Shown here in pieces: positions 1 through 64,000 of a DNA stretch of 64,000 nucleotides; positions within the stretch are counted from its first letter, which is position 1; the number at the start of each line of letters is the position of its first letter. Under the pieces are notes generated by a model. That model worked only from the letters and a program-made list of their open reading frames with translations. It had not been told where the DNA came from and ran no database searches. The stretch comes from a virus. The stretch lies in the IMG/VR virus record IMGVR_UViG_3300042549_007727; one strand, given 5' to 3'. The position numbers and the translations under genes are program-made.

Positions 1-399
1 TCACCTAGAAGCCAATGGGACATTACTTTTATTGACAGGTATAGACCAAACATAGGTGCGTTGAGGGTGGACGACAGTTATCACAACTACCCAGAATACG
101 AGCGTCCAGTTTGGGACACACTAACAAATAAAGAGAAGTTTGATTCTCACAAGTTGGCGTTGGATTCAACCTTGAGAAAAATTATTTTGTCAAGTGATTC
201 CGAAATAGATTCAACTGGCAATAGAAAATTGACAGCCCTACAAGCCTTGAGGGTTAGAGATAACAAGCCAATCGCAGTAGAGATTACTGACGAGGACATG
301 GTTGAACTTCACATGAAGTCAAAAACTCCACAGGCAGTAATTCGCAGAATCAACAAGGTTCGTGAATCCATTTCTAGTTTCCCAGCGAAACTCGCATAA
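1..399 (+). CDS. hypothetical protein, 5'-partial (frame open to window start)
   Basis: Frame of ORF 61..399 has no stop back to position 1. Confidence 0.6.
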   Translation, partial: SPRSQWDITFIDRYRPNIGALRVDDSYHNYPEYERPVWDTLTNKEKFDSHKLALDSTLRKIILSSDSEIDSTGNRKLTALQALRVRDNKPIAVEITDEDMVELHMKSKTPQAVIRRINKVRESISSFPAKLA

Positions 400-441
400 C
401 CTAAAAATAGATACAGACACAACAAAGAAAGGGCGGAAGCC

Positions 442-1503
442 ATGTATCAACAAAAAGTAATAGCAGAACACACAGCACCAGACCTAGCAGGAATCAACTA
501 TGACCAACTGTTAGAACAACTTGTCGGGGCAGTAAGGGGTTCAAGTTTCGGAGTGACAACTTCAATTCTTGACGAACACCTAACACCAGCAGGTAGAGCA
601 ACACTACGCACTAAAGGTAAAGCAGGTTCAACACTTTCAACTCCAGCTAAACTAGATGAAGCAGAGCCAGCGAAGCTAGAGGAAGTTATGGAATCAGTTG
701 CGAACTTAGAGGGAGAGGAATCTTACTCACGACCTAATGGCGACCTTTACTATGGTCGCAAGTGGGGCGACAATGTAGATGTTGAAGTTCTACGCAAAGC
801 CAGAGAAGCAGGACAGTATGTAATGCTCTATGGAGTTCCTGGAACTGGAAAGACAGCGTGCGTTGAAGCTGCTTTTCCAGATGAACTTTACACAGTTCTT
901 GGTTCTGGCGACACCGAAGTTTCTGACTTGGTAGGTGGCTATGTCCAAACTCCAAGTGGCGGTTTTGAGTGGGTGGACGGAAGTTTAGTAAAAGCAGCTT
1001 CCGAGGGTAAAGTTCTACTGATTGACGAAATTGGTTTGATTGACCCGAAAGTTCTTTCGGTTGTCTATGGACTAATGGACGGCAGAAAAGAAATTACAAT
1101 CACACAGAATCCAGAGCGAGGCACAGTAAAAGCTAAGGAAGGATTTTTTGTAGTTTCGGCAACTAACCCTAATGTCGCAGGAGTTCGTTTGTCAGAGGCA
1201 CTTCTATCTCGTTTCGCTATTCAGGTTGAAATGACTACTGATTGGAACTTGGCTAGGAAACTTGGAGTTCCGCAGAGTGCGGTTGTTGCTTCACAGAATC
1301 TAGCAAAGAAACTAGAAAATGGTGAAACTTCTTGGTCGCCACAAATGCGAGAGTTGCTTGCGTTCCGTGACTTGTCCAAAATGTTTGGAACAAAGTGGGC
1401 AGTCCAAAACTTGCTTGCTTCCGCACCAGAGATTGACAGACCAATCGCTAGTGATGTATTCACCAGAGTATTCGGAGAGGCAATCCTGCCAGCAAAGATT
1501 TAG
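442..1503 (+). CDS. MoxR/CbbQ/NorQ-type AAA+ ATPase
   Basis: Walker A GVPGTGKT, Walker B LLIDE, ATNP sensor, LSEALLSRF Arg finger; followed by vWA gene. Confidence 0.9.
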   Translation: MYQQKVIAEHTAPDLAGINYDQLLEQLVGAVRGSSFGVTTSILDEHLTPAGRATLRTKGKAGSTLSTPAKLDEAEPAKLEEVMESVANLEGEESYSRPNGDLYYGRKWGDNVDVEVLRKAREAGQYVMLYGVPGTGKTACVEAAFPDELYTVLGSGDTEVSDLVGGYVQTPSGGFEWVDGSLVKAASEGKVLLIDEIGLIDPKVLSVVYGLMDGRKEITITQNPERGTVKAKEGFFVVSATNPNVAGVRLSEALLSRFAIQVEMTTDWNLARKLGVPQSAVVASQNLAKKLENGETSWSPQMRELLAFRDLSKMFGTKWAVQNLLASAPEIDRPIASDVFTRVFGEAILPAKI

Positions 1504-1561
1504 TGAGTGGGTTGTGTCCTCACTAAAGGGTGGGGAAACGCAAGGTTTTTTCTTGTTTGAT

Positions 1562-1590
1562 TTGACTTGCGTTTCTCCCCCAACTACTAT
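1562..1590 (+). promoter_or_regulatory. sigma70/SigA-type promoter for vWA gene
   Basis: TTGACT-N17-TACTAT, overlapping the 3' arm of an inverted repeat (GGGGAAACGCAAG / CTTGCGTTTCTCCCC). Confidence 0.6.
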
Positions 1591-1634
1591 ACAATTTAGA
1601 CATAACAAAAAAACGCCAAATGAAAGGGAAGCAA

Positions 1635-3488
1635 ATGGCACACTACAAAGTAAAAGGTAAGTCAAGACTTACAACACGAACAACTACAACCAACCCAGAG
1701 TGGCTAAGAGTTTGTTCACAGATTGGTCGCTTGGTCAATGATTGGTCATGGCGTTCAGATTTAGTTGTCTATGGTGGAGAGGATTCTGCCGAGGGCAAAG
1801 CTATCGCTGCTTTTTATTCAGACATAGCAGAGATTGAAGTGAACTTGCCGAAAGCGTTTGGAGAACTTACGCCAGCAGATTTTGTCGGCGACTTGACTAA
1901 AAAAGAAACGCAGTATGAGTATCCAATGGTGACAGGCGTTCTGTATCACGAAGCACTACACGCACGCCACACGAATTGGGACACTTCAATTTTGTCAGAG
2001 GCACTAGACCCTAATGAGCAAAGAGCTTTTATGTTGCTAGAGGAATCACGAATTGAAGCAAAGGGAATCAAAGAGCGACCAGAGCTTAGAAACTTCTTGC
2101 GTGCTTCTGCTTTAGACATGGCACTAGACGAAGTGACTACAGACACACTCGCAGGTTTGGCTAGTGATGTTTGGAATACAGCACGCCTAGCAGGACTTTC
2201 AGTTTCAAGAGTGGATTCAGGAGTTCTTGAAGTTTCTGACATTACTGACATTTACAGAGAAGTAGTTTCAGTTCTTGGTCAGGACTTGTTTGACGAACTA
2301 AGAAAAGTTTGGATTGAGTTTCAGGCACTAGGCGTTCCACAGATTGAGCGAGCTATTGAACTTGCTAAGAAGTGGGTTGAACTATTGCGTGAATCAGACC
2401 CAGAGGGCGAGCCAGATTCAGGTTCGGCAGGTGACATTTTCGGCGAGCCAGATGAATCAGAGGGCGACAGCGAGGGTGGAAGCGGAAGTGAACTGTCTGA
2501 CACCATGAAAGACATGATTGAAAAACTTTCCGAATCTGCTAGTCACTCGGAGATAGAAGCGAGAGAGGCACTTGCCCAACAAGAGCAACAAGACAAGTGG
2601 GGCGAGGAATCAAAAGCAAGGCAAGAGCAAGCAAAGAATAACAACCAACGCAAAAACATAGCCAAGCAAATCTTTCACAAGCCACACTCCCAAGAGGGTT
2701 CGGGTTCTAACTCGTCTGTATCCTCTCGCAGACAGCCGACAGGGACAGAGCGAGCAAGTGCGGTAGAGATTGCTAAGTCATTAGACAAGGCAAAGTATCG
2801 TGAGCGTTCGGTTCATGTTCGCAAAAGTCAGACACCACAGGGCAAGCTGATTATGAGAAACGCCGTCCAGAATAGGGCAGTTGAATCTATTGGCAAGCGT
2901 GGAGAGTTGCCAGCGTGGAAGTCAAAGACACGCAAGCACACAGACGACCCAACGCTAAGGCTTGGAATCATGGTGGACATTTCAGGTTCTATGGGTTCTG
3001 CTATGGAAGCTATGGGACAGACAGCGTGGATTATGTCCGAGGCAGGTCGCAGGATTCAAGCTGAAACGGCTATGGTGTATTACGGCTCTGGCGTGTTCCC
3101 AACTCTAAAGCGTGGACAGCGTTTGAGCGAGGTGACGATTTACACAGCACCAGACGGAACTGAAAAGTTTACCGAAGCGTTTGAAGCGATTGACGGCGAG
3201 CTTGGACTAACTTTTGGGGACGGCGTGCGTATGTTAGTTGTTGTGTCGGACGGAAACTACACAGGCACAGAACTACAGAGAGCAACCGAACTACTAAGAG
3301 AGTGTAAACAAAACGGCGTGGCGGTTCTTTGGATTACACCGAGAGGTTGTAATGGCATGGGGGCGAGGTCAATAATTTCTGGTTCGGCGTGGGGAGTTCA
3401 CTTGGACGACCTAGACACAACGGAGATTGCGAGGCAAGTCGGCAAGTCGGCAAGCGAAGCATTGGGTCGGGTGGGTTCACTCACCTAG
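1635..3488 (+). CDS. vWA-domain protein with N-terminal HExxH metallopeptidase-like motif (CobT-like partner of the AAA ATPase)
   Basis: HEALH motif, acidic linker, MIDAS DISGS, VVVSDG; RBS AAAGGGAAG before ATG 1635. Confidence 0.85.
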   Translation: MAHYKVKGKSRLTTRTTTTNPEWLRVCSQIGRLVNDWSWRSDLVVYGGEDSAEGKAIAAFYSDIAEIEVNLPKAFGELTPADFVGDLTKKETQYEYPMVTGVLYHEALHARHTNWDTSILSEALDPNEQRAFMLLEESRIEAKGIKERPELRNFLRASALDMALDEVTTDTLAGLASDVWNTARLAGLSVSRVDSGVLEVSDITDIYREVVSVLGQDLFDELRKVWIEFQALGVPQIERAIELAKKWVELLRESDPEGEPDSGSAGDIFGEPDESEGDSEGGSGSELSDTMKDMIEKLSESASHSEIEAREALAQQEQQDKWGEESKARQEQAKNNNQRKNIAKQIFHKPHSQEGSGSNSSVSSRRQPTGTERASAVEIAKSLDKAKYRERSVHVRKSQTPQGKLIMRNAVQNRAVESIGKRGELPAWKSKTRKHTDDPTLRLGIMVDISGSMGSAMEAMGQTAWIMSEAGRRIQAETAMVYYGSGVFPTLKRGQRLSEVTIYTAPDGTEKFTEAFEAIDGELGLTFGDGVRMLVVVSDGNYTGTELQRATELLRECKQNGVAVLWITPRGCNGMGARSIISGSAWGVHLDDLDTTEIARQVGKSASEALGRVGSLT

Positions 3489-3519
3489 ACCTAAACGGAG
3501 TGCTTGCCCAGCGGTTGAG

Positions 3520-3700
3520 CGAAAGTCAGGACTTCCCCCCTTTGACCTGATAATAGTTCCCAACGGACAAGACACTAGAAACCCCTATCAAGTGCTTCCC
3601 CCAAGTCTTGGTAGGGGTTTCGCCTTTCTCGGTTTGACGGACGAGATTGGGTGGAATCTGAATCCCTGGCACAGACTTTTTACGAAAGATGAAAAGTCAC
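3520..3700 (+). ncRNA. candidate structured 3'UTR/small RNA with C-rich loops
   Basis: Hairpins 3525-3550 (loop ACTTCCCCCC), 3578-3621 (15-bp stem, loop with CTTCCCCC), 3674-3698. Confidence 0.35.
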
Positions 3701-3723
3701 CAGCAGAAAAAGCTGACGAAGGC

Positions 3724-3794
3724 GTATCCACTTTTTATCTGGCTAAAAACTTTTTTGACAAAACACTTGCTTTTTCTGTAAACCCTGTTAGGAT
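3724..3794 (+). promoter_or_regulatory. 13-mer motif + promoter, unit 1
   Basis: GTATCCACTTTTT 3724; TGnTAGGAT -10 at 3789. Confidence 0.7.
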
Positions 3795-3844
3795 TGGAAC
3801 TATCCAATCGGAACGAAACAGAAGTAGTTCCAGAGGGGGGATTT

Positions 3845-4195
3845 ATGGCTAAGGTCATTTCCCGAACAGCCCCAGAGGTTGCGAAAGCAACTCCAAAGGT
3901 TGTCAAAGTTTCACGAAAAGTCGTGGAACTAATCAGCGAACTTTCCGAAGTTCGTGCTACATACAACTCGGCGAAAGCCAGAGTTGAGGAACTTCGTGAC
4001 GAAGTTCTTTCCCAAGTTGGGCGTTCCAATTTGACCCTTGTCCACAACAGCATTGAGGTCGCTCGTATCGTTGAGAGTTCTCCTGTGCGTGTAGATGAGG
4101 AGTTCTTGAAAGAGAACTATCCAGAGGCTTACCAAGCTTCTCTAAGGGCAAAGCCCCAACACACGATTCGCTCTGTCACACGCAAAGCGAACTAA
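3845..4195 (+). CDS. small coiled-coil phage protein, paralog of 11591..11932
   Basis: G-rich RBS; shares LxHNxIExARI and D..L....PEA[YF] with 11591 ORF. Confidence 0.8.
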   Translation: MAKVISRTAPEVAKATPKVVKVSRKVVELISELSEVRATYNSAKARVEELRDEVLSQVGRSNLTLVHNSIEVARIVESSPVRVDEEFLKENYPEAYQASLRAKPQHTIRSVTRKAN

Positions 4196-4205
4196 AGAAC
4201 TGGGC

Positions 4206-4242
4206 GGGCAGGGCGAAAGCCCTGTCCCCCATTTCATTTTTT
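4206..4242 (+). terminator. intrinsic terminator
   Basis: GGGCAGGGC-GAAA-GCCCTGTCC + T-rich tail. Confidence 0.75.
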
Positions 4243-4257
4243 ATTTGACCTGACAAT

Positions 4258-4328
4258 GTATCCACTTTTTACCAAAGGAAATGGACACGGAAAAAAGATA
4301 CCGAAAATGTCAGGGACTATGCTAAGAT
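4258..4328 (+). promoter_or_regulatory. 13-mer motif + promoter, unit 2
   Basis: Motif 4258; TGCTAAGAT extended -10 (hexamer at 4323). Confidence 0.7.
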
Positions 4329-4357
4329 TGGAACTACCACAAAGAAAGGGGAACACC

Positions 4358-4708
4358 ATGAGAGGCGAGCCATTAGAGCTTGACGAAGTTGCTGGATTAT
4401 CTCTAACAGTATTGGGCGTGCTTGTTGAGGCATACATCAAAGAGGGATACAGCGACCCGACAATGTATAGAGCAATACGGGCTTCAACCGAACTGGCTAA
4501 AAACTTCAAGGCACGGCTAGAACTAGACGGACGGGACACGGACGGCGTGGACGACTTGATTACTAACCTAGAGCTAACGGCTATGGAATCTGGCGAGGTA
4601 GTAAACCGAATCATAGAGCAGAACGGCTGGCAAGAAACGGCTGGCGAGTGGAGTAGCCCTGCTAGTATGACTTGTGATAACGACTGCGAACATGACGGCA
4701 AGGAGTAG
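4358..4708 (+). CDS. hypothetical protein
   Basis: RBS AAAGGGGAA before ATG 4358. Confidence 0.7.
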   Translation: MRGEPLELDEVAGLSLTVLGVLVEAYIKEGYSDPTMYRAIRASTELAKNFKARLELDGRDTDGVDDLITNLELTAMESGEVVNRIIEQNGWQETAGEWSSPASMTCDNDCEHDGKE

Positions 4709-4715
4709 GGACGGC

Positions 4716-5015
4716 ATGGACTTTCAGACTGCGTTCGGCGAGGTTGTGCGTGAGCAACGGCGTGCTAATGAGATTACAATGCGAAGCGTGACGGATAGGG
4801 GACACCTAGCGTTGGGATACCTGTCCGAAGTGGAACGGGGACACAAAATGCCCTCTAGCCTAATAATTGCGTCCATAGCAGACGGACTGGGTATAGACGC
4901 AAGCGAGCTGATTATTCAGACGGGTATGCGTATGTCCAATGTTCCTGAAAGCCCTGAAAGCCTGTTCAAGCTAAGGGACAGAGATTGGGCTAATCAGTAT
5001 TCAGATTTGAGATAG
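4716..5015 (+). CDS. XRE-family HTH regulator, ClgR-like
   Basis: GEVVREQR...LALGYLSEVERGHKMPSS resembles the actinobacterial ClgR signature SLGYLSEVERGxKExSS. Confidence 0.8.
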   Translation: MDFQTAFGEVVREQRRANEITMRSVTDRGHLALGYLSEVERGHKMPSSLIIASIADGLGIDASELIIQTGMRMSNVPESPESLFKLRDRDWANQYSDLR

Positions 5016-5020
5016 AGAAA

Positions 5021-5052
5021 GCCCCCCTGACAAAAGTTAGGGGGATTTTTTC
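5021..5052 (+). terminator. intrinsic terminator
   Basis: CCCCCCTGAC-AAAA-GTTAGGGGGA + T tract. Confidence 0.75.
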
Positions 5053-5064
5053 TTGGCTGGTAGT

Positions 5065-5123
5065 GTATCCACTTTTTGCTGAACATTTTTTGTTTGGTTT
5101 TTGTCGGGGGTAGGGTATAGGAT
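5065..5123 (+). promoter_or_regulatory. 13-mer motif + promoter, unit 3
   Basis: Motif 5065; TTGTCGG element; TAGGAT at 5118. Confidence 0.65.
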
Positions 5124-5162
5124 TTGATTGTTATAAAAACTCCAACAGGAAAGTAGGGGAAA

Positions 5163-5399
5163 TTGAGTTATTATCCAGAGGGTTCTATGGCTGGTTCTGG
5201 CATAGATTCCGTAGAAGTTCCGTATGACGAGTTTGTCTGCGAAGCTGACGATTGTGGCAAGGTGAACGAAGCTAGTGAAGCTATGACAGACGACTATGGC
5301 AATTACGAAGTTGAGTGCCAGTTCTGCGGTAGCTTTTACTTTAGAAGTTCTATTGCCGAGGACAAGGCAGATTGGGCAGCGAATAATTATGATTACTAA
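5163..5399 (+). CDS. small acidic Zn-ribbon protein
   Basis: TTG start after AGGGGA; CEADDC and CQFC. Confidence 0.7.
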   Translation: MSYYPEGSMAGSGIDSVEVPYDEFVCEADDCGKVNEASEAMTDDYGNYEVECQFCGSFYFRSSIAEDKADWAANNYDY

Positions 5400-5556
5400 T
5401 CCAAAACAGGGGACACCAATAAAAAACAGCAAGGGCGAATTACGATACGAATACACTTGCCCGAAGTGTTTTGACGAATACAGGGTGGACGAAAAGACAC
5501 ACGCTTGGATTCAGACCTTAGACAGACTGCCTAAGTGTTCGCCTTGCTACTTGTAG
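5389..5556 (+). CDS. small Zn-finger protein
   Basis: CPKC...CSPC; ATG overlaps end of upstream gene. Confidence 0.6.
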   Translation: MITNPKQGTPIKNSKGELRYEYTCPKCFDEYRVDEKTHAWIQTLDRLPKCSPCYL

Positions 5557-5627
5557 CCTAAAAAGTTTCCCCCGAATAATCAGGAACAGCGATTCCGATT
5601 CGGGGGATTTTTTTATGCCGTCAATGT

Positions 5628-5697
5628 GTATCCACTTTTGCTGCGGCAGGGTAAAACTTTTTATGTGCGGTGAAAAGTCGTAGGTAGGTGATAGTAT
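5628..5697 (+). promoter_or_regulatory. motif variant + promoter, unit 4
   Basis: GTATCCACTTTTG 5628, after hairpin 5568-5613; TGATAGTAT -10 at 5692. Confidence 0.65.
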
Positions 5698-5739
5698 TCA
5701 AGTATCAAGCAACACTAACCACGAACAAAGGGGAACAAG

Positions 5740-6051
5740 TTGAAAAGATTGCCTAACTACAAGATTGGCGCGGAGATTAGTGCGCTAAACACTTTCACGA
5801 ACTACAATGGCACAATTAGCGCCGTTCGGGACGAGAATAATTACAGGATTACACACTGGAACACTGTAATTCTTGATTACAACACTGACACCAACGAGAT
5901 TATTTCGCTACAAGATAGCTACATTAGCCAGACAACCAGCGCGCTAGTTGGGCGAATCTTGAGGGCGTTGCCATACGCTTCGGTTGAAAGATACTTGGGC
6001 TACATGACGCCGTCAAAAGATAAGCGCCGTTTGGTCGGTATGCTTCGATAA
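5740..6051 (+). CDS. hypothetical protein
   Basis: TTG start after AAAGGGGAA; followed by terminator CCCCGC-TTCG-GCGGGG. Confidence 0.75.
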   Translation: MKRLPNYKIGAEISALNTFTNYNGTISAVRDENNYRITHWNTVILDYNTDTNEIISLQDSYISQTTSALVGRILRALPYASVERYLGYMTPSKDKRRLVGMLR

Positions 6052-6121
6052 AAAGCCAAAAAGTTAGCCCCGCTTCGGCGGGGTTTTCTTTTTCCGTGAA
6101 AAGTTGCGCCGGTCGCGGCGT

Positions 6122-6170
6122 GTATCCACTTTTTGATGAAAGCTTTTTGCGGATCCTTGATCTGTATAAT
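6122..6170 (+). promoter_or_regulatory. 13-mer motif + promoter, unit 5
   Basis: Motif 6122; TATAAT at 6165. Confidence 0.7.
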
Positions 6171-6192
6171 TGTTGATGAAGGGGGAACACCA

Positions 6193-6507
6193 TTGAATAA
6201 TTTCTCAGAGCGAATCATTGCCAATACCGAAGATGGACGCCGTGAAGTGCGCGTCCTGCGTCTTGCGGTAAGTCTTGGCGACGACTTGGCATACATTGAT
6301 TGGGAGCCAAGCGGGGAGCTTTACTTTATCAAAGTCCCCGTCGAGTATCGCCGTCAAGGAATCGCTACAAAGCTATGGCAGGACGCTCAGGAACACGCGA
6401 GAAGCTTGAACTTGCCCGCGCTAACCCATAGCGAATACAGAACTGACGCGGGCGATTCTTGGGCTAAGTCCCTAGGCGAAAAACTTCCACCAAGAATCCG
6501 CGCTTAG
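6193..6507 (+). CDS. GNAT-family acetyltransferase-like protein
   Basis: Acetyl-CoA-binding motif A: VPVEYRRQGIATKL; TTG start after GGGGGAA. Confidence 0.7.
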   Translation: MNNFSERIIANTEDGRREVRVLRLAVSLGDDLAYIDWEPSGELYFIKVPVEYRRQGIATKLWQDAQEHARSLNLPALTHSEYRTDAGDSWAKSLGEKLPPRIRA

Positions 6508-6523
6508 TTTTTTGTAGCCAGGT

Positions 6524-6594
6524 GTATCCACTTTTTGACGAGGCGACACGCTTGCTTGCGGGTTCTTGCTTTTGTCGGTGGGTTGGGGTAAAGT
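6524..6594 (+). promoter_or_regulatory. 13-mer motif + promoter, unit 6
   Basis: Motif 6524; TTTGTCGG; TAAAGT at 6589. Confidence 0.65.
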
Positions 6595-6626
6595 CAAACT
6601 AACCAAGCAAGAGGGAAGGAAACAAA

Positions 6627-6842
6627 ATGATTGGTAGAAACAAAGATGCGGAAACAGCTTTTGATATGGCAATGAAGTTGCTGAACAACCCAAGTGAGGA
6701 AGTTCAACAGCAAGTCTGGGACAAGTGCCACGCTGACGAAGTAATCCAAAGGTCGGTAAGGCTTTACCTTTACAGCGAGCCAAGCTACACACCAAAGGCT
6801 CTATACAACCTTCACCAAAAACTCGCCGAGTTGGTGTCCTAA
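6627..6842 (+). CDS. hypothetical protein
   Basis: RBS GAGGGAAGGA, ATG. Confidence 0.7.
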   Translation: MIGRNKDAETAFDMAMKLLNNPSEEVQQQVWDKCHADEVIQRSVRLYLYSEPSYTPKALYNLHQKLAELVS

Positions 6843-6991
6843 TGGTTGTTCGCCCGCTGGAGAATACAGTTTGCTATCAATGCCCTAAGAAGATTATGGC
6901 AATGGTTGGTGCGGTTCACCCGCTATGCGTTGAGTGTCAAGAAAGTTTTGACGATTGGTTTGAACACGAGCTAGGAGTTTTCAATGGCTAA
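6842..6991 (+). CDS. 49-aa Zn-finger protein (below ORF-track cutoff)
   Basis: MVVRPLENTVCYQC...LCVECQ; TAATG coupling with upstream gene. Confidence 0.6.
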   Translation: MVVRPLENTVCYQCPKKIMAMVGAVHPLCVECQESFDDWFEHELGVFNG

Positions 6992-7187
6992 GCAAGTTTA
7001 TTTTGTTGTTGCGGTGGACTTAGATGAGTGCGTGCCGTTTATAGATGATGACACCTTTACAGCAAGGTTCAGTTCGGCAGAGCAAGTTTGGGACACCGAA
7101 CTACAAGAGTGGCAAGAAGACCCTGACCAAGAGTTTTACGATAAAGCGTTGAAGATTTTGAACACCATACCTTTAGCGAAAGACTAG
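6984..7187 (+). CDS. hypothetical acidic protein
   Basis: RBS AGGAG, overlaps upstream gene. Confidence 0.7.
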   Translation: MAKQVYFVVAVDLDECVPFIDDDTFTARFSSAEQVWDTELQEWQEDPDQEFYDKALKILNTIPLAKD

Positions 7188-7190
7188 TCA

Positions 7191-7502
7191 ATGAAACACA
7201 AAAAGAGTAAAGTTCAAGGCAAGTCTAGGCACGCCGAGTATCTTCGCCGAGTAGATAACGCCGATAGAGTTGCGGTAATGCTAAGGGGCATAACTTTATT
7301 TTGCGCTTTTATTTTTGTAATGAGGATAGTCGCTGGCGTTGATTCAGTTTCAGAATACCTAATCCTTTATGCGGTTGTGTTTGTGGGCGGGGTTAGTGCT
7401 TCGCTTGCCGAATACTTTTTGTTTAGGGCTTACCAAAGTCGCTACTCAAAAAGTCGCCGACAAAGTTTTTGGGATTTGTTCAACACCGAACTTTCCAAAT
7501 AA
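7191..7502 (+). CDS. membrane protein (2 TM)
   Basis: Two hydrophobic segments, basic termini. Confidence 0.7.
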   Translation: MKHKKSKVQGKSRHAEYLRRVDNADRVAVMLRGITLFCAFIFVMRIVAGVDSVSEYLILYAVVFVGGVSASLAEYFLFRAYQSRYSKSRRQSFWDLFNTELSK

Positions 7503-7506
7503 AACT

Positions 7507-7544
7507 TCCCGCTAGGACTTCCCCCCTAGCGGGATTTTCTCTTT
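7507..7544 (+). terminator. intrinsic terminator with ACTTCCCC loop
   Basis: TCCCGCTAGG-ACTTCCCC-CCTAGCGGGA + T tract. Confidence 0.8.
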
Positions 7545-7552
7545 CCAGCTGC

Positions 7553-7612
7553 GTATCCACTTTTTGATAGAGATTTTTTTGTGTGCGTTTTGTCGGTGGA
7601 CTATGCTATGGT
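7553..7612 (+). promoter_or_regulatory. 13-mer motif + promoter, unit 7
   Basis: Motif 7553; TTTTGTCGG; TGCTATGGT -10 at 7607. Confidence 0.7.
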
Positions 7613-7640
7613 TGAAGTATCCAAACAAAGGGGAAGTAAA

Positions 7641-7832
7641 TTGAAGACAGATTCAAGAATAGCAATAGTTTCAGAGCTACCAAACTGCGACTTCTGCGGT
7701 GAACACGCTCGCTATGACGGAGCAACCAAACTTGGACCTTGGGCTTTTATGTGCCAGAAGGACTGGGTATCTCACGGAGTAGGGCTTGGGCTTGGCAAAG
7801 GTCAAGTTCTAATGAAGGAAGGAACTAAGTAA
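7641..7832 (+). CDS. small Cys-containing phage protein
   Basis: TTG start after AAAGGGGAAG; CDFC...YDG.T..GPWAFMC...GLGLGKGQ. Confidence 0.7.
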   Translation: MKTDSRIAIVSELPNCDFCGEHARYDGATKLGPWAFMCQKDWVSHGVGLGLGKGQVLMKEGTK

Positions 7833-8033
7833 ATGGCGACAACAGTTGGAGAGCTGATTGAACAGCTAAAGACGCTGGACCCCGACACAACAGTTGTGTT
7901 TCAGTATTTGACACACGAACACACCGACTTTTCAATTGACGATTTTGAGTCAAAAGCCGAGGCACTTGACTACACCAACTTCGCTGATGAAATGTCTATC
8001 ACGATGAACGAGTGGCTCGCCGAAATGGAGTAG
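7833..8033 (+). CDS. hypothetical protein
   Basis: TVGELIEQLKTLDPD N-terminus common in small phage proteins. Confidence 0.7.
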   Translation: MATTVGELIEQLKTLDPDTTVVFQYLTHEHTDFSIDDFESKAEALDYTNFADEMSITMNEWLAEME

Positions 8034-8102
8034 CCACGCGACACCAAAGATTCCCCCGCGACCCCCGCGGGGGTTTTCTTTTTTGCCGGAAGGTAGCCAG
8101 GT

Positions 8103-8176
8103 GTATCCACTTTTTGATTCGGCTGCCGAAAGGGTTTTGTAAAAGTATTTGCTTTTTTCTTTTTGTGTAGTAAGAT
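8103..8176 (+). promoter_or_regulatory. 13-mer motif + promoter, unit 8
   Basis: Hairpin 8053-8073 upstream; motif 8103; TTGCTT 8149 and TAAGAT 8171. Confidence 0.65.
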
Positions 8177-8204
8177 GAAACTCTAACGAAAGGGAGGTTC
8201 CTAA

Positions 8205-8597
8205 ATGGGAGCAAGAACAACTTGGAAAATAAAGACTAATGATTCGGGAGCTATTACTTGGCTTTACAGTCATTGGGGAGGCGACAGTAAGTTTGACACC
8301 ACTAAAGAGGCGTTGGACTTGGCTATGCCTCGCTGGGAGGATAGGACTTATGGAGCTAGGATTTTTATCAGTAGCGTAATTGGTAATTCTTGGAGTTCAC
8401 AGACAGGGTTTGGAATTACTTCAACCCTTGACACAGATTCCAACCCGTTTGAGGAAAGCTACACGCCTTACACAATTGACTTTGTGCGGAAAGTAGTGAT
8501 TCTTGAAGGTGTTCTCGGAGAGGACTGGGAGTTAGGCTTTGACGAGTTCACTAGACTAAACAGCGAAGCCGACTTGCTACTTCAAGGGACAAGGTAA
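8205..8597 (+). CDS. hypothetical protein
   Basis: RBS GGGAGG; LYSHWGG motif. Confidence 0.75.
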   Translation: MGARTTWKIKTNDSGAITWLYSHWGGDSKFDTTKEALDLAMPRWEDRTYGARIFISSVIGNSWSSQTGFGITSTLDTDSNPFEESYTPYTIDFVRKVVILEGVLGEDWELGFDEFTRLNSEADLLLQGTR

Positions 8598-8879
8598 ATG
8601 GGAAACTTACAAGCTCAAGAAATTGCGAGCAACACCGAAATTACACTTGAACAGCAACTAACTTGGCACTTACAAGGTAATCACTATCCACCGATTCCAG
8701 TTAGTATGGTTCAGCCTTGTGTTGAAGCAATTCAGGCTTATTGGGAAGATGAGCTAGACACGGAGATTCAGTTGCCCGAAGGTGTTTTGTATCGGGGGAA
8801 GGAAACAGCCCCCGCTAGAGAAATAATCATCAATCATCACTTAGACGCTTGGTGTCAAGATGACGAAGATGAGTTTTAG
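8598..8879 (+). CDS. hypothetical protein
   Basis: Abuts upstream gene; WHLQGNHYPP...HHLDAW. Confidence 0.75.
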   Translation: MGNLQAQEIASNTEITLEQQLTWHLQGNHYPPIPVSMVQPCVEAIQAYWEDELDTEIQLPEGVLYRGKETAPAREIIINHHLDAWCQDDEDEF

Positions 8880-8905
8880 GATTAGCCCCAACTAACCCCC
8901 CAAAT

Positions 8906-8949
8906 GCGGGCAATAGAGAGATTCCCCCTTTCTATTGCCCGTTTTCTTT
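8906..8949 (+). terminator. intrinsic terminator with ATTCCCC loop
   Basis: 15-bp stem GCGGGCAATAGAGAG / CTTTCTATTGCCCGT + T tract. Confidence 0.8.
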
Positions 8950-8962
8950 GCGTGCCGGTAAG

Positions 8963-9033
8963 GTATCCACTTTTTACTGGGCTTGATTTTCTTTTTATGA
9001 AATACTTGTTTTTCTTTGTTAGTGTGTTATTGT
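8963..9033 (+). promoter_or_regulatory. 13-mer motif + promoter, unit 9
   Basis: Motif 8963; TGTTATTGT -10 at 9028. Confidence 0.65.
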
Positions 9034-9082
9034 TTATCTGTTGGGAAGTTCCCGACAAGAAACAAGAAAGTTGGGCAGAGAA

Positions 9083-9310
9083 GTGAAGTTTGTAATTAGG
9101 AGAGCAGTCTTAGGGTTGGTGGCTTTGCCAGTAATCGCTGGGACTTATGTTTTTATGTTTGTATTGCTAGGTTCGCTAAACAATACTTTATGGGGACTAA
9201 CCCTAGATGAAGTTTGGAATAACGGACTTTTGATTGGTTCGGTTAGTGCGGTTGCTTTCGCTTTCGCAACTCAGATTGACAAGCTAATTGCTAGATTGGT
9301 TGGTGAATAA
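9083..9310 (+). CDS. membrane protein (2 TM)
   Basis: GTG start; two hydrophobic segments. Confidence 0.65.
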   Translation: MKFVIRRAVLGLVALPVIAGTYVFMFVLLGSLNNTLWGLTLDEVWNNGLLIGSVSAVAFAFATQIDKLIARLVGE

Positions 9311-9444
9311 TGACTATCATTGTAATCAACCTAGACGGCTCAAGAACGCCTTACGGCTATTCGGCTCACTCATCAGACATCACCGATTACTATGACCGCC
9401 TAGTTGCGGAAAATAGAATCACCGCCTATGAGGTGATTTCCTAA
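9310..9444 (+). CDS. 44-aa hypothetical protein
   Basis: TAATG coupling at both ends. Confidence 0.55.
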   Translation: MTIIVINLDGSRTPYGYSAHSSDITDYYDRLVAENRITAYEVIS

Positions 9445-9590
9445 TGGGAGATTTTATTCTATTAGCGTTTGCTATCGGACTTATCTTTGGTGGCTTTACT
9501 CTTATGTTTTACAGTTTACTAACTGTAAAAAGAGATAACTACCGACCGAAGCATACACGCTCAACATACCTGCCCAACAGGAAAAGATAG
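9444..9590 (+). CDS. 48-aa single-TM protein
   Basis: MGDFILLAFAIGLIFGGFTLMFYSLL + basic tail; RBS GAGG. Confidence 0.55.
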   Translation: MGDFILLAFAIGLIFGGFTLMFYSLLTVKRDNYRPKHTRSTYLPNRKR

Positions 9591-9667
9591 TTCCCCCAAC
9601 TATCGGAAAGCCCTCGCCTTTGTGCGGGGGTTTTCTTTTTTCTGTTTTTTTTTTCTGACGAGAGCTG

Positions 9668-9728
9668 GTATCCACTTTTTGATGGAAGTTTTTTCGGCTT
9701 CCGTTTTGTCGGGCATTTATGCTAGTGT
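9668..9728 (+). promoter_or_regulatory. 13-mer motif + promoter, unit 10
   Basis: Motif 9668; TTTTGTCGG; TGCTAGTGT -10 at 9723. Confidence 0.7.
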
Positions 9729-9756
9729 TAGAGCTACCAATTAGAAAGGTTATCAA

Positions 9757-9924
9757 ATGGGAAAGTTAGTTGCAGAGCTAGGAACAAAAAAAGTCTTATC
9801 TCTAGTTGAAGGCGAAACAACAGTTTCGGCTTACTTACTCACGGAGAGTGAAGAGTTTCTTGCTGTCCTAAAGAGTGCCGACAGTCTAGAGCAGGTTCTA
9901 GATTGGGTAGAAGAAAACTACTAG
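9757..9924 (+). CDS. 55-aa hypothetical protein
   Basis: RBS GAAAGG; MGKLVAELGTKKVLSLVEGE... Confidence 0.6.
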   Translation: MGKLVAELGTKKVLSLVEGETTVSAYLLTESEEFLAVLKSADSLEQVLDWVEENY

Positions 9925-9935
9925 GAAGGTAGAAA

Positions 9936-10286
9936 ATGAAATTAGCTCTAAAGATAACGCCAGATGGCGTAGCAACTGAAATTGACATAGCCACGGACGA
10001 ATTGAAGAAACTACAAGACGCGGTTGATGGTCTAATTCAACCCGTTGATTTTGAGTTCGGCTCTAGGTATTTGACAATGTGGGTGAATGAAGAAGGACTA
10101 CTTAGAAACGATTTGGAAATGAATCCTGTCGCCTTTCTGTTTTACTCTTCACCGATAATGGGAAACATTATCATAACTGGCGCGCCAGATGAAGATGGCG
10201 AAACAACAAGCCTAGACAGCGCGACAGAGTTAGATGTTCTAAAAAGGATTTGTGAAAAGTTCCTAAGTTCTGTTGAACAAGTCTAA
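9936..10286 (+). CDS. DUF3846-like protein
   Basis: LQDAVDGLIQPV...MWVNEEGL...N..A...GNIIITG pattern. Confidence 0.65.
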   Translation: MKLALKITPDGVATEIDIATDELKKLQDAVDGLIQPVDFEFGSRYLTMWVNEEGLLRNDLEMNPVAFLFYSSPIMGNIIITGAPDEDGETTSLDSATELDVLKRICEKFLSSVEQV

Positions 10287-10359
10287 ATAAAAAACTAAAG
10301 CAACCCCGCCTTTGCGCGGGGTTTCTTTTTATCTTCCGTAAAAAGTCTGCCGTCAACTG

Positions 10360-10421
10360 GTATCCACTTTTTGATGCCTCTCTTAGTTGCGGTTGCTTTT
10401 TTCTTGCGTTTGTGTTATCTT
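10360..10421 (+). promoter_or_regulatory. 13-mer motif + promoter, unit 11
   Basis: Hairpin ~10303-10330; motif 10360; TGTTATCTT -10 at 10416. Confidence 0.65.
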
Positions 10422-10458
10422 GATTTGGCTTATAGCAACACTTAGTAGAAAGAGAAAA

Positions 10459-11397
10459 ATGAAAAGACAAATTAGTATCGCGCTCGCGGTGGCATTGCTT
10501 GCCGTTGGGACTACCCCCGCTAGCGCTGGAGTTCAAGGTGAAGTTAGTTCTTGGGGTCTAGATAGAGTAGACCAAACAGCGGGAACAGCAACACTAGATA
10601 GAAGCTACAAATACCCCGACAGCGCTGGCGCTGGAGTTCGCGTGTATGTTTTAGACACGGGAGTTCTTGGAACGCTACCTGGTTTCGGCGGGAGAGTTCT
10701 TACAGGGTTTGACACTCTCGCGGGACTTAGAACGCCACATCAGGCTAATCTTGACTGTAATGGTCATGGAACAGCCGTAGCTGGAATCATTGCTAGCGCG
10801 ACTTATGGAGTAGCTAAGAGCGCAACCATTGTGCCAGTTCGCGTTGCGGACTGTAAAGGTGGAATAGTTCCTGCCAACATTGTCAAGGGAATTGACTGGA
10901 TAATCAAGAATCACCCGCGCGGTACCCCTGCCGTTGTGAATCTAAGTATCGCGGTTGGTAAGACTAAGTTGGTTGATGACGCGATTACAAAACTCTACGG
11001 GATTGGTATAGTTTCAGTAGTTTCCGCTGGTAATCAAAACATAGACGCTTGTCGTCTAAGCCCCGCGGGAGCAACATACGCCCTTACCGTTGGGTCTATA
11101 AACATGAACGACCAAAGAACAAATACTTCTAACTTTGGCGAGTGTGTTTCTATGTACGCCCCTGGTGGTTTGATTACTACCGAGGGAACAAATGGTTTGC
11201 CCTCAACAAGAAGCGGAACATCTTTTTCCGCGCCTCATGTTGCTGGAGCAATAGCCTTGTATCTTTCAAGCAACCCTAAGGCAGACGCCCCCGCGACTGT
11301 TTGGGAGATTACAAGAAATGGTTTGAGTGGAGCTGTTGCTGACGCTAAGAGCGTTAGAGGCAATGTTCTACTCAACACCGCCTTTCTAAACAAGTAA
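10459..11397 (+). CDS. secreted subtilisin-like S8 serine protease (proteinase K/aqualysin-like)
   Basis: Signal peptide ending ASA; WGLDRVDQ; catalytic D (YVLDTG), H (GHGT), S (SGTSFSAPHVAG). Confidence 0.92.
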   Translation: MKRQISIALAVALLAVGTTPASAGVQGEVSSWGLDRVDQTAGTATLDRSYKYPDSAGAGVRVYVLDTGVLGTLPGFGGRVLTGFDTLAGLRTPHQANLDCNGHGTAVAGIIASATYGVAKSATIVPVRVADCKGGIVPANIVKGIDWIIKNHPRGTPAVVNLSIAVGKTKLVDDAITKLYGIGIVSVVSAGNQNIDACRLSPAGATYALTVGSINMNDQRTNTSNFGECVSMYAPGGLITTEGTNGLPSTRSGTSFSAPHVAGAIALYLSSNPKADAPATVWEITRNGLSGAVADAKSVRGNVLLNTAFLNK

Positions 11398-11456
11398 GCA
11401 ATAAGCAAAGACCCCCTGCCGTAATTGGCGGGGGGTTTTTTGCTAGCTGAAGGCGT

Positions 11457-11527
11457 GTATCCACTTTTTGACCTGTTGAAAAAACTTTTGCGGAATTGCT
11501 TGTTTTATCGGATTAGTATGCTATGAT
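11457..11527 (+). promoter_or_regulatory. 13-mer motif + promoter, unit 12
   Basis: Terminator ~11411-11441; motif 11457; TGCTATGAT -10 at 11522. Confidence 0.7.
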
Positions 11528-11590
11528 GATTACATCATCAAAAGATGATAATCCAAGCAACAAAAGCAACACCTAACAAAGGGGAATAAG

Positions 11591-11932
11591 TTGACAACAT
11601 CAACAACAACCGCAACAACAACCGCAACCAAGGCAACAAAAGTTGTTCTAGGACAAGTTCGGGAATTGACTGAGGTTAGGGCAGAAATTGCCAGACTGGA
11701 AAAACTAAAGTTGGCTCTCACCGCTGAAATTGAAAAGGCTTTTGAGGTTGACAAAGAAGCAAAGACCTCACGCTTTTCAACCCTTACTCACAATGCCATA
11801 GAGTTCGCAAGAATTGACTGGAGAAGCCGTAAGGGTATTGACTCAGAGAAGTTAGCCCTAGAGTTTCCTGAAGCGTTTGAGGCTTGCCAGAAGCCAACTG
11901 TTTACTCAGTAATAGTTTCCTTGTTCAAGTAA
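11591..11932 (+). CDS. small coiled-coil phage protein, paralog of 3845..4195
   Basis: TTG start after AAAGGGGAA; LTHNAIEFARI...IDSEKLALEFPEAF. Confidence 0.8.
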   Translation: MTTSTTTATTTATKATKVVLGQVRELTEVRAEIARLEKLKLALTAEIEKAFEVDKEAKTSRFSTLTHNAIEFARIDWRSRKGIDSEKLALEFPEAFEACQKPTVYSVIVSLFK

Positions 11933-12007
11933 AAGGGAGAGAGAAGCCCCCGCCGAAAGGTTGGGGGCTTTTCTTTTGCCAAAAAGTTTTACGGCGACTC
12001 GCGGGCT

Positions 12008-12079
12008 GTATCCACTTTTTGATTAGTCTTCCAGGTGTATCACGGGCTTAGGCTTTTTGTCTGTGGCAAATAGTATGCT
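12008..12079 (+). promoter_or_regulatory. 13-mer motif + promoter, unit 13
   Basis: Terminator ~11945-11977; motif 12008; TAGTAT/TATGCT at 12071/12074. Confidence 0.6.
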
Positions 12080-12135
12080 AATGATTACTAGCCAATTGGT
12101 TAGTAGTTGGGCAACAATTATTAGTTTGGAGAATC

Positions 12136-12339
12136 ATGAACATTAGTTCAGATACAAGGTCAACGCAAGAGTTGACTGTTGCGCTTATGGCACTAAACAC
12201 TACAACCCTTATTCCAACTGGATACGGGGTATCTCAGGACTGTGCAACAGCTATTGAGTTCTTGAAGCAACGCTCAGAACAGATGGCTAATGTTGCTAAG
12301 GAAATTGAGAAGCTACTAGGGGGAGTTCACCGTGGCTAA
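12136..12339 (+). CDS. hypothetical protein
   Basis: RBS GGAG. Confidence 0.65.
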   Translation: MNISSDTRSTQELTVALMALNTTTLIPTGYGVSQDCATAIEFLKQRSEQMANVAKEIEKLLGGVHRG

Positions 12340-12571
12340 GTTTGTAATCACTAATGGCAGAGTTGGTAATGACAACGGTAATCAGCAATTTGTAGAACAC
12401 GCCTATTATCACCCTATGGGCAGGAAAGCCCTATTGAACAAGATTCAAGACCTAGCTAATAGAAGCGGATTAGAGTCTTGGGCAGAGCTATACACGGAAT
12501 GGAAAGATGAGAATAGGACTGGCAAAACACCGAATCGAATCTTCCCTAGAAAGCCGTATTCAACTTACTAA
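12332..12571 (+). CDS. hypothetical protein
   Basis: GTG start, RBS GGGGAG. Confidence 0.65.
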   Translation: MAKFVITNGRVGNDNGNQQFVEHAYYHPMGRKALLNKIQDLANRSGLESWAELYTEWKDENRTGKTPNRIFPRKPYSTY

Positions 12572-12592
12572 CTAGATACCTCAGTAAGTAAT

Positions 12593-12623
12593 GACCCCCT
12601 AGCTATACGGTTGGGGGGTCTTT
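12593..12623 (+). terminator. intrinsic terminator closing the early array
   Basis: GACCCCCTAGC-...-GTTGGGGGTC-TTT. Confidence 0.75.
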
Positions 12624-12719
12624 GCTATGCGGTATGCGGTTGAATAGTTTGGATTCATGAATGCTTGATCATGCGGATAGCAAAAACAATTATTGAATTA
12701 GTTTTTTGATAGATCAGGT

Positions 12720-13240
12720 TGACCCCCCCATGAAATAAGCCAAAAATAATTAGCGGGCGGGCGGGCATACCCCCCTCAGAAACTTATAGTTAGTAATAAA
12801 CTTACTTAGGTCTTTTCTAGTTCTTTCAGCTAGCCCTCATAGACGCCCCCCTGTAAGCCTCACTAGAAAGACACCCAACTTGGACAGCTAATGCTAGACG
12901 CCCCCTCAGAGTAGTAGTCATAGATTCTAAAGTCATGACCCCCTAAGAAAGACAACCTTGTCTTGTAAAGTTCTTAGTAATCTAGTATCCTTGACAATAG
13001 ATAGTAATTTTTATTTTTCTAGCTTGAAGCAAGGACTAATTTTTATAAAGAACAATTTTGTATGGCGTATTCAACAAGAATTGTTTTTGGAAGACCCCTT
13101 CACTTTTAGGAAACAATTTTGAAGTCCTTCAATTTCATACGGCTACCCTCTCACCCGTCAAAAGCAGTAGACGCTAAGGTACTAATTCTTCCGTTACGGA
13201 CACCCCCCTCTTTTTAAAAAACGCAATTACCCCCTGCCCC
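12720..13240 (+). repeat. non-coding region with repeated GAC(G)CCCCC / C-tract motifs
   Basis: C-tract motifs near 12721, 12769, 12842, 12897, 12937, 13093, 13199, 13229; no ORF. Confidence 0.6.
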
Positions 13241-13322
13241 AAAACGACAAAAAATCCGGAAAAAATTTTTCAAAAAAATTCGTCCAATAGCCCGATATCT
13301 ACATAGTGCTAAAATGTACCTT

Positions 13323-13832
13323 ATGCCCCGTAGAACAGCGCGAAGTCAGCCGCTACCCCCAGCCGAAGTTGAGTACCTAAACTCGCTTACAATAAACGCC
13401 CTTATCCCGAGAGTCAACGCACTGTATAACGCAGGGTGGGCGCTTCAAGCCATCGGGGAATGCCTATCCCCTAGACGCCCTAGATCCACGGTTCGCAGCT
13501 GGGTAGTTAAGTCTGCTGAGCTTGGGGCCCAAGAAGCAGTAGACGCCCCTACCCTCCCATCTCCTGTACATAAAACAGCAGCCGATGGGTATCAGAAACG
13601 CCGCCCTACATCTCCAGGTATCCCTGAGGACACTTTTGACGAGATTAGGTCCTTAGCGCCCCTAGCACGCTCCTACAGGGCCAAAATGGCCCAAACTAGC
13701 TCTGCGGCCGTAGCAAACCGCAGATTGACTGATATTTGCGCCAAATTGCACGAAAATGGCGTAGGAATAAGGGAATTAGCCGAGGCAGCAGGAGTAACAT
13801 ACCGCGCTATGTACAAGAGAATTAAGCTTTAA
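13323..13832 (+). CDS. double-HTH DNA-binding protein
   Basis: GWALQAIG and GVGIRELAEAAGVTYRAMYKRI; probable leaderless start 7 nt after TAAAAT. Confidence 0.7.
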   Translation: MPRRTARSQPLPPAEVEYLNSLTINALIPRVNALYNAGWALQAIGECLSPRRPRSTVRSWVVKSAELGAQEAVDAPTLPSPVHKTAADGYQKRRPTSPGIPEDTFDEIRSLAPLARSYRAKMAQTSSAAVANRRLTDICAKLHENGVGIRELAEAAGVTYRAMYKRIKL

Positions 13833-14051
13833 TCTCGATTTGACATCCTAAATCCGACACAATAGGGTTTTTGACGTGGTAAAATATTAACCGGAGAGCA
13901 CGTTCTTTCAATAAAAGGAAGGATGTGCTTTTTGGCATCTCTGGACATTTTGTGTTAGAGTGCAACCCACAACTGAATATGGAAAGAAAACCAAATAGAA
14001 CACTAAACGACCGAGTACTAAAGTATTCACTTCTGAAAGGTAGGTCGCTAA

Positions 14052-14804
14052 ATGCATAAGAGGTTCATTTCAATAAGTGCGATAGCACTAGTAATGACTG
14101 GCTCCACCGCAGCGTTCGGACAGATGTTAGAGTCCACCACCGCTGCGTCAGAACAAACATTAGTAACACAAGTAACAAAACCGGCTGAAATAATTGATTC
14201 TCCTGTACAAAAGGTAGAAATTGTTTCCGGCCCTGCTGTATCACCCGAGATTGCTGCGGGCCCTGTCCTAAAGTCAAGCGCACCGATCATTGGGTCGTAC
14301 GACTGGATGGCCCAGGAAAAAGCTGCAAAAGAAGCTCTCATGTCTGATGCTGAAAAAGTGCAAGCAGAACTAGAGGCAGAAATTGCTCGGCTAGAAAAAA
14401 TCGCCTCTGACACCAAAGCCCTAAACGAGGCTCTTGTCTTGGTTAAAAAACAAATTGGCATCACCCCTTGGGTTTTTCAGGGGTCAAGCCCCCGCGCCTG
14501 GGACTGCTCGGGTCTTGTAAAATGGACCTACGCCCAGCTTGGGATAGACCTGTATCACAGTGCCACATGGCAAAGATACTGGGGCGAGATTGTAGCCGAA
14601 CCTAAAATTGGAGACCTAGTGTCTTTCAATTACAAAAACTACTCAAGCGCCTACCATATTGGGATCTACGTTGGTCCTGATGAGATGATCCACGCTGGCG
14701 GTAAGCCAGGAGATAGGGCCGAAATAATCTCTATCAGCGAATGGGCAAAAGACAATTCGAATAGTGAAGTCATCTACACCCGACTAATTGAAACTAACAA
14801 CTAG
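14052..14804 (+). CDS. NlpC/P60 (C40) peptidoglycan endopeptidase with signal peptide
   Basis: WDCSGLV catalytic Cys, YHIGIY His, MIHA; N-terminal signal and coiled coil. Confidence 0.9.
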   Translation: MHKRFISISAIALVMTGSTAAFGQMLESTTAASEQTLVTQVTKPAEIIDSPVQKVEIVSGPAVSPEIAAGPVLKSSAPIIGSYDWMAQEKAAKEALMSDAEKVQAELEAEIARLEKIASDTKALNEALVLVKKQIGITPWVFQGSSPRAWDCSGLVKWTYAQLGIDLYHSATWQRYWGEIVAEPKIGDLVSFNYKNYSSAYHIGIYVGPDEMIHAGGKPGDRAEIISISEWAKDNSNSEVIYTRLIETNN

Positions 14805-14815
14805 TTAGGACGAGA

Positions 14816-14846
14816 GGCCCCTCCTTCGGGAGGGGTTTTTCTCTTT
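14816..14846 (+). terminator. intrinsic terminator
   Basis: CCCCTCC-TTCG-GGAGGGG-TTTT. Confidence 0.85.
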
Positions 14847-14921
14847 AAATTTGACTTGACAAACAAAATCATATACATTAGTGTTTAGTCAAGCATCACC
14901 CAAATAGAGAAAAGAGACAAA

Positions 14922-15179
14922 ATGAAGAACATATACAAAAGCATTGTTATCGCAGTTGTTTTTGGAAACATTATTGCGTTCCCGGTAGTTGCCTACACAT
15001 TCCCGTGGGACACATACCTGATTGATCCAACCCCCTACTACATTATTCAGTCAGAGTCGCTAGGTTTTTTGATTGCGGCATGTATTTTTGTCTACGAATG
15101 GGTTAAGTACGGCGAGAAGCCAAACTTTCTTAAACTTAAGTTAAAGCCTCGTACGCCTAAGCAGAAAACTACAAAATAG
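14922..15179 (+). CDS. membrane protein (2 TM)
   Basis: Hydrophobic segments; TTGACA promoter upstream. Confidence 0.65.
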   Translation: MKNIYKSIVIAVVFGNIIAFPVVAYTFPWDTYLIDPTPYYIIQSESLGFLIAACIFVYEWVKYGEKPNFLKLKLKPRTPKQKTTK

Positions 15180-15221
15180 TCCTGCCTTGCGCATACGACT
15201 AGATTGTGATAGTATAAAGCC

Positions 15222-15398
15222 ATGAACTTAGACAACACTCTCGCTTGGGTAGTACTTCTAGCAGTAATTGCTATTCTCTACTACCCGGTAGCTAAAAGAA
15301 TCTACAGAAGATGGAGACGGGCGCGTTTTCTAAAACAAGACCCGGCTCCACTCTTAGGTGTTGTATTTCCACCATCAGATAAGAAAGATGAATACTAA
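15222..15398 (+). CDS. 58-aa single-TM protein
   Basis: MNLDNTLAWVVLLAVIAILYY + Arg-rich; ATG 6 nt after TAGTAT. Confidence 0.55.
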   Translation: MNLDNTLAWVVLLAVIAILYYPVAKRIYRRWRRARFLKQDPAPLLGVVFPPSDKKDEY

Positions 15399-15563
15399 AT
15401 GCGTCTATTACTAGCGCTACGAGAAATCAACTGGCTCGCGGTAATTGCCCTGCTTGCAGCAATAGCTGCGGTTATCATTACCTACACAACTAACCCACCG
15501 CTTACAGGTCCAACGCTTGCACTAGCTGCAATCGCCCTAGCTAAGCTGTCCGAGAAAGATTAA
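15399..15563 (+). CDS. 54-aa membrane protein
   Basis: Two hydrophobic stretches, abuts neighbours. Confidence 0.55.
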   Translation: MRLLLALREINWLAVIALLAAIAAVIITYTTNPPLTGPTLALAAIALAKLSEKD

Positions 15564-15567
15564 AATA

Positions 15568-15738
15568 ATGGACGCCCTTACTGTAATCATACTTATCGTC
15601 TTAGGACTTATGGTCTTAGGGGTATTCCTTTGGTTTTTTCTAGGATTTCTAATATTTATGGGTGCGGCTTCGATTAAAGATCTACACGACGACTATCCGC
15701 CAAGAGAAGAAAACTTTAGAGATACGAGGACTAAGTGA
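15568..15738 (+). CDS. 56-aa membrane protein
   Basis: MDALTVIILIVLGLMVLGVFLWFFLGFLIF. Confidence 0.55.
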   Translation: MDALTVIILIVLGLMVLGVFLWFFLGFLIFMGAASIKDLHDDYPPREENFRDTRTK

Positions 15739-16022
15739 GCCCCAACCACACTAAAACTCTGACTGTGTTCGGGTCAGATGATTTGAGAGACGCTTTACCG
15801 CAGAGCGGCGTTTTTGATATGCTCGACTGCGAAGTAGAGCTATTGTGCCCGCCCACAGCGCCAACATCAGAAATCGAAAAAATGGTAAATATTATAGAAT
15901 CGATGATCAATGTAACAGACGTTAGGGTTACCGGAGTCCCTCGCTTTGAGGATGAGCAGACTTACAAAATAACAATCCAAAATGTACCCCTAGAGGTTGC
16001 AAGAGGAAGAAAAAAAGGATAA
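15735..16022 (+). CDS. hypothetical protein
   Basis: GTGA overlap with upstream gene, RBS GAGG. Confidence 0.6.
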   Translation: MSPNHTKTLTVFGSDDLRDALPQSGVFDMLDCEVELLCPPTAPTSEIEKMVNIIESMINVTDVRVTGVPRFEDEQTYKITIQNVPLEVARGRKKG

Positions 16023-16035
16023 GGTATTGACCACA

Positions 16036-16590
16036 ATGACGAATACAAAATACGTAAAGAAAAACCAGCAAGTCCCGAAGCACATAGCTGACTTTTTTAA
16101 GGCTACGACAGACGCCCCTACTCGAGACTACTTAATCCGAGAGTTGTGTTACAAGCATTGGACCTATGAAGCAGTAGCTACTGCCTGCGGGATTACCCGC
16201 GAGCGAGTTCGCCAGATATATACTTCTGAACCAGTGACTGGCTATATGCCGATCCCATTCGAAATTCCAGAGCCACCTCTAAGACCGGAGCGTTCTAAGC
16301 CGGTATACATCGAGCCAACCCCAGCTACGCTAAAGCGTCTACTAGAGCTTCAGCCCTATGCCCAGCTGGTGCGATCAAATGGAAAAGCTTACCGAGAGGA
16401 AGCCGAGGAGTATACCAAGCTGCTCAACTATGCCCACACTGTAGAAGGCGTGACCCTATATCGTCTAGCAAAACGTCTTGGCGTAACTCATGGTGCATTG
16501 CGTTTCCGCCTTGTACGCTACGGCTACAAAAAGCCAGTAACAGCAACATCAAAGGTCTACAACCCGATTCTTAAAGAAAATAGAATTTAA
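16036..16590 (+). CDS. double-HTH DNA-binding protein (sigma region 4-like HTH)
   Basis: TYEAVATACGITRERVRQI; GVTLYRLAKRLGVTHGALRFRL. Confidence 0.75.
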   Translation: MTNTKYVKKNQQVPKHIADFFKATTDAPTRDYLIRELCYKHWTYEAVATACGITRERVRQIYTSEPVTGYMPIPFEIPEPPLRPERSKPVYIEPTPATLKRLLELQPYAQLVRSNGKAYREEAEEYTKLLNYAHTVEGVTLYRLAKRLGVTHGALRFRLVRYGYKKPVTATSKVYNPILKENRI

Positions 16591-16600
16591 GGAGCAACAA

Positions 16601-16969
16601 ATGGGATACTACACACACAAAAAAGCGCCGCTAATTAGAACGGAAGAAGTCGATCTTCCTTTCCACACTGGCTTTCATGACTACCCAGGGCAAGAGTTGC
16701 CAGCGTATCTTTCAGTTTTTGATGTTGCTCCCGACATTAACGTTGAGGTTTACGTACTTAAGGGTCAGACACGAGTTTTCTATTTTAGAGAGCTATTGCT
16801 AGACCCCGAGACAAAAGAAGTTTTAGTTTACGGGAAACATGCAACCCCTCTAGGTCACAGGGATACTATTCATTCGTGGATCAACACTTACTTTAAAAAG
16901 ACTTCTATGTCTAGGTCATGGGTTGAAGATAGAAGACGTGAGCTTACAAAGCTAAAGGTTAACAACTAA
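16601..16969 (+). CDS. hypothetical protein
   Basis: RBS AAGGAG. Confidence 0.7.
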   Translation: MGYYTHKKAPLIRTEEVDLPFHTGFHDYPGQELPAYLSVFDVAPDINVEVYVLKGQTRVFYFRELLLDPETKEVLVYGKHATPLGHRDTIHSWINTYFKKTSMSRSWVEDRRRELTKLKVNN

Positions 16970-16988
16970 AGTAGGGTAAACTACCTAC

Positions 16989-18398
16989 ATGGGTAAAAGT
17001 CTTATGGAGCAGCTAGCTCTTCTTTCTGAAGAAGAGCGTTTAGAGGCGCTCTCAGATATTGATCCAGATTCTCTTATATGGGATTGGACTGTCTGGGCTC
17101 GCCCGGAGCAGGTAGCCCCGCCGGGAGTTGATTGGAACATCTGGCTTGTTATGGCAGGTCGTGGTTTTGGTAAGACCCGACTAGCGGCAGAATGGGTTCG
17201 CGAACAGGCAAAGTACACAAACACCGGACAGCGACGTTTTGCACTTGTTGCCCGTACCGCAGCCGACGTACGCGACGTTATTGTTGAAGGTGAGTCGGGA
17301 ATTATTAACGTATCCGCTCCCTCCGAGAGACCTCTCTACGAACCTTCAAAGCGTCGCCTAACTTGGCCTAACGGAAACACTGCCACGCTATTTACCGCGG
17401 ATGAGCCTGACGGTTTGCGTGGTCCTCAGTTCACTCACGCATGGGGTGATGAGATTGCTGCTTGGAGGCAGACCCCTGACGCTGCAGGTATGACCGCCTT
17501 TGATAACCTCCGAGTTGGTACTCGTCTTGGTGCAAACCCGCAGATGGTCGTGACTACCACCCCCAAGCGTGTTCCGCTTCTATACAAACTTATTGAAGAG
17601 TCCAGAACTGACAAAGGTAACGTAATTATTACCAAGGGTTCTACCATGGACAACGCTGGAAACCTTTCGGCCTCATATCTTGACACTATTACCGGCGTTT
17701 ACGAAGGTACAACTCTTGCACGCCAGGAGCTTTATGGAGAGATGCTAGAGGACCTCGAAGGATCTATGTGGAACGAAGAGATGGTTGAAGAAGCTAGACA
17801 TGCTATGTACCCATTCTCCACTCCTCTAAGAGTGATTGGAGTGGACCCTTCTGTTGCTGAAAACCCTCGCGATGAGTGTGGAATTGTAGTTGTTGCATCT
17901 ACTGCAGATTACGATCTATATAAGCGCGAAGCTTGGGTGCTAGAAGACGCGTCTGTCCTTGGATCCCCAGATACTTGGGCACGTAAAGTCGTTGAGATGG
18001 CACGCAAGTGGGGCTGCCCAGTTGTAGCCGAAGTAAACCAAGGTGGAGCCCTAGTTAGAAACGCAATTCTTTCAATCGACCCGACTATTAAAGTTCTAGA
18101 AGTCCACTCAAAGCACGGTAAGCAGCTCCGCGCTGAGCCAATCGTCCTTGCTTACGAGCAAAAGCGCGTTCATCACGTTGGATATCTCCAAGATTTAGAG
18201 TCTCAAATGTATTCTTGGATTCCTGGAGAAGGAAAATCTCCTGACCGTATCGATGCACTAGTTCACGCACTTACTGCTTTGCTAATTAAACCACCACCAG
18301 GATTTAGTGGAGGAAAAATTAGAGCAAAATCCCTCAGCGACCGTAAAATACCGGGAGTATCGCCCTCTAGAAGCTCAAAAATATTTAGGGTCAGATAG
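16989..18398 (+). CDS. terL: terminase large subunit
   Basis: AGRGFGKT Walker A, LRGPQF..AWGDE Walker B, IGVDP nuclease, SPDRIDALVHA. Confidence 0.95.
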   Translation: MGKSLMEQLALLSEEERLEALSDIDPDSLIWDWTVWARPEQVAPPGVDWNIWLVMAGRGFGKTRLAAEWVREQAKYTNTGQRRFALVARTAADVRDVIVEGESGIINVSAPSERPLYEPSKRRLTWPNGNTATLFTADEPDGLRGPQFTHAWGDEIAAWRQTPDAAGMTAFDNLRVGTRLGANPQMVVTTTPKRVPLLYKLIEESRTDKGNVIITKGSTMDNAGNLSASYLDTITGVYEGTTLARQELYGEMLEDLEGSMWNEEMVEEARHAMYPFSTPLRVIGVDPSVAENPRDECGIVVVASTADYDLYKREAWVLEDASVLGSPDTWARKVVEMARKWGCPVVAEVNQGGALVRNAILSIDPTIKVLEVHSKHGKQLRAEPIVLAYEQKRVHHVGYLQDLESQMYSWIPGEGKSPDRIDALVHALTALLIKPPPGFSGGKIRAKSLSDRKIPGVSPSRSSKIFRVR

Positions 18399-18401
18399 AA
18401 T

Positions 18402-18770
18402 ATGGATAAAATAGTCCTAGATAGGTTTCCTTGCCACTTAATAGCTGTTCCCGCTGGCTTTACAGAAGATATTTCTACTTTAAATTCGTACGATCCGACT
18501 CCAGGGGCCGCATATTTAGAAATAACTAGAGTTATTCTGACCGAAAAAGCAATAATGGTTGCGAAAGATAGCCAGGAAGGCCCGCAAATTGTCTTCCAAG
18601 AGCGCTATTCAGAGGCAGATGTGTCAAAAGATCCCTCAAAAGACACTAGAATTACCACGGAAAGCGGAAAAATGCTGGTTTTTAAGAAAGATACGGCTTG
18701 CGGGTGCGGATCTAGACTTAGAGGCTGGAACCCCTATAAAACTCTAAATTCAAGCAAAGATCGGTTCTAA
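18402..18770 (+). CDS. hypothetical protein
   Basis: C-terminal CGCGSRLR. Confidence 0.7.
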   Translation: MDKIVLDRFPCHLIAVPAGFTEDISTLNSYDPTPGAAYLEITRVILTEKAIMVAKDSQEGPQIVFQERYSEADVSKDPSKDTRITTESGKMLVFKKDTACGCGSRLRGWNPYKTLNSSKDRF

Positions 18771-19073
18771 ATGATTGATATTTTAATAAATCAGCCCTTT
18801 TTACTAGTAATTTTGTCTCTCGCGGGATTTAGAATTACTCGACTCGTGACTCAGGACACAATTACCGAACCATTTAGAAATGCAATCTGGAAAAAATTTC
18901 CACCTAGTACTCAAATTGGATATCTTTTTACATGTAACTGGTGCACAGGTTTTTGGGTAGCGCTTTTAGTTTTTATTTTTTGGGTAGTCGCTCCTGAAGC
19001 CGCGATTGTGGTATCATTAGTCTTGTCTATATCTACAATAATTGGACTTATATCCGCTTGGACTGAGCGTTAA
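18771..19073 (+). CDS. DUF1360-like membrane protein
   Basis: RITRLVTQDTITEPFR...LFTCNWCTGFW. Confidence 0.75.
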   Translation: MIDILINQPFLLVILSLAGFRITRLVTQDTITEPFRNAIWKKFPPSTQIGYLFTCNWCTGFWVALLVFIFWVVAPEAAIVVSLVLSISTIIGLISAWTER

Positions 19074-19087
19074 GGCAGGGAGCCCCT

Positions 19088-20836
19088 TTGGGTATTTTTA
19101 AGAAAGAGCCTCAGAAGCAAACTAGAACATCTAGTGGTGCTCCTCGCGCGACTGCTCCAAAGAATGCAACCAGAGTTGCCCCTGGAGTTTCTATAGACTC
19201 TTTTGGAGTCGTCTACGCCGAAGCACAAAACTTCAACACACCTAGACCTCTTACTGCTGCCGCGGCTCAGGTAAATCTAAATGACAAAGGTGAAGCAGAG
19301 CAGTTTAAATCTCGTAGACAATCAGCATCTTCATCTTGGCAGACAGAGGCCTGGGAATACTACGATGCTATCGGAGAAGTTAAATATGCTTTCAACCTAG
19401 TTGCGTCTGTTGTTTCTCGTATTCGTCTGTACGCAGCTGCAGTCCAAAATCCAGCTGAAGCCCCAGCTCCAATTCTTTCTGTAGACAAAGTGGATGAGAG
19501 ACTAGCTGCCGCTGCACAACGCGCACTAGAAAGACTAGATTCCGCATTCGGTGGTCAGGCAGGTCTTTTGAAAGACGCTGCACTAAATCTTCAAGTGACT
19601 GGTGAGTGCTACTTAGTTCAGATGCCAGAGAGACTTGGATCGGGTCTTCCAGAAAGCTGGGACATTCGTTCAGTTGATGAGCTTCAGGTTGACTCTAAAG
19701 GCAACTACGTAATTAATCAGAGTAGAGACGTCGGTAATGGAAATAGCATGATGTCTTCTCGCAATAATAAAGACATAATTAAACTTCCAAATTCTGCGTT
19801 TGTCGGAAGAATTTGGCGAGCACACCCTCGCTACACGCAAGAGTCGGACTCTTCACTACGCGGTCTACTAGATCTTTGCGCTGAGCTACTACTTCTAAAC
19901 CGCACCTTCCGTGCAACTGCACGTTCACGCTTGAACGCTGGTGCTCTTTACTTGCCAGACGGTCTTTCAGTAGCTGCGTCTCCAGACCCAGACTACCCAT
20001 ACGACGAAGACGGTAACTACAACGAGCAGTACAACCCGGAAGAGTCCGCTGACGACTTCGAAGATCAGCTAATCGACGCGATGACTACTCCGATTAAGGA
20101 TGAGGACTCAGCGTCTGCTGTTGTTCCACTGATTATTCGTGGTCCTGCAGAACTTGGTGACAAGATTAAGCAGTTCAAGTTCGAGCGTTCATTCGATCCA
20201 GCGCTTTCTGAAAGAAGCGACCGCGTACTAGAGCGAATCATGCAGGGTCTAGACGTTCCTAAGGACGTTGTAACTGGCCTAGCAAACGTTAAGTACTCTA
20301 ACGCTCTACAGATTGACGAAGCACTCTACAAGGCACACATCGAGCCTCTAATGCTTTTGATTGTTGACGCTCTTACTGTTATGTACTTGCGCCCATATCT
20401 AATTGCTAACGGCTACCCAGAAGAACAAGTAAAAAACATTTGCGTTTGGTATGACCCGTCTCTAGTTGCTACCCGCAATGACCGCGCAGCTGATGCTGAC
20501 TCTGGTTTTGAAAAGATGGCAGTTAGCTATGACACATGGCGCAGAGCTCATGGATTCTCCGAGTCCGATGCCCCAGACCCAACCGAGTTTGCACTAAGAC
20601 TTGTACTACAAAAGGGAATGATCACACCTGAGCTTACAGAGTCTATGCTCGCTAGTATTTCTCCAGAAATAATGGGAAAGATTAGAGATCAGGCTATGCA
20701 AAATAGCGGAGCAGCTATTCCGCCCGAAATTGACCAAATTCTTAGCGGAGATACAGTCTCTCCAACGCCGGAAGCAGATGCTGCCGAAGCTCCACCAGCC
20801 GAGCCCGCGGCACCACTAGCAGAACCAGAGGTATAG
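19088..20836 (+). CDS. portal protein
   Basis: 582 aa downstream of terL; WQTEAWEYYDAIGE actinophage portal-like N-terminus. Confidence 0.85.
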   Translation: MGIFKKEPQKQTRTSSGAPRATAPKNATRVAPGVSIDSFGVVYAEAQNFNTPRPLTAAAAQVNLNDKGEAEQFKSRRQSASSSWQTEAWEYYDAIGEVKYAFNLVASVVSRIRLYAAAVQNPAEAPAPILSVDKVDERLAAAAQRALERLDSAFGGQAGLLKDAALNLQVTGECYLVQMPERLGSGLPESWDIRSVDELQVDSKGNYVINQSRDVGNGNSMMSSRNNKDIIKLPNSAFVGRIWRAHPRYTQESDSSLRGLLDLCAELLLLNRTFRATARSRLNAGALYLPDGLSVAASPDPDYPYDEDGNYNEQYNPEESADDFEDQLIDAMTTPIKDEDSASAVVPLIIRGPAELGDKIKQFKFERSFDPALSERSDRVLERIMQGLDVPKDVVTGLANVKYSNALQIDEALYKAHIEPLMLLIVDALTVMYLRPYLIANGYPEEQVKNICVWYDPSLVATRNDRAADADSGFEKMAVSYDTWRRAHGFSESDAPDPTEFALRLVLQKGMITPELTESMLASISPEIMGKIRDQAMQNSGAAIPPEIDQILSGDTVSPTPEADAAEAPPAEPAAPLAEPEV

Positions 20837-20839
20837 AAA

Positions 20840-21295
20840 ATGCATTACGACAAAACAGAGATGGCTAAAAAACTGGCAGAGCTACTGTCTGAAGTAGTTA
20901 CTGCAAAGTTCATAATGCAGGGCTACCACTGGAACGTACTTGGCCCAGACTTCGGTGAGTACCACGAGTTCTTTGGCGAACTTTACGAGGACCTAGAGTC
21001 ATCTGTTGACCCAATCGCAGAGAATATTCTTAAGATTGGTTACCCAGCTCCGTACTTACTGTCCGACTTTTGCGAACTGTCAAAGATTCAAGAAGCTAGA
21101 CAAGATGGTTCATCTTCTAGATTCCTACTAGAGTCCGCTCTAAGAGTAAACCAGTGCGTACTTGATTCTTTGATGGAGGCTTTTGTTTGTGCAGAGTCCT
21201 GCAGCGAGCAAGGTCTTATGGACTTTTTAGCGGGACGTATTGACACCCACAAAAAGTGGAACTGGCAAATTAAGGCCTTCCTAGGAGTTCGCTAA
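20840..21295 (+). CDS. dps: Dps / ferritin-like DNA-protection protein
   Basis: HWNVLGPDF..YHEFF..LY......D.IAE ferroxidase signature; HKKWNW C-terminus. Confidence 0.88.
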   Translation: MHYDKTEMAKKLAELLSEVVTAKFIMQGYHWNVLGPDFGEYHEFFGELYEDLESSVDPIAENILKIGYPAPYLLSDFCELSKIQEARQDGSSSRFLLESALRVNQCVLDSLMEAFVCAESCSEQGLMDFLAGRIDTHKKWNWQIKAFLGVR

Positions 21296-22599
21296 TGTCT
21301 GAGTATCTACAAAGCGTTCTTAAAGCTGCAGGTGGCCATGCCGCTCCTGTAGAAAACCTAAAAGAAAAAGACATTCGTGCTTCCCTAGAGGCAGCCGGAA
21401 TGCTTGTACCAGAAGAGCAAGACCTTGCCGATGCGCTACTAGAGATTGTAGAGAAGCATGGAAAATTTAACGACGACAACACTGGCGTTTGGGCTGGCTA
21501 TACTTCTGCTAAAGAGAATGCAGAAAACGCAGAGATTGGCGTTAAGTGCGGCAACTGTGTTTTCTGGCAAGCACCTAACGGATGTCAGATTATTGTTGCT
21601 GAGGTAGAGGAAGGCGGCCTATGTCGTTTTGCTGTGCTCCCAGACGGATCTGTAACTCCTGGTTCCTCTACTCCTAGCGAGGAAGATGAATCCAAAGAGC
21701 CTGTAGAAAAATATTTCTCTAAGGAGCCAAAGCTAATTCAAGACCTACTAAAGTCTGCAATTAGCGAAACAGAGGACGAGTACTCAGACGAGTATCTAGA
21801 TATCTATGACCTAACTCCAACACAAGAGACCGTCGATTCTTCAAACTTCAAAGAAGCTGCTGACTATGAAAAGCCAGTAGTAGTTTACAGAGATGACTCT
21901 GGAATGTATCTTGTTGATGGACACCACAGGTGCGCTACTAAAGTAAAAAACGGTGGCAGTGGGATTAAGGCAAAAGTATATAAACAGCTATCGCTAATAG
22001 CGGCAGCCGAGTCTGAAGCTAACCTTAAAAAAGATGCAGATGACCCTTGCTGGTCCGGATACGTCCAGGTTGGAATGAAAAAGAAGAACGGTAAGCGCGT
22101 ACCTAACTGCGTACCGTCAGCTGCCACAATTAACATGCTTGTAGATGACTTTAACTCTCAGTTTGGGTCCGCTCGTCATATTACTAAAGAAGCTGCCTAT
22201 TCAGTAGCCCGAAGTGCCCTTGAAAGGTACAGCGACTTGTCTGACGAGGAAATATACTCTGCCATCCTGTGGGAGCTACACGCTTTCGCTGAGTACGCTA
22301 CTTCAGGCTCTGTGGAAGACGTCTCAGATGACTTCTCCGAGTACGCAGGGTTGACAGCTGAAGGCCACCCAGGCAGGCAGTCTTCCATAGTGGCAGCTGC
22401 AACATGGATTGCCGGTGCTTCCGAGCTGTCCGAATCTTCTAGAGATGCAATAGCAAATGCCTTTAATGACGAGCTAGACCAAGTAGATTCTTTGCATGCA
22501 GCAACTAGAGTCCGTGCTCTTATTTCTAGTGGAGCGCTATCTGATAGCACTCTAGCTCAAATAAAAGCCTTACCAGAAAAATACCCTAAAGTCAGCTAA
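21295..22599 (+). CDS. multidomain head-module protein (HiPIP-like Cys cluster + ParB/Srx-like domain)
   Basis: CGNCVFW..C...GGLC; YLVDGHHR; PCWSGYVQVGMKKKNGKRVPNCVP. Confidence 0.6.
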   Translation: MSEYLQSVLKAAGGHAAPVENLKEKDIRASLEAAGMLVPEEQDLADALLEIVEKHGKFNDDNTGVWAGYTSAKENAENAEIGVKCGNCVFWQAPNGCQIIVAEVEEGGLCRFAVLPDGSVTPGSSTPSEEDESKEPVEKYFSKEPKLIQDLLKSAISETEDEYSDEYLDIYDLTPTQETVDSSNFKEAADYEKPVVVYRDDSGMYLVDGHHRCATKVKNGGSGIKAKVYKQLSLIAAAESEANLKKDADDPCWSGYVQVGMKKKNGKRVPNCVPSAATINMLVDDFNSQFGSARHITKEAAYSVARSALERYSDLSDEEIYSAILWELHAFAEYATSGSVEDVSDDFSEYAGLTAEGHPGRQSSIVAAATWIAGASELSESSRDAIANAFNDELDQVDSLHAATRVRALISSGALSDSTLAQIKALPEKYPKVS

Positions 22600-22606
22600 A
22601 TATTAT

Positions 22607-22617
22607 TAGGGTAAAAT
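22607..22617 (+). promoter_or_regulatory. putative late-promoter motif TAGGGTAAAAT
   Basis: Same or near-identical motif at 16972, 33033, 39796 and on the minus strand at 62910-62920, each at the start of a gene block. Confidence 0.6.
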
Positions 22618-22656
22618 TTTAGTTAGCTCTATAATTTTATTCGCAGAGGACCCTTA

Positions 22657-25600
22657 ATGCTCGACGGCAAAAACCCTGAATTCGAACCGATTATTTCTAG
22701 TATCGGATTTAACGATGGAGCTAACAAAGGCTTCTGGAGAATCCAGCCACGTGACGACGAAGGTCAGTGGATCGAGATGGGCGCGGACGTATTGTTCCGC
22801 TTTCGTACCGGAAGCGGTAACTTAGTTGTTGCTACTGAGCGTGGAGTTTATGTAGGACCTGGCGGTCGTCCTGGAATGGCCCGAGTCTTAATTTCAAAAG
22901 ACACCGAGTCTGGACTAAAGGCTGGCGTCTATCAAGTAGAGTCAAGAAACTTGCAGCAGTTCAAGGCAATTATTCCAAACGCTAAATCTAAAGCGGGTGC
23001 GCCAGCGGCTAGAAAAGACAAGTTCGGTAAGCCAGTAAGAACTCTAGAAGATTCCAAACTACCAGCGCTACAAGATTTGCTTTCTGGTTCTCAAGAAATT
23101 ACAGAAGAAGATCGTCGTCTAGCTCAGGGTGATCTAACTCCAGAAGAGCGCGAAGCCGAGCAGGATGGAAGACAGAAGTCTCCAGTTGCAGATTTGCCAG
23201 CTGGTTTCGAATCTGAAAACCCAGAGGAAGTAAAGAAACTTCTCCGTGAGTCAGGTGTTGATCCAGACGAGTTTGACAAAAATACTAGCCCTAGTTTTGA
23301 ACAAGATCCAGAGCTAGCAAAGAAGGCTCAGGAAGCTACTAAAGGCCAACTACTAAGAAAAGAAAAGCCTACAGCTTATGGTCGCGGCAACACTAAAGAC
23401 TTCTCTGAGCTACCAGACGGCACCGTTTTAGATGAATATCAGAGAGCTCAGTTCTACCCATCCCTCGACAGCTACACCGGACCGTTTGGCCCAGTGTGGC
23501 GTCAAATAATTAAAAAAGATGGTAAATGGTTTTTACGCGGTAAAGATGGGAAACCAAAAGGTGCTGCACTAAAAAGAGCAGACTTAATTGCCAGACTCAA
23601 TAGCGGAACTTTAGCTGACACCGGTGCTGGCTCTAAGATCGATGAAAATGGAAATCAAGTCGCCGCTTGGGCAGACGAAGTCGGTCAGCTAACTCCTTCA
23701 GAGATAGCTAACTCCGACCCGGCCGATGATGTAGTTAAAGACTTAATGGCAGATGTGGCTTTTGACGGCGACACTACTCCAGATCTAGATTCAGTTCTTA
23801 AAAAGCAGGAAGCTTTAATATCTTTTAGAGAAACCGCTAAGACTCAAAAAGTCCCTTTTGATCTTGACCGTGGAGATATTGTTTTAGGTGAAGACGGATC
23901 AGAAAAAACAATTCTAGATGTTGAATTAGGAAACGCTGCCACCGGAGTTCCAGCTAAGGTTAGAGTACAGAACTCTGACGGAAGCATCGAAGAGCTTTCC
24001 GTAAGCATGAGGGACAAATTAAATATTGCAACTGGACGGCGTGGACAGATAAAGCGTCCGCAAGCCCCGGCCTCTAGACCCGAAGCACCTACTCCGGAAG
24101 TAACTGCCCCGGAGGCCCCGAGAGTAGATCCTGAAACTGTAGAGCCTGGAGAGATGGCCCCTGAAGACGGTTTAACTGTTGTCATGACCCCAGATGGTCT
24201 AGCCCCGGCCAACTTCCCGCCTGAAGATCGACTAGATGACGGCTCTAACTTTGATCTCCCTACGCTAACAGACGAAGAGTTGGCTGCAGCTCGAGGAATG
24301 AGCTTGTCACCTCTTCTAGATCCTGATGGCACTCCTGCAAAATACGTTGACGAAAATGGCAATCTTGTAGACGCAGAAGATCCTTTTGCGATGTTAGCTG
24401 CTCTTGCTAAGGCGTTCCCTAACGCTAAATTTGCTCCTGACGGCTCACTAATTTTGCACCGCCAAGTAGATACAAAGAGCGGAAAGATTTTTGAGCTCCG
24501 AGCCAGCAACTCCGGTAAGAGGGCTATCGTATACTCCTTCAGGTTCTACAATCCTGCAAACCCTGAAGACTATGTAGAGTATCAGCACAAAGACGATAGG
24601 CACTCGGTAACTGCACTATTTAGCGAGGCAAACGGTCCCGAAGGGCTATTGGACAGACTGCTCGGTAGGGTAGATCGAAAAGGAAAAAATTGGGGCCTAC
24701 CGGAAAACTTTAAATTCGGTAACACTAGGTATCAAAAATCTGACAGCTTATTTAAAAGATCCAGATGGTTTAGGTCTGGTACTGGTGACCGCAAAAAAAT
24801 GGAAGAAATTGGTGACAACGCCGTTCGTCTTGCTCAAGGTAGAGCCGCAGTTCTAGAAAAAGAAACCAAGAGAATTAAAAACAGCGCTATCCCGTCGCTA
24901 TGGGAGGCATTTGATGAACTATTTAAGTCGGGCCCAACAAGCGAAGAGCGAGATGTAGAGCTTAAAGACATGTTCTACCAAACCCTATACGGTGTCTTTG
25001 GAAGAATTCCACTTGGCGAAAAGTCTCATGCAAACGCTAGAAAAGCTATTCGTTCAGAATTTAGACGAAAGTTTCCTACTGCCAGCAAAAAAATGGAGCG
25101 CGCTTTTAACGGCTACGTAACTTCTGCGTCTGAGCGTATGCGCGGAATCTACAGAGGAACTGATCCTCAGGTTAGATCTATTAGATATGCATCTAAAGAT
25201 AGAACAAGAACTATTGAACGAGGCATGACTGTAGAGTACACCAACAACGTTGGGCAAACTTCTATAGTCAAGGTCACTGATTTAGTCGAGAACACTACTT
25301 CTAACCCCAACGATAGGGACTCGTACGACTACGGCGACAATGTTATTGTTACAGATGCTAACGGCCGGAAGATAAGAATAAATGCTATCAAGCTAAAAAT
25401 CATGCTGTCTCAGGGCACCCCTCTTACCGCATACAGACCTAATCTTCTAGGTGAAGAGCTGCGCCAGGCTAGAATTGACAGTGGACTTGCAGAGGCACCT
25501 AGCACTTCTCGACCTAGAAGAATTCCAGGTGCTGGCACTGTAATATCAGATCCGGCACCGCCTCCAATGCTTGTCGATGACTTTGTTGTAGGTGAGATGC

Positions 25601-25767
25601 TCTACAGTAAGTCAAATGGCGCTCCTCTTGGAATAATTAAAGCAATCAGACCGACTACTTCTCGTAATGGCACTCAGGGGCTAGCGTTCCTATACACATC
25701 GCCTGACGGTACCGAAAACCAGGTTGCTTACGCTTTAGGTACGGAAGTAACACCAAAAAAAGTTTAG
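22657..25767 (+). CDS. large head-module protein (probable internal/ejected virion protein); 0-frame product
   Basis: Between portal and protease; QPRDDEGQW motif; ends at an A7 slippery site. Confidence 0.7.
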   Translation: MLDGKNPEFEPIISSIGFNDGANKGFWRIQPRDDEGQWIEMGADVLFRFRTGSGNLVVATERGVYVGPGGRPGMARVLISKDTESGLKAGVYQVESRNLQQFKAIIPNAKSKAGAPAARKDKFGKPVRTLEDSKLPALQDLLSGSQEITEEDRRLAQGDLTPEEREAEQDGRQKSPVADLPAGFESENPEEVKKLLRESGVDPDEFDKNTSPSFEQDPELAKKAQEATKGQLLRKEKPTAYGRGNTKDFSELPDGTVLDEYQRAQFYPSLDSYTGPFGPVWRQIIKKDGKWFLRGKDGKPKGAALKRADLIARLNSGTLADTGAGSKIDENGNQVAAWADEVGQLTPSEIANSDPADDVVKDLMADVAFDGDTTPDLDSVLKKQEALISFRETAKTQKVPFDLDRGDIVLGEDGSEKTILDVELGNAATGVPAKVRVQNSDGSIEELSVSMRDKLNIATGRRGQIKRPQAPASRPEAPTPEVTAPEAPRVDPETVEPGEMAPEDGLTVVMTPDGLAPANFPPEDRLDDGSNFDLPTLTDEELAAARGMSLSPLLDPDGTPAKYVDENGNLVDAEDPFAMLAALAKAFPNAKFAPDGSLILHRQVDTKSGKIFELRASNSGKRAIVYSFRFYNPANPEDYVEYQHKDDRHSVTALFSEANGPEGLLDRLLGRVDRKGKNWGLPENFKFGNTRYQKSDSLFKRSRWFRSGTGDRKKMEEIGDNAVRLAQGRAAVLEKETKRIKNSAIPSLWEAFDELFKSGPTSEERDVELKDMFYQTLYGVFGRIPLGEKSHANARKAIRSEFRRKFPTASKKMERAFNGYVTSASERMRGIYRGTDPQVRSIRYASKDRTRTIERGMTVEYTNNVGQTSIVKVTDLVENTTSNPNDRDSYDYGDNVIVTDANGRKIRINAIKLKIMLSQGTPLTAYRPNLLGEELRQARIDSGLAEAPSTSRPRRIPGAGTVISDPAPPPMLVDDFVVGEMLYSKSNGAPLGIIKAIRPTTSRNGTQGLAFLYTSPDGTENQVAYALGTEVTPKKV

Positions 25768-25782
25768 GCCCCTCTCAGGGGC
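25755..25782 (+). other. -1 programmed ribosomal frameshift signal
   Basis: A AAA AAA in phase, 6-nt spacer GTTTAG, hairpin GCCCCT-CTC-AGGGGC; -1 frame open to 27914. Confidence 0.75.
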
Positions 25783-27914
25783 TCATCTCATTCAGAGAAG
25801 TACAAGTAAATCCTGACTCGGACGTCGAGTTTGATTTACCTGATTGGGAAGACGTCCCTTCTGAAGTTAGAGCCCTACCAAATGCAGTCATCCCTGAGTT
25901 TATAGATTCTAAAGCTGTAAGGGCCCTACCAGAGTTTGCAAACTTAAGTAGATATGGTGGAGCTACTTATGAAGCTAACCTAGAAGCAGCTGCAAAAAGA
26001 GCATACCTACTGCGCGATGAGATGCACCGAAGAGCGATGCAAATCTCGAGTTTCCCGGCTAGAGACCTTCTTGGCACCGGTTATCAGCTAGATAAAAACT
26101 CTATTTCCCTAGGCGAAGAAGTTCCAGCCTCTAGCATTTCAATCCTAAGAAATGCGGCGTTTGACTCGCAAGACTTAAGTTTTGCTCGCGCTGTGGTAAA
26201 AATTGCTGGAGCAAAAAATCCCAGTTCAAATTTTTACAATGAGCAATTTGAAAAAAGTTTAGCGTTTTTTGTCCAGTTCCTTAGGTCAGACGACCCGAAT
26301 CTCACGATTGACGAAACTGTAGACGGTATCCTTGAGCGAGGGGTAAAATTTACACCTAGTTCGGGCTCGGAGAGTGTTTCGCCTTTTGGATCCATTCGAG
26401 TGCCTTTCAAGGTTACAAGAACTGAACAAACTAAAAACGGGTTCATAACTCCTTCGGTAGATATGTCTCCTTATAGGGCTTCTGTAGGAGTTTTAAATAA
26501 TTTTTATTCAAATAATTTAACTCCAACCGGCCTCAGGCCTGAAAAGACTTCGTTAGTCATTAGCGCAACTAACGAATTGGCCTCAGCTGAGTACACAAGA
26601 GTAACTACTTTGGTTAAAAAAGACGGCTTCTCGGGGGTTCAGGGAGTCAACATAGCTACAAACACGTACGGCAACGTTGTGCCTATGACTAATGAAAATG
26701 AATCTCTAGACCTTATAGCGTCTACAGTCACAAATAATACGATTATTATCAACCACGAAAGCGCTTCTAAAACACCGTCTGCTTTCAGGATAGATCCTAT
26801 AGTTGAGACAGTTCTACATGAGTACGGCCACACAGTTGAAAGCAATGTTTTGGGCGTCACCTGGGGGTGGAGCAACAACTCAAGCACTGAAGCCTATGCT
26901 GAAGTCAAGGCTAGAAAAGTTTCAGAGTACGGTGAAAACAACATTCGTGAGCACTTTGCCGAAAGTTTTGCTAAGTACCTGGGCTCAGGGCAGGCTTCTA
27001 AAGAATTTAGAGATTTCTTAGAAAACCAAGTTGGAATAAAAGAACTAAGCTTAGAGACCCTTTTGCCAAAAATTTTCCAAAATGATAATTTTGTAGACGG
27101 ACTAGAAAAATACTTAAACGAAAACGCGGATTTGGGCGGGTACACCGTAAAGATGACTTCAAAGGGTAATAACACAAAAAATGCAGATCTAAGGACCCTA
27201 TTAAATAGAAAAGGAAGTAGTAGGCATCTTGGCGTAACTCTATCGTGGGAGGCAAGCGTACTAGATTCCCAGGGTCGGGATACTGGAGGATCTGGAATGT
27301 CTAGAGCTCTAAAAGTAGATCCAAATACTGGCGAAATTACAGTCAGCCATCTATCTTTTAAGCTTGGTGACAGCGTTCAAGGTCTCGGCCTGGGGGAAAA
27401 GATCACAAAAGCAGCGGTAGAATACTATAAATCTATAGGAGCAGACAGAATAAAAACATCTGCAGCTGCCACCGATAGCTACCCAAACGGCGCTTACATG
27501 TGGGCTCTTCAAGGGTTTGATTTTGCAGATTCAGCAGAAAGAGATATGTATCACAAGAGGGTTAAGCTTGCTTATGCTGCTTTAAGCGAATATGCTGCAG
27601 ATAGCGAAAGATACAATTCTATGGACTTTATGGAAGTCAGCAGAGAAATTGCACGAAAAACAAACTCTGACCAAACCTCGCTGCTACAGCTAATCGCTGA
27701 ACTAAGAAGAAACGGTTGGGTAATCAGTAATGATCTTCTCAACCAACTAAAGTCAATAGCGGACAAAAACGGAGTAGAAGTTACAGCTAAACTTATTGCA
27801 GAAATAGGCAGAGGCAATAAAAAAGACAAGGGAAAGAAGTTTTCTACCCTTGGTAGGCACATTATGGTGGCTACTGCGAGAGGCTGGAGTGCAGTTATGG
27901 AGCTGAAGAATTGA
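25761..27914 (+). CDS. -1-frame extension: zincin metallopeptidase + GNAT-like effector domains
   Basis: Frame open from the slippery site with no RBS/start before 26022; HEYGH...SEYG..N.REHFAESF; QGLGLG...GAYMWALQGF. Confidence 0.75.
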   Translation, partial: SLGPSQGLISFREVQVNPDSDVEFDLPDWEDVPSEVRALPNAVIPEFIDSKAVRALPEFANLSRYGGATYEANLEAAAKRAYLLRDEMHRRAMQISSFPARDLLGTGYQLDKNSISLGEEVPASSISILRNAAFDSQDLSFARAVVKIAGAKNPSSNFYNEQFEKSLAFFVQFLRSDDPNLTIDETVDGILERGVKFTPSSGSESVSPFGSIRVPFKVTRTEQTKNGFITPSVDMSPYRASVGVLNNFYSNNLTPTGLRPEKTSLVISATNELASAEYTRVTTLVKKDGFSGVQGVNIATNTYGNVVPMTNENESLDLIASTVTNNTIIINHESASKTPSAFRIDPIVETVLHEYGHTVESNVLGVTWGWSNNSSTEAYAEVKARKVSEYGENNIREHFAESFAKYLGSGQASKEFRDFLENQVGIKELSLETLLPKIFQNDNFVDGLEKYLNENADLGGYTVKMTSKGNNTKNADLRTLLNRKGSSRHLGVTLSWEASVLDSQGRDTGGSGMSRALKVDPNTGEITVSHLSFKLGDSVQGLGLGEKITKAAVEYYKSIGADRIKTSAAATDSYPNGAYMWALQGFDFADSAERDMYHKRVKLAYAALSEYAADSERYNSMDFMEVSREIARKTNSDQTSLLQLIAELRRNGWVISNDLLNQLKSIADKNGVEVTAKLIAEIGRGNKKDKGKKFSTLGRHIMVATARGWSAVMELKN

Positions 27915-28261
27915 ACGAATTAAGCGAATATAGAGACTTATACTTTAATTTTATATCGACTAGGCAGCTACCAGACGATATTGAAGAGTGGCCCGAGGCA
28001 GATCAAGAAGAGTTTTATGCCCTGTCAGATGAGCTCTCTGCTAAGTACCGTAAGGCAGAAGAGGAGCGTCTAGCACGTCCTCTAGATAAGCAAGAGCCTG
28101 AAGGCTTCTACATGATAAACATCACCCTAGAGACTGATGACGGTCCTATATATCAGAAGCTGGACATCAGGACCTTACCGCTAGAAAAGCTCTCGTCGCT
28201 GTGCGCTACTTTCCCCCAGTACAACGACTACTACTTTAAAAAAGCACTAAACATACAATAA
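27911..28261 (+). CDS. small acidic hypothetical protein (immunity-like position)
   Basis: TTGA overlap with effector stop, RBS GGAG. Confidence 0.65.
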   Translation: MNELSEYRDLYFNFISTRQLPDDIEEWPEADQEEFYALSDELSAKYRKAEEERLARPLDKQEPEGFYMINITLETDDGPIYQKLDIRTLPLEKLSSLCATFPQYNDYYFKKALNIQ

Positions 28262-28325
28262 TTAATAGTATGATAAACTTATAGCTAGATCCAACTAGCT
28301 AGTAGAGAAATAGGATCAGGACATT

Positions 28326-28724
28326 ATGGCTGAAGAGCAAACTTTCAACGTCTCTCTCGAACCCACTATTTACTTCTATGTAAATAAAGACAGCGGGGAG
28401 GTCGAGTACGTATCTATGTATACCATCTTTGGTAACACTGTCCGCGCTAAAGGCGAAAAATGGACCATGGGTACCAGAGACATGCTAGCAAAATACTACT
28501 CCCCTGACTACGAAATCTGGTCTTACGACTGGTCTAACGAAGACGACACTCCTGGCAGCGGATCTGCAGACCCAGACGACGAAGACAGCTGGGAAATAGA
28601 CTTAGTCCAAGACTGGGCTAGAGGCGAAGACTTGACCAGAGCTGACCTAGAGGAAACCTGCAAGCTGGTCAACTCTGGAGAGTACATGAGCGCCGAAGAA
28701 GCCGAAAGCATTCCAGGAGAATAA
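28326..28724 (+). CDS. acidic hypothetical protein
   Basis: RBS AGGA; promoter-like TATGATAAACT upstream. Confidence 0.7.
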   Translation: MAEEQTFNVSLEPTIYFYVNKDSGEVEYVSMYTIFGNTVRAKGEKWTMGTRDMLAKYYSPDYEIWSYDWSNEDDTPGSGSADPDDEDSWEIDLVQDWARGEDLTRADLEETCKLVNSGEYMSAEEAESIPGE

Positions 28725-28726
28725 AT

Positions 28727-31700
28727 ATGTCCGATGCTCGTATGTATACAATCCCAGGTGGAGTTCAGGCCGAAGCAAAAAAAGCTCTTGCATGGCGTAA
28801 AGAGTACAAGCGCGGTGGTACACCTGTTGGATTGAATACTGCACGCACTCTTGCTAAGGGCGGACAGATTGGCATTGAGAAAATTCGTCACATTGCTAAA
28901 TACTTCCCTCGTCACGAAGTTGATAAAAAGGGTAAGGGCTGGGCACCAGGCGAAGACAAGTTTCCTTCTAACGGTCGTATTGCATGGGCACTCTGGGGCG
29001 GAGACGCTGGACAGCGTTGGGCATCTGCAATTGTAGAACGTGTAAATAAAAAAGAATCTACCACTGCTTCTGCTGGCATATACGGTGTAGAAGATTTACA
29101 GCCAGAGAGCGAATTAAACGCTTTCAAAATGGCGCATGAATTAGACCCGAACGTTGGTCCAGAGTTTATGTGCCGAGTTCGTCTAGACAACTCTGGAATC
29201 GACAGACTATACAAAATAGACATTGATGGTCAGATTTATGTCTGGGATGGTTCCGTTTGGGACAACATGGGAGACGTCGATGGAGATGTCTATCTCTATG
29301 ACTCAGAGCTAGATAATCCAGACGATTTAGTAAAGAAGACCCATGTTTTGGTGGACCCTTCTTCTGCTGTAGTTATCTCTGCATTCCTACAAGAGCGCCC
29401 TTTCACTCCAGTACTTCTAGAGGAGATTGACCCTGAGGAAACTCAGATGATGTACGACGCTCTAGCTGAAGAAGATTTTGACTTCATAGACAGAGTTATA
29501 ACTTCTGCCGGTGTCCCTCTTTCAGGGGAAGGCGACGGTGTCTACACCGAAGACGAGCGTTCAGAGAATGCATCAAAGCAGGTAAGAGACGCTACTGGAA
29601 GATTTGCTACTGTAGGTCAGAGAGTGGCCGTGGGCGGAGACATACAAAGAGGCTCTGGAACTATAACCAAACTAGACGCAAAAAATGGGTTAGTCGACGT
29701 TAAACTAGACAGTGGAAAAACTGTAACTATTGATAGCAAATTCAGCCAGCCACTAAAAAATATCCCTGGCCCTATAGCAACACCTAAACTTCAAGATGTA
29801 CCTTTAGATTTGTCCGGCATAATTGGGGAACCTAGAACACCAATTAATATGCCAAAGGCACACCTTCCGGGCTCGCTGCCCCCTATGACTTCAGACGAGC
29901 TTCAACTTATGCTTGACGACTTTCCTAGTTATGTCAGACGCATGCGTCAGTCCTACAAACCTTACGATAAGGCGGACAAAGATAGGGTGCAAAAGAGATG
30001 GGGCTCAGACGTAGCTCAAGAGGCGTCTATATTAGCTTCGGCTGAGAAAGAGGAAGCTCTAACCCCAGAGACTACAGATGTTCCTGCTAAATACTTAGCC
30101 ATAGTATCTCCAGACGACCTTGAAGCGGTTATGGACTTAGTAGCAATAGTACCTGCGTCTAAATCATCTACCGAGCCTACTACTTATGTCAGAGAAGACG
30201 AGAAGTGGGTACCAAATCCTCAAATTCTGCGCGATCTAAAGTCAGCTTCGCCACCACCGGTTGCAGCTCTAACTGACAAAGATATCTTGAACGATGTTCT
30301 CTTGCAGGTTGATGGCAAAGCTCCAGTTGTTGCAACTGGGTTGCCATTCTTCTTGTTCTGGGAAAAAGTTGTAGAGCCAATTCTGGCTGCTGGTGGACTA
30401 GACCGTAACCGAGGCAATGCCGAAGAACTTCGACGCTACTGGACATCCGGTAAGGGTGCTGCCAAGATCCGCTGGGGTACTCCCGGAGACTGGACCCGCT
30501 GCGTCCGCAACCTCTCTAAGTACATGGGCCCTCGTGCGAAGGGCTACTGCCAGCTTCGCCACAAGGATGCAACTGGTGTATACACCGGGAGCAAATTAAA
30601 CCCTGGTAAGAAAGATAAGTCTTTTAGTACTTTGACTAACTTGTACGTTTCAGAAGAAGCGTTTGATGAGACTATGATTCAAAGATCTAGTCAATCAGCA
30701 GCAGCTAAAGATGCTCGAGAGAAAATTGGACTAGTTGCATCCATTAAAACTGGTAAAGGCTCAAGCTTCACAATTCCAATGCTAGTTCCAGAAGAAGTAG
30801 AGTCTGGAGACGGTAGGAAGTTCCGTAAGGGCTCTATCTCGCTGCGAGACCTGCCAGTCCCTCTACTTTGGCAGATAAAAACTGGATCAGGGCACGATGG
30901 CTCTGTAGTAGTTGGAAGAATTAACACCATAGAAAGAATTGAAGGCGGGCTAGGAAATGCGTCAGGAGTATTTGACGACGGCCCGTATGGAAAAGAAGCA
31001 GAGCGTCTTGTTAGAAACGGGTTCCTTCGCGGTGTATCCGTTGACCTAGATCAGTTTGAGGCAAAAGAAGATAAAAAGCCTAAATCTGAACTTGCAGATG
31101 GCGATGACGAGCAAGAAATCGGTAAAGACAAACTCACTATAAATAAGGCACGCGTAATGGCTGCTACAATTGTAGCTAAGCCGGCATTCCAAGAATGCTC
31201 TATTTTACTTAATGCCGAGGGGGATCAGGAGGAAAACATGACCCCACAAGATGGCGTATATGAAGAGTCTGTCACAGACTTTACTGACGTTGAGCCGCTA
31301 CTAGCTTCAGGATTTCTAGACTCAGAGATACCTGTACTACCACCACAAGAGTGGTTTGAAGACCCTAAGCTAACTAAGCCAACCCCTCTAACTGTAGACC
31401 CAAGCGGTCGCATCTACGGACACATTGCAGCATGGCACGTAAACCACATTGGTATGCCTCGCTCAACTCGTCCACCGCGCTCTCGTAGCAAGTACGCATA
31501 CTTCCACACTGGAGTAGTTAAGACTGATGCAGGCAAGGATGTTCCAGTTGGACAGCTAACTCTTGCTGGCGGTCACGCAGACCTACACGCTAGCGCATCT
31601 CAGGCTGCTAAGCACTACGACGACACAGCTTCTGCAATCGCAGACGTACATGCCGGAGAAGATGAGTTTGGTATCTACGTATGCGGCTCACTGCGTCCAG

Positions 31701-33028
31701 ATGCAAGCGAGATGCAGATCCGTGCACTACGTGCTTCTGCCCCTTCGGGTGACTGGAGACCAATCAACGGCGCTCTAGAGCTTGTTGCAGTTTGTCAGGT
31801 TAACGTTCCAGGATTCCCTATCGCTCGTGCGCTAGTTGCCTCTGGAAAGATTATGGCTTTGGTTGCTGCTGGTGCTAACTACATGGCAATTCTTAAGAGT
31901 GAGCACGTAGAGCACTTTGCGACTAGGGCGCTTCTACTTTCGCAGCTTGCATCAACCTCTCCAGACCTTAAAGGCAGAGTTCGTACTGCTAAAAAAGCTG
32001 CTAGAGCATTTGCACTTGACTCGGCCACACGAAAAGCAGATGAGCTACGAGAAAGAGCTCTAGTTGCTTCTGCAATTACTGAGCTTGCTAAATTTACTGA
32101 AGAAGAAAGAGCAGAGCTGTCTGAAAAAGGTTTTGCTCTACCTGACGGTTCTTACCCTATTCGAAACGAAGAAGATCTAAAGAACGCAATACGGGCTTAT
32201 GGTAGAGCAGAGAAGTCAAAAAGAGCATCTGTTCGTAAGCACATCGTAAAGCGTGCTCGTGCTCTAAAAAAGCAATCATTGATCCCAGACAACTGGGCTA
32301 ACGCTGGATCAGCGGAAGCCATGTCTATCGTTGCTTCAATGAGATCGAAGATCTCAGAGTTTGCCCTGCCAGAAGAAGAGATTACTGACGAAGATCTTGA
32401 AGAACTGATAGACGTTAAGGCAGAAGCTGACAAGCAGACTGAAGAAGAGATTAAGGCAGCTGAAGAAGTAAAAAAAGGTGAAGCCCCTACCGTAGATAGG
32501 GACGAAGATGGTCGTCCTAAGTATGTGTCAGGGGTAAATCAGCCTAGAGATGCTAAGGGTAAGTACCGCACAGTGTTGGCCCGCTTAAAGCAGGACTTAG
32601 GTGTTGCTGGACTATCTAGAGCCCTCAAAAAAGCAGAGCAAGCCGAAAACCTAGACTTTGCCGGAGATTACGCAAATTCAGTTGGAGCTAGCACCGAACT
32701 ATTGGGAATGATAGACCGACTAGATTCAGGTGCCCTAAACGCTAGAGCCCTAGAAAACGTCAGATTGACAGCTGCAGAGCTTGGTAAGACAATTGCAAAC
32801 CTGCCACTACCCTTTGGTAAAGAGGCAAGCAAGCTAAAATTTAGTGATTTGCCCACTGGGCTTAAAGACCTAATCGAACAAATGATTACGAGGGTCGAAG
32901 CCAAGATTGGTAAAGAGGACGCGGACATTGCCACGCAAAGCCTGAGGTCCTATATGTCCGGAGCGGACGTCTACTCTCAGGGTGAAGTTCAGTCTGAGAT
33001 GAGCAAGCTACTCCGACTCCTTACCTAA
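28727..33028 (+). CDS. multidomain capsid maturation (prohead) protease-containing protein
   Basis: 1433 aa just before capsid; ESGDGR...PLLWQ...GHDGSVVVGRI...GVSVD protease-like region; ALPDGSYPI and KIRWGTPGDWTRC domains. Confidence 0.75.
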   Translation: MSDARMYTIPGGVQAEAKKALAWRKEYKRGGTPVGLNTARTLAKGGQIGIEKIRHIAKYFPRHEVDKKGKGWAPGEDKFPSNGRIAWALWGGDAGQRWASAIVERVNKKESTTASAGIYGVEDLQPESELNAFKMAHELDPNVGPEFMCRVRLDNSGIDRLYKIDIDGQIYVWDGSVWDNMGDVDGDVYLYDSELDNPDDLVKKTHVLVDPSSAVVISAFLQERPFTPVLLEEIDPEETQMMYDALAEEDFDFIDRVITSAGVPLSGEGDGVYTEDERSENASKQVRDATGRFATVGQRVAVGGDIQRGSGTITKLDAKNGLVDVKLDSGKTVTIDSKFSQPLKNIPGPIATPKLQDVPLDLSGIIGEPRTPINMPKAHLPGSLPPMTSDELQLMLDDFPSYVRRMRQSYKPYDKADKDRVQKRWGSDVAQEASILASAEKEEALTPETTDVPAKYLAIVSPDDLEAVMDLVAIVPASKSSTEPTTYVREDEKWVPNPQILRDLKSASPPPVAALTDKDILNDVLLQVDGKAPVVATGLPFFLFWEKVVEPILAAGGLDRNRGNAEELRRYWTSGKGAAKIRWGTPGDWTRCVRNLSKYMGPRAKGYCQLRHKDATGVYTGSKLNPGKKDKSFSTLTNLYVSEEAFDETMIQRSSQSAAAKDAREKIGLVASIKTGKGSSFTIPMLVPEEVESGDGRKFRKGSISLRDLPVPLLWQIKTGSGHDGSVVVGRINTIERIEGGLGNASGVFDDGPYGKEAERLVRNGFLRGVSVDLDQFEAKEDKKPKSELADGDDEQEIGKDKLTINKARVMAATIVAKPAFQECSILLNAEGDQEENMTPQDGVYEESVTDFTDVEPLLASGFLDSEIPVLPPQEWFEDPKLTKPTPLTVDPSGRIYGHIAAWHVNHIGMPRSTRPPRSRSKYAYFHTGVVKTDAGKDVPVGQLTLAGGHADLHASASQAAKHYDDTASAIADVHAGEDEFGIYVCGSLRPDASEMQIRALRASAPSGDWRPINGALELVAVCQVNVPGFPIARALVASGKIMALVAAGANYMAILKSEHVEHFATRALLLSQLASTSPDLKGRVRTAKKAARAFALDSATRKADELRERALVASAITELAKFTEEERAELSEKGFALPDGSYPIRNEEDLKNAIRAYGRAEKSKRASVRKHIVKRARALKKQSLIPDNWANAGSAEAMSIVASMRSKISEFALPEEEITDEDLEELIDVKAEADKQTEEEIKAAEEVKKGEAPTVDRDEDGRPKYVSGVNQPRDAKGKYRTVLARLKQDLGVAGLSRALKKAEQAENLDFAGDYANSVGASTELLGMIDRLDSGALNARALENVRLTAAELGKTIANLPLPFGKEASKLKFSDLPTGLKDLIEQMITRVEAKIGKEDADIATQSLRSYMSGADVYSQGEVQSEMSKLLRLLT

Positions 33029-33149
33029 AAAGTAAGGTAAAATTATACCTAGGTAGAGCGCCTCACGCCGACGTGTGTTGGGTCCCTCCACCTTGACTGA
33101 TTAAACAGGACGTAAAATGCGTCCGACAACAACTGGCCTAGGAGGTACA

Positions 33150-35264
33150 GTGTACGACCAAATTAAAACTCAGCTAGACGCAATGTCTGAGTTAAGCGAC
33201 GAACAGCTCGCTGAACTACAGGCAGATATCGTCAGCCAGTTCGAAATGGTTGAGGGCGAAGACCCGACTACTGAAACAGTTGATGCTATGCAGTCTCTAG
33301 CAGACTCTATTGACATGGTTCGCGGCGAGCTTTCTCGTCGTGAAGAGTTAGCAGCAGAACTTGCTGCTAAGGCAGCGGAAGCTACCGCTCGTGTTAAGGG
33401 TGAAGCTAAAGACATGCAAGAAGAAGATATGGCTATGACCGAAGATGAGTCCATGGAAGAGCCTATTGCTGAAGAAATGCCTGCTACAGAAGATGTATCT
33501 GAGGATGCACCTGTAGAAGAAGTTTCTGAAGAAGTAGAGGAAACCGAGGAAGTCGAAGAGGAAATGGTCGAGGAAGAAGACAAGAAGAAGGAGAAAGAAA
33601 TGTCTGTAGATGAAACTATCGCAGCATCCGCATCCGAAGAGTCGACTACCGAGGCTGTTGCACCTGAGACAGCTATCGAAGAGGTCGCTGCTCCGGAAGC
33701 AGAGCTTTCTGCAGAAGAGACTGTAGCCGAGGCTCCAGTCGAGGTAGAGGCAGTGGTCGAAGAGACTACTGTTGACACCGCAGAGGCAACCGAAGCAAGT
33801 GCAGAAGTTTCCGAGGAAGCTGAATTCTCAGCTGACTCAGAAGTTGAAGCAGAGGCATCACAAGCATCAACAAATCAGGAAGACGGTTCTGAACTATCAA
33901 CCGAAGAAACAACCAACGAAAACATTGAATCATCAATCGCTCTTGTAGAAGAGCAGGAAGAGCAGGCCCCAGTGACCGCTTCAGCCGAACAGCCTTTCGA
34001 GGCCCCAGCTGACCGCCAGCCTGTTGTTCAGGTTACCGAAGTTCCAGTAGCAATTACTGCTGGTGCTGACATTCCTGGTTACACAGCTGGTAGCACAATC
34101 AACGACATGTACGAAGTAGCTCAGGCTATGGAAAAGCGAATCCACTCGCTTCGTCGTGTTAACGGAGGAGACGGAGAGCAGCACATTGTTGCATCTGTAA
34201 CCACCTCGTTCCCAGAGGATCGCACCCTCTCAACCGATGCAGAGTCTAACTCGATCAAGATCAACGCTGTTTCAAGCCAGGCACTTGTTGCTTCTGGTGG
34301 ACACGCAGCGCCTCTAGAGGTCAAGTACGACATTTACGCAATCGGTTCTACCACCAACCGCCCAGTTCGTGACTCATTGCCACGTTTCCAGGCAGACCGC
34401 GGTGGTATCCGTTTCGTAACCCCACCAAGCTTTGCTGCTGGTACTTATGCTGACGCAGTCGGCGTATGGACTGCTGCTGTAGATGCTGCCCCAGAGAGTG
34501 CTACTAAGACTAGCCTAACTGTAGCTGCTGCTGCAGAGGCTACTGCTACCACTGACGCTGTAACCCTACAGCTACAGTTCGGTAACCTTATGACTCGCGC
34601 TTACCCAGAGTTGATTGCTCGCCACAACGAGCTAGCTCTAGTACAGCACGCACGTGAGGCTGAGCAGTATGTAATCGGCAAGATCGAGGCTGGCTCTACT
34701 GCTGTTACTTCTGGAACCCTAATCGGTTTTGGTCGCGACTTCCTAGTATCAGTCCGCAAAGCAGCTGTTGCTTACCGTTCACGTCACCGCATCTCTCAGA
34801 GCACAACTCTGAAGGCAATTGTTCCTGACTGGATCTATGACGCAATGGCAGCTGACCTAGCTCTAGCTATGCCAGGAGACGGTACTCTGTCTGTTGGCCG
34901 TGGCGAGATCGAGGGTTACCTATCCCAGCTAAACGTAGCTCTAGTTGCATCACCTGACATGACCGTTTTCGGTACTCAGGGTGGATCTGCAGCAATCCTA
35001 GAGTTCCCGGACAGCTTCAAGTGGTACCTATTCGCTGAGGGAACATTCTTGTTCCTTGACGGTGGTTCACTAGATCTAGGTATCATCCGCGACAGCTCCC
35101 TTGTTGGAACCAACGACTACAAGATGTTCGTTGAGACCTTCGAAGGTGTTGCAAAGGTTGGTATTGAGGCACTTGCAATCACCCAGACCGTTAACGTTAA
35201 CGGTGTGGCTGCTGCTCTACGCGACACCACTGGTGGCGCAACTGCAGCTGCAATCGAGGTCTAA
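33150..35264 (+). CDS. major capsid protein with N-terminal scaffold-like/acidic region
   Basis: GTG after GGAGG; coiled-coil + Glu-rich N-terminus; ALVASGG; LDLGIIRDSSL..NDY..FVETFEG; strong terminator after. Confidence 0.85.
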   Translation: MYDQIKTQLDAMSELSDEQLAELQADIVSQFEMVEGEDPTTETVDAMQSLADSIDMVRGELSRREELAAELAAKAAEATARVKGEAKDMQEEDMAMTEDESMEEPIAEEMPATEDVSEDAPVEEVSEEVEETEEVEEEMVEEEDKKKEKEMSVDETIAASASEESTTEAVAPETAIEEVAAPEAELSAEETVAEAPVEVEAVVEETTVDTAEATEASAEVSEEAEFSADSEVEAEASQASTNQEDGSELSTEETTNENIESSIALVEEQEEQAPVTASAEQPFEAPADRQPVVQVTEVPVAITAGADIPGYTAGSTINDMYEVAQAMEKRIHSLRRVNGGDGEQHIVASVTTSFPEDRTLSTDAESNSIKINAVSSQALVASGGHAAPLEVKYDIYAIGSTTNRPVRDSLPRFQADRGGIRFVTPPSFAAGTYADAVGVWTAAVDAAPESATKTSLTVAAAAEATATTDAVTLQLQFGNLMTRAYPELIARHNELALVQHAREAEQYVIGKIEAGSTAVTSGTLIGFGRDFLVSVRKAAVAYRSRHRISQSTTLKAIVPDWIYDAMAADLALAMPGDGTLSVGRGEIEGYLSQLNVALVASPDMTVFGTQGGSAAILEFPDSFKWYLFAEGTFLFLDGGSLDLGIIRDSSLVGTNDYKMFVETFEGVAKVGIEALAITQTVNVNGVAAALRDTTGGATAAAIEV

Positions 35265-35282
35265 ACCCCGATAGCAAATCTC

Positions 35283-35318
35283 GTAGCGGGGGAGGTCAGC
35301 AATGGCCTCCCCCAATAC
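35283..35318 (+). terminator. terminator after capsid gene
   Basis: GGGGGAGGTCA-GCAA-TGGCCTCCCCC. Confidence 0.7.
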
Positions 35319-35351
35319 AGAAAACTTAAGACTTAACTTAAAGGATTTTAA

Positions 35352-36227
35352 ATGGCTTTCACAAAGACTGGTGTCGTAACAGCACCGAAGATTGTGCCAT
35401 CGGCTTTTGGTCTACTCGCCGTAGTCAAGCCAGAGAATGGTCCTAACGAAGATCAGTGGATCCGGGGATTCTCTCAGGAGTGGGAGACAACACTCTATTC
35501 AGCAACCAACTGGGATGACTCAGACTCCACCGACGGTGAAGTAGTGGCTGCTGGAACACCAACTTACTACACAGAAATTAAGCCCTTCTTCATTGAGGCA
35601 GAAGAGCTTCGTTCAACACTAGGATTTAACGGCCTTGACCGTATCGAGCGTTTAAAGAGGCAGATCGAGGGCATTACTCAGCAGGCTATGGAAGTAGAGC
35701 TTTGGGACGGTGCTGTCCGCAAAGGAGAGAGCCATGCAAACGTCGCTCTTTCGGATGCGTCTGCAACTATTCTTAACGGCGGAACTGCACTTTCCCCAAG
35801 GCGTGCAATTGCAGCCCTAGAGTTTGCAATTGGCGAGGCTTCTGACGGTGGCGAGCAGGGTGTAATACATCTAACTCGCGATGTTGCAGCACTTCTTGCT
35901 AGCAACTCAAACATGCTTTTTCACGAAGCTGGTAAAGAGCACCTACAAACACTAGGTGGAACTCCAGTTATCGTTGGTTCAGGCTACTCAGGTACTGGCC
36001 CAGACGGTGCAACTGGCGCAACCGCGTCAGCCACCAACAAATGGATTTACGCCACCGGCACCGTCAAGACTTATGTTGGCGATGTCGATGTAGTAAACGA
36101 CAATCTAGCGCAAGCATATGATGTGTCGGGAAATCAAAATGACATGCGTCTCAAAGCAATCCGCCCAGCGGCTGTTTACTTTGACACATCCATCCACCTC
36201 GCTATTAGAGTCGATCTAACAGCTTAA
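35352..36227 (+). CDS. second capsid protein (pentamer/minor capsid-like)
   Basis: Follows MCP as in Rosebush-type actinophage heads; TPVIVGSGY, WIYATG. Confidence 0.55.
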   Translation: MAFTKTGVVTAPKIVPSAFGLLAVVKPENGPNEDQWIRGFSQEWETTLYSATNWDDSDSTDGEVVAAGTPTYYTEIKPFFIEAEELRSTLGFNGLDRIERLKRQIEGITQQAMEVELWDGAVRKGESHANVALSDASATILNGGTALSPRRAIAALEFAIGEASDGGEQGVIHLTRDVAALLASNSNMLFHEAGKEHLQTLGGTPVIVGSGYSGTGPDGATGATASATNKWIYATGTVKTYVGDVDVVNDNLAQAYDVSGNQNDMRLKAIRPAAVYFDTSIHLAIRVDLTA

Positions 36228-36248
36228 CAACCTAAGGAGAATAGCTAT

Positions 36249-37355
36249 ATGGCTACTCAAGAATATGCTGCCAGCATCCAAGGTGTGTCGATTCGTGTCA
36301 CCCGCCTAGATTCTGTCGGTAACTTACTAACTGGTCCAGCCGACAGTTACACGACTTCCGCTTTCATGCGTATTTCGTTCACCCCTGAGTACGAAGAGGG
36401 CGACGAGATCACCGAAAAGGGCGCTAACGGAGTTGTTTGTGTAACCTACAAGGCCCCAGACACACTAAAGCGTATCACCATGGAACTTGCTATTTGTGAG
36501 CCAGACCCAGAGCTATCTGCTTTGATTTCTGGTGGTCTACTTCTTCGCAAGAACCTAGGAACTTCTGGACAGCCTGACCACAAGTCAATCGGTTGGGCAG
36601 CACCTGGCGTGGGCGATGACCCTGCTGGTAACGGTGTTGCTATCGAAGCTTGGTCACACGCAGTTAAGGACGGAAAGCGCGCAGGCGTTCTTCCTTACTT
36701 CCACTGGATCTTCCCATACGTGAAGATGCGTCAGTCTGGCGACCGAGTCATCGAAAACGGAATGCTTGCAACCACTTTCGAAGGCTTTGGTCTAGGAAAC
36801 GCTTCATTCCAAGCTGGTGTAGATGGTCGTTGGGAATTCCCAATCGCAGCTGAGCGTCCATACGCTTATGCACGTGCAGACTGGGCACCAACTGGTCTAA
36901 GTGGTTTCTACACCTGGACTGATGGAACTGGTCCTGTTGTATTTACTTCACCTACTGCTAAGCAGCCGACCACTATTAGGTTGACTGCAGCCGCTGCAAC
37001 CGTAACTGATAACAAGTCCACCCTAACCTTCAGCGCTGCCCCTGGTATCGCGGTTGGAGATGAGATTTACGTTCAGAACCTAGGCACCCTATTCAACGGT
37101 ACTTGGACAGTTGCTAGCATCTCTGGAAGCACAGTAAGTTACGTCAACTCGGCTATCACTGAGGACGTAACTGGTGTTGTTGGCTCTGGAGCTCGTGTAA
37201 CTCTATCTAACAGTGTCACCGAGACCTACCCAGCCCCAACTCCTACAACTAGCGCCCAGATCGGTGTTGGAGACGACGCATTTAACGTTCCTGGTAACGT
37301 CAACTACAACGCTGACGTAGCGATCGACAACATCATCGCTTCTAACGAGAACTAA
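36249..37355 (+). CDS. major tail protein
   Basis: IRVTRLD...EYEEGDEI...G..CV; C-terminal beta-rich extension; terminator after. Confidence 0.8.
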   Translation: MATQEYAASIQGVSIRVTRLDSVGNLLTGPADSYTTSAFMRISFTPEYEEGDEITEKGANGVVCVTYKAPDTLKRITMELAICEPDPELSALISGGLLLRKNLGTSGQPDHKSIGWAAPGVGDDPAGNGVAIEAWSHAVKDGKRAGVLPYFHWIFPYVKMRQSGDRVIENGMLATTFEGFGLGNASFQAGVDGRWEFPIAAERPYAYARADWAPTGLSGFYTWTDGTGPVVFTSPTAKQPTTIRLTAAAATVTDNKSTLTFSAAPGIAVGDEIYVQNLGTLFNGTWTVASISGSTVSYVNSAITEDVTGVVGSGARVTLSNSVTETYPAPTPTTSAQIGVGDDAFNVPGNVNYNADVAIDNIIASNEN

Positions 37356-37366
37356 ATAGTTTAAAG

Positions 37367-37410
37367 ACGGGTGGTGGCTTGAGCAAAATAGCTTGAGCTA
37401 CCACCCGTTA
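37367..37410 (+). terminator. long hairpin after major tail gene
   Basis: GACGGGTGGTGGCTTGAGC / GCTTGAGCTACCACCCGTT. Confidence 0.65.
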
Positions 37411-37430
37411 AACTTATCTAAGAGGTAAAA

Positions 37431-38546
37431 ATGACCAATAACTTATGGATTCAGCCCGAAGAGATGGGTGACTATTCGTATACCGAATATACTGAAGAAG
37501 CTGCCAAAGTTGCGACTTACCTACTTTGGTCAATGTCTGGCCGTAAATACACCGGTGAAACAACAGTAACTGAGCGTTACACCTGTACCCTACGCAATAA
37601 CCGTATGGGTCCTTCAACTAAGACCAACTCTCCAGTTCTTTTCGGTGGAGACGTCTACAACATCCCCTCTGGCGACTACGATGAGTACTCAGAGCTGACT
37701 TCTGACGGTATGTCCCCCGACTCACGAATCAAACTTCGTGGCCGTCCAGTAACTAAAATTCACGCTATAAGAAACAGGCTCGGGGACATTTTAGATCCGT
37801 CAAGCTACTACCTTGTAGACCACTCAACCATTCACATCAAGGCCGGAACCCCTTGGACTCCATGTAACACTGAAGTTACATACTCTTATGGAACTCCCGT
37901 GCCAATTGCAGGAAAGATGGCTGCCCGTAAGCTTGCTATCGAGTTTGCCAGACTTTGGTCAGGCGATGAGTCTTGCGAGCTTCCTCAGCGTGTAACCTCT
38001 GTATCACGACAGGGCGTTTCTTATACTATCCTCGACAATCAAGAATTTATCGACGAGCTTCGCACTGGTCTATACGAGATTGATCTATTTCTAAAAGTAG
38101 CTAACCCAGACAACGCTCGCCGTAAGTCTAAGGTATTTTCTGTGGACACTCCTAGAGCCAGACGCTACAATCCAAAAGCTATTACTCTAACTGCAAACCC
38201 TCAATTTGATCTTACTTTAGTTAAAGGCGAGCCAGCTACCTGGACCTCAGCCGGCCGGCCAACAGTATTGACTAACTTTTTCCCAGATAGCGGTTGGACT
38301 CCAGTCATCACTTTAAGGAGCTACTCAGGAGCTAATTCGGTAAACCTAGAGACCTCAGATTACACGCTTAACTCGGGAGCTGGAACATTAAACTTTACAG
38401 TTCCGTATGACAAGGCACTACGAGCTCTCGGGATGGTAGATCCTGGAACATGGACTCTATACGCAACAAAAACAATAGCTAATGTCCCAAATATAATAGA
38501 ACTTGCGTCTGGAAACCTTCAGATCAAGATGTATCCAAACCAATAG
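37431..38546 (+). CDS. head-to-tail adaptor
   Basis: LWSMSGRKY; C.LPQRVTSVSRQGVSY; TGLYEIDLF. Confidence 0.7.
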   Translation: MTNNLWIQPEEMGDYSYTEYTEEAAKVATYLLWSMSGRKYTGETTVTERYTCTLRNNRMGPSTKTNSPVLFGGDVYNIPSGDYDEYSELTSDGMSPDSRIKLRGRPVTKIHAIRNRLGDILDPSSYYLVDHSTIHIKAGTPWTPCNTEVTYSYGTPVPIAGKMAARKLAIEFARLWSGDESCELPQRVTSVSRQGVSYTILDNQEFIDELRTGLYEIDLFLKVANPDNARRKSKVFSVDTPRARRYNPKAITLTANPQFDLTLVKGEPATWTSAGRPTVLTNFFPDSGWTPVITLRSYSGANSVNLETSDYTLNSGAGTLNFTVPYDKALRALGMVDPGTWTLYATKTIANVPNIIELASGNLQIKMYPNQ

Positions 38547-38558
38547 AAAGAGAAAATA

Positions 38559-38750
38559 ATGGCACAGATGATGACAAACTTTACTGCCGCAGATATGCCT
38601 GGCGCTAATGTCAAGAAGGCAGCTCCAGCTCCTAGAGCACAGGCTCCTAGAGTTGAAGCCCCTAAGGTTGAAGTACCTGTAGTTGAAGCTGCACCTGTAG
38701 AAGTTGCAGAGCCAGAGCTAGTCGAAGAAGTATCTCCAGCAGCGGAGTAA
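38559..38750 (+). CDS. small Pro/Ala/Glu-rich protein
   Basis: RBS and position in operon. Confidence 0.6.
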   Translation: MAQMMTNFTAADMPGANVKKAAPAPRAQAPRVEAPKVEVPVVEAAPVEVAEPELVEEVSPAAE

Positions 38751-38753
38751 TTT

Positions 38754-39257
38754 ATGTATGAAATTGACGGATCCGGAGTTTTGGAGGATGCAACACACCT
38801 TCGAGACATGATGGACGGTATTCTAGAGCGCGTTGAGTCTGCATTTCAGTCTTACAACGTTGGACTGCCGAACCGTCGATACTGGTCTATCGGCCAGCCA
38901 GCAATAGATTGCGAACAAGTAGTAGTCTCGTTTATTCAGATGTATTTAGGTGCACCAGGTGACGAGGCAACTACTCCTCAAAGATGTCACGTACCTAGAA
39001 GTGCTGTAGTCGCTATATCTATAGCTAGAGCAGTACCGATTGTGGGACAAAATGGTCGTCCGCCAAGCCAGGAAAGCATACAAAGAGCTTCCAGTGTATC
39101 TGCAATTGATGCTTGGGTACTTATGGATGCTGTAAAGCTTTTTGATATGTGGGACCAGAGCGGATATGGTTTGGGAGTTATTGCTACTGTAGAAATAACT
39201 CCTCCTGAAGGCGGATTCCAGTCAGTAACTATGAATTTGACTCTAGCGGTTCCATAA
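38754..39257 (+). CDS. tail terminator/neck protein (putative)
   Basis: Synteny; PPEGG C-terminal motif. Confidence 0.5.
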   Translation: MYEIDGSGVLEDATHLRDMMDGILERVESAFQSYNVGLPNRRYWSIGQPAIDCEQVVVSFIQMYLGAPGDEATTPQRCHVPRSAVVAISIARAVPIVGQNGRPPSQESIQRASSVSAIDAWVLMDAVKLFDMWDQSGYGLGVIATVEITPPEGGFQSVTMNLTLAVP

Positions 39258-39258
39258 A

Positions 39259-39783
39259 ATGCCAGCATACGGTTTAATACCAGACAGTCCGATTTTTTAC
39301 TACGGTAAAAAATTTGGTAAAGTGGGCAGAAGTGGCGGCCGAGGCTTAGGTCCTAATCGTGGTGGCAGCACTAGATTTTCATTTACTACACAAAACTTAG
39401 TAATCTACGAACCACTGCTTCATGCACAACTAAACACTAGGGCCGGGGGCCTATGGAGAGCTTTAGAAGTAGCAGGAGAATTTGCGGTAGGAAAGGCTAA
39501 AGCCCAGGTGGGGGTAAAGACAGGAAAGCTTAGATCTTCAATCCACAAGAGACACATGGGCAATTTCACTGGTCAATATCTTTGGATCGGGTCTACGGTC
39601 AACTATGCCTACATGCACCACGAAGGCACTAGACCGCATCTTATTGTTCCTAGAGTCGCAGGCAAAATGCTCAGATTCTCCAGTAAAGGCAGAATGGTCA
39701 TGACTCCTGGACCTGTAATGCATCCTGGCACCAAGCCTAATCCATATCTATCTAACCAGCTTAGACACTTTAGACGCATCTAG
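39259..39783 (+). CDS. HK97 gp10-like tail completion protein
   Basis: VKTGKLRSSI...YAYMHHEGTRPH...HPGTKPNPYL. Confidence 0.7.
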   Translation: MPAYGLIPDSPIFYYGKKFGKVGRSGGRGLGPNRGGSTRFSFTTQNLVIYEPLLHAQLNTRAGGLWRALEVAGEFAVGKAKAQVGVKTGKLRSSIHKRHMGNFTGQYLWIGSTVNYAYMHHEGTRPHLIVPRVAGKMLRFSSKGRMVMTPGPVMHPGTKPNPYLSNQLRHFRRI

Positions 39784-39865
39784 CTCGGTCGGCAATAGGG
39801 TAAAATACTAGTAGTAAGTTACTGCTTACAAATGACTAAAGAAAAAAAGAAAGAAGACATTTATA

Positions 39866-40216
39866 ATGGCAAAATTTAAAGATTTTGGTGTAGGAGCTGC
39901 TCCTGAAACTGCAGAAGTTATCTCCTTTAAGCTACACGAAGAGGAATTTTTCTGTGTTCCTCAGCTTCAGGGAAGAGTTATGTTGTCCCTTGTTAAAAAC
40001 TCATCTAGCGAAGACCCTACAGTTGCTGCTGGAACAATTGAAACCTTTTTTGATCAAGTCCTAACTGACGAGAGCTTAGAGCGTTTTAATGCACTAACCA
40101 CACACAAAGACAAGATTGTTACCACGGAGACTTTGGGACAGATTGTTGGATGGCTACTTGAGGAGTATTCTGGACGCCCGGAAGCGCAGCCAGAGGACTC
40201 ATCAACTGGGCTATAG
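39866..40216 (+). CDS. tail assembly chaperone
   Basis: Two genes upstream of tape measure; ends ...YSGRP. Confidence 0.75.
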   Translation: MAKFKDFGVGAAPETAEVISFKLHEEEFFCVPQLQGRVMLSLVKNSSSEDPTVAAGTIETFFDQVLTDESLERFNALTTHKDKIVTTETLGQIVGWLLEEYSGRPEAQPEDSSTGL

Positions 40217-40581
40217 ACCTCTGGCCGTACGTCAATGGTAAGTCCCTGTTTAGTGGAATTAGGTTAGAAGAAATGGAATCATCTGAAATGGTAGATGTGC
40301 TCCACTATCTTTTTGAAGATGACATGAGGTTCACTACAGGCGACGAAGCAAAAGCTCAAGGATCACTTAGAAAAGAGTTGTACAGGCTATACGGAAAAGA
40401 GTACCAGTATGGCTCTTCTGGCTCGGGTGAAACTTATGGAGGTAGAGCCTACATCTCTGACAGCGCAGATGAGTTTAACAGCTCTCCATCGGGCGCTAGA
40501 AAACCGTACGTTGCTCCAACAAATTTCAACCCAGAAGCAGCTAACCCATTTGGGTCAGTTCTAGACGCACCACTCGGATAA
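40162..40581 (+). CDS. tail assembly chaperone -1-frame extension (gpGT-like)
   Basis: -1 frame open from 40162, overlapping chaperone end; first ATG at 40273. Confidence 0.6.
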   Translation, partial: GVFWTPGSAARGLINWAIDLWPYVNGKSLFSGIRLEEMESSEMVDVLHYLFEDDMRFTTGDEAKAQGSLRKELYRLYGKEYQYGSSGSGETYGGRAYISDSADEFNSSPSGARKPYVAPTNFNPEAANPFGSVLDAPLG

Positions 40582-40598
40582 GGTAAAGAGGTGACACA

Positions 40599-43409
40599 GT
40601 GGCAGTAGTCGGCGAAGCGCATATACTCGTTAAAGCCATAACCACTGGCGTCCAGGGTGATATTCAAAGAGCGTTTAGGGGTTTATCGGGCGAAAGCGGC
40701 TCTGCTAGAAAAAGCGGAGAAAGCTTAGGAGCCGCTTTTTCTCGAGGATTTAACAATAACTCAAACACTAATGTATTTTCTAAACTTGCCAATGCCATAG
40801 GAACTATGGCTCCAAACGCTGATGCGGCAGCTGCAAGTTTTGCTAAGCTTTCCAGAACTGGTATTACTGCCGGAACTTCCGTTTCAGTTCTTATCGGCTC
40901 TATTGGAGCATTAATTGGCAGCTTAGGATCTTTGGGCAGTGCTGCAATAATTGGTGCTGGATCGCTATTTTCACTAGTCGGGGCATTTGTAAGCCTCAGG
41001 ATAGGTGCGTCAGCAGCCAGCTTTGCTCTAGGCGGTATTGGCGCGGCATTTGGCCGAGCCACTAGCGCGCAAGGCGGACTAGGAAAATCCCTAGCCGAAA
41101 TAAATAAACAGTTTAGAGAGCTACAGCGAAACGCTGAATCCGCTGCTATGAGCGAGAAGCGCGCTGGTCTTGAACTAGAAAAGGCGCGCAATAATTTACT
41201 AAGAGTGCAGGACTTGCCGCCTAATAACATGGCGCGCCGCGAGGCAAAGCAAGCTTATGACGAAGCAGAGCTAAATTACCGTCAAGCCAAAGATCGTAGC
41301 AAAGACTTAAACGAAGAGCTACTAAAAGGTAAAGAAGGCATTGCTGCTGCTGGAGCAGTAGATCCGTACGCTGGCCTGACAAAGAGTCAGAGAGAGTTTG
41401 CAAAGTATTTAGTAACCTTAAAGCCAAAACTTGATGAGCTAAAAGAAGCAGTTGCTAAAGGATTCTTACCCTTACTGAGGACCCAGCTTGAAAGAATAAT
41501 GAATGGGCCGCTATTTCCTGTAATTAAAACAGGATTAGAAGGCATAGGAACCTCCTTAGGAATTGCTGCACAGAACTTTACTGACTTTTTAGTTAGCGCT
41601 GATAGCGTACGAAAAATAGAAATACTTTTTGCAAACGCTAAGCCAGTAATTGAAAAATTTGGAACTATTTTAGGAAAAGTTTTTGATGGCTTCCTAGGTA
41701 TGCTCGAGTATGCTCAGCCTCTAGTTATAAACTTTATGGACTATCTGGATGGGGTAGCAGGCGATTTCCAAAAGTTCTTTAACCCAGACACTGAAGCAGG
41801 TAAGAAAGGCTTAACTGACTTTTTTGCAGAGATAGAGCGCGTAGCTACTCAGTTTGAAGCAATATTTGGAAACATTTTCACTGGAATAGGTGAAATAATT
41901 AAAGCCAACACCGGCCCAGGTAGCGGTGCAGATATCCTTATGGAGGGTCTAAAGAGTGCTACAGCTGGCTTCGCGGCTCTTGATGGTTCAGCTACAGGCA
42001 AGGGAAGCTTACGTCAATACTTCATAGATGTAGCAAATAACGTTAAGCCCCTAATGGGCCTACTTGGAGATATGGCTGTTGGCCTACTGCAGATGGGTGC
42101 AAATCCAGCATTAGGTGAGACCTTCACAAAGCTACGCGAAGCTGGCCCTGAGCTTTCCGAGATGATGGGCAAACTGATAGAGGCTGGGCCAAACCTAGCT
42201 GATCTATTTACAAACGTATTAAAAATAGTAAATGCATTTACTGACTCTGAAGCATCTAAAATATTCTTTGACACTATAAACATAGCTGCAAAGACTTTAG
42301 CTGATGTTCTACAAAATGAAGCAGTAAAAGGTTTCTTAGATGTTATAGGAAGAATCTTTGCTTTTACATTGGCACTGGGATTCTTAAAAAATACTTTTTC
42401 TTTCTTTGGCAATGTTGTTCTAGGTAACTTAAAGAACATATCCGGAGGAATAGGAGCTGCGTTTGCTTTCTTTAAGCCTGGTGGCGGGTTTGATGGTGTC
42501 CGTCTAACTATCATGTATTTCTTTGATGGAGTTAAAGTAGTTTTTGGCAAGGTAATGACCTTCTTTATTGGTCTTGGACCAAAACTACTGAGCTTTGGTA
42601 CCAGCATTATGGGATTCTTTGCAAAAATCGGTGGTGCCATAATGGGTGTTGCAAGCAAGATTGCACTGGGAATTAGAACCCTGTTTATGGCTAACCCAAT
42701 AGGATTTATTATCGGCATAATTGCTGCAATTACAGCGGCGTTAATCTGGTTCTTCACTCAGACCGAAGTCGGCAAGAAAATGTGGCAAGACTTCACTAAA
42801 GTCGTAGGAGACCTGTTAACTGGAATTGGTGACTGGTTTAAAAAACTAGGTGATGATATTGCTATTGTGTGGAATGTTGTTGTTAAAGGCCTTTCAGATG
42901 GCTGGAACGGATTTGTTAAAGGTTTTAAGACATTACTAGACGGCGTGGGTGCAGCCTTTGAAAAAGTTTGGGAGGGCGCTAAAACTATATTTAAAAACGT
43001 AGTAAACTTCTTGATTGGCCTATTTGAAGGATTTGTGAATGGCGCTATTAACGGTATCAATGCACTAATTAGAGGCCTTAACTTTATTGGAAAATATGGC
43101 CCAATAAAATTCGAAATAGGTACTATACCTCTCTTAAAAATACCTCGACTAGCTCAGGGTGGAGTAGTTATGCCTAGCACTGGAGGGTCCTTAGTAAATG
43201 TTGCTGAAGCTGGACGGGCCGAAAGAATCGAGCCATTAGATGAAAACGGCCTATCTAAGAGAGACAAGGCTTTAATTTCCGCGCTGTCTGGTGGATCTGG
43301 AGGCGGTCCTACAATAAACGTCTACCCATCCGCAGGTATGGACGAGAGAGAGCTTGCCAGCATGGTCTCTAGAAGAATAGCTTTTGAAATTCGTAAAGGT
43401 GCGTTTTAA
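40599..43409 (+). CDS. tape measure protein
   Basis: 936 aa, Ala/Gly-rich amphipathic repeats; ANPIG..I; IPRLAQGG..VAEAG C-terminus. Confidence 0.9.
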   Translation: MAVVGEAHILVKAITTGVQGDIQRAFRGLSGESGSARKSGESLGAAFSRGFNNNSNTNVFSKLANAIGTMAPNADAAAASFAKLSRTGITAGTSVSVLIGSIGALIGSLGSLGSAAIIGAGSLFSLVGAFVSLRIGASAASFALGGIGAAFGRATSAQGGLGKSLAEINKQFRELQRNAESAAMSEKRAGLELEKARNNLLRVQDLPPNNMARREAKQAYDEAELNYRQAKDRSKDLNEELLKGKEGIAAAGAVDPYAGLTKSQREFAKYLVTLKPKLDELKEAVAKGFLPLLRTQLERIMNGPLFPVIKTGLEGIGTSLGIAAQNFTDFLVSADSVRKIEILFANAKPVIEKFGTILGKVFDGFLGMLEYAQPLVINFMDYLDGVAGDFQKFFNPDTEAGKKGLTDFFAEIERVATQFEAIFGNIFTGIGEIIKANTGPGSGADILMEGLKSATAGFAALDGSATGKGSLRQYFIDVANNVKPLMGLLGDMAVGLLQMGANPALGETFTKLREAGPELSEMMGKLIEAGPNLADLFTNVLKIVNAFTDSEASKIFFDTINIAAKTLADVLQNEAVKGFLDVIGRIFAFTLALGFLKNTFSFFGNVVLGNLKNISGGIGAAFAFFKPGGGFDGVRLTIMYFFDGVKVVFGKVMTFFIGLGPKLLSFGTSIMGFFAKIGGAIMGVASKIALGIRTLFMANPIGFIIGIIAAITAALIWFFTQTEVGKKMWQDFTKVVGDLLTGIGDWFKKLGDDIAIVWNVVVKGLSDGWNGFVKGFKTLLDGVGAAFEKVWEGAKTIFKNVVNFLIGLFEGFVNGAINGINALIRGLNFIGKYGPIKFEIGTIPLLKIPRLAQGGVVMPSTGGSLVNVAEAGRAERIEPLDENGLSKRDKALISALSGGSGGGPTINVYPSAGMDERELASMVSRRIAFEIRKGAF

Positions 43410-44677
43410 TGTCAATCCCATACCCTACCAGTCCGATTTTACATCAAGCATACACATATGAAGGAGAAGATACCTACGTATGGAGCGGTACCGTTTGGGA
43501 GCTTGTATTAACCTTTCCAGCTACCCCAAGCCCTCGGGAAGCGTATAAGTACGATGAAAATCAAAAAATATACGTATGGACTTCTGGCGCAGAATCTACA
43601 GACTGGGAACCGACCTGGGAGTTAGTGTCGACCTTCCCTGCTGCTCCGGAGCTAGATGAGGTCTACACATACGAAGGATATTCTTATGTTTGGGGTGGGA
43701 CATCCTGGGCTCTCCAAGGTTACTATGAGCCAGTCACAGAAATCTCTAGTAGATCTCAGGATGATGAAAATAGACTAGTAAATAAGGCGCTAACTAAGTA
43801 TCCTGTTCCACACTTGTCTGGACTAAAACTAAAAGCTGATATAAGACTTGAAAATCTAGTTTTAAATACAATAGATGAAGACGGTGTAGTTTGGATTTGT
43901 ACAGACATTGACGGATGGTGGGGCTTTCCGGAGCCGCAGCTGCCAGATCTTGTCCGTGGTTGGGGCGACGGATCTTACGATGCTAAGGGACGTTGGAATT
44001 CAAGAATAATAACACTTAACGGAACTTTTTTAACTCAGGACCCGAGTCAGGTTCCTGCCGCTAGAGCAAAACTTATAGAAGCAGCTAACTTGGTATACAA
44101 AGGCGGATTGCTAGTAGTTAATGAAGATCCAGCTAAGAGTGCTTTTGTAAGACTTAGCGGATCCCCAAATATTAAAACAGTAACTGCTAGAGGTAGGACC
44201 GAGTTTTCCATAGGTCTTAGAGCCGCGGACCCAATAAAATATGAATATGTTGAAGTCAGCATAAACGGCGACGGCTACAACACGCAGGTGCTTACTCCAT
44301 CATCTGGAACTGCTAGTGCTACTCTTACTAACCTTGGAAACATAGAGGTTCCAATTCTTATCGAGCTGTCCCAAGGATTCACGGTCTCAAACCCATCTCT
44401 CCCACCTAAGATAAGAAACAATAAAACTGATCAGGAAATGTCAATTATTGGTAGTACAGTCTCCACTAATAGGCTGGAAATTGACACCTACAACAGAGAA
44501 GTATTAGATGTTAGATACGACTCCGGTGAGGTAGTAGAAGTAGCAAGTGGTAGGTCTAAAGTTTCTACCCTTAGTGACTGGATATACCTAGAACCTGGAG
44601 AAAACACAATAATCATTTCTAGATTCCCGACGGGCAGTTCCTGTACAATCTACTACCGTTCAGGCTGGATAGGTTAG
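43409..44677 (+). CDS. distal tail (Dit)-like minor tail protein with N-terminal repeats
   Basis: Follows TMP; L.AADP.KY, LEPGEN.I, YRSGW C-terminus. Confidence 0.75.
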   Translation: MSIPYPTSPILHQAYTYEGEDTYVWSGTVWELVLTFPATPSPREAYKYDENQKIYVWTSGAESTDWEPTWELVSTFPAAPELDEVYTYEGYSYVWGGTSWALQGYYEPVTEISSRSQDDENRLVNKALTKYPVPHLSGLKLKADIRLENLVLNTIDEDGVVWICTDIDGWWGFPEPQLPDLVRGWGDGSYDAKGRWNSRIITLNGTFLTQDPSQVPAARAKLIEAANLVYKGGLLVVNEDPAKSAFVRLSGSPNIKTVTARGRTEFSIGLRAADPIKYEYVEVSINGDGYNTQVLTPSSGTASATLTNLGNIEVPILIELSQGFTVSNPSLPPKIRNNKTDQEMSIIGSTVSTNRLEIDTYNREVLDVRYDSGEVVEVASGRSKVSTLSDWIYLEPGENTIIISRFPTGSSCTIYYRSGWIG

Positions 44678-44702
44678 TACTAAACTAACGAAAGACGCAT
44701 AA

Positions 44703-46790
44703 ATGACAACAGTATTTCAAGACAGAGAATTAGCAGTTGACTACAGGTATTTTGTAGTTGATCTAATGAGCAATGAGCTGCTTGCGGAGATACCATTTAC
44801 TGATGTATCTTATAGCCGATCGCTGAGAGAAGCGGGAACATTTAGCGGGTCAATTGCAGTAACAGAGGCAACTGCAAACTTAAGCTTATACGAAAACACC
44901 CTACCGGGTAAAACCGCGCTATATGTAGTAAGAAATAATATCTGTGTTTGGGGCGGAATAATTTGGACTAGATCTTATGACATAGTGGGAAAAAGTTTAA
45001 GTGTTGATGCCTCCGAATTTAGTAGCTATTTCTATAAAAGAGTTATGTGGAAGACTTGGGTAAATGCTTACCAAGCTAGCATTGTAGTTTCAGGCTCTAT
45101 AGTGAACGTTACTTTAGATTTTGCTGAGGCTAGTAGCATTGCTGTTGGTCGCCCTGTGTATATTGACTGGAGCGAGGATCACTCTGCTTATAGCGGGTAC
45201 TACACTCCACTCTCTTCCCCAGCGCCCGGTCTAACTGAAGACGGTAGAACAACTTTTAGCGTGGCAAATGGCTATGTAGCGGCAAATGGTGACGCAAAAA
45301 CTATACCTAACATGAGCCTAAAAGGCATAATAACAGTAGAAGTAAATCAAGACACATATGACTATGCTAGACAGCTATTTATTGAGCTTGAGACAGATCT
45401 TTTTGATTTTGACTTTCCTAATGATGCTATTAGACCAGGAATAGATGTTTTTAATACTATAGACACATATTCTCGGTCAGGAAATGTTGCTTTTATAACA
45501 CTAAATCAACCGCATCAGCTAATTCCTGGCCAAAGAATATCGGTTACGGATGCTGACAATGGTTTTGATGACCTAGAAGCCACCGTGTTGACTGCCCCGA
45601 CCCCGTTAACACTGTCTTATACAAATACTGGACCAAACGTATCGACGACCAGTGCTGTAGACACTGGTGGCCTTATAGATTTCTGGCAAAGAAATCAGGG
45701 TATAGTTACGGTAACTACTTTTAACCCGCACGGCTTTAAAAAAGACGATATTGTATACATAGATAACCTAAACGCTTCTGTAAACGGCTATCATAGGGTA
45801 CTTGTAGGTGATGTAGAAGATTCAGGCACATATTTTCAGATAGCTAGTGCTGGAAGTGATCTTGGTATTAGTTTTGCCGGTAACAGCGGGGCTACAGCTA
45901 TCGTGTCGCCCGCAGTTAACTACTCTACATGGGGCGAGTTCACTCGAAATGGTGATCTTGACATGGGGTACTCTAGCGAGTTGCCTAGCCAAAAACTACA
46001 AAAAGCTGATCCCGTTAGAGGTTTTGAATTAAAATCGGTAGGAGAAATTTTAGAAGAGTACTCTAATGTTGCTAATGGTTTTGAGTACAGAATTGATTGT
46101 TTCTATGACTCCACTACCAACTCTTTTAAAAGAACTTTTGTGTTTTTACCGCTATTTCCAAACAGCCTAAAAGAGTACATAGATTCTTTGCCTGGAGGGG
46201 TCCTACCACCGGGAGAGTTTGCTCCAGTTTCTGCCTATGAAGCAGATAAGTATGTTTTTGAGTATCCAGGAAATATACTAAACGCAACCCTAGAAGAGAA
46301 TGCTCAAGAAGCGGCAACCAGATTTTGGGTTCAGGGGAGCGACTCCACGCTAAGTTCCGATGCAAGTCAGCCATACTCTGGTGCTGCCGATGTAGACCTG
46401 TTAAGTAGGGGTTGGCCCCTACTTGAAGAAGTAGAAAAAGTCGACAACGTAGCAGAAGAAAGCACTTTGCATGAGCGCGCTAAACGGTTTTTAGCCGAGT
46501 CTAAGCCCCCTATTAGCAACTTCACCATATCGGTAAACGGGTCCTTGACTCCTATTGTTGCAAGCTATAAACCAGGTGATTGGTGTTCGGTTATAATTAA
46601 TGATGACTTTGTGAAATTGCGCCTAACAAGTTACATAGAGTTAAATGACGGAACTGGACGAGAAGTACTTTTGAGAAAAATTGACGCATATAGTGTAACT
46701 GTGCCAGACAATCCTGCATTTCCGGAAAAAGTAGACCTTCAACTAGTTACAGAAGCAGAGGTGGACAAAATTGGCAATCCGACGTCGTAG
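44703..46790 (+). CDS. minor tail protein (baseplate hub/Tal-like)
   Basis: VWGGIIWTR; FEYPGNI; internal H.L..G..V.I beta repeats. Confidence 0.75.
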   Translation: MTTVFQDRELAVDYRYFVVDLMSNELLAEIPFTDVSYSRSLREAGTFSGSIAVTEATANLSLYENTLPGKTALYVVRNNICVWGGIIWTRSYDIVGKSLSVDASEFSSYFYKRVMWKTWVNAYQASIVVSGSIVNVTLDFAEASSIAVGRPVYIDWSEDHSAYSGYYTPLSSPAPGLTEDGRTTFSVANGYVAANGDAKTIPNMSLKGIITVEVNQDTYDYARQLFIELETDLFDFDFPNDAIRPGIDVFNTIDTYSRSGNVAFITLNQPHQLIPGQRISVTDADNGFDDLEATVLTAPTPLTLSYTNTGPNVSTTSAVDTGGLIDFWQRNQGIVTVTTFNPHGFKKDDIVYIDNLNASVNGYHRVLVGDVEDSGTYFQIASAGSDLGISFAGNSGATAIVSPAVNYSTWGEFTRNGDLDMGYSSELPSQKLQKADPVRGFELKSVGEILEEYSNVANGFEYRIDCFYDSTTNSFKRTFVFLPLFPNSLKEYIDSLPGGVLPPGEFAPVSAYEADKYVFEYPGNILNATLEENAQEAATRFWVQGSDSTLSSDASQPYSGAADVDLLSRGWPLLEEVEKVDNVAEESTLHERAKRFLAESKPPISNFTISVNGSLTPIVASYKPGDWCSVIINDDFVKLRLTSYIELNDGTGREVLLRKIDAYSVTVPDNPAFPEKVDLQLVTEAEVDKIGNPTS

Positions 46791-49734
46791 AAAGACACTA
46801 ACTAACTTTCTGAGCAGTATGGAACGCCGTGTGAACACGGTCGAACTTAGGCCTATAAGCCTACTAACCAGCGGTCAAGTTGCAGCAATCGTAGCCGGTG
46901 CGGGGAGTCTTGACACGGGTCCCGACACTATTGTGTCTGTTAATGCTCCAAACCAATATAAAAGAATTATCGAGGGCTACTACTACAGTAATCTTTTGAC
47001 GGGCGCAGAGCCCAGAGTAGAGCTATATTTTAGCGCTGATACTGGTCTAGATACAGACAAAACTATTAGAGTCGAAGGCATTCACCAGTTAGACGACAAC
47101 GGCACCCCCGTAGAGTTTAGAGTTTCTAGTGACTATAAGACTCTTTCAGTTGATACTCCACCCTGGGAAGAGCGCGACTCATTTAACGGTACTCGTCACA
47201 CTCCTGGAAGCGATGTCACAAATACTGCTCTATTCAATGTAGATATTGGAAACGAGTACTCCTCTAGAAAAAGTCTAATAGTTAGTAGAGAAATAGCTTT
47301 CTCAGAGGCGACAACCACTACTGCAAAACTAACTTTTACTAGTACAAACTACTTTCAGGCAGGAGACGTAGTCTATGTTGACGTTCCTTCCACTAGTCAA
47401 TATTACGAAATAGACGGTCTTTTTATAGTAAAAGAAGCAGGGTCTAACTTCATAACTTATGACTTTTCTACTCCACTAGCCGAACCAATCAACTATGCAG
47501 GAGTTGCTGGAAATAGATCTGTCTATGCTGTAGCCAGATCAGCGACTAGAGACGGTGCTACTTGGATTAATACAAGCACTGACCCCGACACTATCTATGC
47601 CTGGAAGGGTATTAGGTGGATAACCTACAGTACCGGAGATGTAACCAAGGATGAGATCGCGCCAGGCCCAGTAACTAATCTGGAGGCCACAAGCGCGAAC
47701 GAGACGCCAGATGGTAATGCTATTGGCTTAAGCAGGGTTACTCTAACTTGGACGGCTCCGGAAAATAGTGCAGACGATACTCCTATAGATGATTTGATTG
47801 GCTATACCATTTGGTGGAGACAGTATGCTACTCAGGAATGGCAAAAAGCAGACATAACTGGTGCTGATACGACATTCAGCGTAGGCGGTTTCGAGCAGGG
47901 TTCTGCAGCATACTTTAGGGTTTTTGCTAGGGACGCTAGCGGTAACCGATCTATCGGAGTGGACATAACCCACACCACTGGAAGAAGCAATCCGGTAATA
48001 GGTAGACCCGGGCCTCCGGTAGTTGAGAGCTATTTAGGAACAATCAAAGTTTCTTACGATGACCTGACTGCATTAGGTAACGTTCAGTCAGGTACCGCTA
48101 AAGAAGTACAAGTTTATATGTCAACCGTAGACGACTTTGATATTGAATCGCCCGGTGCTTATTATGGAAAATTTGCTGCAGGCAATAAGAGTTTCATAAT
48201 TATCCCCGGCACGGAACTAGTTCATGATACGGACTACTATTTTAAAATCAATGTCCGCGATATTTATGGAAACGTAACGCAACCATCGGATCAGGTATCT
48301 GTTAAAGCGCAACTTGAAGACATTGTTACGTTCAATATGCTAGAGGTCGGAAGCCTAGACGGTCAGACCATTACTGGTCTACAAATCCAGACTAATGAGA
48401 ATCCTGGCGTTAACGGCGGAATTATTCTTACTAAGCAGCAACTGATTGCTTATGCTCCCCCGGGTGGCGTAGGCGGGTCAGCTTCTCAGACATTTAGAAT
48501 TGACGCTGCTACAGGAGCGGTATCCATTGGCGAGTATCTAGGTAAGCAGGAAGCTGCTGGCCTATACCTAGGACAATCAAATGCAGCAACGACTTACTCG
48601 ACCAAGGTAGAGGCACAGGCTATCGAGCTAAAGGCCACTAATGCTGCTACAAGCGCCGCCACCGCGGATGGTAAAGCTGTTGATGCCCTAACCAGGATTG
48701 AAGCCGGAGAAATAACAATAACCAAAGCAGGAGCTGTTGGTGCTTTAAACGAAGGCGTAGACCCAGGTAACACTACTACTATAAACGGCGGTCTTATCAA
48801 GACCAACACTATTGATGCGCAAACGATTAAAGCTGGTACTCTTAGGTCTGGCGTTATATACGCAGGAGAGATTAATGCCGACAAGATCACTGCCGGATCT
48901 ATATCTGCAGACAGGCTAACTACTACTTCTTTAGACGCGACCAACCTCAAAGCCGGAACTATTAGTGCAGATAGAATTAAGACTGAGTCCTTATCTGCTG
49001 CCAAAATAAATGCTACCAACATTACCACTGGAAGTATGTCTGGTGACAGAATTTCTGCAGGTACTATTACTGGTACTACGGTGCAAACGTCTTCTGGCGC
49101 TAAAAGAGTTGTTTTAAATAACTCTGCAAATGCTATACAATTTTACTATAATAATACTTTTGCAGGACAAATAGATGGTCAAAGTAGCGCTGGTGCAAAC
49201 CTTGAAATATCTGGACCTGGCACGGCTGGACTTACTGTTGGACTAGTTGCCACGACATTTAGCGGTGGTGTAGCAACTACTGGTAGCGCCAGTATAATCG
49301 CTGCGGGGCGCTGCGGTCAAGGAACTTTTAGTGCTCTAGGTGTGTCTGGTTCTGCCGTATTTAGAGCTCCTGGAGGAGCTAATGCATTTCAATTTGGTCC
49401 TTCAAGCTCTGACGTAAGACTTAAAAAAGATATTGTAGATCTAGAAAATAGCCTAGATTTAATTAATAATCTTCGTCCAGTTAAATTTAGATTTAAGGCC
49501 GAAGAAGACGGTCCAGTTAATTATGGGCTAATTGCTCAAGAAGTCCAGCCATTGTTTGATGACAACGATAACGTCGTAAACTCATATCCAGTTGGAGAAG
49601 ATGAGGAAGATAAAGAAGAGTATCTCAGTGTGGAGTACAACGCCTTTATTGCTCCACTAATTGGTGCAATACAAGAGCTCACCCAAAAAAATCTAGAATT
49701 AGAAGCTAGACTAGCTAATTTGGAAAATTCTTAA
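46771..49734 (+). CDS. tail fibre/spike with FN3 domains and C-terminal S74 intramolecular chaperone
   Basis: PGPVTNL..LTWTAP FN3; I.A..I.AG.I repeats; SDVRLKKDI...GLIAQEV...LIGAIQEL. Confidence 0.85.
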   Translation: MAIRRRRKTLTNFLSSMERRVNTVELRPISLLTSGQVAAIVAGAGSLDTGPDTIVSVNAPNQYKRIIEGYYYSNLLTGAEPRVELYFSADTGLDTDKTIRVEGIHQLDDNGTPVEFRVSSDYKTLSVDTPPWEERDSFNGTRHTPGSDVTNTALFNVDIGNEYSSRKSLIVSREIAFSEATTTTAKLTFTSTNYFQAGDVVYVDVPSTSQYYEIDGLFIVKEAGSNFITYDFSTPLAEPINYAGVAGNRSVYAVARSATRDGATWINTSTDPDTIYAWKGIRWITYSTGDVTKDEIAPGPVTNLEATSANETPDGNAIGLSRVTLTWTAPENSADDTPIDDLIGYTIWWRQYATQEWQKADITGADTTFSVGGFEQGSAAYFRVFARDASGNRSIGVDITHTTGRSNPVIGRPGPPVVESYLGTIKVSYDDLTALGNVQSGTAKEVQVYMSTVDDFDIESPGAYYGKFAAGNKSFIIIPGTELVHDTDYYFKINVRDIYGNVTQPSDQVSVKAQLEDIVTFNMLEVGSLDGQTITGLQIQTNENPGVNGGIILTKQQLIAYAPPGGVGGSASQTFRIDAATGAVSIGEYLGKQEAAGLYLGQSNAATTYSTKVEAQAIELKATNAATSAATADGKAVDALTRIEAGEITITKAGAVGALNEGVDPGNTTTINGGLIKTNTIDAQTIKAGTLRSGVIYAGEINADKITAGSISADRLTTTSLDATNLKAGTISADRIKTESLSAAKINATNITTGSMSGDRISAGTITGTTVQTSSGAKRVVLNNSANAIQFYYNNTFAGQIDGQSSAGANLEISGPGTAGLTVGLVATTFSGGVATTGSASIIAAGRCGQGTFSALGVSGSAVFRAPGGANAFQFGPSSSDVRLKKDIVDLENSLDLINNLRPVKFRFKAEEDGPVNYGLIAQEVQPLFDDNDNVVNSYPVGEDEEDKEEYLSVEYNAFIAPLIGAIQELTQKNLELEARLANLENS

Positions 49735-49736
49735 TA

Positions 49737-50207
49737 ATGATATCTGTACAAGATGGCAATAGGACCCTACAATTTAATGGAAGGGTTCTTGCTAAATCCA
49801 CCTCTAAAAGACATGGCTCTGTTAGGTGGATTGAGTTTGAGCTTTATCAGACAGAAAGCGGGTCTTACATACTTTCCCGGGTGGGAGTTTCCATGGTTTT
49901 TCATGGAGCAGCTTGTTCACTAGTAAAACGATACAATCTACAAGAGGCTCCCACATCAGAACTACACATAAACGCTAGCCCCTGCGAAGAGTGTGACCCA
50001 GACGAAAGCATTGAATTAGTTTTTCCTGAAAAGTATCGCCACTGGGCTCAAGTAACCGATAAGCCAGAGGTGGTCCTAGAATCCCTATATAAATACGACG
50101 ATAATGGGACCAAATATTTGACCTCCGTTGCAGAGCGTTTACTGCAAGAAGCAGCCAAACTTGACTCTGATATAGCGAATGTGTATAATTACGAAATAAT
50201 CCCGTAA
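49737..50207 (+). CDS. hypothetical protein
   Basis: RWIEFELY.T..G.Y; H...C...CEEC possible Zn site. Confidence 0.7.
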   Translation: MISVQDGNRTLQFNGRVLAKSTSKRHGSVRWIEFELYQTESGSYILSRVGVSMVFHGAACSLVKRYNLQEAPTSELHINASPCEECDPDESIELVFPEKYRHWAQVTDKPEVVLESLYKYDDNGTKYLTSVAERLLQEAAKLDSDIANVYNYEIIP

Positions 50208-50237
50208 GGGGCAGCTACACCTAACGAAACGACAAAA

Positions 50238-52061
50238 ATGACATCAGGACTTGAGGGAGTTCAACTAAACCTAGTCAACACCGTTGATGAGGCACAGAAG
50301 TTTATCTCTTGGCTTGGCGAGCGCCGACCACACAATGCAATCGCTATTGACACCGAAACCGGTGAACTTCCAGGCAAGCCTCGCGCCCATGCCCTTTCGC
50401 CTTGGCATGGTCGGCTACGTCTAGTTCAAGTTGGCGATGGGATGACCGGGTGGTCTATCCCATGGGATCAGTGGAAGGGCGTCTTCTACGAAGCAATGGA
50501 AAAGTTTGATGGCCCTATTGTTTGTCACAATGTTGCCTTCGAAGCCAGATGGTTTGATGTCCAGTCCGAGTGGTCGATCCCTTGGCACCGTGTCCACGAC
50601 ACAATGATTATGGCTCAGTTGGTAGACCCGCTAGGTTCGGGAGCCCTAAAAACTCTTACTCAGAAATATATTGATCCTCAGGCTGCAAGATTGCAGTCGG
50701 TTTTAGATGATGGACTAACTGATAATGGTTGGACATGGGGCTCAGTGCCAATTGAGTTTGAGCCTTACTGGTCATATGGCGCACTAGATCCTGTCCTAAC
50801 TATGCGTTTGTGGGAAAAATTCTGGCCTACTTTTCAGCCAGGAGCTATGTATAGCTACCCCTACGAGCTAGAAATGAATACCCGCAGAATTGTTACACGT
50901 ATGGAAATAAACGGTGCAAGAGTCGATGTTGACTACTCACAAAAGAAATACGATGAACTACTTCAATATACAGATCAGGTTCGAATCTGGGGGGAGTCTA
51001 CATACAACGGAATGTCTATTGGAAGTAATCAGCAGCTGGTGGCTCAGTTTGAAAAACTTGGCGCTGAAATCACAGAAAAAACAGCAACTGGTAGAAAGTC
51101 TGCTTCCGCGGAGCAGCTGCAGATTCTTTCAATTAGTGGTACCCCTGAGGTTAAGCAGCTAGCAGATACAGCCTTAAAGTATAGAAAAGCAGGAAAGCTT
51201 GCCTCTACTTATTTCTTAAACTTCTTAAACGATAACGTAAACGGTTTTGTACATCCGTCTGTAAAAACCATGGGCGCTCGTACTGGACGTATGTCTATTC
51301 AGAACCCCGCACTGCAAACTCTACCAAAGGGCGATGACACAGTTCGTCGCGCATTCTTGCCTAAGGATGATGACCACGTAATTGTCACCTCCGACCTTGA
51401 CCAGGTTGAGTTCCGCATGTTCGCATCTCTTTCTGAGGACCCAAACCTGATTCAACTATTCAATCTTGCAGATGCAACTGGCTCTGACCCGTTTACAGAA
51501 ATTGGTAGGGAGATTTACCAGGACCCAAGCATGCAAAAAACAGACAAGAGACGATCTCTAATTAAGGGTGTGATCTACGGTCGTCTATATGGGGCCGGAG
51601 TTGCTAAACAAGCTATTACCGCTGGTGTTCCTGAAGAACAGATGCGTCAGGTTTCAAATGAGTTTGATCGAAAGTTCCCCGGTATGCAGAAGTTCCAAAG
51701 GAAAATTGAAAGTATAGGAACTAAAAGACTAGAAATCGAAGGCCGAGGCTATGTATCTACTTGGACTGGTAGACAGCTACCGTGCGATGACGATAAGGTA
51801 TACACTCTTGTCAATTACTTGGTACAGGGTGGTGCTGCAGAAGTCTTTAAATCGAACCTAATAAAACTAGACCAAGCCGATTTGACCGAGCTTTTAATTG
51901 TTCCGGTACACGATGAAATTGTTCTAAATGCTCCTAGAGAAGACGCCGAAGAGATAAAAAGAATAGTAAAAGAATGTATGACTACAACTCAAGGTTGGGC
52001 GGTTCCTCTTACTGCTGGTGTAGATGGTCCTCTAGAGAACTGGGGCTCCAAGTATGCGTAA
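50238..52061 (+). CDS. polA: DNA polymerase family A (3'-5' exo + pol)
   Basis: DTET ExoI, HN..FE, DLDQVEFR motif A, K..IYG.LYG motif B (Tyr at the 762-equivalent), VHDEI motif C. Confidence 0.95.
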   Translation: MTSGLEGVQLNLVNTVDEAQKFISWLGERRPHNAIAIDTETGELPGKPRAHALSPWHGRLRLVQVGDGMTGWSIPWDQWKGVFYEAMEKFDGPIVCHNVAFEARWFDVQSEWSIPWHRVHDTMIMAQLVDPLGSGALKTLTQKYIDPQAARLQSVLDDGLTDNGWTWGSVPIEFEPYWSYGALDPVLTMRLWEKFWPTFQPGAMYSYPYELEMNTRRIVTRMEINGARVDVDYSQKKYDELLQYTDQVRIWGESTYNGMSIGSNQQLVAQFEKLGAEITEKTATGRKSASAEQLQILSISGTPEVKQLADTALKYRKAGKLASTYFLNFLNDNVNGFVHPSVKTMGARTGRMSIQNPALQTLPKGDDTVRRAFLPKDDDHVIVTSDLDQVEFRMFASLSEDPNLIQLFNLADATGSDPFTEIGREIYQDPSMQKTDKRRSLIKGVIYGRLYGAGVAKQAITAGVPEEQMRQVSNEFDRKFPGMQKFQRKIESIGTKRLEIEGRGYVSTWTGRQLPCDDDKVYTLVNYLVQGGAAEVFKSNLIKLDQADLTELLIVPVHDEIVLNAPREDAEEIKRIVKECMTTTQGWAVPLTAGVDGPLENWGSKYA

Positions 52062-52155
52062 AAGAACACTTGGCTATCCTTGCAGACGCCATAGAATCAG
52101 GTTTACAGGCAGCTACTGCCCCAAATGCTACCTAGAAAGACAGGCAAAACGATGA
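52054..52155 (+). CDS. 33-aa basic Zn-finger peptide
   Basis: CRRH...CPKC; overlaps both neighbours (ATGA). Confidence 0.4.
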   Translation: MRKRTLGYPCRRHRIRFTGSYCPKCYLERQAKR

Positions 52156-52619
52156 CTAAATACGTTCTATCTGTAGACCCTGGAAAGGCCACTGGAATGG
52201 CCCTATTTAGCCTCCAGACGGGCCAGGAGCCCGTTTTAGAGTGGTCTGGGGAGTTCCAACAGCACGAATATGCAGAGCCTATACGGGCCGTTCTTAGTAA
52301 TCCTGATATAGCGGACAATCTGACAGTAGTCTGCGAGCGGTTTACTATAAATGCCCAAACTCTAAGGAATTCTCAGTCTCCATTTAGCTTAGAACAGATA
52401 GGCATACTCAAGCAGTGCATATTAGATGCCGATAAAAATCCTGAAGAAATAGTATTTCAAGCCCCTGCTGATGCTAAGGCTATGTTTCCTAACGAGGCGC
52501 TTAAATTCTTAGAGTATTGGCACCGAGGAGGCGAGGGTCACGCGCTAGATGCAATCCGACACGCCCTACTGAGACTTGTAAAACTTGGATGGAAGCCAGT
52601 AAAACTGCTTGAAAGATAG
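52152..52619 (+). CDS. RuvC-like Holliday junction resolvase
   Basis: SVDPGKATG, VVCE, HALDA. Confidence 0.8.
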   Translation: MTKYVLSVDPGKATGMALFSLQTGQEPVLEWSGEFQQHEYAEPIRAVLSNPDIADNLTVVCERFTINAQTLRNSQSPFSLEQIGILKQCILDADKNPEEIVFQAPADAKAMFPNEALKFLEYWHRGGEGHALDAIRHALLRLVKLGWKPVKLLER

Positions 52620-52695
52620 GTATTATCAAAAAACACTTGCGCAAGTAGTTTTTTTCTGATACTGTCTAAATACGTAATGACGAAATGGAGGCCAC

Positions 52696-54507
52696 GTGCC
52701 TGTACATGTTGAGCTTGATGACTCTTCTACTCACATTCAGATAACCGCTGAGTGGAGATTGAAAGAGATCTGTAGAGCACTACCGGGGTCTACTTGGAGT
52801 GCTAAAGATCAGGTTTGGCGCATTCCGGTTTCTTGGACTGGGTGCCTAGCTTTGCGTTCTACTTTTAAAGAAGAGCTTACTATTGGACCGCGCCTAGGGG
52901 CATGGGCTAAGAATGAACGAGAATCTCGGATTGACCCTAGCAACCTGCTCAGAGACATAGAAGTACAGGAAGACGGAGACCAAGACTTATTTCCTCATCA
53001 AAGAGCTGGCGTTGATTTTCTTGTAAAGTCCCGTAGAGCGCTCCTAGCTGATGAGCCCGGGCTAGGTAAAACCGCCCAGGCTATTCGAGCTCTAAAGAAA
53101 ATGTTTGACGAAGGTCAGGAAGTTTTCCCGGCTCTAGTTGTTTGCCCCAACACCTTGAAAAGCAACTGGGAACGAGAGTTTGACAGATGGTGGCCAGGTG
53201 TCAATGTTTCTGTTGTTAAAGGTAGCGCCATTCAGCGCAAAAAAGCTTTTGAAGAAAAAGCTGATGTCTATGTAATTAACTGGGAGTCTCTGCGCACCCA
53301 CTCTAAGCTTTTGTCTTACGGATCTATAGCTCTGGCCCGTTGTGAAGACTGTGGTGGGCACGACTCTAGAGTCACAGTAAATAGGTGTGAGGTACATCCT
53401 CGCGAACTAAACCTTACAGATTTCAAGTCTGTAATTGCTGACGAAATTCACCGCTCAAAAGACCCTAAATCTAAGCAGACTCGTGCTCTTTGGGCAGCAA
53501 CTGGAGAAGCTGACATTAGATACGCCCTGACTGGTACTCCTATTGCTAACGATGTTGTTGACCTTTGGCCTATCCTTCATTGGCTAGACCCAAAGGAGTG
53601 GCCTAGCAAGACAAAGTGGATTGACAGGTACGTAGATACCATGATTAATGCCTTCGGTGGCATGATGGTTATTGGCCTCAAGCCGACAATGACGGAAGAG
53701 TTCTATGCCGGCATTAACCCACGCATGCGTCGTATGCTCAAAGCTAAAGTGCTTCCTTGGCTCCCTAAAGTTATGACCGAGCGCCGAGATGTAGAGATGG
53801 GGGCTAAACAGGCTAAGGCGTACAAGCAGATGTTGCAGAACATGATTGCCATGCTAGAAAATGACGAGGGAGTTACTGGTGATGCTCTAGTTGCTCCAAA
53901 CCCCCTAACGCAGACAATCAGACTGCTTCAGTTTGCTAATGCTTACGCTCAAATTGAAATCTCTGAGGCTGGCGAAGAGCAAGTAATTTTGTCAGACCCT
54001 TCTTGTAAGGTTGATGCTCTAATGGATGACATGAAAAATGGTGACTTTGGAGATGATTCCGTAGCTGTTTGTGCAGTGTCTAGGCAACTTATAGACATTC
54101 TTAGTGCCAGACTCACAAAAGAAGGCATAGCTCATGGGCTGATTACAGGGGCCCAGGACGGCGATGAAAGACAAAAATCTATTGACGACTTTCAAGCCGG
54201 AAAAACTAAGTGGATCCTATTTACTGCTCAGGCTGGTGGAGTTGGAGTCACCTTGACAAAAGCTCGCCGTCTTGTTATGCTTCAAAGACCTTGGTCTCTT
54301 GTTGATTACAAGCAGGCTTTGGACCGTGTCCACCGCATTGGGTCTGAGATTCATGACTCAATCATTATCACAGACTATGTAACAGAAGGCAGTATCGAAG
54401 AAAGAGTTATTCAAGCTTTGGACGTAAAATCTGATAACTTTGAGCAGATTGTAAAAGACAAAGTAAAACTACTTGAAATGCTAAAGAACGGAATACCGAA
54501 GACATAA
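52696..54507 (+). CDS. SNF2-family helicase
   Basis: ADEPGLGKT, DEIH, LTGTP, QALDRVHRIG. Confidence 0.93.
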   Translation: MPVHVELDDSSTHIQITAEWRLKEICRALPGSTWSAKDQVWRIPVSWTGCLALRSTFKEELTIGPRLGAWAKNERESRIDPSNLLRDIEVQEDGDQDLFPHQRAGVDFLVKSRRALLADEPGLGKTAQAIRALKKMFDEGQEVFPALVVCPNTLKSNWEREFDRWWPGVNVSVVKGSAIQRKKAFEEKADVYVINWESLRTHSKLLSYGSIALARCEDCGGHDSRVTVNRCEVHPRELNLTDFKSVIADEIHRSKDPKSKQTRALWAATGEADIRYALTGTPIANDVVDLWPILHWLDPKEWPSKTKWIDRYVDTMINAFGGMMVIGLKPTMTEEFYAGINPRMRRMLKAKVLPWLPKVMTERRDVEMGAKQAKAYKQMLQNMIAMLENDEGVTGDALVAPNPLTQTIRLLQFANAYAQIEISEAGEEQVILSDPSCKVDALMDDMKNGDFGDDSVAVCAVSRQLIDILSARLTKEGIAHGLITGAQDGDERQKSIDDFQAGKTKWILFTAQAGGVGVTLTKARRLVMLQRPWSLVDYKQALDRVHRIGSEIHDSIIITDYVTEGSIEERVIQALDVKSDNFEQIVKDKVKLLEMLKNGIPKT

Positions 54508-55448
54508 TGACAACTACAGAGCCAATTAAAATCTCTAACTCAGAGATTCAAACATTTAAAGATTGCCGACGCCGTTGGTGGCTGACTTATTACCGTCGCT
54601 TAAAGCCAAAAATGAAGGATTACACTGGAGCACTGGCTTTAGGTTCCCGCATTCACGAAGCCTTAGACCGTCACTACTCTACTGGTATTGACCTATTAGA
54701 TGCTCATGCCGAGTTAATCAAGGAAGACATCAAGAAGATGACTGATGCTAACCGCGATACCTCGAGCCTGGAGACAGAAGCCGAACTTGGCCGAGTCATG
54801 CTTGAGGGCTACTTAGAGTGGGTTGAGCTTGAAGGCATTGATGCTGAACTTGAAATGATTTCTACAGAAGAAATTCTTGAGCGTTCAATGATGGACGGCA
54901 AGGTTATTCTTCAGGGAAAGATTGATATGCGTGTCCGCCGTAAGATTGACGGTGCTCGCATGATCCGAGACTTTAAGACTGTCGGTGGTTCTTTTGCTGA
55001 CTTCGGTGCAATGGCACACATGAACGAGCAGGTTAAAACCTACATGCTTCTGGACGAAGCTCAGGAGCAAGATGAGGACGGCGCTAGAACCGACGGTGCC
55101 ATCTTCACAATGCTGCGGAAAGTCAAGCGTGGTGCTTATGCAAAGCCACCGTTCTATGACCAGATCGAGGTTCGTCACAACAGATTTACTTTACGTGCTT
55201 TCCTAGAGCAAGTGGAGGGTACATTTGAGGACATGCTTCGCGTTCGTGACGCGTTGGATGCCGGAGGGAGTCACTACAAAAATGCATACCCGACTCCAAC
55301 CAAAGACTGCAAATGGAAGTGCCAATTTTTCGCTATCTGCCCGCTGTTTGACGACGGCTCGGCAGCAGAGGCCGCTCTGAGCGATTCGTTTGAGTCAGCC
55401 GACCCATACGGTTATTACGGAATCGAAGAGAAGAAAGGAAGTGAGTAA
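54507..55448 (+). CDS. PD-(D/E)XK exonuclease (RecB/Cas4-like)
   Basis: SNSEIQTFKDC, GKID...DFKT, C..KC.F..IC. Confidence 0.85.
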   Translation: MTTTEPIKISNSEIQTFKDCRRRWWLTYYRRLKPKMKDYTGALALGSRIHEALDRHYSTGIDLLDAHAELIKEDIKKMTDANRDTSSLETEAELGRVMLEGYLEWVELEGIDAELEMISTEEILERSMMDGKVILQGKIDMRVRRKIDGARMIRDFKTVGGSFADFGAMAHMNEQVKTYMLLDEAQEQDEDGARTDGAIFTMLRKVKRGAYAKPPFYDQIEVRHNRFTLRAFLEQVEGTFEDMLRVRDALDAGGSHYKNAYPTPTKDCKWKCQFFAICPLFDDGSAAEAALSDSFESADPYGYYGIEEKKGSE

Positions 55449-56215
55449 TGGCAAATGCAGTTGATCGCAGTTTAACAATTATGGTTTATGGCGAATCAAA
55501 GGTTGGCAAGTCCAGCTTTGCTGTAACAGCCCCATACCCACGCCTCATGCTAGACGTTGAAGGTGGACATCGTTTCCTACCTATCAACGTAAAGTATTGG
55601 GATCCGCTAACTGAGGAGCCACCTCAAGCTGATGGAACTTGGGACACTGTTGTGGTCCAAGTCCGTGAATATGACGTAGTCATAAAGGCTTTTCAGTGGC
55701 TTCAGTCAGGTAAGCACCAGTTCAAGTCCTTAATTATCGACTCAATCTCTGAGTTGCAGGTTAAGTGCATGGACAACATTGCAGGAACCGAACAAATGAA
55801 GATGCAACAGTGGGGCGAACTACTTCGCCACATGGGTGCACTACTTCGTGACCTTCGTGACTTGACAATGCACCCGACCCAGCCTCTCGAGGCTGTAATA
55901 CTGACTGCTATGGCACGTAAGGGTCAGGATGGCGTATACCGTCCTTACCTACAGGGTCAGCTAGCAATTCAGGCACCGTATTTCTACGACATCCTGGGAG
56001 CTATCACGGTAGAGACAATGCCGAACCCAGATCCGCTACAGCAACCATTCCAAGTACGCCGCATGTATGTTGAGCGCACTCCGGAATATGAAGCTGGAGA
56101 GCGTGTTCAGGGCCGTCTAGGAAAAATAGTAGAGCAAGGCGACCTAGGTGTAGAACGCATGCTCGATAAGGTCTTTGGAGAAAAGACTGCAACAACAAGC
56201 AAGAAATCAAGTTAA
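55448..56215 (+). CDS. AAA_24 / Sak4-like recombination ATPase
   Basis: YGESKVGKS, LDVEGG, IIDSISE; between exonuclease and SSB. Confidence 0.8.
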   Translation: MANAVDRSLTIMVYGESKVGKSSFAVTAPYPRLMLDVEGGHRFLPINVKYWDPLTEEPPQADGTWDTVVVQVREYDVVIKAFQWLQSGKHQFKSLIIDSISELQVKCMDNIAGTEQMKMQQWGELLRHMGALLRDLRDLTMHPTQPLEAVILTAMARKGQDGVYRPYLQGQLAIQAPYFYDILGAITVETMPNPDPLQQPFQVRRMYVERTPEYEAGERVQGRLGKIVEQGDLGVERMLDKVFGEKTATTSKKSS

Positions 56216-56231
56216 GGAGATATAAAGCCAT

Positions 56232-56750
56232 ATGAGCACAACAAACTGGGCAGAGCTGATCAAGAAATCAGGCGATGTCGCGTCAAACACAAACTACGAG
56301 CCACTGCCAGACGGTGACTACGAGTTAAAGATAGTTAAGGTTGAAGCAGTTGTAACATCAACTGGTAAGCCTATGTTTAAGGTAACTAATGAAGTACAAG
56401 GTGGTCCGTACGCTAACCGCAAGGTTTGGGACAATCTAGTTGTTACCCACGACAACCCGAAGGCAATGGACATGTTCTTTATGAAGGTTATTGCCATGGG
56501 CCTTACCAAGCCCTTCTTCGAGTCTAACCCTACCGATGCTCAGATTGAGCAGGCACTAACTGGTAGGACTTTCCGTGCAAATATCGGACTAAGAACCTAT
56601 GAGGGTAAGGACAGTAACGAGATCAAGAAGTACTTCCCTGGACAGGCGGCTGCAACTGCACCGTCTACTGGCGGAGCTGCAGTACCACCACCACCACCAG
56701 CGCCACCAGCAGCACCAGTATCTCCAGTAAGTTCCGAAACACCGTTCTAA
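56232..56750 (+). CDS. single-stranded DNA-binding protein (DUF669-like)
   Basis: PLPDGDY...GKPM...GPYANRKVWD; Pro-rich tail ending PF. Confidence 0.8.
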   Translation: MSTTNWAELIKKSGDVASNTNYEPLPDGDYELKIVKVEAVVTSTGKPMFKVTNEVQGGPYANRKVWDNLVVTHDNPKAMDMFFMKVIAMGLTKPFFESNPTDAQIEQALTGRTFRANIGLRTYEGKDSNEIKKYFPGQAAATAPSTGGAAVPPPPPAPPAAPVSPVSSETPF

Positions 56751-56760
56751 ACATATAACT

Positions 56761-56793
56761 AAGCGGGGCATCTAATTGGTGCCCCGCTTTTTT
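56761..56793 (+). terminator. intrinsic terminator
   Basis: AAGCGGGGCA / TGCCCCGCTT + T tract. Confidence 0.85.
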
Positions 56794-56807
56794 AGTTAGA
56801 GGCAGAG

Positions 56808-57821
56808 ATGAAAATTTTATTCACAGGCATGGCGTCGTCCCACTGCTCACCCATAGACAACGTAAGTTTCTTTAGTACAGTAGCTAAAGCTGTAGAAACA
56901 ACCTCGGAAGTCGTTTGGGATACGCCTAAAATTTCATGGACAAAAGACGAGTTAGATAGTTTTGATCTAATATTTTTTGGTTTTATACCTCCCACTGCTT
57001 TAAGCGCAAATAAGATATATGGCGCTATGCATGTACTTGGTCTAATGTTTGACTCACCTAAATTAAGACTCGTGGTTGATGGACATCAAGTTTGGCAGTA
57101 TAAAAACAGTATTGAGATGGTTAAAAGAGACGTTTCAAGTCTGTTTAGTAGTTTTTATTCAAAGAGGGCAGAATACTCTTCTGCTAAAGACCCCTCTAAC
57201 AGGGACTATATAGATCTTGCTTCAAAATATTTTGCTTCTGAGGTGTGGCCAATAACTTACTACCCAAAGCTGCCTTGGACATCCCACGAAAAGGCCGTTG
57301 CTTCTTTGGGCTTCGGCACTAAGGAAAGATTTGTTGGAGTCTCTCTTGACTCTATATTGATAAATCCTGAACCTTACAGTATGTCTACTAGAGGAGATTT
57401 TTGGTCGGTGGACAACCACAAAAGTGTGTGGCTAAAAAAGCTAGAGCCATCTATAAGACGCCCAGTCTACCCACTAAAGCCTGGCAGACTTTTGACTGAT
57501 AAGGAAGCTATAACCTCCATGCGAGAGTCTCTGGGACTAATTATTGCTCCCCAAGACCGCGGTGTAGGGTCTTGGTGGTCCTATAGATATATTCAAGCCC
57601 TAAACTCAAACACACCTGTGGCCACCAACTGGATAGACGCGGCCGGCTACAGCGAATCCTGGTCGCATCTGGCTTATCAGATCGAAGACATGGACTATAG
57701 CCAAAGGCTGTTAGTTGCAAAAAATCAGCTAGAATCGTACCAAGCTTCTTTACAAGATAAAAAACAGACAATTGATGCCTTTATGGCAGGTATACTAGAA
57801 TTAGATTCGGAGAGGATTTAA
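56808..57821 (+). CDS. putative glycosyltransferase-like protein (GT-B fold?)
   Basis: MKILFTG N-terminus, WW..RY.QAL...TPV C-terminal pattern; weak call. Confidence 0.4.
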   Translation: MKILFTGMASSHCSPIDNVSFFSTVAKAVETTSEVVWDTPKISWTKDELDSFDLIFFGFIPPTALSANKIYGAMHVLGLMFDSPKLRLVVDGHQVWQYKNSIEMVKRDVSSLFSSFYSKRAEYSSAKDPSNRDYIDLASKYFASEVWPITYYPKLPWTSHEKAVASLGFGTKERFVGVSLDSILINPEPYSMSTRGDFWSVDNHKSVWLKKLEPSIRRPVYPLKPGRLLTDKEAITSMRESLGLIIAPQDRGVGSWWSYRYIQALNSNTPVATNWIDAAGYSESWSHLAYQIEDMDYSQRLLVAKNQLESYQASLQDKKQTIDAFMAGILELDSERI

Positions 57822-58259
57822 ATGCCAGAACTAAACCACGAGTGGGTAAAGCAGCAGCTGGAAGCTGCAAAGGTTAAGGTTGGGTCAGCGAAGGCCACCC
57901 TTAAATTGCTAAGCACCTGGGAAGAGCTGCCAGCCCTATCCCCTGCAATACTAAAAGAAGTTTTAGACATATTCCCAAAGCTAGTCAGAGGAACACCTTT
58001 AACTGAAGAAGAGTCGGAAGAGGACTACTACTGGGACGATCTACAGCCAGGAAATATTACCGTAGGCGATGTAGTTCGAGTTAAGCAAGATGCGTTTATG
58101 GAGAAGCTAGGAACAATACACAATGGCAGGCGTGGCAGTGTTGTTGGCGTAAGATATGGTGACGTAATCTTCAACGACACTGATGGAAAAAATCCGCCGC
58201 TTAAGGGCGTTCACTACTCTCCGTACAAATTAGAAAAGCGACTTAGAAAGGCCAACTAG
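57822..58259 (+). CDS. hypothetical protein with SH3/KOW-like C-terminus
   Basis: VGDVVRV...HNGRRG.VVGVRYGD. Confidence 0.65.
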   Translation: MPELNHEWVKQQLEAAKVKVGSAKATLKLLSTWEELPALSPAILKEVLDIFPKLVRGTPLTEEESEEDYYWDDLQPGNITVGDVVRVKQDAFMEKLGTIHNGRRGSVVGVRYGDVIFNDTDGKNPPLKGVHYSPYKLEKRLRKAN

Positions 58260-58507
58260 TGAGAACTAGTTTTGAGCTAAAAATAATTGCAGCTAATCTA
58301 GAAGAAGCAAAGCAAACTGCCATAGAGGAGATTGCTGCTTTTCTTCGCATAAAACAAGAGGAAGTCTTGGATCAAGTAAGCATAGAGCTTAAAGTCTCAT
58401 ACGCTGAAGCAAAGACTAGAGAAGAAATTGCTGAAGAAGTGGACAAGATGGACTTCGTTGTGACAGTTTTTGCATCAGTAAAACAGAGTGTTGTAAAGCC
58501 TTTTTAG
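58259..58507 (+). CDS. hypothetical protein
   Basis: Coupled GTG start. Confidence 0.6.
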   Translation: MRTSFELKIIAANLEEAKQTAIEEIAAFLRIKQEEVLDQVSIELKVSYAEAKTREEIAEEVDKMDFVVTVFASVKQSVVKPF

Positions 58508-58570
58508 CTTTATTTGACTTTTTGCTTAATGCTAGGTATAGTCTAAGTAGCTTTCTGAAAGGAACTATTT

Positions 58571-59059
58571 ATGCAGACATTTGTGCCAATTACCGACTCG
58601 TTTGAAGATATCGCAAAAGTGCTAGACAACAAGCGACTTAATAAGCAAGCCTTAGAGGGCTGGCAAATTCTTATGAACTTGCTACAGCTCGATCCTCAGG
58701 GGCAACACAGAATCTCTAAAGGGTGGTCAAACCATCCGGCTGTAAAAATGTGGAGGGGTCACGAGACGGCGCTCTACTTATATATACAAGCTATGGTAGC
58801 CGAGTGGAAAAAGCGTGGCTACAAATCCACTATTGGTGATAAAGCAAAAGCCACTATGTCTACTGCTTTAAAGCTGGGCTTACTGCCAGACACGGCTTGC
58901 AACCCTTTTTGGATTTCATCTAATGAGACATTTTCTGAGATTGCTGCTAGCCACCGCTTGGCCCTTCTCAGTAAAGACTATGAGTGGTATTCGCAGTTTA
59001 AGTGGCCGGAAGATCGTGGAGTTCGACCAGAAACCTATGAATATGTCTGGCCAGTTTAA
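58571..59059 (+). CDS. MSMEG_6728-family / pyrimidine-dimer DNA glycosylase-like protein
   Basis: MQTF.P...LD.KRL.KQ..E..QI; W.NHPAVKMWRG; SH...LL.KD..WY; YVWP. Confidence 0.8.
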   Translation: MQTFVPITDSFEDIAKVLDNKRLNKQALEGWQILMNLLQLDPQGQHRISKGWSNHPAVKMWRGHETALYLYIQAMVAEWKKRGYKSTIGDKAKATMSTALKLGLLPDTACNPFWISSNETFSEIAASHRLALLSKDYEWYSQFKWPEDRGVRPETYEYVWPV

Positions 59060-59107
59060 TTTGTAATTTACGGTATAGTACATAAAACTTGACTTTAGAA
59101 TCTTAAT

Positions 59108-59455
59108 ATGAAAGATTCTAGAGCCGGTGAGTCCCTTTGGTCATTGTGGGAGGGCGAAGGCTACGTTAGTGAGCTTGGTAGCCACATTGTGTACTATACC
59201 GAAGGTCATGTAGATGTTGATCACGAAGTTGTCGGAAAAGCATTAGCCTCCGTCATACAAAGAGACGGCATTGTCTACTCACTATTTGAGGCTTATACAC
59301 TTATAGATAGCGGCGTCTCTTCCCAGGGGTGGGCAGGCTCTTTTACTGGTGAAATGTATCAAGAAGTCTGCGATGAGGGTGGCCTTACTTCCTACGGATC
59401 TTTGGTTGATAATTTAGTGCCTGTAACTTTTGTCGAGGTACCAAACTTTGTTTGA
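59108..59455 (+). CDS. hypothetical protein
   Basis: ATG 6 nt after TAGAAT (leaderless-like). Confidence 0.65.
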   Translation: MKDSRAGESLWSLWEGEGYVSELGSHIVYYTEGHVDVDHEVVGKALASVIQRDGIVYSLFEAYTLIDSGVSSQGWAGSFTGEMYQEVCDEGGLTSYGSLVDNLVPVTFVEVPNFV

Positions 59456-59918
59456 TTCTCAAGAGTGGCACGAAGATGCTGAATGTGCTAAACCAAAAAA
59501 TGCTGAATTTATAAATAATTTTTTTGCAAATAAACCTGCTCAACAACACCAAGCAAAAAAACTTTGTAGTATCTGTCCAGTTAAAAAAGAGTGCGCCCAA
59601 TGGGCTTTAAATGAAAAGCAGCTATGGGGTATCTGGGGTGGACTAAGCCCCGAGCAAATTAGACGAACTCTTTCTGTAAACTGGGAGGGTCAGGAGATGC
59701 GCCACAAACGTTTCCCACTCTGCCCAGGATGTAAAGCAAAAACTATGCACTTAGAGAGCTCTACTATTGATAGACCAGACGGTGGTCGCTGGTCCACAAT
59801 GAGAATTGTGACCTGTACTCAATGCAAATTTACTTGGCAGAGTAGAACAAGCGCCAACGCGGTTGACGCCTACTTTGCATTAGAAGCTAAGAAGCAACAG
59901 CAGCGAGATAATAAGTAA
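59448..59918 (+). CDS. whiB: WhiB-family transcription factor with C-terminal Zn ribbon
   Basis: W...A.C...FF...AK.LC..CPV..EC...AL...GIWGG; extra CPGC/CTQC. Confidence 0.88.
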   Translation: MFDSQEWHEDAECAKPKNAEFINNFFANKPAQQHQAKKLCSICPVKKECAQWALNEKQLWGIWGGLSPEQIRRTLSVNWEGQEMRHKRFPLCPGCKAKTMHLESSTIDRPDGGRWSTMRIVTCTQCKFTWQSRTSANAVDAYFALEAKKQQQRDNK

Positions 59919-60954
59919 GATTATTAGCTAAGCGCTGCTCAGACGGTGAAAGACTTACAGCTATTTTTCCATACTCCAGAGCCAGTTCGTATTTTTTAAG
60001 ATTGTATGCGGCTAGTGCTGCTAAATCATATGGATTAGAGTTCCATGCAAATTCCTCGCATAGATAGTCCAAGGGCTTTTCTTTTATGCTTAGAGCTTGC
60101 TCTGCCGCCAGCAAGGACTGCTCCCAATTGGCAGAGTCATGGAATACCTGAGCCAGCTCAACTAGAGCTTCGCGCCTGCCTGGGGCCTGAGCTATTGCCT
60201 TATCTAACCATTCGACAGCATTCTTTCGGTCTATCTTGGCGATATATCTCATGGAGGCCGCTCTTTCAGGTGGCCAGGTGGCCCTAGGCAGCTCTAAATG
60301 CCTCTTAAACTCGCTCAGCGCCTCATTGAAGCGTCCGTAAAAAAAGAGCTCTCTGGCATAGTAGAAGGCATTTCTGTCGTCTTCAGGGCCCTCCTGGACC
60401 GCCTGAGCCAGTAGTGGGAGGTATTGGGATCTAGGCTTAGAATCGTCTGCATGGTGGTGTATCTCTAGCCCCACCCATTTTTGGACTTCTTTAGTTTCAC
60501 CGTATGCAATCAAAACTTCGTGGACTGGGTGCTTCCACATATAGCCAAATCTAGAGTGAATTTTGTCTCCACCGTATTGCAATCCGGGGATTGTTCTTTC
60601 TGCATCTTTCCAGTTCCAGGTGTATTGATATCTAGGTCTGGTGGCTTTTTCGTCAAAAGCTTTTTGTAGCTCGTCTCTCCACCCAGGGAGTAGAACCTCG
60701 TCCATATCTAAAGCAATGCAATAATCTATATCTGCCGGTAGGGCTGCTAGTGAAGCATTTCTAGCCACGTCAAATCTCCAAGGCTTTACTGTCACATTTA
60801 CTACATTTACCCCTAAAGATTTTGCTAGCGCTACAGTCTTGTCGGTTGATCCTGTGTCTGCAATCAAAAGATAGTCTGCATCTTTGGCACTCTCAGCCCA
60901 GGGAGCAACAAACTGCTCTTCGTTTAGAGCAATAGTATAGACAGCAACTTTCAT
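59887..60954 (-). CDS. GT2 glycosyltransferase with TPR repeats
   Basis: IADTGSTD, FDVARN, LDMDE, W..PVHE, TPR-like C-terminus. Confidence 0.85.
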   Translation of the reverse strand: MKVAVYTIALNEEQFVAPWAESAKDADYLLIADTGSTDKTVALAKSLGVNVVNVTVKPWRFDVARNASLAALPADIDYCIALDMDEVLLPGWRDELQKAFDEKATRPRYQYTWNWKDAERTIPGLQYGGDKIHSRFGYMWKHPVHEVLIAYGETKEVQKWVGLEIHHHADDSKPRSQYLPLLAQAVQEGPEDDRNAFYYARELFFYGRFNEALSEFKRHLELPRATWPPERAASMRYIAKIDRKNAVEWLDKAIAQAPGRREALVELAQVFHDSANWEQSLLAAEQALSIKEKPLDYLCEEFAWNSNPYDLAALAAYNLKKYELALEYGKIAVSLSPSEQRLANNLTYYLAAVAS

Positions 60955-60956
60955 AT

Positions 60957-62180
60957 TTATCTCACTGCCAAAACACTTATAAATTCTCTTGGCTCAAAGT
61001 CTCCGCCAAGAACCATAGTGAGAAGTCCTGGCTTTGACTCCATTCCAGCACGATCACGGAACCATTCGCTTCCGGGGTCTGTGGTTGGAGCCTGAACCCA
61101 AAGACGAGTACCAATGTCCATAGTTCTGAAGTTGTGGAAGTGTCCTGACACCCAGACGTCTGCCAAACCAAGAGCAGTCTGTCCTGCTGCCTGCTGTGAG
61201 ATGTAGCGTAGTGTGTTGTTCTGTCCAGCCTGGTGTCCGTGGAACAGTCCAAGCATAGTTCCTTTAATATCTACAGTTAGTGTCTGATGCCCAACTGATG
61301 GATATCTAAACTCTATGTGCTGTAGTGCAGGATTTTCTGCGCAAATGTCTTGAACTGCAGATGCAATCTCTACGTTCCATCCATCTGATGGATCTGTCAC
61401 AACTTGTCTGGTTGCCTCGTCGTGGTTTCCATTTATGACTGGAACAATCATGTGCTCTGCTAGAGGTGCCAAAGCTTTAATCTGAGCTAGAAGTAGTCTC
61501 CTAGCAACTCGTACCTGCTCGGTTATTCCGAGGTCGGAGGCTGCTTGTCCTTGGAGTCTTCCGTTTTGGCTGGTAATTCCCTCCACGTGATCACCCGGTA
61601 ACGCCAGACAAATTGTTCCAAGAGAAAGGCCCATCTTTTTATAAGCTTCAAATCTATGCACCGCCGATTCTGTTAGTTGGAGAATTCGACCTATCGATTG
61701 AGCCGTACCCTCGCCGTTTGCTTTCTTACCTATTTGTTGATCGCTTGGGACTACTGTGAACGCGCCGTTTCCAGTTGATGTTTTTACACCTTTTGCTGGA
61801 CGCCACTTTTTCATTTCATCTAAAAGCTGCTCTACATCTAAAGAGTCTAAACCAACTGAGGATGATGGTATTAGGTTGACTCGTATTGACTCTAAATATT
61901 CACCGTCAAACTTTTGCCACTTGCCTCTACGAAGAGAAGATACCGCCCACTCTGCCGGATCTAAACCAAAATCTTTTATAACTTCATTTGCATCGAAGTT
62001 AGAGCCTTCTGCACGAGGCGATGAAATTAGATAGCCACCCTTGCCGCTATCTATGTCCATTCTTGGACGCCAGTCTTCGGGGACTCCGAGCTTCTTATAG
62101 TCAGACCCTGAGGTCCCAGGATTACGTAGCTCTTCTAATTTGTCAGCTAAGCTCAACTTATTTTTCCTAATCGTCGGCAA
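60957..62180 (-). CDS. calcineurin-like metallophosphoesterase
   Basis: SDQQ, GDHVE, GNHD, HGH, GHFH motifs. Confidence 0.85.
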   Translation of the reverse strand: MPTIRKNKLSLADKLEELRNPGTSGSDYKKLGVPEDWRPRMDIDSGKGGYLISSPRAEGSNFDANEVIKDFGLDPAEWAVSSLRRGKWQKFDGEYLESIRVNLIPSSSVGLDSLDVEQLLDEMKKWRPAKGVKTSTGNGAFTVVPSDQQIGKKANGEGTAQSIGRILQLTESAVHRFEAYKKMGLSLGTICLALPGDHVEGITSQNGRLQGQAASDLGITEQVRVARRLLLAQIKALAPLAEHMIVPVINGNHDEATRQVVTDPSDGWNVEIASAVQDICAENPALQHIEFRYPSVGHQTLTVDIKGTMLGLFHGHQAGQNNTLRYISQQAAGQTALGLADVWVSGHFHNFRTMDIGTRLWVQAPTTDPGSEWFRDRAGMESKPGLLTMVLGGDFEPREFISVLAVR

Positions 62181-62434
62181 GAGCAGTTGCCCCCGCGATG
62201 TCTACTTATGGCACTTGCACTTACGTCATAGCCTTCACTCCTCAGGAGGTCAGCTAGTGTTTGATGGGGAATATATCTATGGTCTTCGCGATTAGTGAGA
62301 TTAATTACTTCAGCTAGGGCGTCTCTATCTTTTTTAGATAGCCCCTGATCAGAGGTAATAGAGGCGAACTTACAAGTAGTGAGGTCGCTTATATACTTCT
62401 GAGAGGCGGTAGCTAGCTTGTCTGCTAATGGCAT
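62153..62434 (-). CDS. small HTH-like protein
   Basis: LADLLRSEGYDVSASAISRHR..C.C. Confidence 0.6.
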   Translation of the reverse strand: MPLADKLATASQKYISDLTTCKFASITSDQGLSKKDRDALAEVINLTNREDHRYIPHQTLADLLRSEGYDVSASAISRHRGGNCSCRRLGKIS

Positions 62435-62485
62435 AATTTCTCCTAGGGTTAAACCTTAGGTTTATGCTACTACATGTTTTGTAGT

Positions 62486-62866
62486 TTAGCTAGCCTTTTT
62501 AGACTTAGACACGCGCTTTTTTAAAAGCGGTTTTTCGGCTGCAGGGAGTAGGTTTTCTGGGACAGAGTTTGGGACCGAAGAGTTACTGATCCCTAGAGTT
62601 AAATTTTTAATGAAGTCAATCTCTGTAGACACCTTGATTACGTGCTTTTCAATATTATTAACACGATCTGCTAGGGAGCTGCCGCCGTTTTCCCATAGCT
62701 GATGCTCAACTTTATCTAGTCTATCTGATATAGTTCTACCGTTCTTGTCTACACCGATAGCGGCGTCTATTCGCTTAGCAAGTTTATATGATGAAAAGAC
62801 TGCACCAAAGATTACGGTTAAAGCACCAAAAATGCTTGCAATTGTTATAATGATGTCTGTAGCCAT
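62486..62866 (-). CDS. single-TM membrane protein (possible lysis accessory)
   Basis: N-terminal TM, NGGSSLADRV coiled coil. Confidence 0.55.
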   Translation of the reverse strand: MATDIIITIASIFGALTVIFGAVFSSYKLAKRIDAAIGVDKNGRTISDRLDKVEHQLWENGGSSLADRVNNIEKHVIKVSTEIDFIKNLTLGISNSSVPNSVPENLLPAAEKPLLKKRVSKSKKAS

Positions 62867-63056
62867 AGACTATGCTAGATTCCTATAAAGTTGAGCTTAA
62901 TTATTAACTAGTTTACCCTAATATGATTGATGCTATTTAAATACCTGTGTCTACCAATAAATTAGTGGCAAATTATTCGTTTCTTGGTTTGCATTCAAGA
63001 CTATTCTGTGTATGATGTTCTTACTGGTGTTCTTAATGACGTAAAGGTTTAAATAA

Positions 63057-64000
63057 ATGGAAGAAGTAGATTCCGCTACTGGAAGGCTAAAAAATGGAGC
63101 CTTATGGTACGCCAATAATGGCTGGAAAATACTTCCTGTACATGGAATTGTAGATGGCAAATGTACTTGCGGACGCCCTCATTCTGAACCCAAAGATATT
63201 GGTAAACACCCAGCTATAAATGCGTGGGACACCAAAGCTACCTCAGATCAAAATGAAATTAGTTCTTGGTGGGAAACTAATCCTGAGTACAATATCGGAG
63301 TTTTTGCCAGAGAGTCTGGCTTCCTAGTAATTGACATCGACCCACGAAACGGTGGAGACGAGTCATTCTTAAAACTTGAAGCACTGGCATCTGGTGCGCT
63401 ACCAAAAACTGTAGAAGCTGTCACCGGTGTATACAACGTAAACGGAAAATCAGTAAGAGGTAGGCACTTAATCTACAAGTGCAAGCCAGGTGAAAAGTTT
63501 ATCGGCAACTTTAAAAAAGCTGGACTTGACGGTATAGATGTAAAGTACAACGGATACATTCTTATAGCCCCATCTAGACATTTTTCTGGTGTCAACTACT
63601 ACTGGAAAGAGGGGCACGCTCCTTGGCAAATTGGAGAACCTGCTGAAGCACCAGAAGAACTACTTGCCGTTATTAGGGCTTCGAGTCCAAGTAGCAGCTA
63701 CACGGGTGGATCTAGTAGATATAAAGATGGCAACTGGGGGGCTTTTAAAGATCTAGAGTATGACGGCTCTAAGGTCGACATTGAAAAAATTCTTGGTGAG
63801 GGTCTTGTCGAAGGTGAACGCGCTGTTGAGATTTACAAACTAGCCTGTGCGCTAGCAAACAAAATGGGCACTGACTCGATCTCAAGGAGCGCTATCGAGT
63901 CAATGATGATTCGATTCAATGCAGAAAAAGTAAAGCCACCTATGGAGTTAGAGGGACCTAACTCGCTGCTTATGCACGTTAATAGAGCAATGGATTTTGT
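63057..64000 (+). CDS. bifunctional DNA primase/polymerase (prim-pol), 3'-partial
   Basis: A..YA..GW.ILP...CTC...GKHP...WW...P.YNIG...VIDID..NGG...GRHL.Y; not in ORF track because it runs off the window. Confidence 0.85.
   Translation, partial: MEEVDSATGRLKNGALWYANNGWKILPVHGIVDGKCTCGRPHSEPKDIGKHPAINAWDTKATSDQNEISSWWETNPEYNIGVFARESGFLVIDIDPRNGGDESFLKLEALASGALPKTVEAVTGVYNVNGKSVRGRHLIYKCKPGEKFIGNFKKAGLDGIDVKYNGYILIAPSRHFSGVNYYWKEGHAPWQIGEPAEAPEELLAVIRASSPSSSYTGGSSRYKDGNWGAFKDLEYDGSKVDIEKILGEGLVEGERAVEIYKLACALANKMGTDSISRSAIESMMIRFNAEKVKPPMELEGPNSLLMHVNRAMDF

Follow-up and report, generated by a model that had tools for sequence, protein, structure and literature searches.

Programmed -1 frameshifts that give rise to a short and a C-terminally extended form of the same protein are well known in phages, as in the gpG/gpGT tail chaperone of lambda and the 10A/10B capsid proteins of T7, and for tailed phages they are textbook material in the case of tail chaperones and a few capsid proteins. 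The major head protein of Lactobacillus phage A2 is cited as another case of frameshifting (Garcia et al. 2004, cited in PMC10885494). Bacterial sites such as those of dnaX and the IS3/IS911-type elements combine an A-rich heptamer read by tRNA-Lys with a downstream stem-loop and an upstream SD-like element. Bacterial shifting has been studied less on A AAA AAA than on A AAA AAG.

A separate line of work concerns phage proteins that carry enzyme modules. Iyer, Burroughs, Anand, de Souza and Aravind (2017, PMC5512222) have described polyvalent proteins whose genes lie next to packaging genes and whose domains include LF-like MPTase and GNAT; the word 'frameshift' does not appear in their paper. 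The closest published hint of a connection between the two subjects is a remark that accompanies the program PRFect, which flagged MuF-like/VIP2 gene pairs as possible frameshifts; these pairs are unverified and are listed among the false positives (PMC10885494). Beyond this remark, we found no account in the literature of frameshifting being used to join exchangeable enzyme modules to a large protein of the head module.

Here we describe such a candidate in a stretch of 64,000 nucleotides (hereafter the window) that comes from an uncultured freshwater (lake) actinophage. Two overlapping reading frames, ORF1 and ORF2, are likely to constitute one recoded gene whose -1 frameshift would yield a 1752-aa protein, probably a cargo carrier to judge from its gene position and the interchangeable modules of its relatives. 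The junction resembles the lambda, T7 and A2 systems in several respects. An in-phase heptamer lies close to where a structural-module gene ends, an RNA structure follows it, the signal is kept in relatives, and there are two nested products at a fixed ratio, the last of these being predicted here from sequence. It differs from them in that the appended segment is an interchangeable two-enzyme module of 717 aa rather than a chaperone or capsid-decoration segment, and in that the zero-frame stop lies one codon past the slip site. The likeness to dnaX and the IS3/IS911-type sites extends to all three of their elements, although the heptamer here is A AAA AAA and not A AAA AAG, and the SD-like element lies 7-9 nt upstream instead of ~10 nt and is absent in some relatives. 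Recoding of a familiar kind is here put to a use that has not been described before, and the slip itself very probably takes place both in the window phage and in at least seven diverged relatives.

A putative recoding cassette at the ORF1/ORF2 junction

The features discussed below are all located on the + strand of the window.

22657..25767, +, ORF1, the 'carrier', a multidomain protein of 1036 aa with no family match
25743..25747, +, weak SD-like element GGAAG, read from the sequence, 7 nt 5' of the heptamer
25755..25761, +, slippery heptamer A AAA AAA, zero-frame CCA AAA AAA, in the X XXY YYZ phase
25761..27914, +, ORF2 in the -1 frame, 717 codons and a stop, predicted to be entered by frameshift only
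25761..25889, +, acidic linker, predicted to be disordered, ORF2 residues 1-43 (pLDDT <50)
25765..25767, +, zero-frame stop TAG, exactly one sense codon past the heptamer
25768..25782, +, hairpin GCCCCU-CUC-AGGGGC, putative stimulator, 6 nt 3' of the heptamer (spacer GTTTAG)
25914..27038, +, LF/PPEP-like (M34-like) zincin, ORF2 residues ~52-426, from fold and profile
27090..27911, +, domain of GNAT fold that bears a helical insert, ORF2 residues ~444-717, from Foldseek and VIA-align
27911..28261, +, gene for a 116-aa acidic protein, whose TTG start overlaps the ORF2 TGA (TTGA)

The 3' end of ORF1 reads ACA CCA AAA AAA GTT TAG, and the in-phase run of seven A residues (A7), the 6-nt spacer and the hairpin described in an earlier note on this DNA are all present as described. 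A 32-nt segment that contains the hairpin folds at -11.8 kcal/mol, which places it in the lowest 1.1% of equal-length segments from the window's 13-50 kb. Two other routes or structures were considered and set aside. Readthrough of the zero-frame TAG would lead to another stop only 13 codons on, and a pseudoknot between the hairpin loop and a downstream AGAGA is not kept as a pairing across lineages. A quick look at the tail-chaperone region (40130-40300) revealed no obvious heptamer.

From these elements, we propose that most ribosomes would end at the TAG at 25765 and release the 1036-aa ORF1 protein, and that on A AAA AAA a fraction would move one base backwards. The GC hairpin would stimulate the slip, to which the adjacent stop may add, and the SD-like element may also help, by analogy with dnaX. 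Shifted ribosomes would read on to 27914 and produce a polypeptide of 1035 + 717 = 1752 aa, in good agreement with the ~1750 aa estimated in the earlier note, that comprises ORF1, the linker, the protease and the acyltransferase. The frameshift would thereby determine how much of the carrier is bare and how much is armed with the enzymes.

Conservation of the cassette among relatives

Related loci were also sought by a metagenome scan with an ORF2 alignment as the query. The cassette occurs in nine distinct junction sequences from ORF1 relatives that fall into eight groups (the window clade, L003/4, L009, L039/40, L010, L011-13, L015 and L041). The part that is kept consists of CCA AAA AAA G, one sense codon, a stop and a hairpin with a CCCC/GGGG core; the G directly after the heptamer is invariant, and the stop at its fixed place is TAG, TAA or TGA. 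Because the cassette recurs in nine junctions despite synonymous sites that are otherwise heavily diverged among the groups that bear it, it is more than a chance arrangement. The codon usage of the lineages themselves points the same way. AAA accounts for 17-64% of their Lys codons and CCA for 23-44% of their Pro codons, and given Pro-Lys-Lys, the chance of finding CCA AAA AAA in five diverged lineages is ~5e-7 (product of codon frequencies). L015 has AAA in just 17% of its Lys codons, yet retains AAA AAA. Further A7 runs in either ORF are lacking in five of the seven lineages examined; the window clade has two within ORF1, at 24793 and 25087, both out of phase.

Hairpins begin 5-7 nt past the heptamer in all frameshift lineages, with the GC core starting at +7/+8, and rank in the lowest 0.08-3.3% of equal-length segments in each lineage's own locus. 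They are short (5-9 bp across lineages), and their loops and flanking pairs vary, as seen in the 9 bp of L013, the U-A closing pair of L041 and the CCCCGA/UCGGGG of L015; since the core is invariant, there are few true compensatory changes. These comparisons rely on per-sequence folds, the MAFFT junction alignment being not structure-aware for L010, L013, L015 and L041. The SD-like element takes the form GGAG(G) in most other lineages and is missing from L002, L003 and L005.

Frameshift lineages make up a 13-row clade (support 100/100) except for two members with the parts in frame, namely L006 and L007, the latter with an ArdC-type module. One gain and two losses of the frameshift state fit this tree. 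In L006, protein P0036 (1773 aa) carries ORF1 and ORF2 in a single frame, and its junction is free of any A-run or hairpin. The zincin is likewise in frame in relatives L018-L030.

Coding in the -1 frame

The -1 frame of the window is open from 25707 to 27914. Its first ATG, GTG or TTG in ORF2 lies at 26022, 87 codons past the shift codon and with no SD-like sequence before it, which bears out the count of start-less codons in the earlier note. In any lineage, 40-99 codons past the shift codon are free of these start codons, and the first one is placed differently in each. A comparison of the window with L003 across the 87 start-less codons gives 16, 6 and 43 substitutions at codon positions 1, 2 and 3, and 34 synonymous vs 16 non-synonymous codon changes; purifying selection therefore acts on the -1 reading of this segment. 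Five junction sequences have a stop that shuts the -1 frame at 3-5 codons before the slip site. The programmed -1 frameshift that had been suggested for this locus thus gains strong comparative support from the nine junctions, their hairpins, the start-less coding head and the in-frame L006. Points on the other side are the short hairpin with its invariant core and the scarcer record of A AAA AAA in bacterial shifting.

The appended module

The linker that ORF2 contributes first has a conserved D-x-D-F-D-L-P motif, which is common to the in-frame relatives. It is followed by two predicted enzymes, a zincin and a GNAT, an identity proposed in the earlier note and supported by fold and profile evidence, with the motifs located as follows. 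HEYGH occupies ORF2 residues 353-357 (nt 26817..26831) and EHFAESF residues 397-403 (E397-H-F-A-E401 at nt 26949..26963), and H353, E354, H357 and E401 are invariant among relatives. GNAT motif A, QGLGLG, is found at residues 540-545 (nt 27378..27395) and NGAYMWALQGF at 576-586; Q540, G541, G543 and G545 show little or no variation.

Structural alignment with VIA-align matches the zincin model to 1yqy_A (Z 11.3, 223 residues, rmsd 8.5), 9g0j_A (Z 10.0, 188 residues, rmsd 4.1) and 6fpc_A (Z 9.4), and a profile search against the PDB returns lethal factor with E=5.9e-5. The Pfam ATLF family (PF07737) scores 16.6 bits for the window ORF2, below the cut-off of 27.4, and 21-24 bits for relatives; the zincin of L015 clears the Peptidase_Mx1 cut-off (26.6 vs 25.6). 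The predicted domain resembles peptidase M34 (the catalytic domain of anthrax lethal factor, PPEP-2 and PPEP-3) in its fold and in having HExxH with a Glu ~44 residues on. It differs in its low identity (13-17%), in the sub-threshold ATLF score and in lacking the other LF domains. The GNAT-fold domain matches many GNATs with a Foldseek probability of 1.0 and aligns with NatD (4u9w_A) at Z 10.9 over 149 residues (rmsd 4.9, VIA-align); no Pfam GNAT family matches ORF2.

The downstream module varies among relatives, in line with the possibly polymorphic effector of the earlier note. At the same place, other relatives have a zincin alone or a zincin with another domain, so that the zincin is constant and its GNAT or other add-ons differ, and L007/L008 have ArdC-N with MPTase-PolyVal.

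The small gene that overlaps the ORF2 stop had also been noticed earlier, and we find it as reported. Its overlap with the ORF2 stop would couple its translation to that of ORF2. A GGAG sequence lies 8 nt upstream of its start, and the protein has a net charge of ~-13. Homologues lie directly downstream of the zincin-type module in every examined locus that reaches that far; none occurs in the ArdC-type loci L007/L008. A co-fold test of the 116-aa protein gave a weak pass. The protein is a candidate partner of the zincin module and might be the cognate inhibitor that the earlier note had in mind.

The proposed carrier gene and its surroundings

The gene order of the window begins with terminase (16989) and portal (19088) and continues, after other genes, with ORF1/2, a 1433-aa protease fusion (28727), the major capsid protein (33117) and the tail genes. 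The relatives of the major capsid protein are all from actinophages. Searches of INPHARED gave no match among cultured phages, either by megablast of the region or by tblastn of ORF1 and ORF2. In DSL-LC01, the nearest cultured phage, the ORF1/2 position is taken by an unrelated protein of 3289 aa, which lacks Pfam domains and shows no similarity to ORF2 at the profile level.

ORF1 has 79 homologues. Pfam and PHROG searches with ORF1 and 34 of these returned matches for none of the 35 members, and Pfam gave no MuF (PF04233) hit in the same set at E<=0.01, so that any kinship with MuF would be remote. The ORF1 model (pLDDT 69) yielded only small barrels and a helical bundle when compared with the PDB and BFVD by Foldseek and, more widely, by VIA-align. 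The barrels are SH3/KOW/Tudor-like (residues ~397-463 and 849-920), and the bundle spans residues 717-833. The ESM Atlas offered no usable family identity either. Matches in BFVD to large actinophage ART/polyvalent proteins have very low TM values and are unusable as evidence. The earlier designation of ORF1 as a head protein thus agrees with its gene position and finds no counterpart in MuF or another structural family among the 35 members. From the position of its gene, the ORF1 product may be located in the virion or its head. We view ORF1 as a carrier because it lies between the portal and the prohead-protease/capsid genes and because its C-terminal modules are interchangeable, ArdC-N with MPTase included.

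Position and module swaps suggest that the product is probably a polyvalent-type virion cargo protein. Like the polyvalent proteins, it is large and multidomain, has its gene next to those for portal and terminase and has zincin with GNAT, or ArdC-N with MPTase, in shuffled modules; at least two conflict-type domains thus lie in one predicted polypeptide. It differs in that the zincin of the window is not a PF18818 MPTase-PolyVal domain and in that the described anchors (MuF, portal) were not found in ORF1. For polyvalent proteins and for ORF1/2 alike, one infers packaging into the virion. A comparable arrangement is found in MuF toxins and in MuF-ADP-ribosyltransferase proteins of actinophages, where a head-module carrier precedes a variable C-terminal enzyme and then a small gene, and where the parts are fused in some genomes and form two ORFs in others, although no MuF was detected in ORF1 and the enzyme types differ.

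Alternative explanations

Homopolymer runs are prone to error, and the earlier note had named an A8 miscounted as A7 as the main alternative. The window stretch occurs in 20 runs from 19 studies, and A7 is found throughout the contigs of four lake-metagenome runs, with no indel. The split is identical in independent assemblies L001-L005, three different stop codons occur at one place, and purifying selection has acted on either frame over deep divergence, so that an error of sequencing or assembly is exceedingly improbable, as is a pseudogene in decay. It is also highly unlikely that two separate genes are present, with the hairpin lying between them and ORF2 being translated by termination-reinitiation or from a start of non-canonical type, even though the automated annotation of every relative shows two genes. 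Such an arrangement would have to accommodate 40-99 codons that lack a start or SD-like sequence yet are under purifying selection up to the slip site, and called ORF2 starts that vary among relatives. It would also sit poorly with the single frame of L006 and L018-L030 and with the -1 frame stops just upstream of five junctions. Transcriptional slippage, in which RNA polymerase adds one A within A7, is harder to separate from frameshifting, given that the fusion protein would be identical and that slippage needs only the homopolymer run, which is invariant. Seven A's are short for efficient slippage by bacterial RNA polymerase, however, and neither a hairpin at the distance of a ribosomal stimulator nor a stop fixed one codon on would have a role in it. 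The window clade moreover tolerates its two out-of-phase A7 runs inside ORF1, and we judge slippage to be improbable.

A different type of alternative accepts ribosomal frameshifting but holds that the module works in the producing cell, for example by processing the carrier or other head proteins or by acetylating virion components, and is not injected. MPTase domains of polyvalent proteins have been proposed to auto-process, as in P1 DdrB (Iyer et al., PMC5512222), ORF1/2 are situated among morphogenesis genes and adjoin the protease fusion, and in all relatives the zincin is the element of the module that does not change. Against this, L007/L008 have an ArdC-N and MPTase combination of anti-restriction type at the same position, and the GNAT and other add-ons vary like conflict modules. 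We consider this alternative somewhat unlikely, the observations being compatible with either reading. If the product is a frameshifted cargo carrier, as we prefer to think, host proteins would be the target of its enzyme module at an early stage of infection, or the module would process its own protein.

Implications

More speculatively, we suggest that in a deep clade of freshwater actinophages, the frameshift might serve as a Gag/Gag-Pol-like dosing device that equips a fixed minority of a head-associated carrier with interchangeable enzyme cargo, much like the low copy number of an injected effector put forward in the earlier note (LF-like protease with GNAT, protease alone or protease with another domain), and that the small acidic partner might restrain this cargo until it is ejected into the host against its defences. 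This is a tentative scenario, and readers should regard it as possible rather than favoured.

If the proposed mechanism is true, the stoichiometry of phage cargo enzymes would follow a simple rule, and many giant genes that appear 'split' in the annotation of metagenomic phages would be explained. The cassette would offer a compact natural element (~35 nt) for frameshift tests in Actinobacteria, and the LF-like protease and GNAT pair, together with its possible small partner, would merit attention as a candidate source of new activities in anti-defence or host takeover. The occurrence of in-frame and frameshifted versions within one gene family would constitute a natural experiment on the need for the short form.

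A predicted frameshift at the end of ORF1

The earlier note proposed that a programmed -1 frameshift joins a zincin and GNAT effector to a head protein. Each element on which that reading relied is present in the window, including the motifs HEYGH, EHFAESF, QGLGLG and NGAYMWALQGF in the ORF2 translation:

22657..25767, + strand: ORF1, the large putative carrier gene (1036 aa; last codons ACA CCA AAA AAA GTT TAG)
25755-25761, + strand: A7 run in X XXY YYZ phase
25768-25782, + strand: hairpin GCCCCT-CTC-AGGGGC, after a 6-nt spacer following the A7 run
25707 to 27914, + strand: open -1 frame, with shift codon AGT at 25761; ORF2 is its 717-codon portion, 25761..27914
27911..28261, + strand: 116-aa acidic ORF, whose TTG start overlaps the ORF2 TGA stop and lies 8 nt downstream of GGAG

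An alternative raised at the outset was that the run is truly A8, such that the split is merely a sequencing error. This is contradicted by the occurrence of the stretch in 20 lake-water metagenome runs from 19 studies, and contigs from four of these runs (X1, X12, X14 and X16) span the A-run and carry no indel at this site. The same split is also evident in independently assembled relatives (loci L001-L005; 70-96% identity to the window ORF2), and the cassette itself is kept in those whose junction DNA could be read.

Conservation of the slip site and hairpin

More diverged loci (L009, L039/40, L010, L011-13, L015 and L041) likewise retain CCA AAA AAA G, followed after exactly one sense codon by a stop and then by a hairpin with a CCCC/GGGG core, and thus both heptamer and hairpin have the conservation sought in the earlier note. 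Where alignable, the ORF2 sequences of L009, L039/40, L010, L011-13 and L015 are 25-36% identical to that of the window. All three stop codons are used among the relatives at the position one codon past the heptamer. The protein sequence does not account for this conservation, because in these genes the share of AAA among Lys codons is 17-64% and that of CCA among Pro codons 23-44%. Given a conserved Pro-Lys-Lys, the probability of finding CCA AAA AAA retained in all of five diverged lineages is ~5e-7, calculated as the product of the genes' own codon-usage frequencies. L015 uses AAG over AAA by 91:18, and nonetheless has AAA AAA at the slip site.

No other A7 occurs in either ORF in five of the seven lineages examined (L009, L010, L011, L013 and L015). 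Extra runs are confined to sequences of the window clade, and those in the window, at 24793 and 25087 inside ORF1, fall outside the slip phase, with no hairpin after them. The loops and outer pairs of the hairpin vary between lineages, as in the 9-bp stem CUAGCCCCU/AGGGGCUAG of L013, UCCCC/GGGGA of L041, and CCCCGA/UCGGGG with an 8-nt loop of L015. Its distance from the heptamer is identical in every lineage, and in each its folding energy is among the lowest 0.08-3.3% of equal-length segments within its own locus. In most lineages the heptamer is also preceded, at a distance of 7-9 nt, by GGAG(G), which is absent in L002, L003 and L005.

Other features near the junction are less uniform. A second small stem, CUCU...AGAG, immediately follows the main hairpin (window 25785..25800) and is also found in L010 and L011/L013. 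The Arg codon at this stem is AGA in all frameshift lineages versus CGA in the in-frame locus L006, a post hoc comparison of modest significance. When the window is compared with L002 and L005, a ~90-nt island past the stop (25765..25855) has 0-2 mismatches per 30 nt, versus 3-8 in its flanks; no such island is evident in the comparison with L003. Recent recombination at the junction could have produced this island in the window sub-clade; a larger RNA element would be another explanation.

A coding frame that lacks a start

The first ATG, GTG or TTG of the -1 frame, at 26022, is 87 codons past the shift codon. Between the window and L003, these 87 codons have 16, 6 and 43 substitutions at codon positions 1, 2 and 3, and 34 synonymous versus 16 non-synonymous codon changes, a pattern that indicates purifying selection. 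No lineage has a start codon in this frame for 40-99 codons past the shift codon, the first one differs in place from lineage to lineage, and none is preceded by an SD-like sequence. In L002, L003, L009, L015 and L041, a stop 3-5 codons before the shift codon closes the -1 frame, and this is also true of L004 and L005, members of the L003 and window groups. Zero-frame readthrough of TAG would terminate 13 codons on. As judged from these sequences, ORF2 can be reached only through a frame shift.

Natural fusions and mechanism

Fusion of ORF1 and ORF2 also occurs naturally. In protein P0036 of L006 (1773 aa, single frame), residues 18-1052 match ORF1 (44% identity) and residues 1062-1773 match ORF2 (31% identity), and neither A-run nor hairpin is present at its junction. 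The stem-encoded Pro and Gly (S-x-x-P-x-x-G) look like by-products of RNA structure because they are missing from this in-frame junction. In a deeper clade, L018-L030, the linker and zincin form an in-frame extension of 360-373 aa. A maximum likelihood tree built on the C-terminal 480 residues of ORF1 places all frameshift lineages in one 13-row clade (100/100 support), in which in-frame L006 and ArdC-type L007 are the only exceptions. The in-frame zincin clade falls outside it at the midpoint root, which was used for drawing only. The tree requires three state changes, consistent with a single gain of the frameshift and its loss on two occasions.

Given the invariant in-phase heptamer, the positioned hairpin, the coding but start-less -1 frame and the natural in-frame fusions, a programmed -1 ribosomal frameshift at the end of ORF1 has strong comparative support. 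Ribosomes would shift on the A7 heptamer, with the hairpin positioned downstream, and read on through ORF2. The main mechanistic rival is transcriptional slippage on A7, which would yield an identical protein. However, slippage gives no role to the conserved 3' hairpin or to the fixed stop codon.

The appended module and its downstream gene

In an AlphaFold model of ORF2 from 25 sequences (mean pLDDT 83, pTM 0.72), residues 1-43 are predicted to be a disordered linker, residues ~52-426 an alpha/beta zincin and residues ~444-717 a GNAT fold that carries a helical insert, in agreement with the domains originally proposed. By VIA-align, the zincin resembles the anthrax lethal factor catalytic domain (1yqy_A; Z 11.3, 223 residues, rmsd 8.5), PPEP-3 (9g0j_A; Z 10.0, 188 residues, rmsd 4.1) and PPEP-2 (6fpc_A; Z 9.4, 164 residues, rmsd 3.7). 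A profile of the ORF2 family matched lethal factor in the PDB (E=5.9e-5), and Pfam ATLF was sub-threshold on ORF2 (16.6 bits versus a cut-off of 27.4). Residues H353, E354, H357, H398 and E401 are invariant in 25/25 sequences, and E397 is nearly so. The GNAT part has a Foldseek probability of 1.0 to many GNATs, a VIA-align Z of 10.9 to NatD, and a conserved Q-G-x-G-x-G motif. An exhaustive phmmer search also found the two parts separately in other large multidomain proteins. Matches to the GNAT-like part include giant proteins with 7-8 such stretches, P0101 and P0158 (4416 and 7601 aa) among them.

Homologues of the 116-aa protein are encoded directly downstream in every examined zincin-type locus that extends that far, and its C-terminal half is conserved even beside zincin-only modules (L015, L025-L030). 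No homologue was found in the ArdC-type loci L007/L008, where a 55-aa gene takes its place. Co-folding with ORF2 residues 45-717 scored 0.47 versus 0.00 for the best of three controls, with runs that agree on at least 56% of contacts and partner pLDDT of at least 75. The pass mark was reached by 58/80 solved complexes and 2/110 mismatched pairs, and passes at scores of 0.60 or below comprise only 7/80 solved complexes and both passing mismatched pairs, counts that hold only roughly because our own alignments were used. The gene tracks zincin-type loci, and with this weak co-fold signal its product is a possible partner of the module or, as first suggested, its cognate inhibitor.

The putative carrier protein and its neighbourhood

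ORF1 has 79 homologues and no Pfam or PHROG family. In its model (pLDDT 69), the only recognised parts are EF-P/KOW-like barrels (residues 397-463, Z 9.9), Tudor-like barrels (residues 849-920, Z 7.5) and a helical bundle. Its designation as a head protein therefore derives from gene position and not from homology. The gene order is as follows:

16989: terminase
19088: portal
20840..21295: ferritin-like (Dps-like) 151-aa gene (Pfam Ferritin, E=1.2e-13)
21295..22599: 434-aa protein with a sub-threshold ParB-like nuclease match (ParBc_2, 20.8 bits versus a 23.6 cut-off)
ORF1/ORF2, then the 116-aa gene, then a 132-aa gene
28727..33028: 1433-aa protein in which homology to prohead proteases (S78; PHROG head maturation protease) is combined with other PHROG families
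33117: major capsid protein, with tail genes after

The ferritin-like gene directly follows the portal gene in every related locus whose DNA extends there, which makes it an unusual constant component of a head module. The 434-aa protein differs in length among relatives (L009, 315 aa; L007, 492 aa, with DUF5824), and is possibly a further cargo-type protein alongside ORF1. The 1433-aa protein is probably a protease/scaffold fusion, and could process ORF1 products. Each of the 652 phage records with a match to the capsid protein belongs to an actinophage. Lake phage DSL-LC01, the nearest cultured phage, gives the best match (68% identity). At the ORF1/ORF2 position, upstream of its maturation protease genes, DSL-LC01 encodes an unrelated 3289-aa ORFan (L045 801..10670) in which no Pfam domain was found.

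Tail-chaperone frameshifts are expected upstream of the tape measure gene. Two small ORFs, of which the second is in -1 relative to the first, occupy this position in the window (39866..40581), and no obvious heptamer was seen in them near 40200.

Module turnover and possible function

The earlier note also anticipated variability of the downstream module, and four module types indeed occupy the same position among ORF1 relatives.

Module types attached to ORF1 relatives
Zincin + GNAT: window clade, L009-L013, L039/40, L006
Zincin only: L015 (by frameshift); L018-L030 (in frame)
Zincin + ~170-aa further domain: L041 (by frameshift; 3500..4079)
ArdC-N + MPTase-PolyVal: L007/L008 (in frame)

The ~170-aa domain of L041 has no Pfam match. 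One of the multidomain proteins from the phmmer search, P0099, has an ORF2-like part together with ArdC-N and MPTase-PolyVal.

This is the module syntax that Iyer et al. described for polyvalent proteins, in a paper that makes no mention of frameshifting (PMC5512222). Possible, unverified frameshifts listed by PRFect include MuF-like/VIP2 gene pairs (PMC10885494), and we found no closer account in the searchable literature of cargo attached by frameshifting to a head-module protein. On comparative grounds, L041 and L015 show module turnover downstream of one and the same cassette. Frameshifting may occur at a low rate, and the product may be packaged in the virion and delivered; its protease and GNAT domains might act on host proteins or in self-processing.
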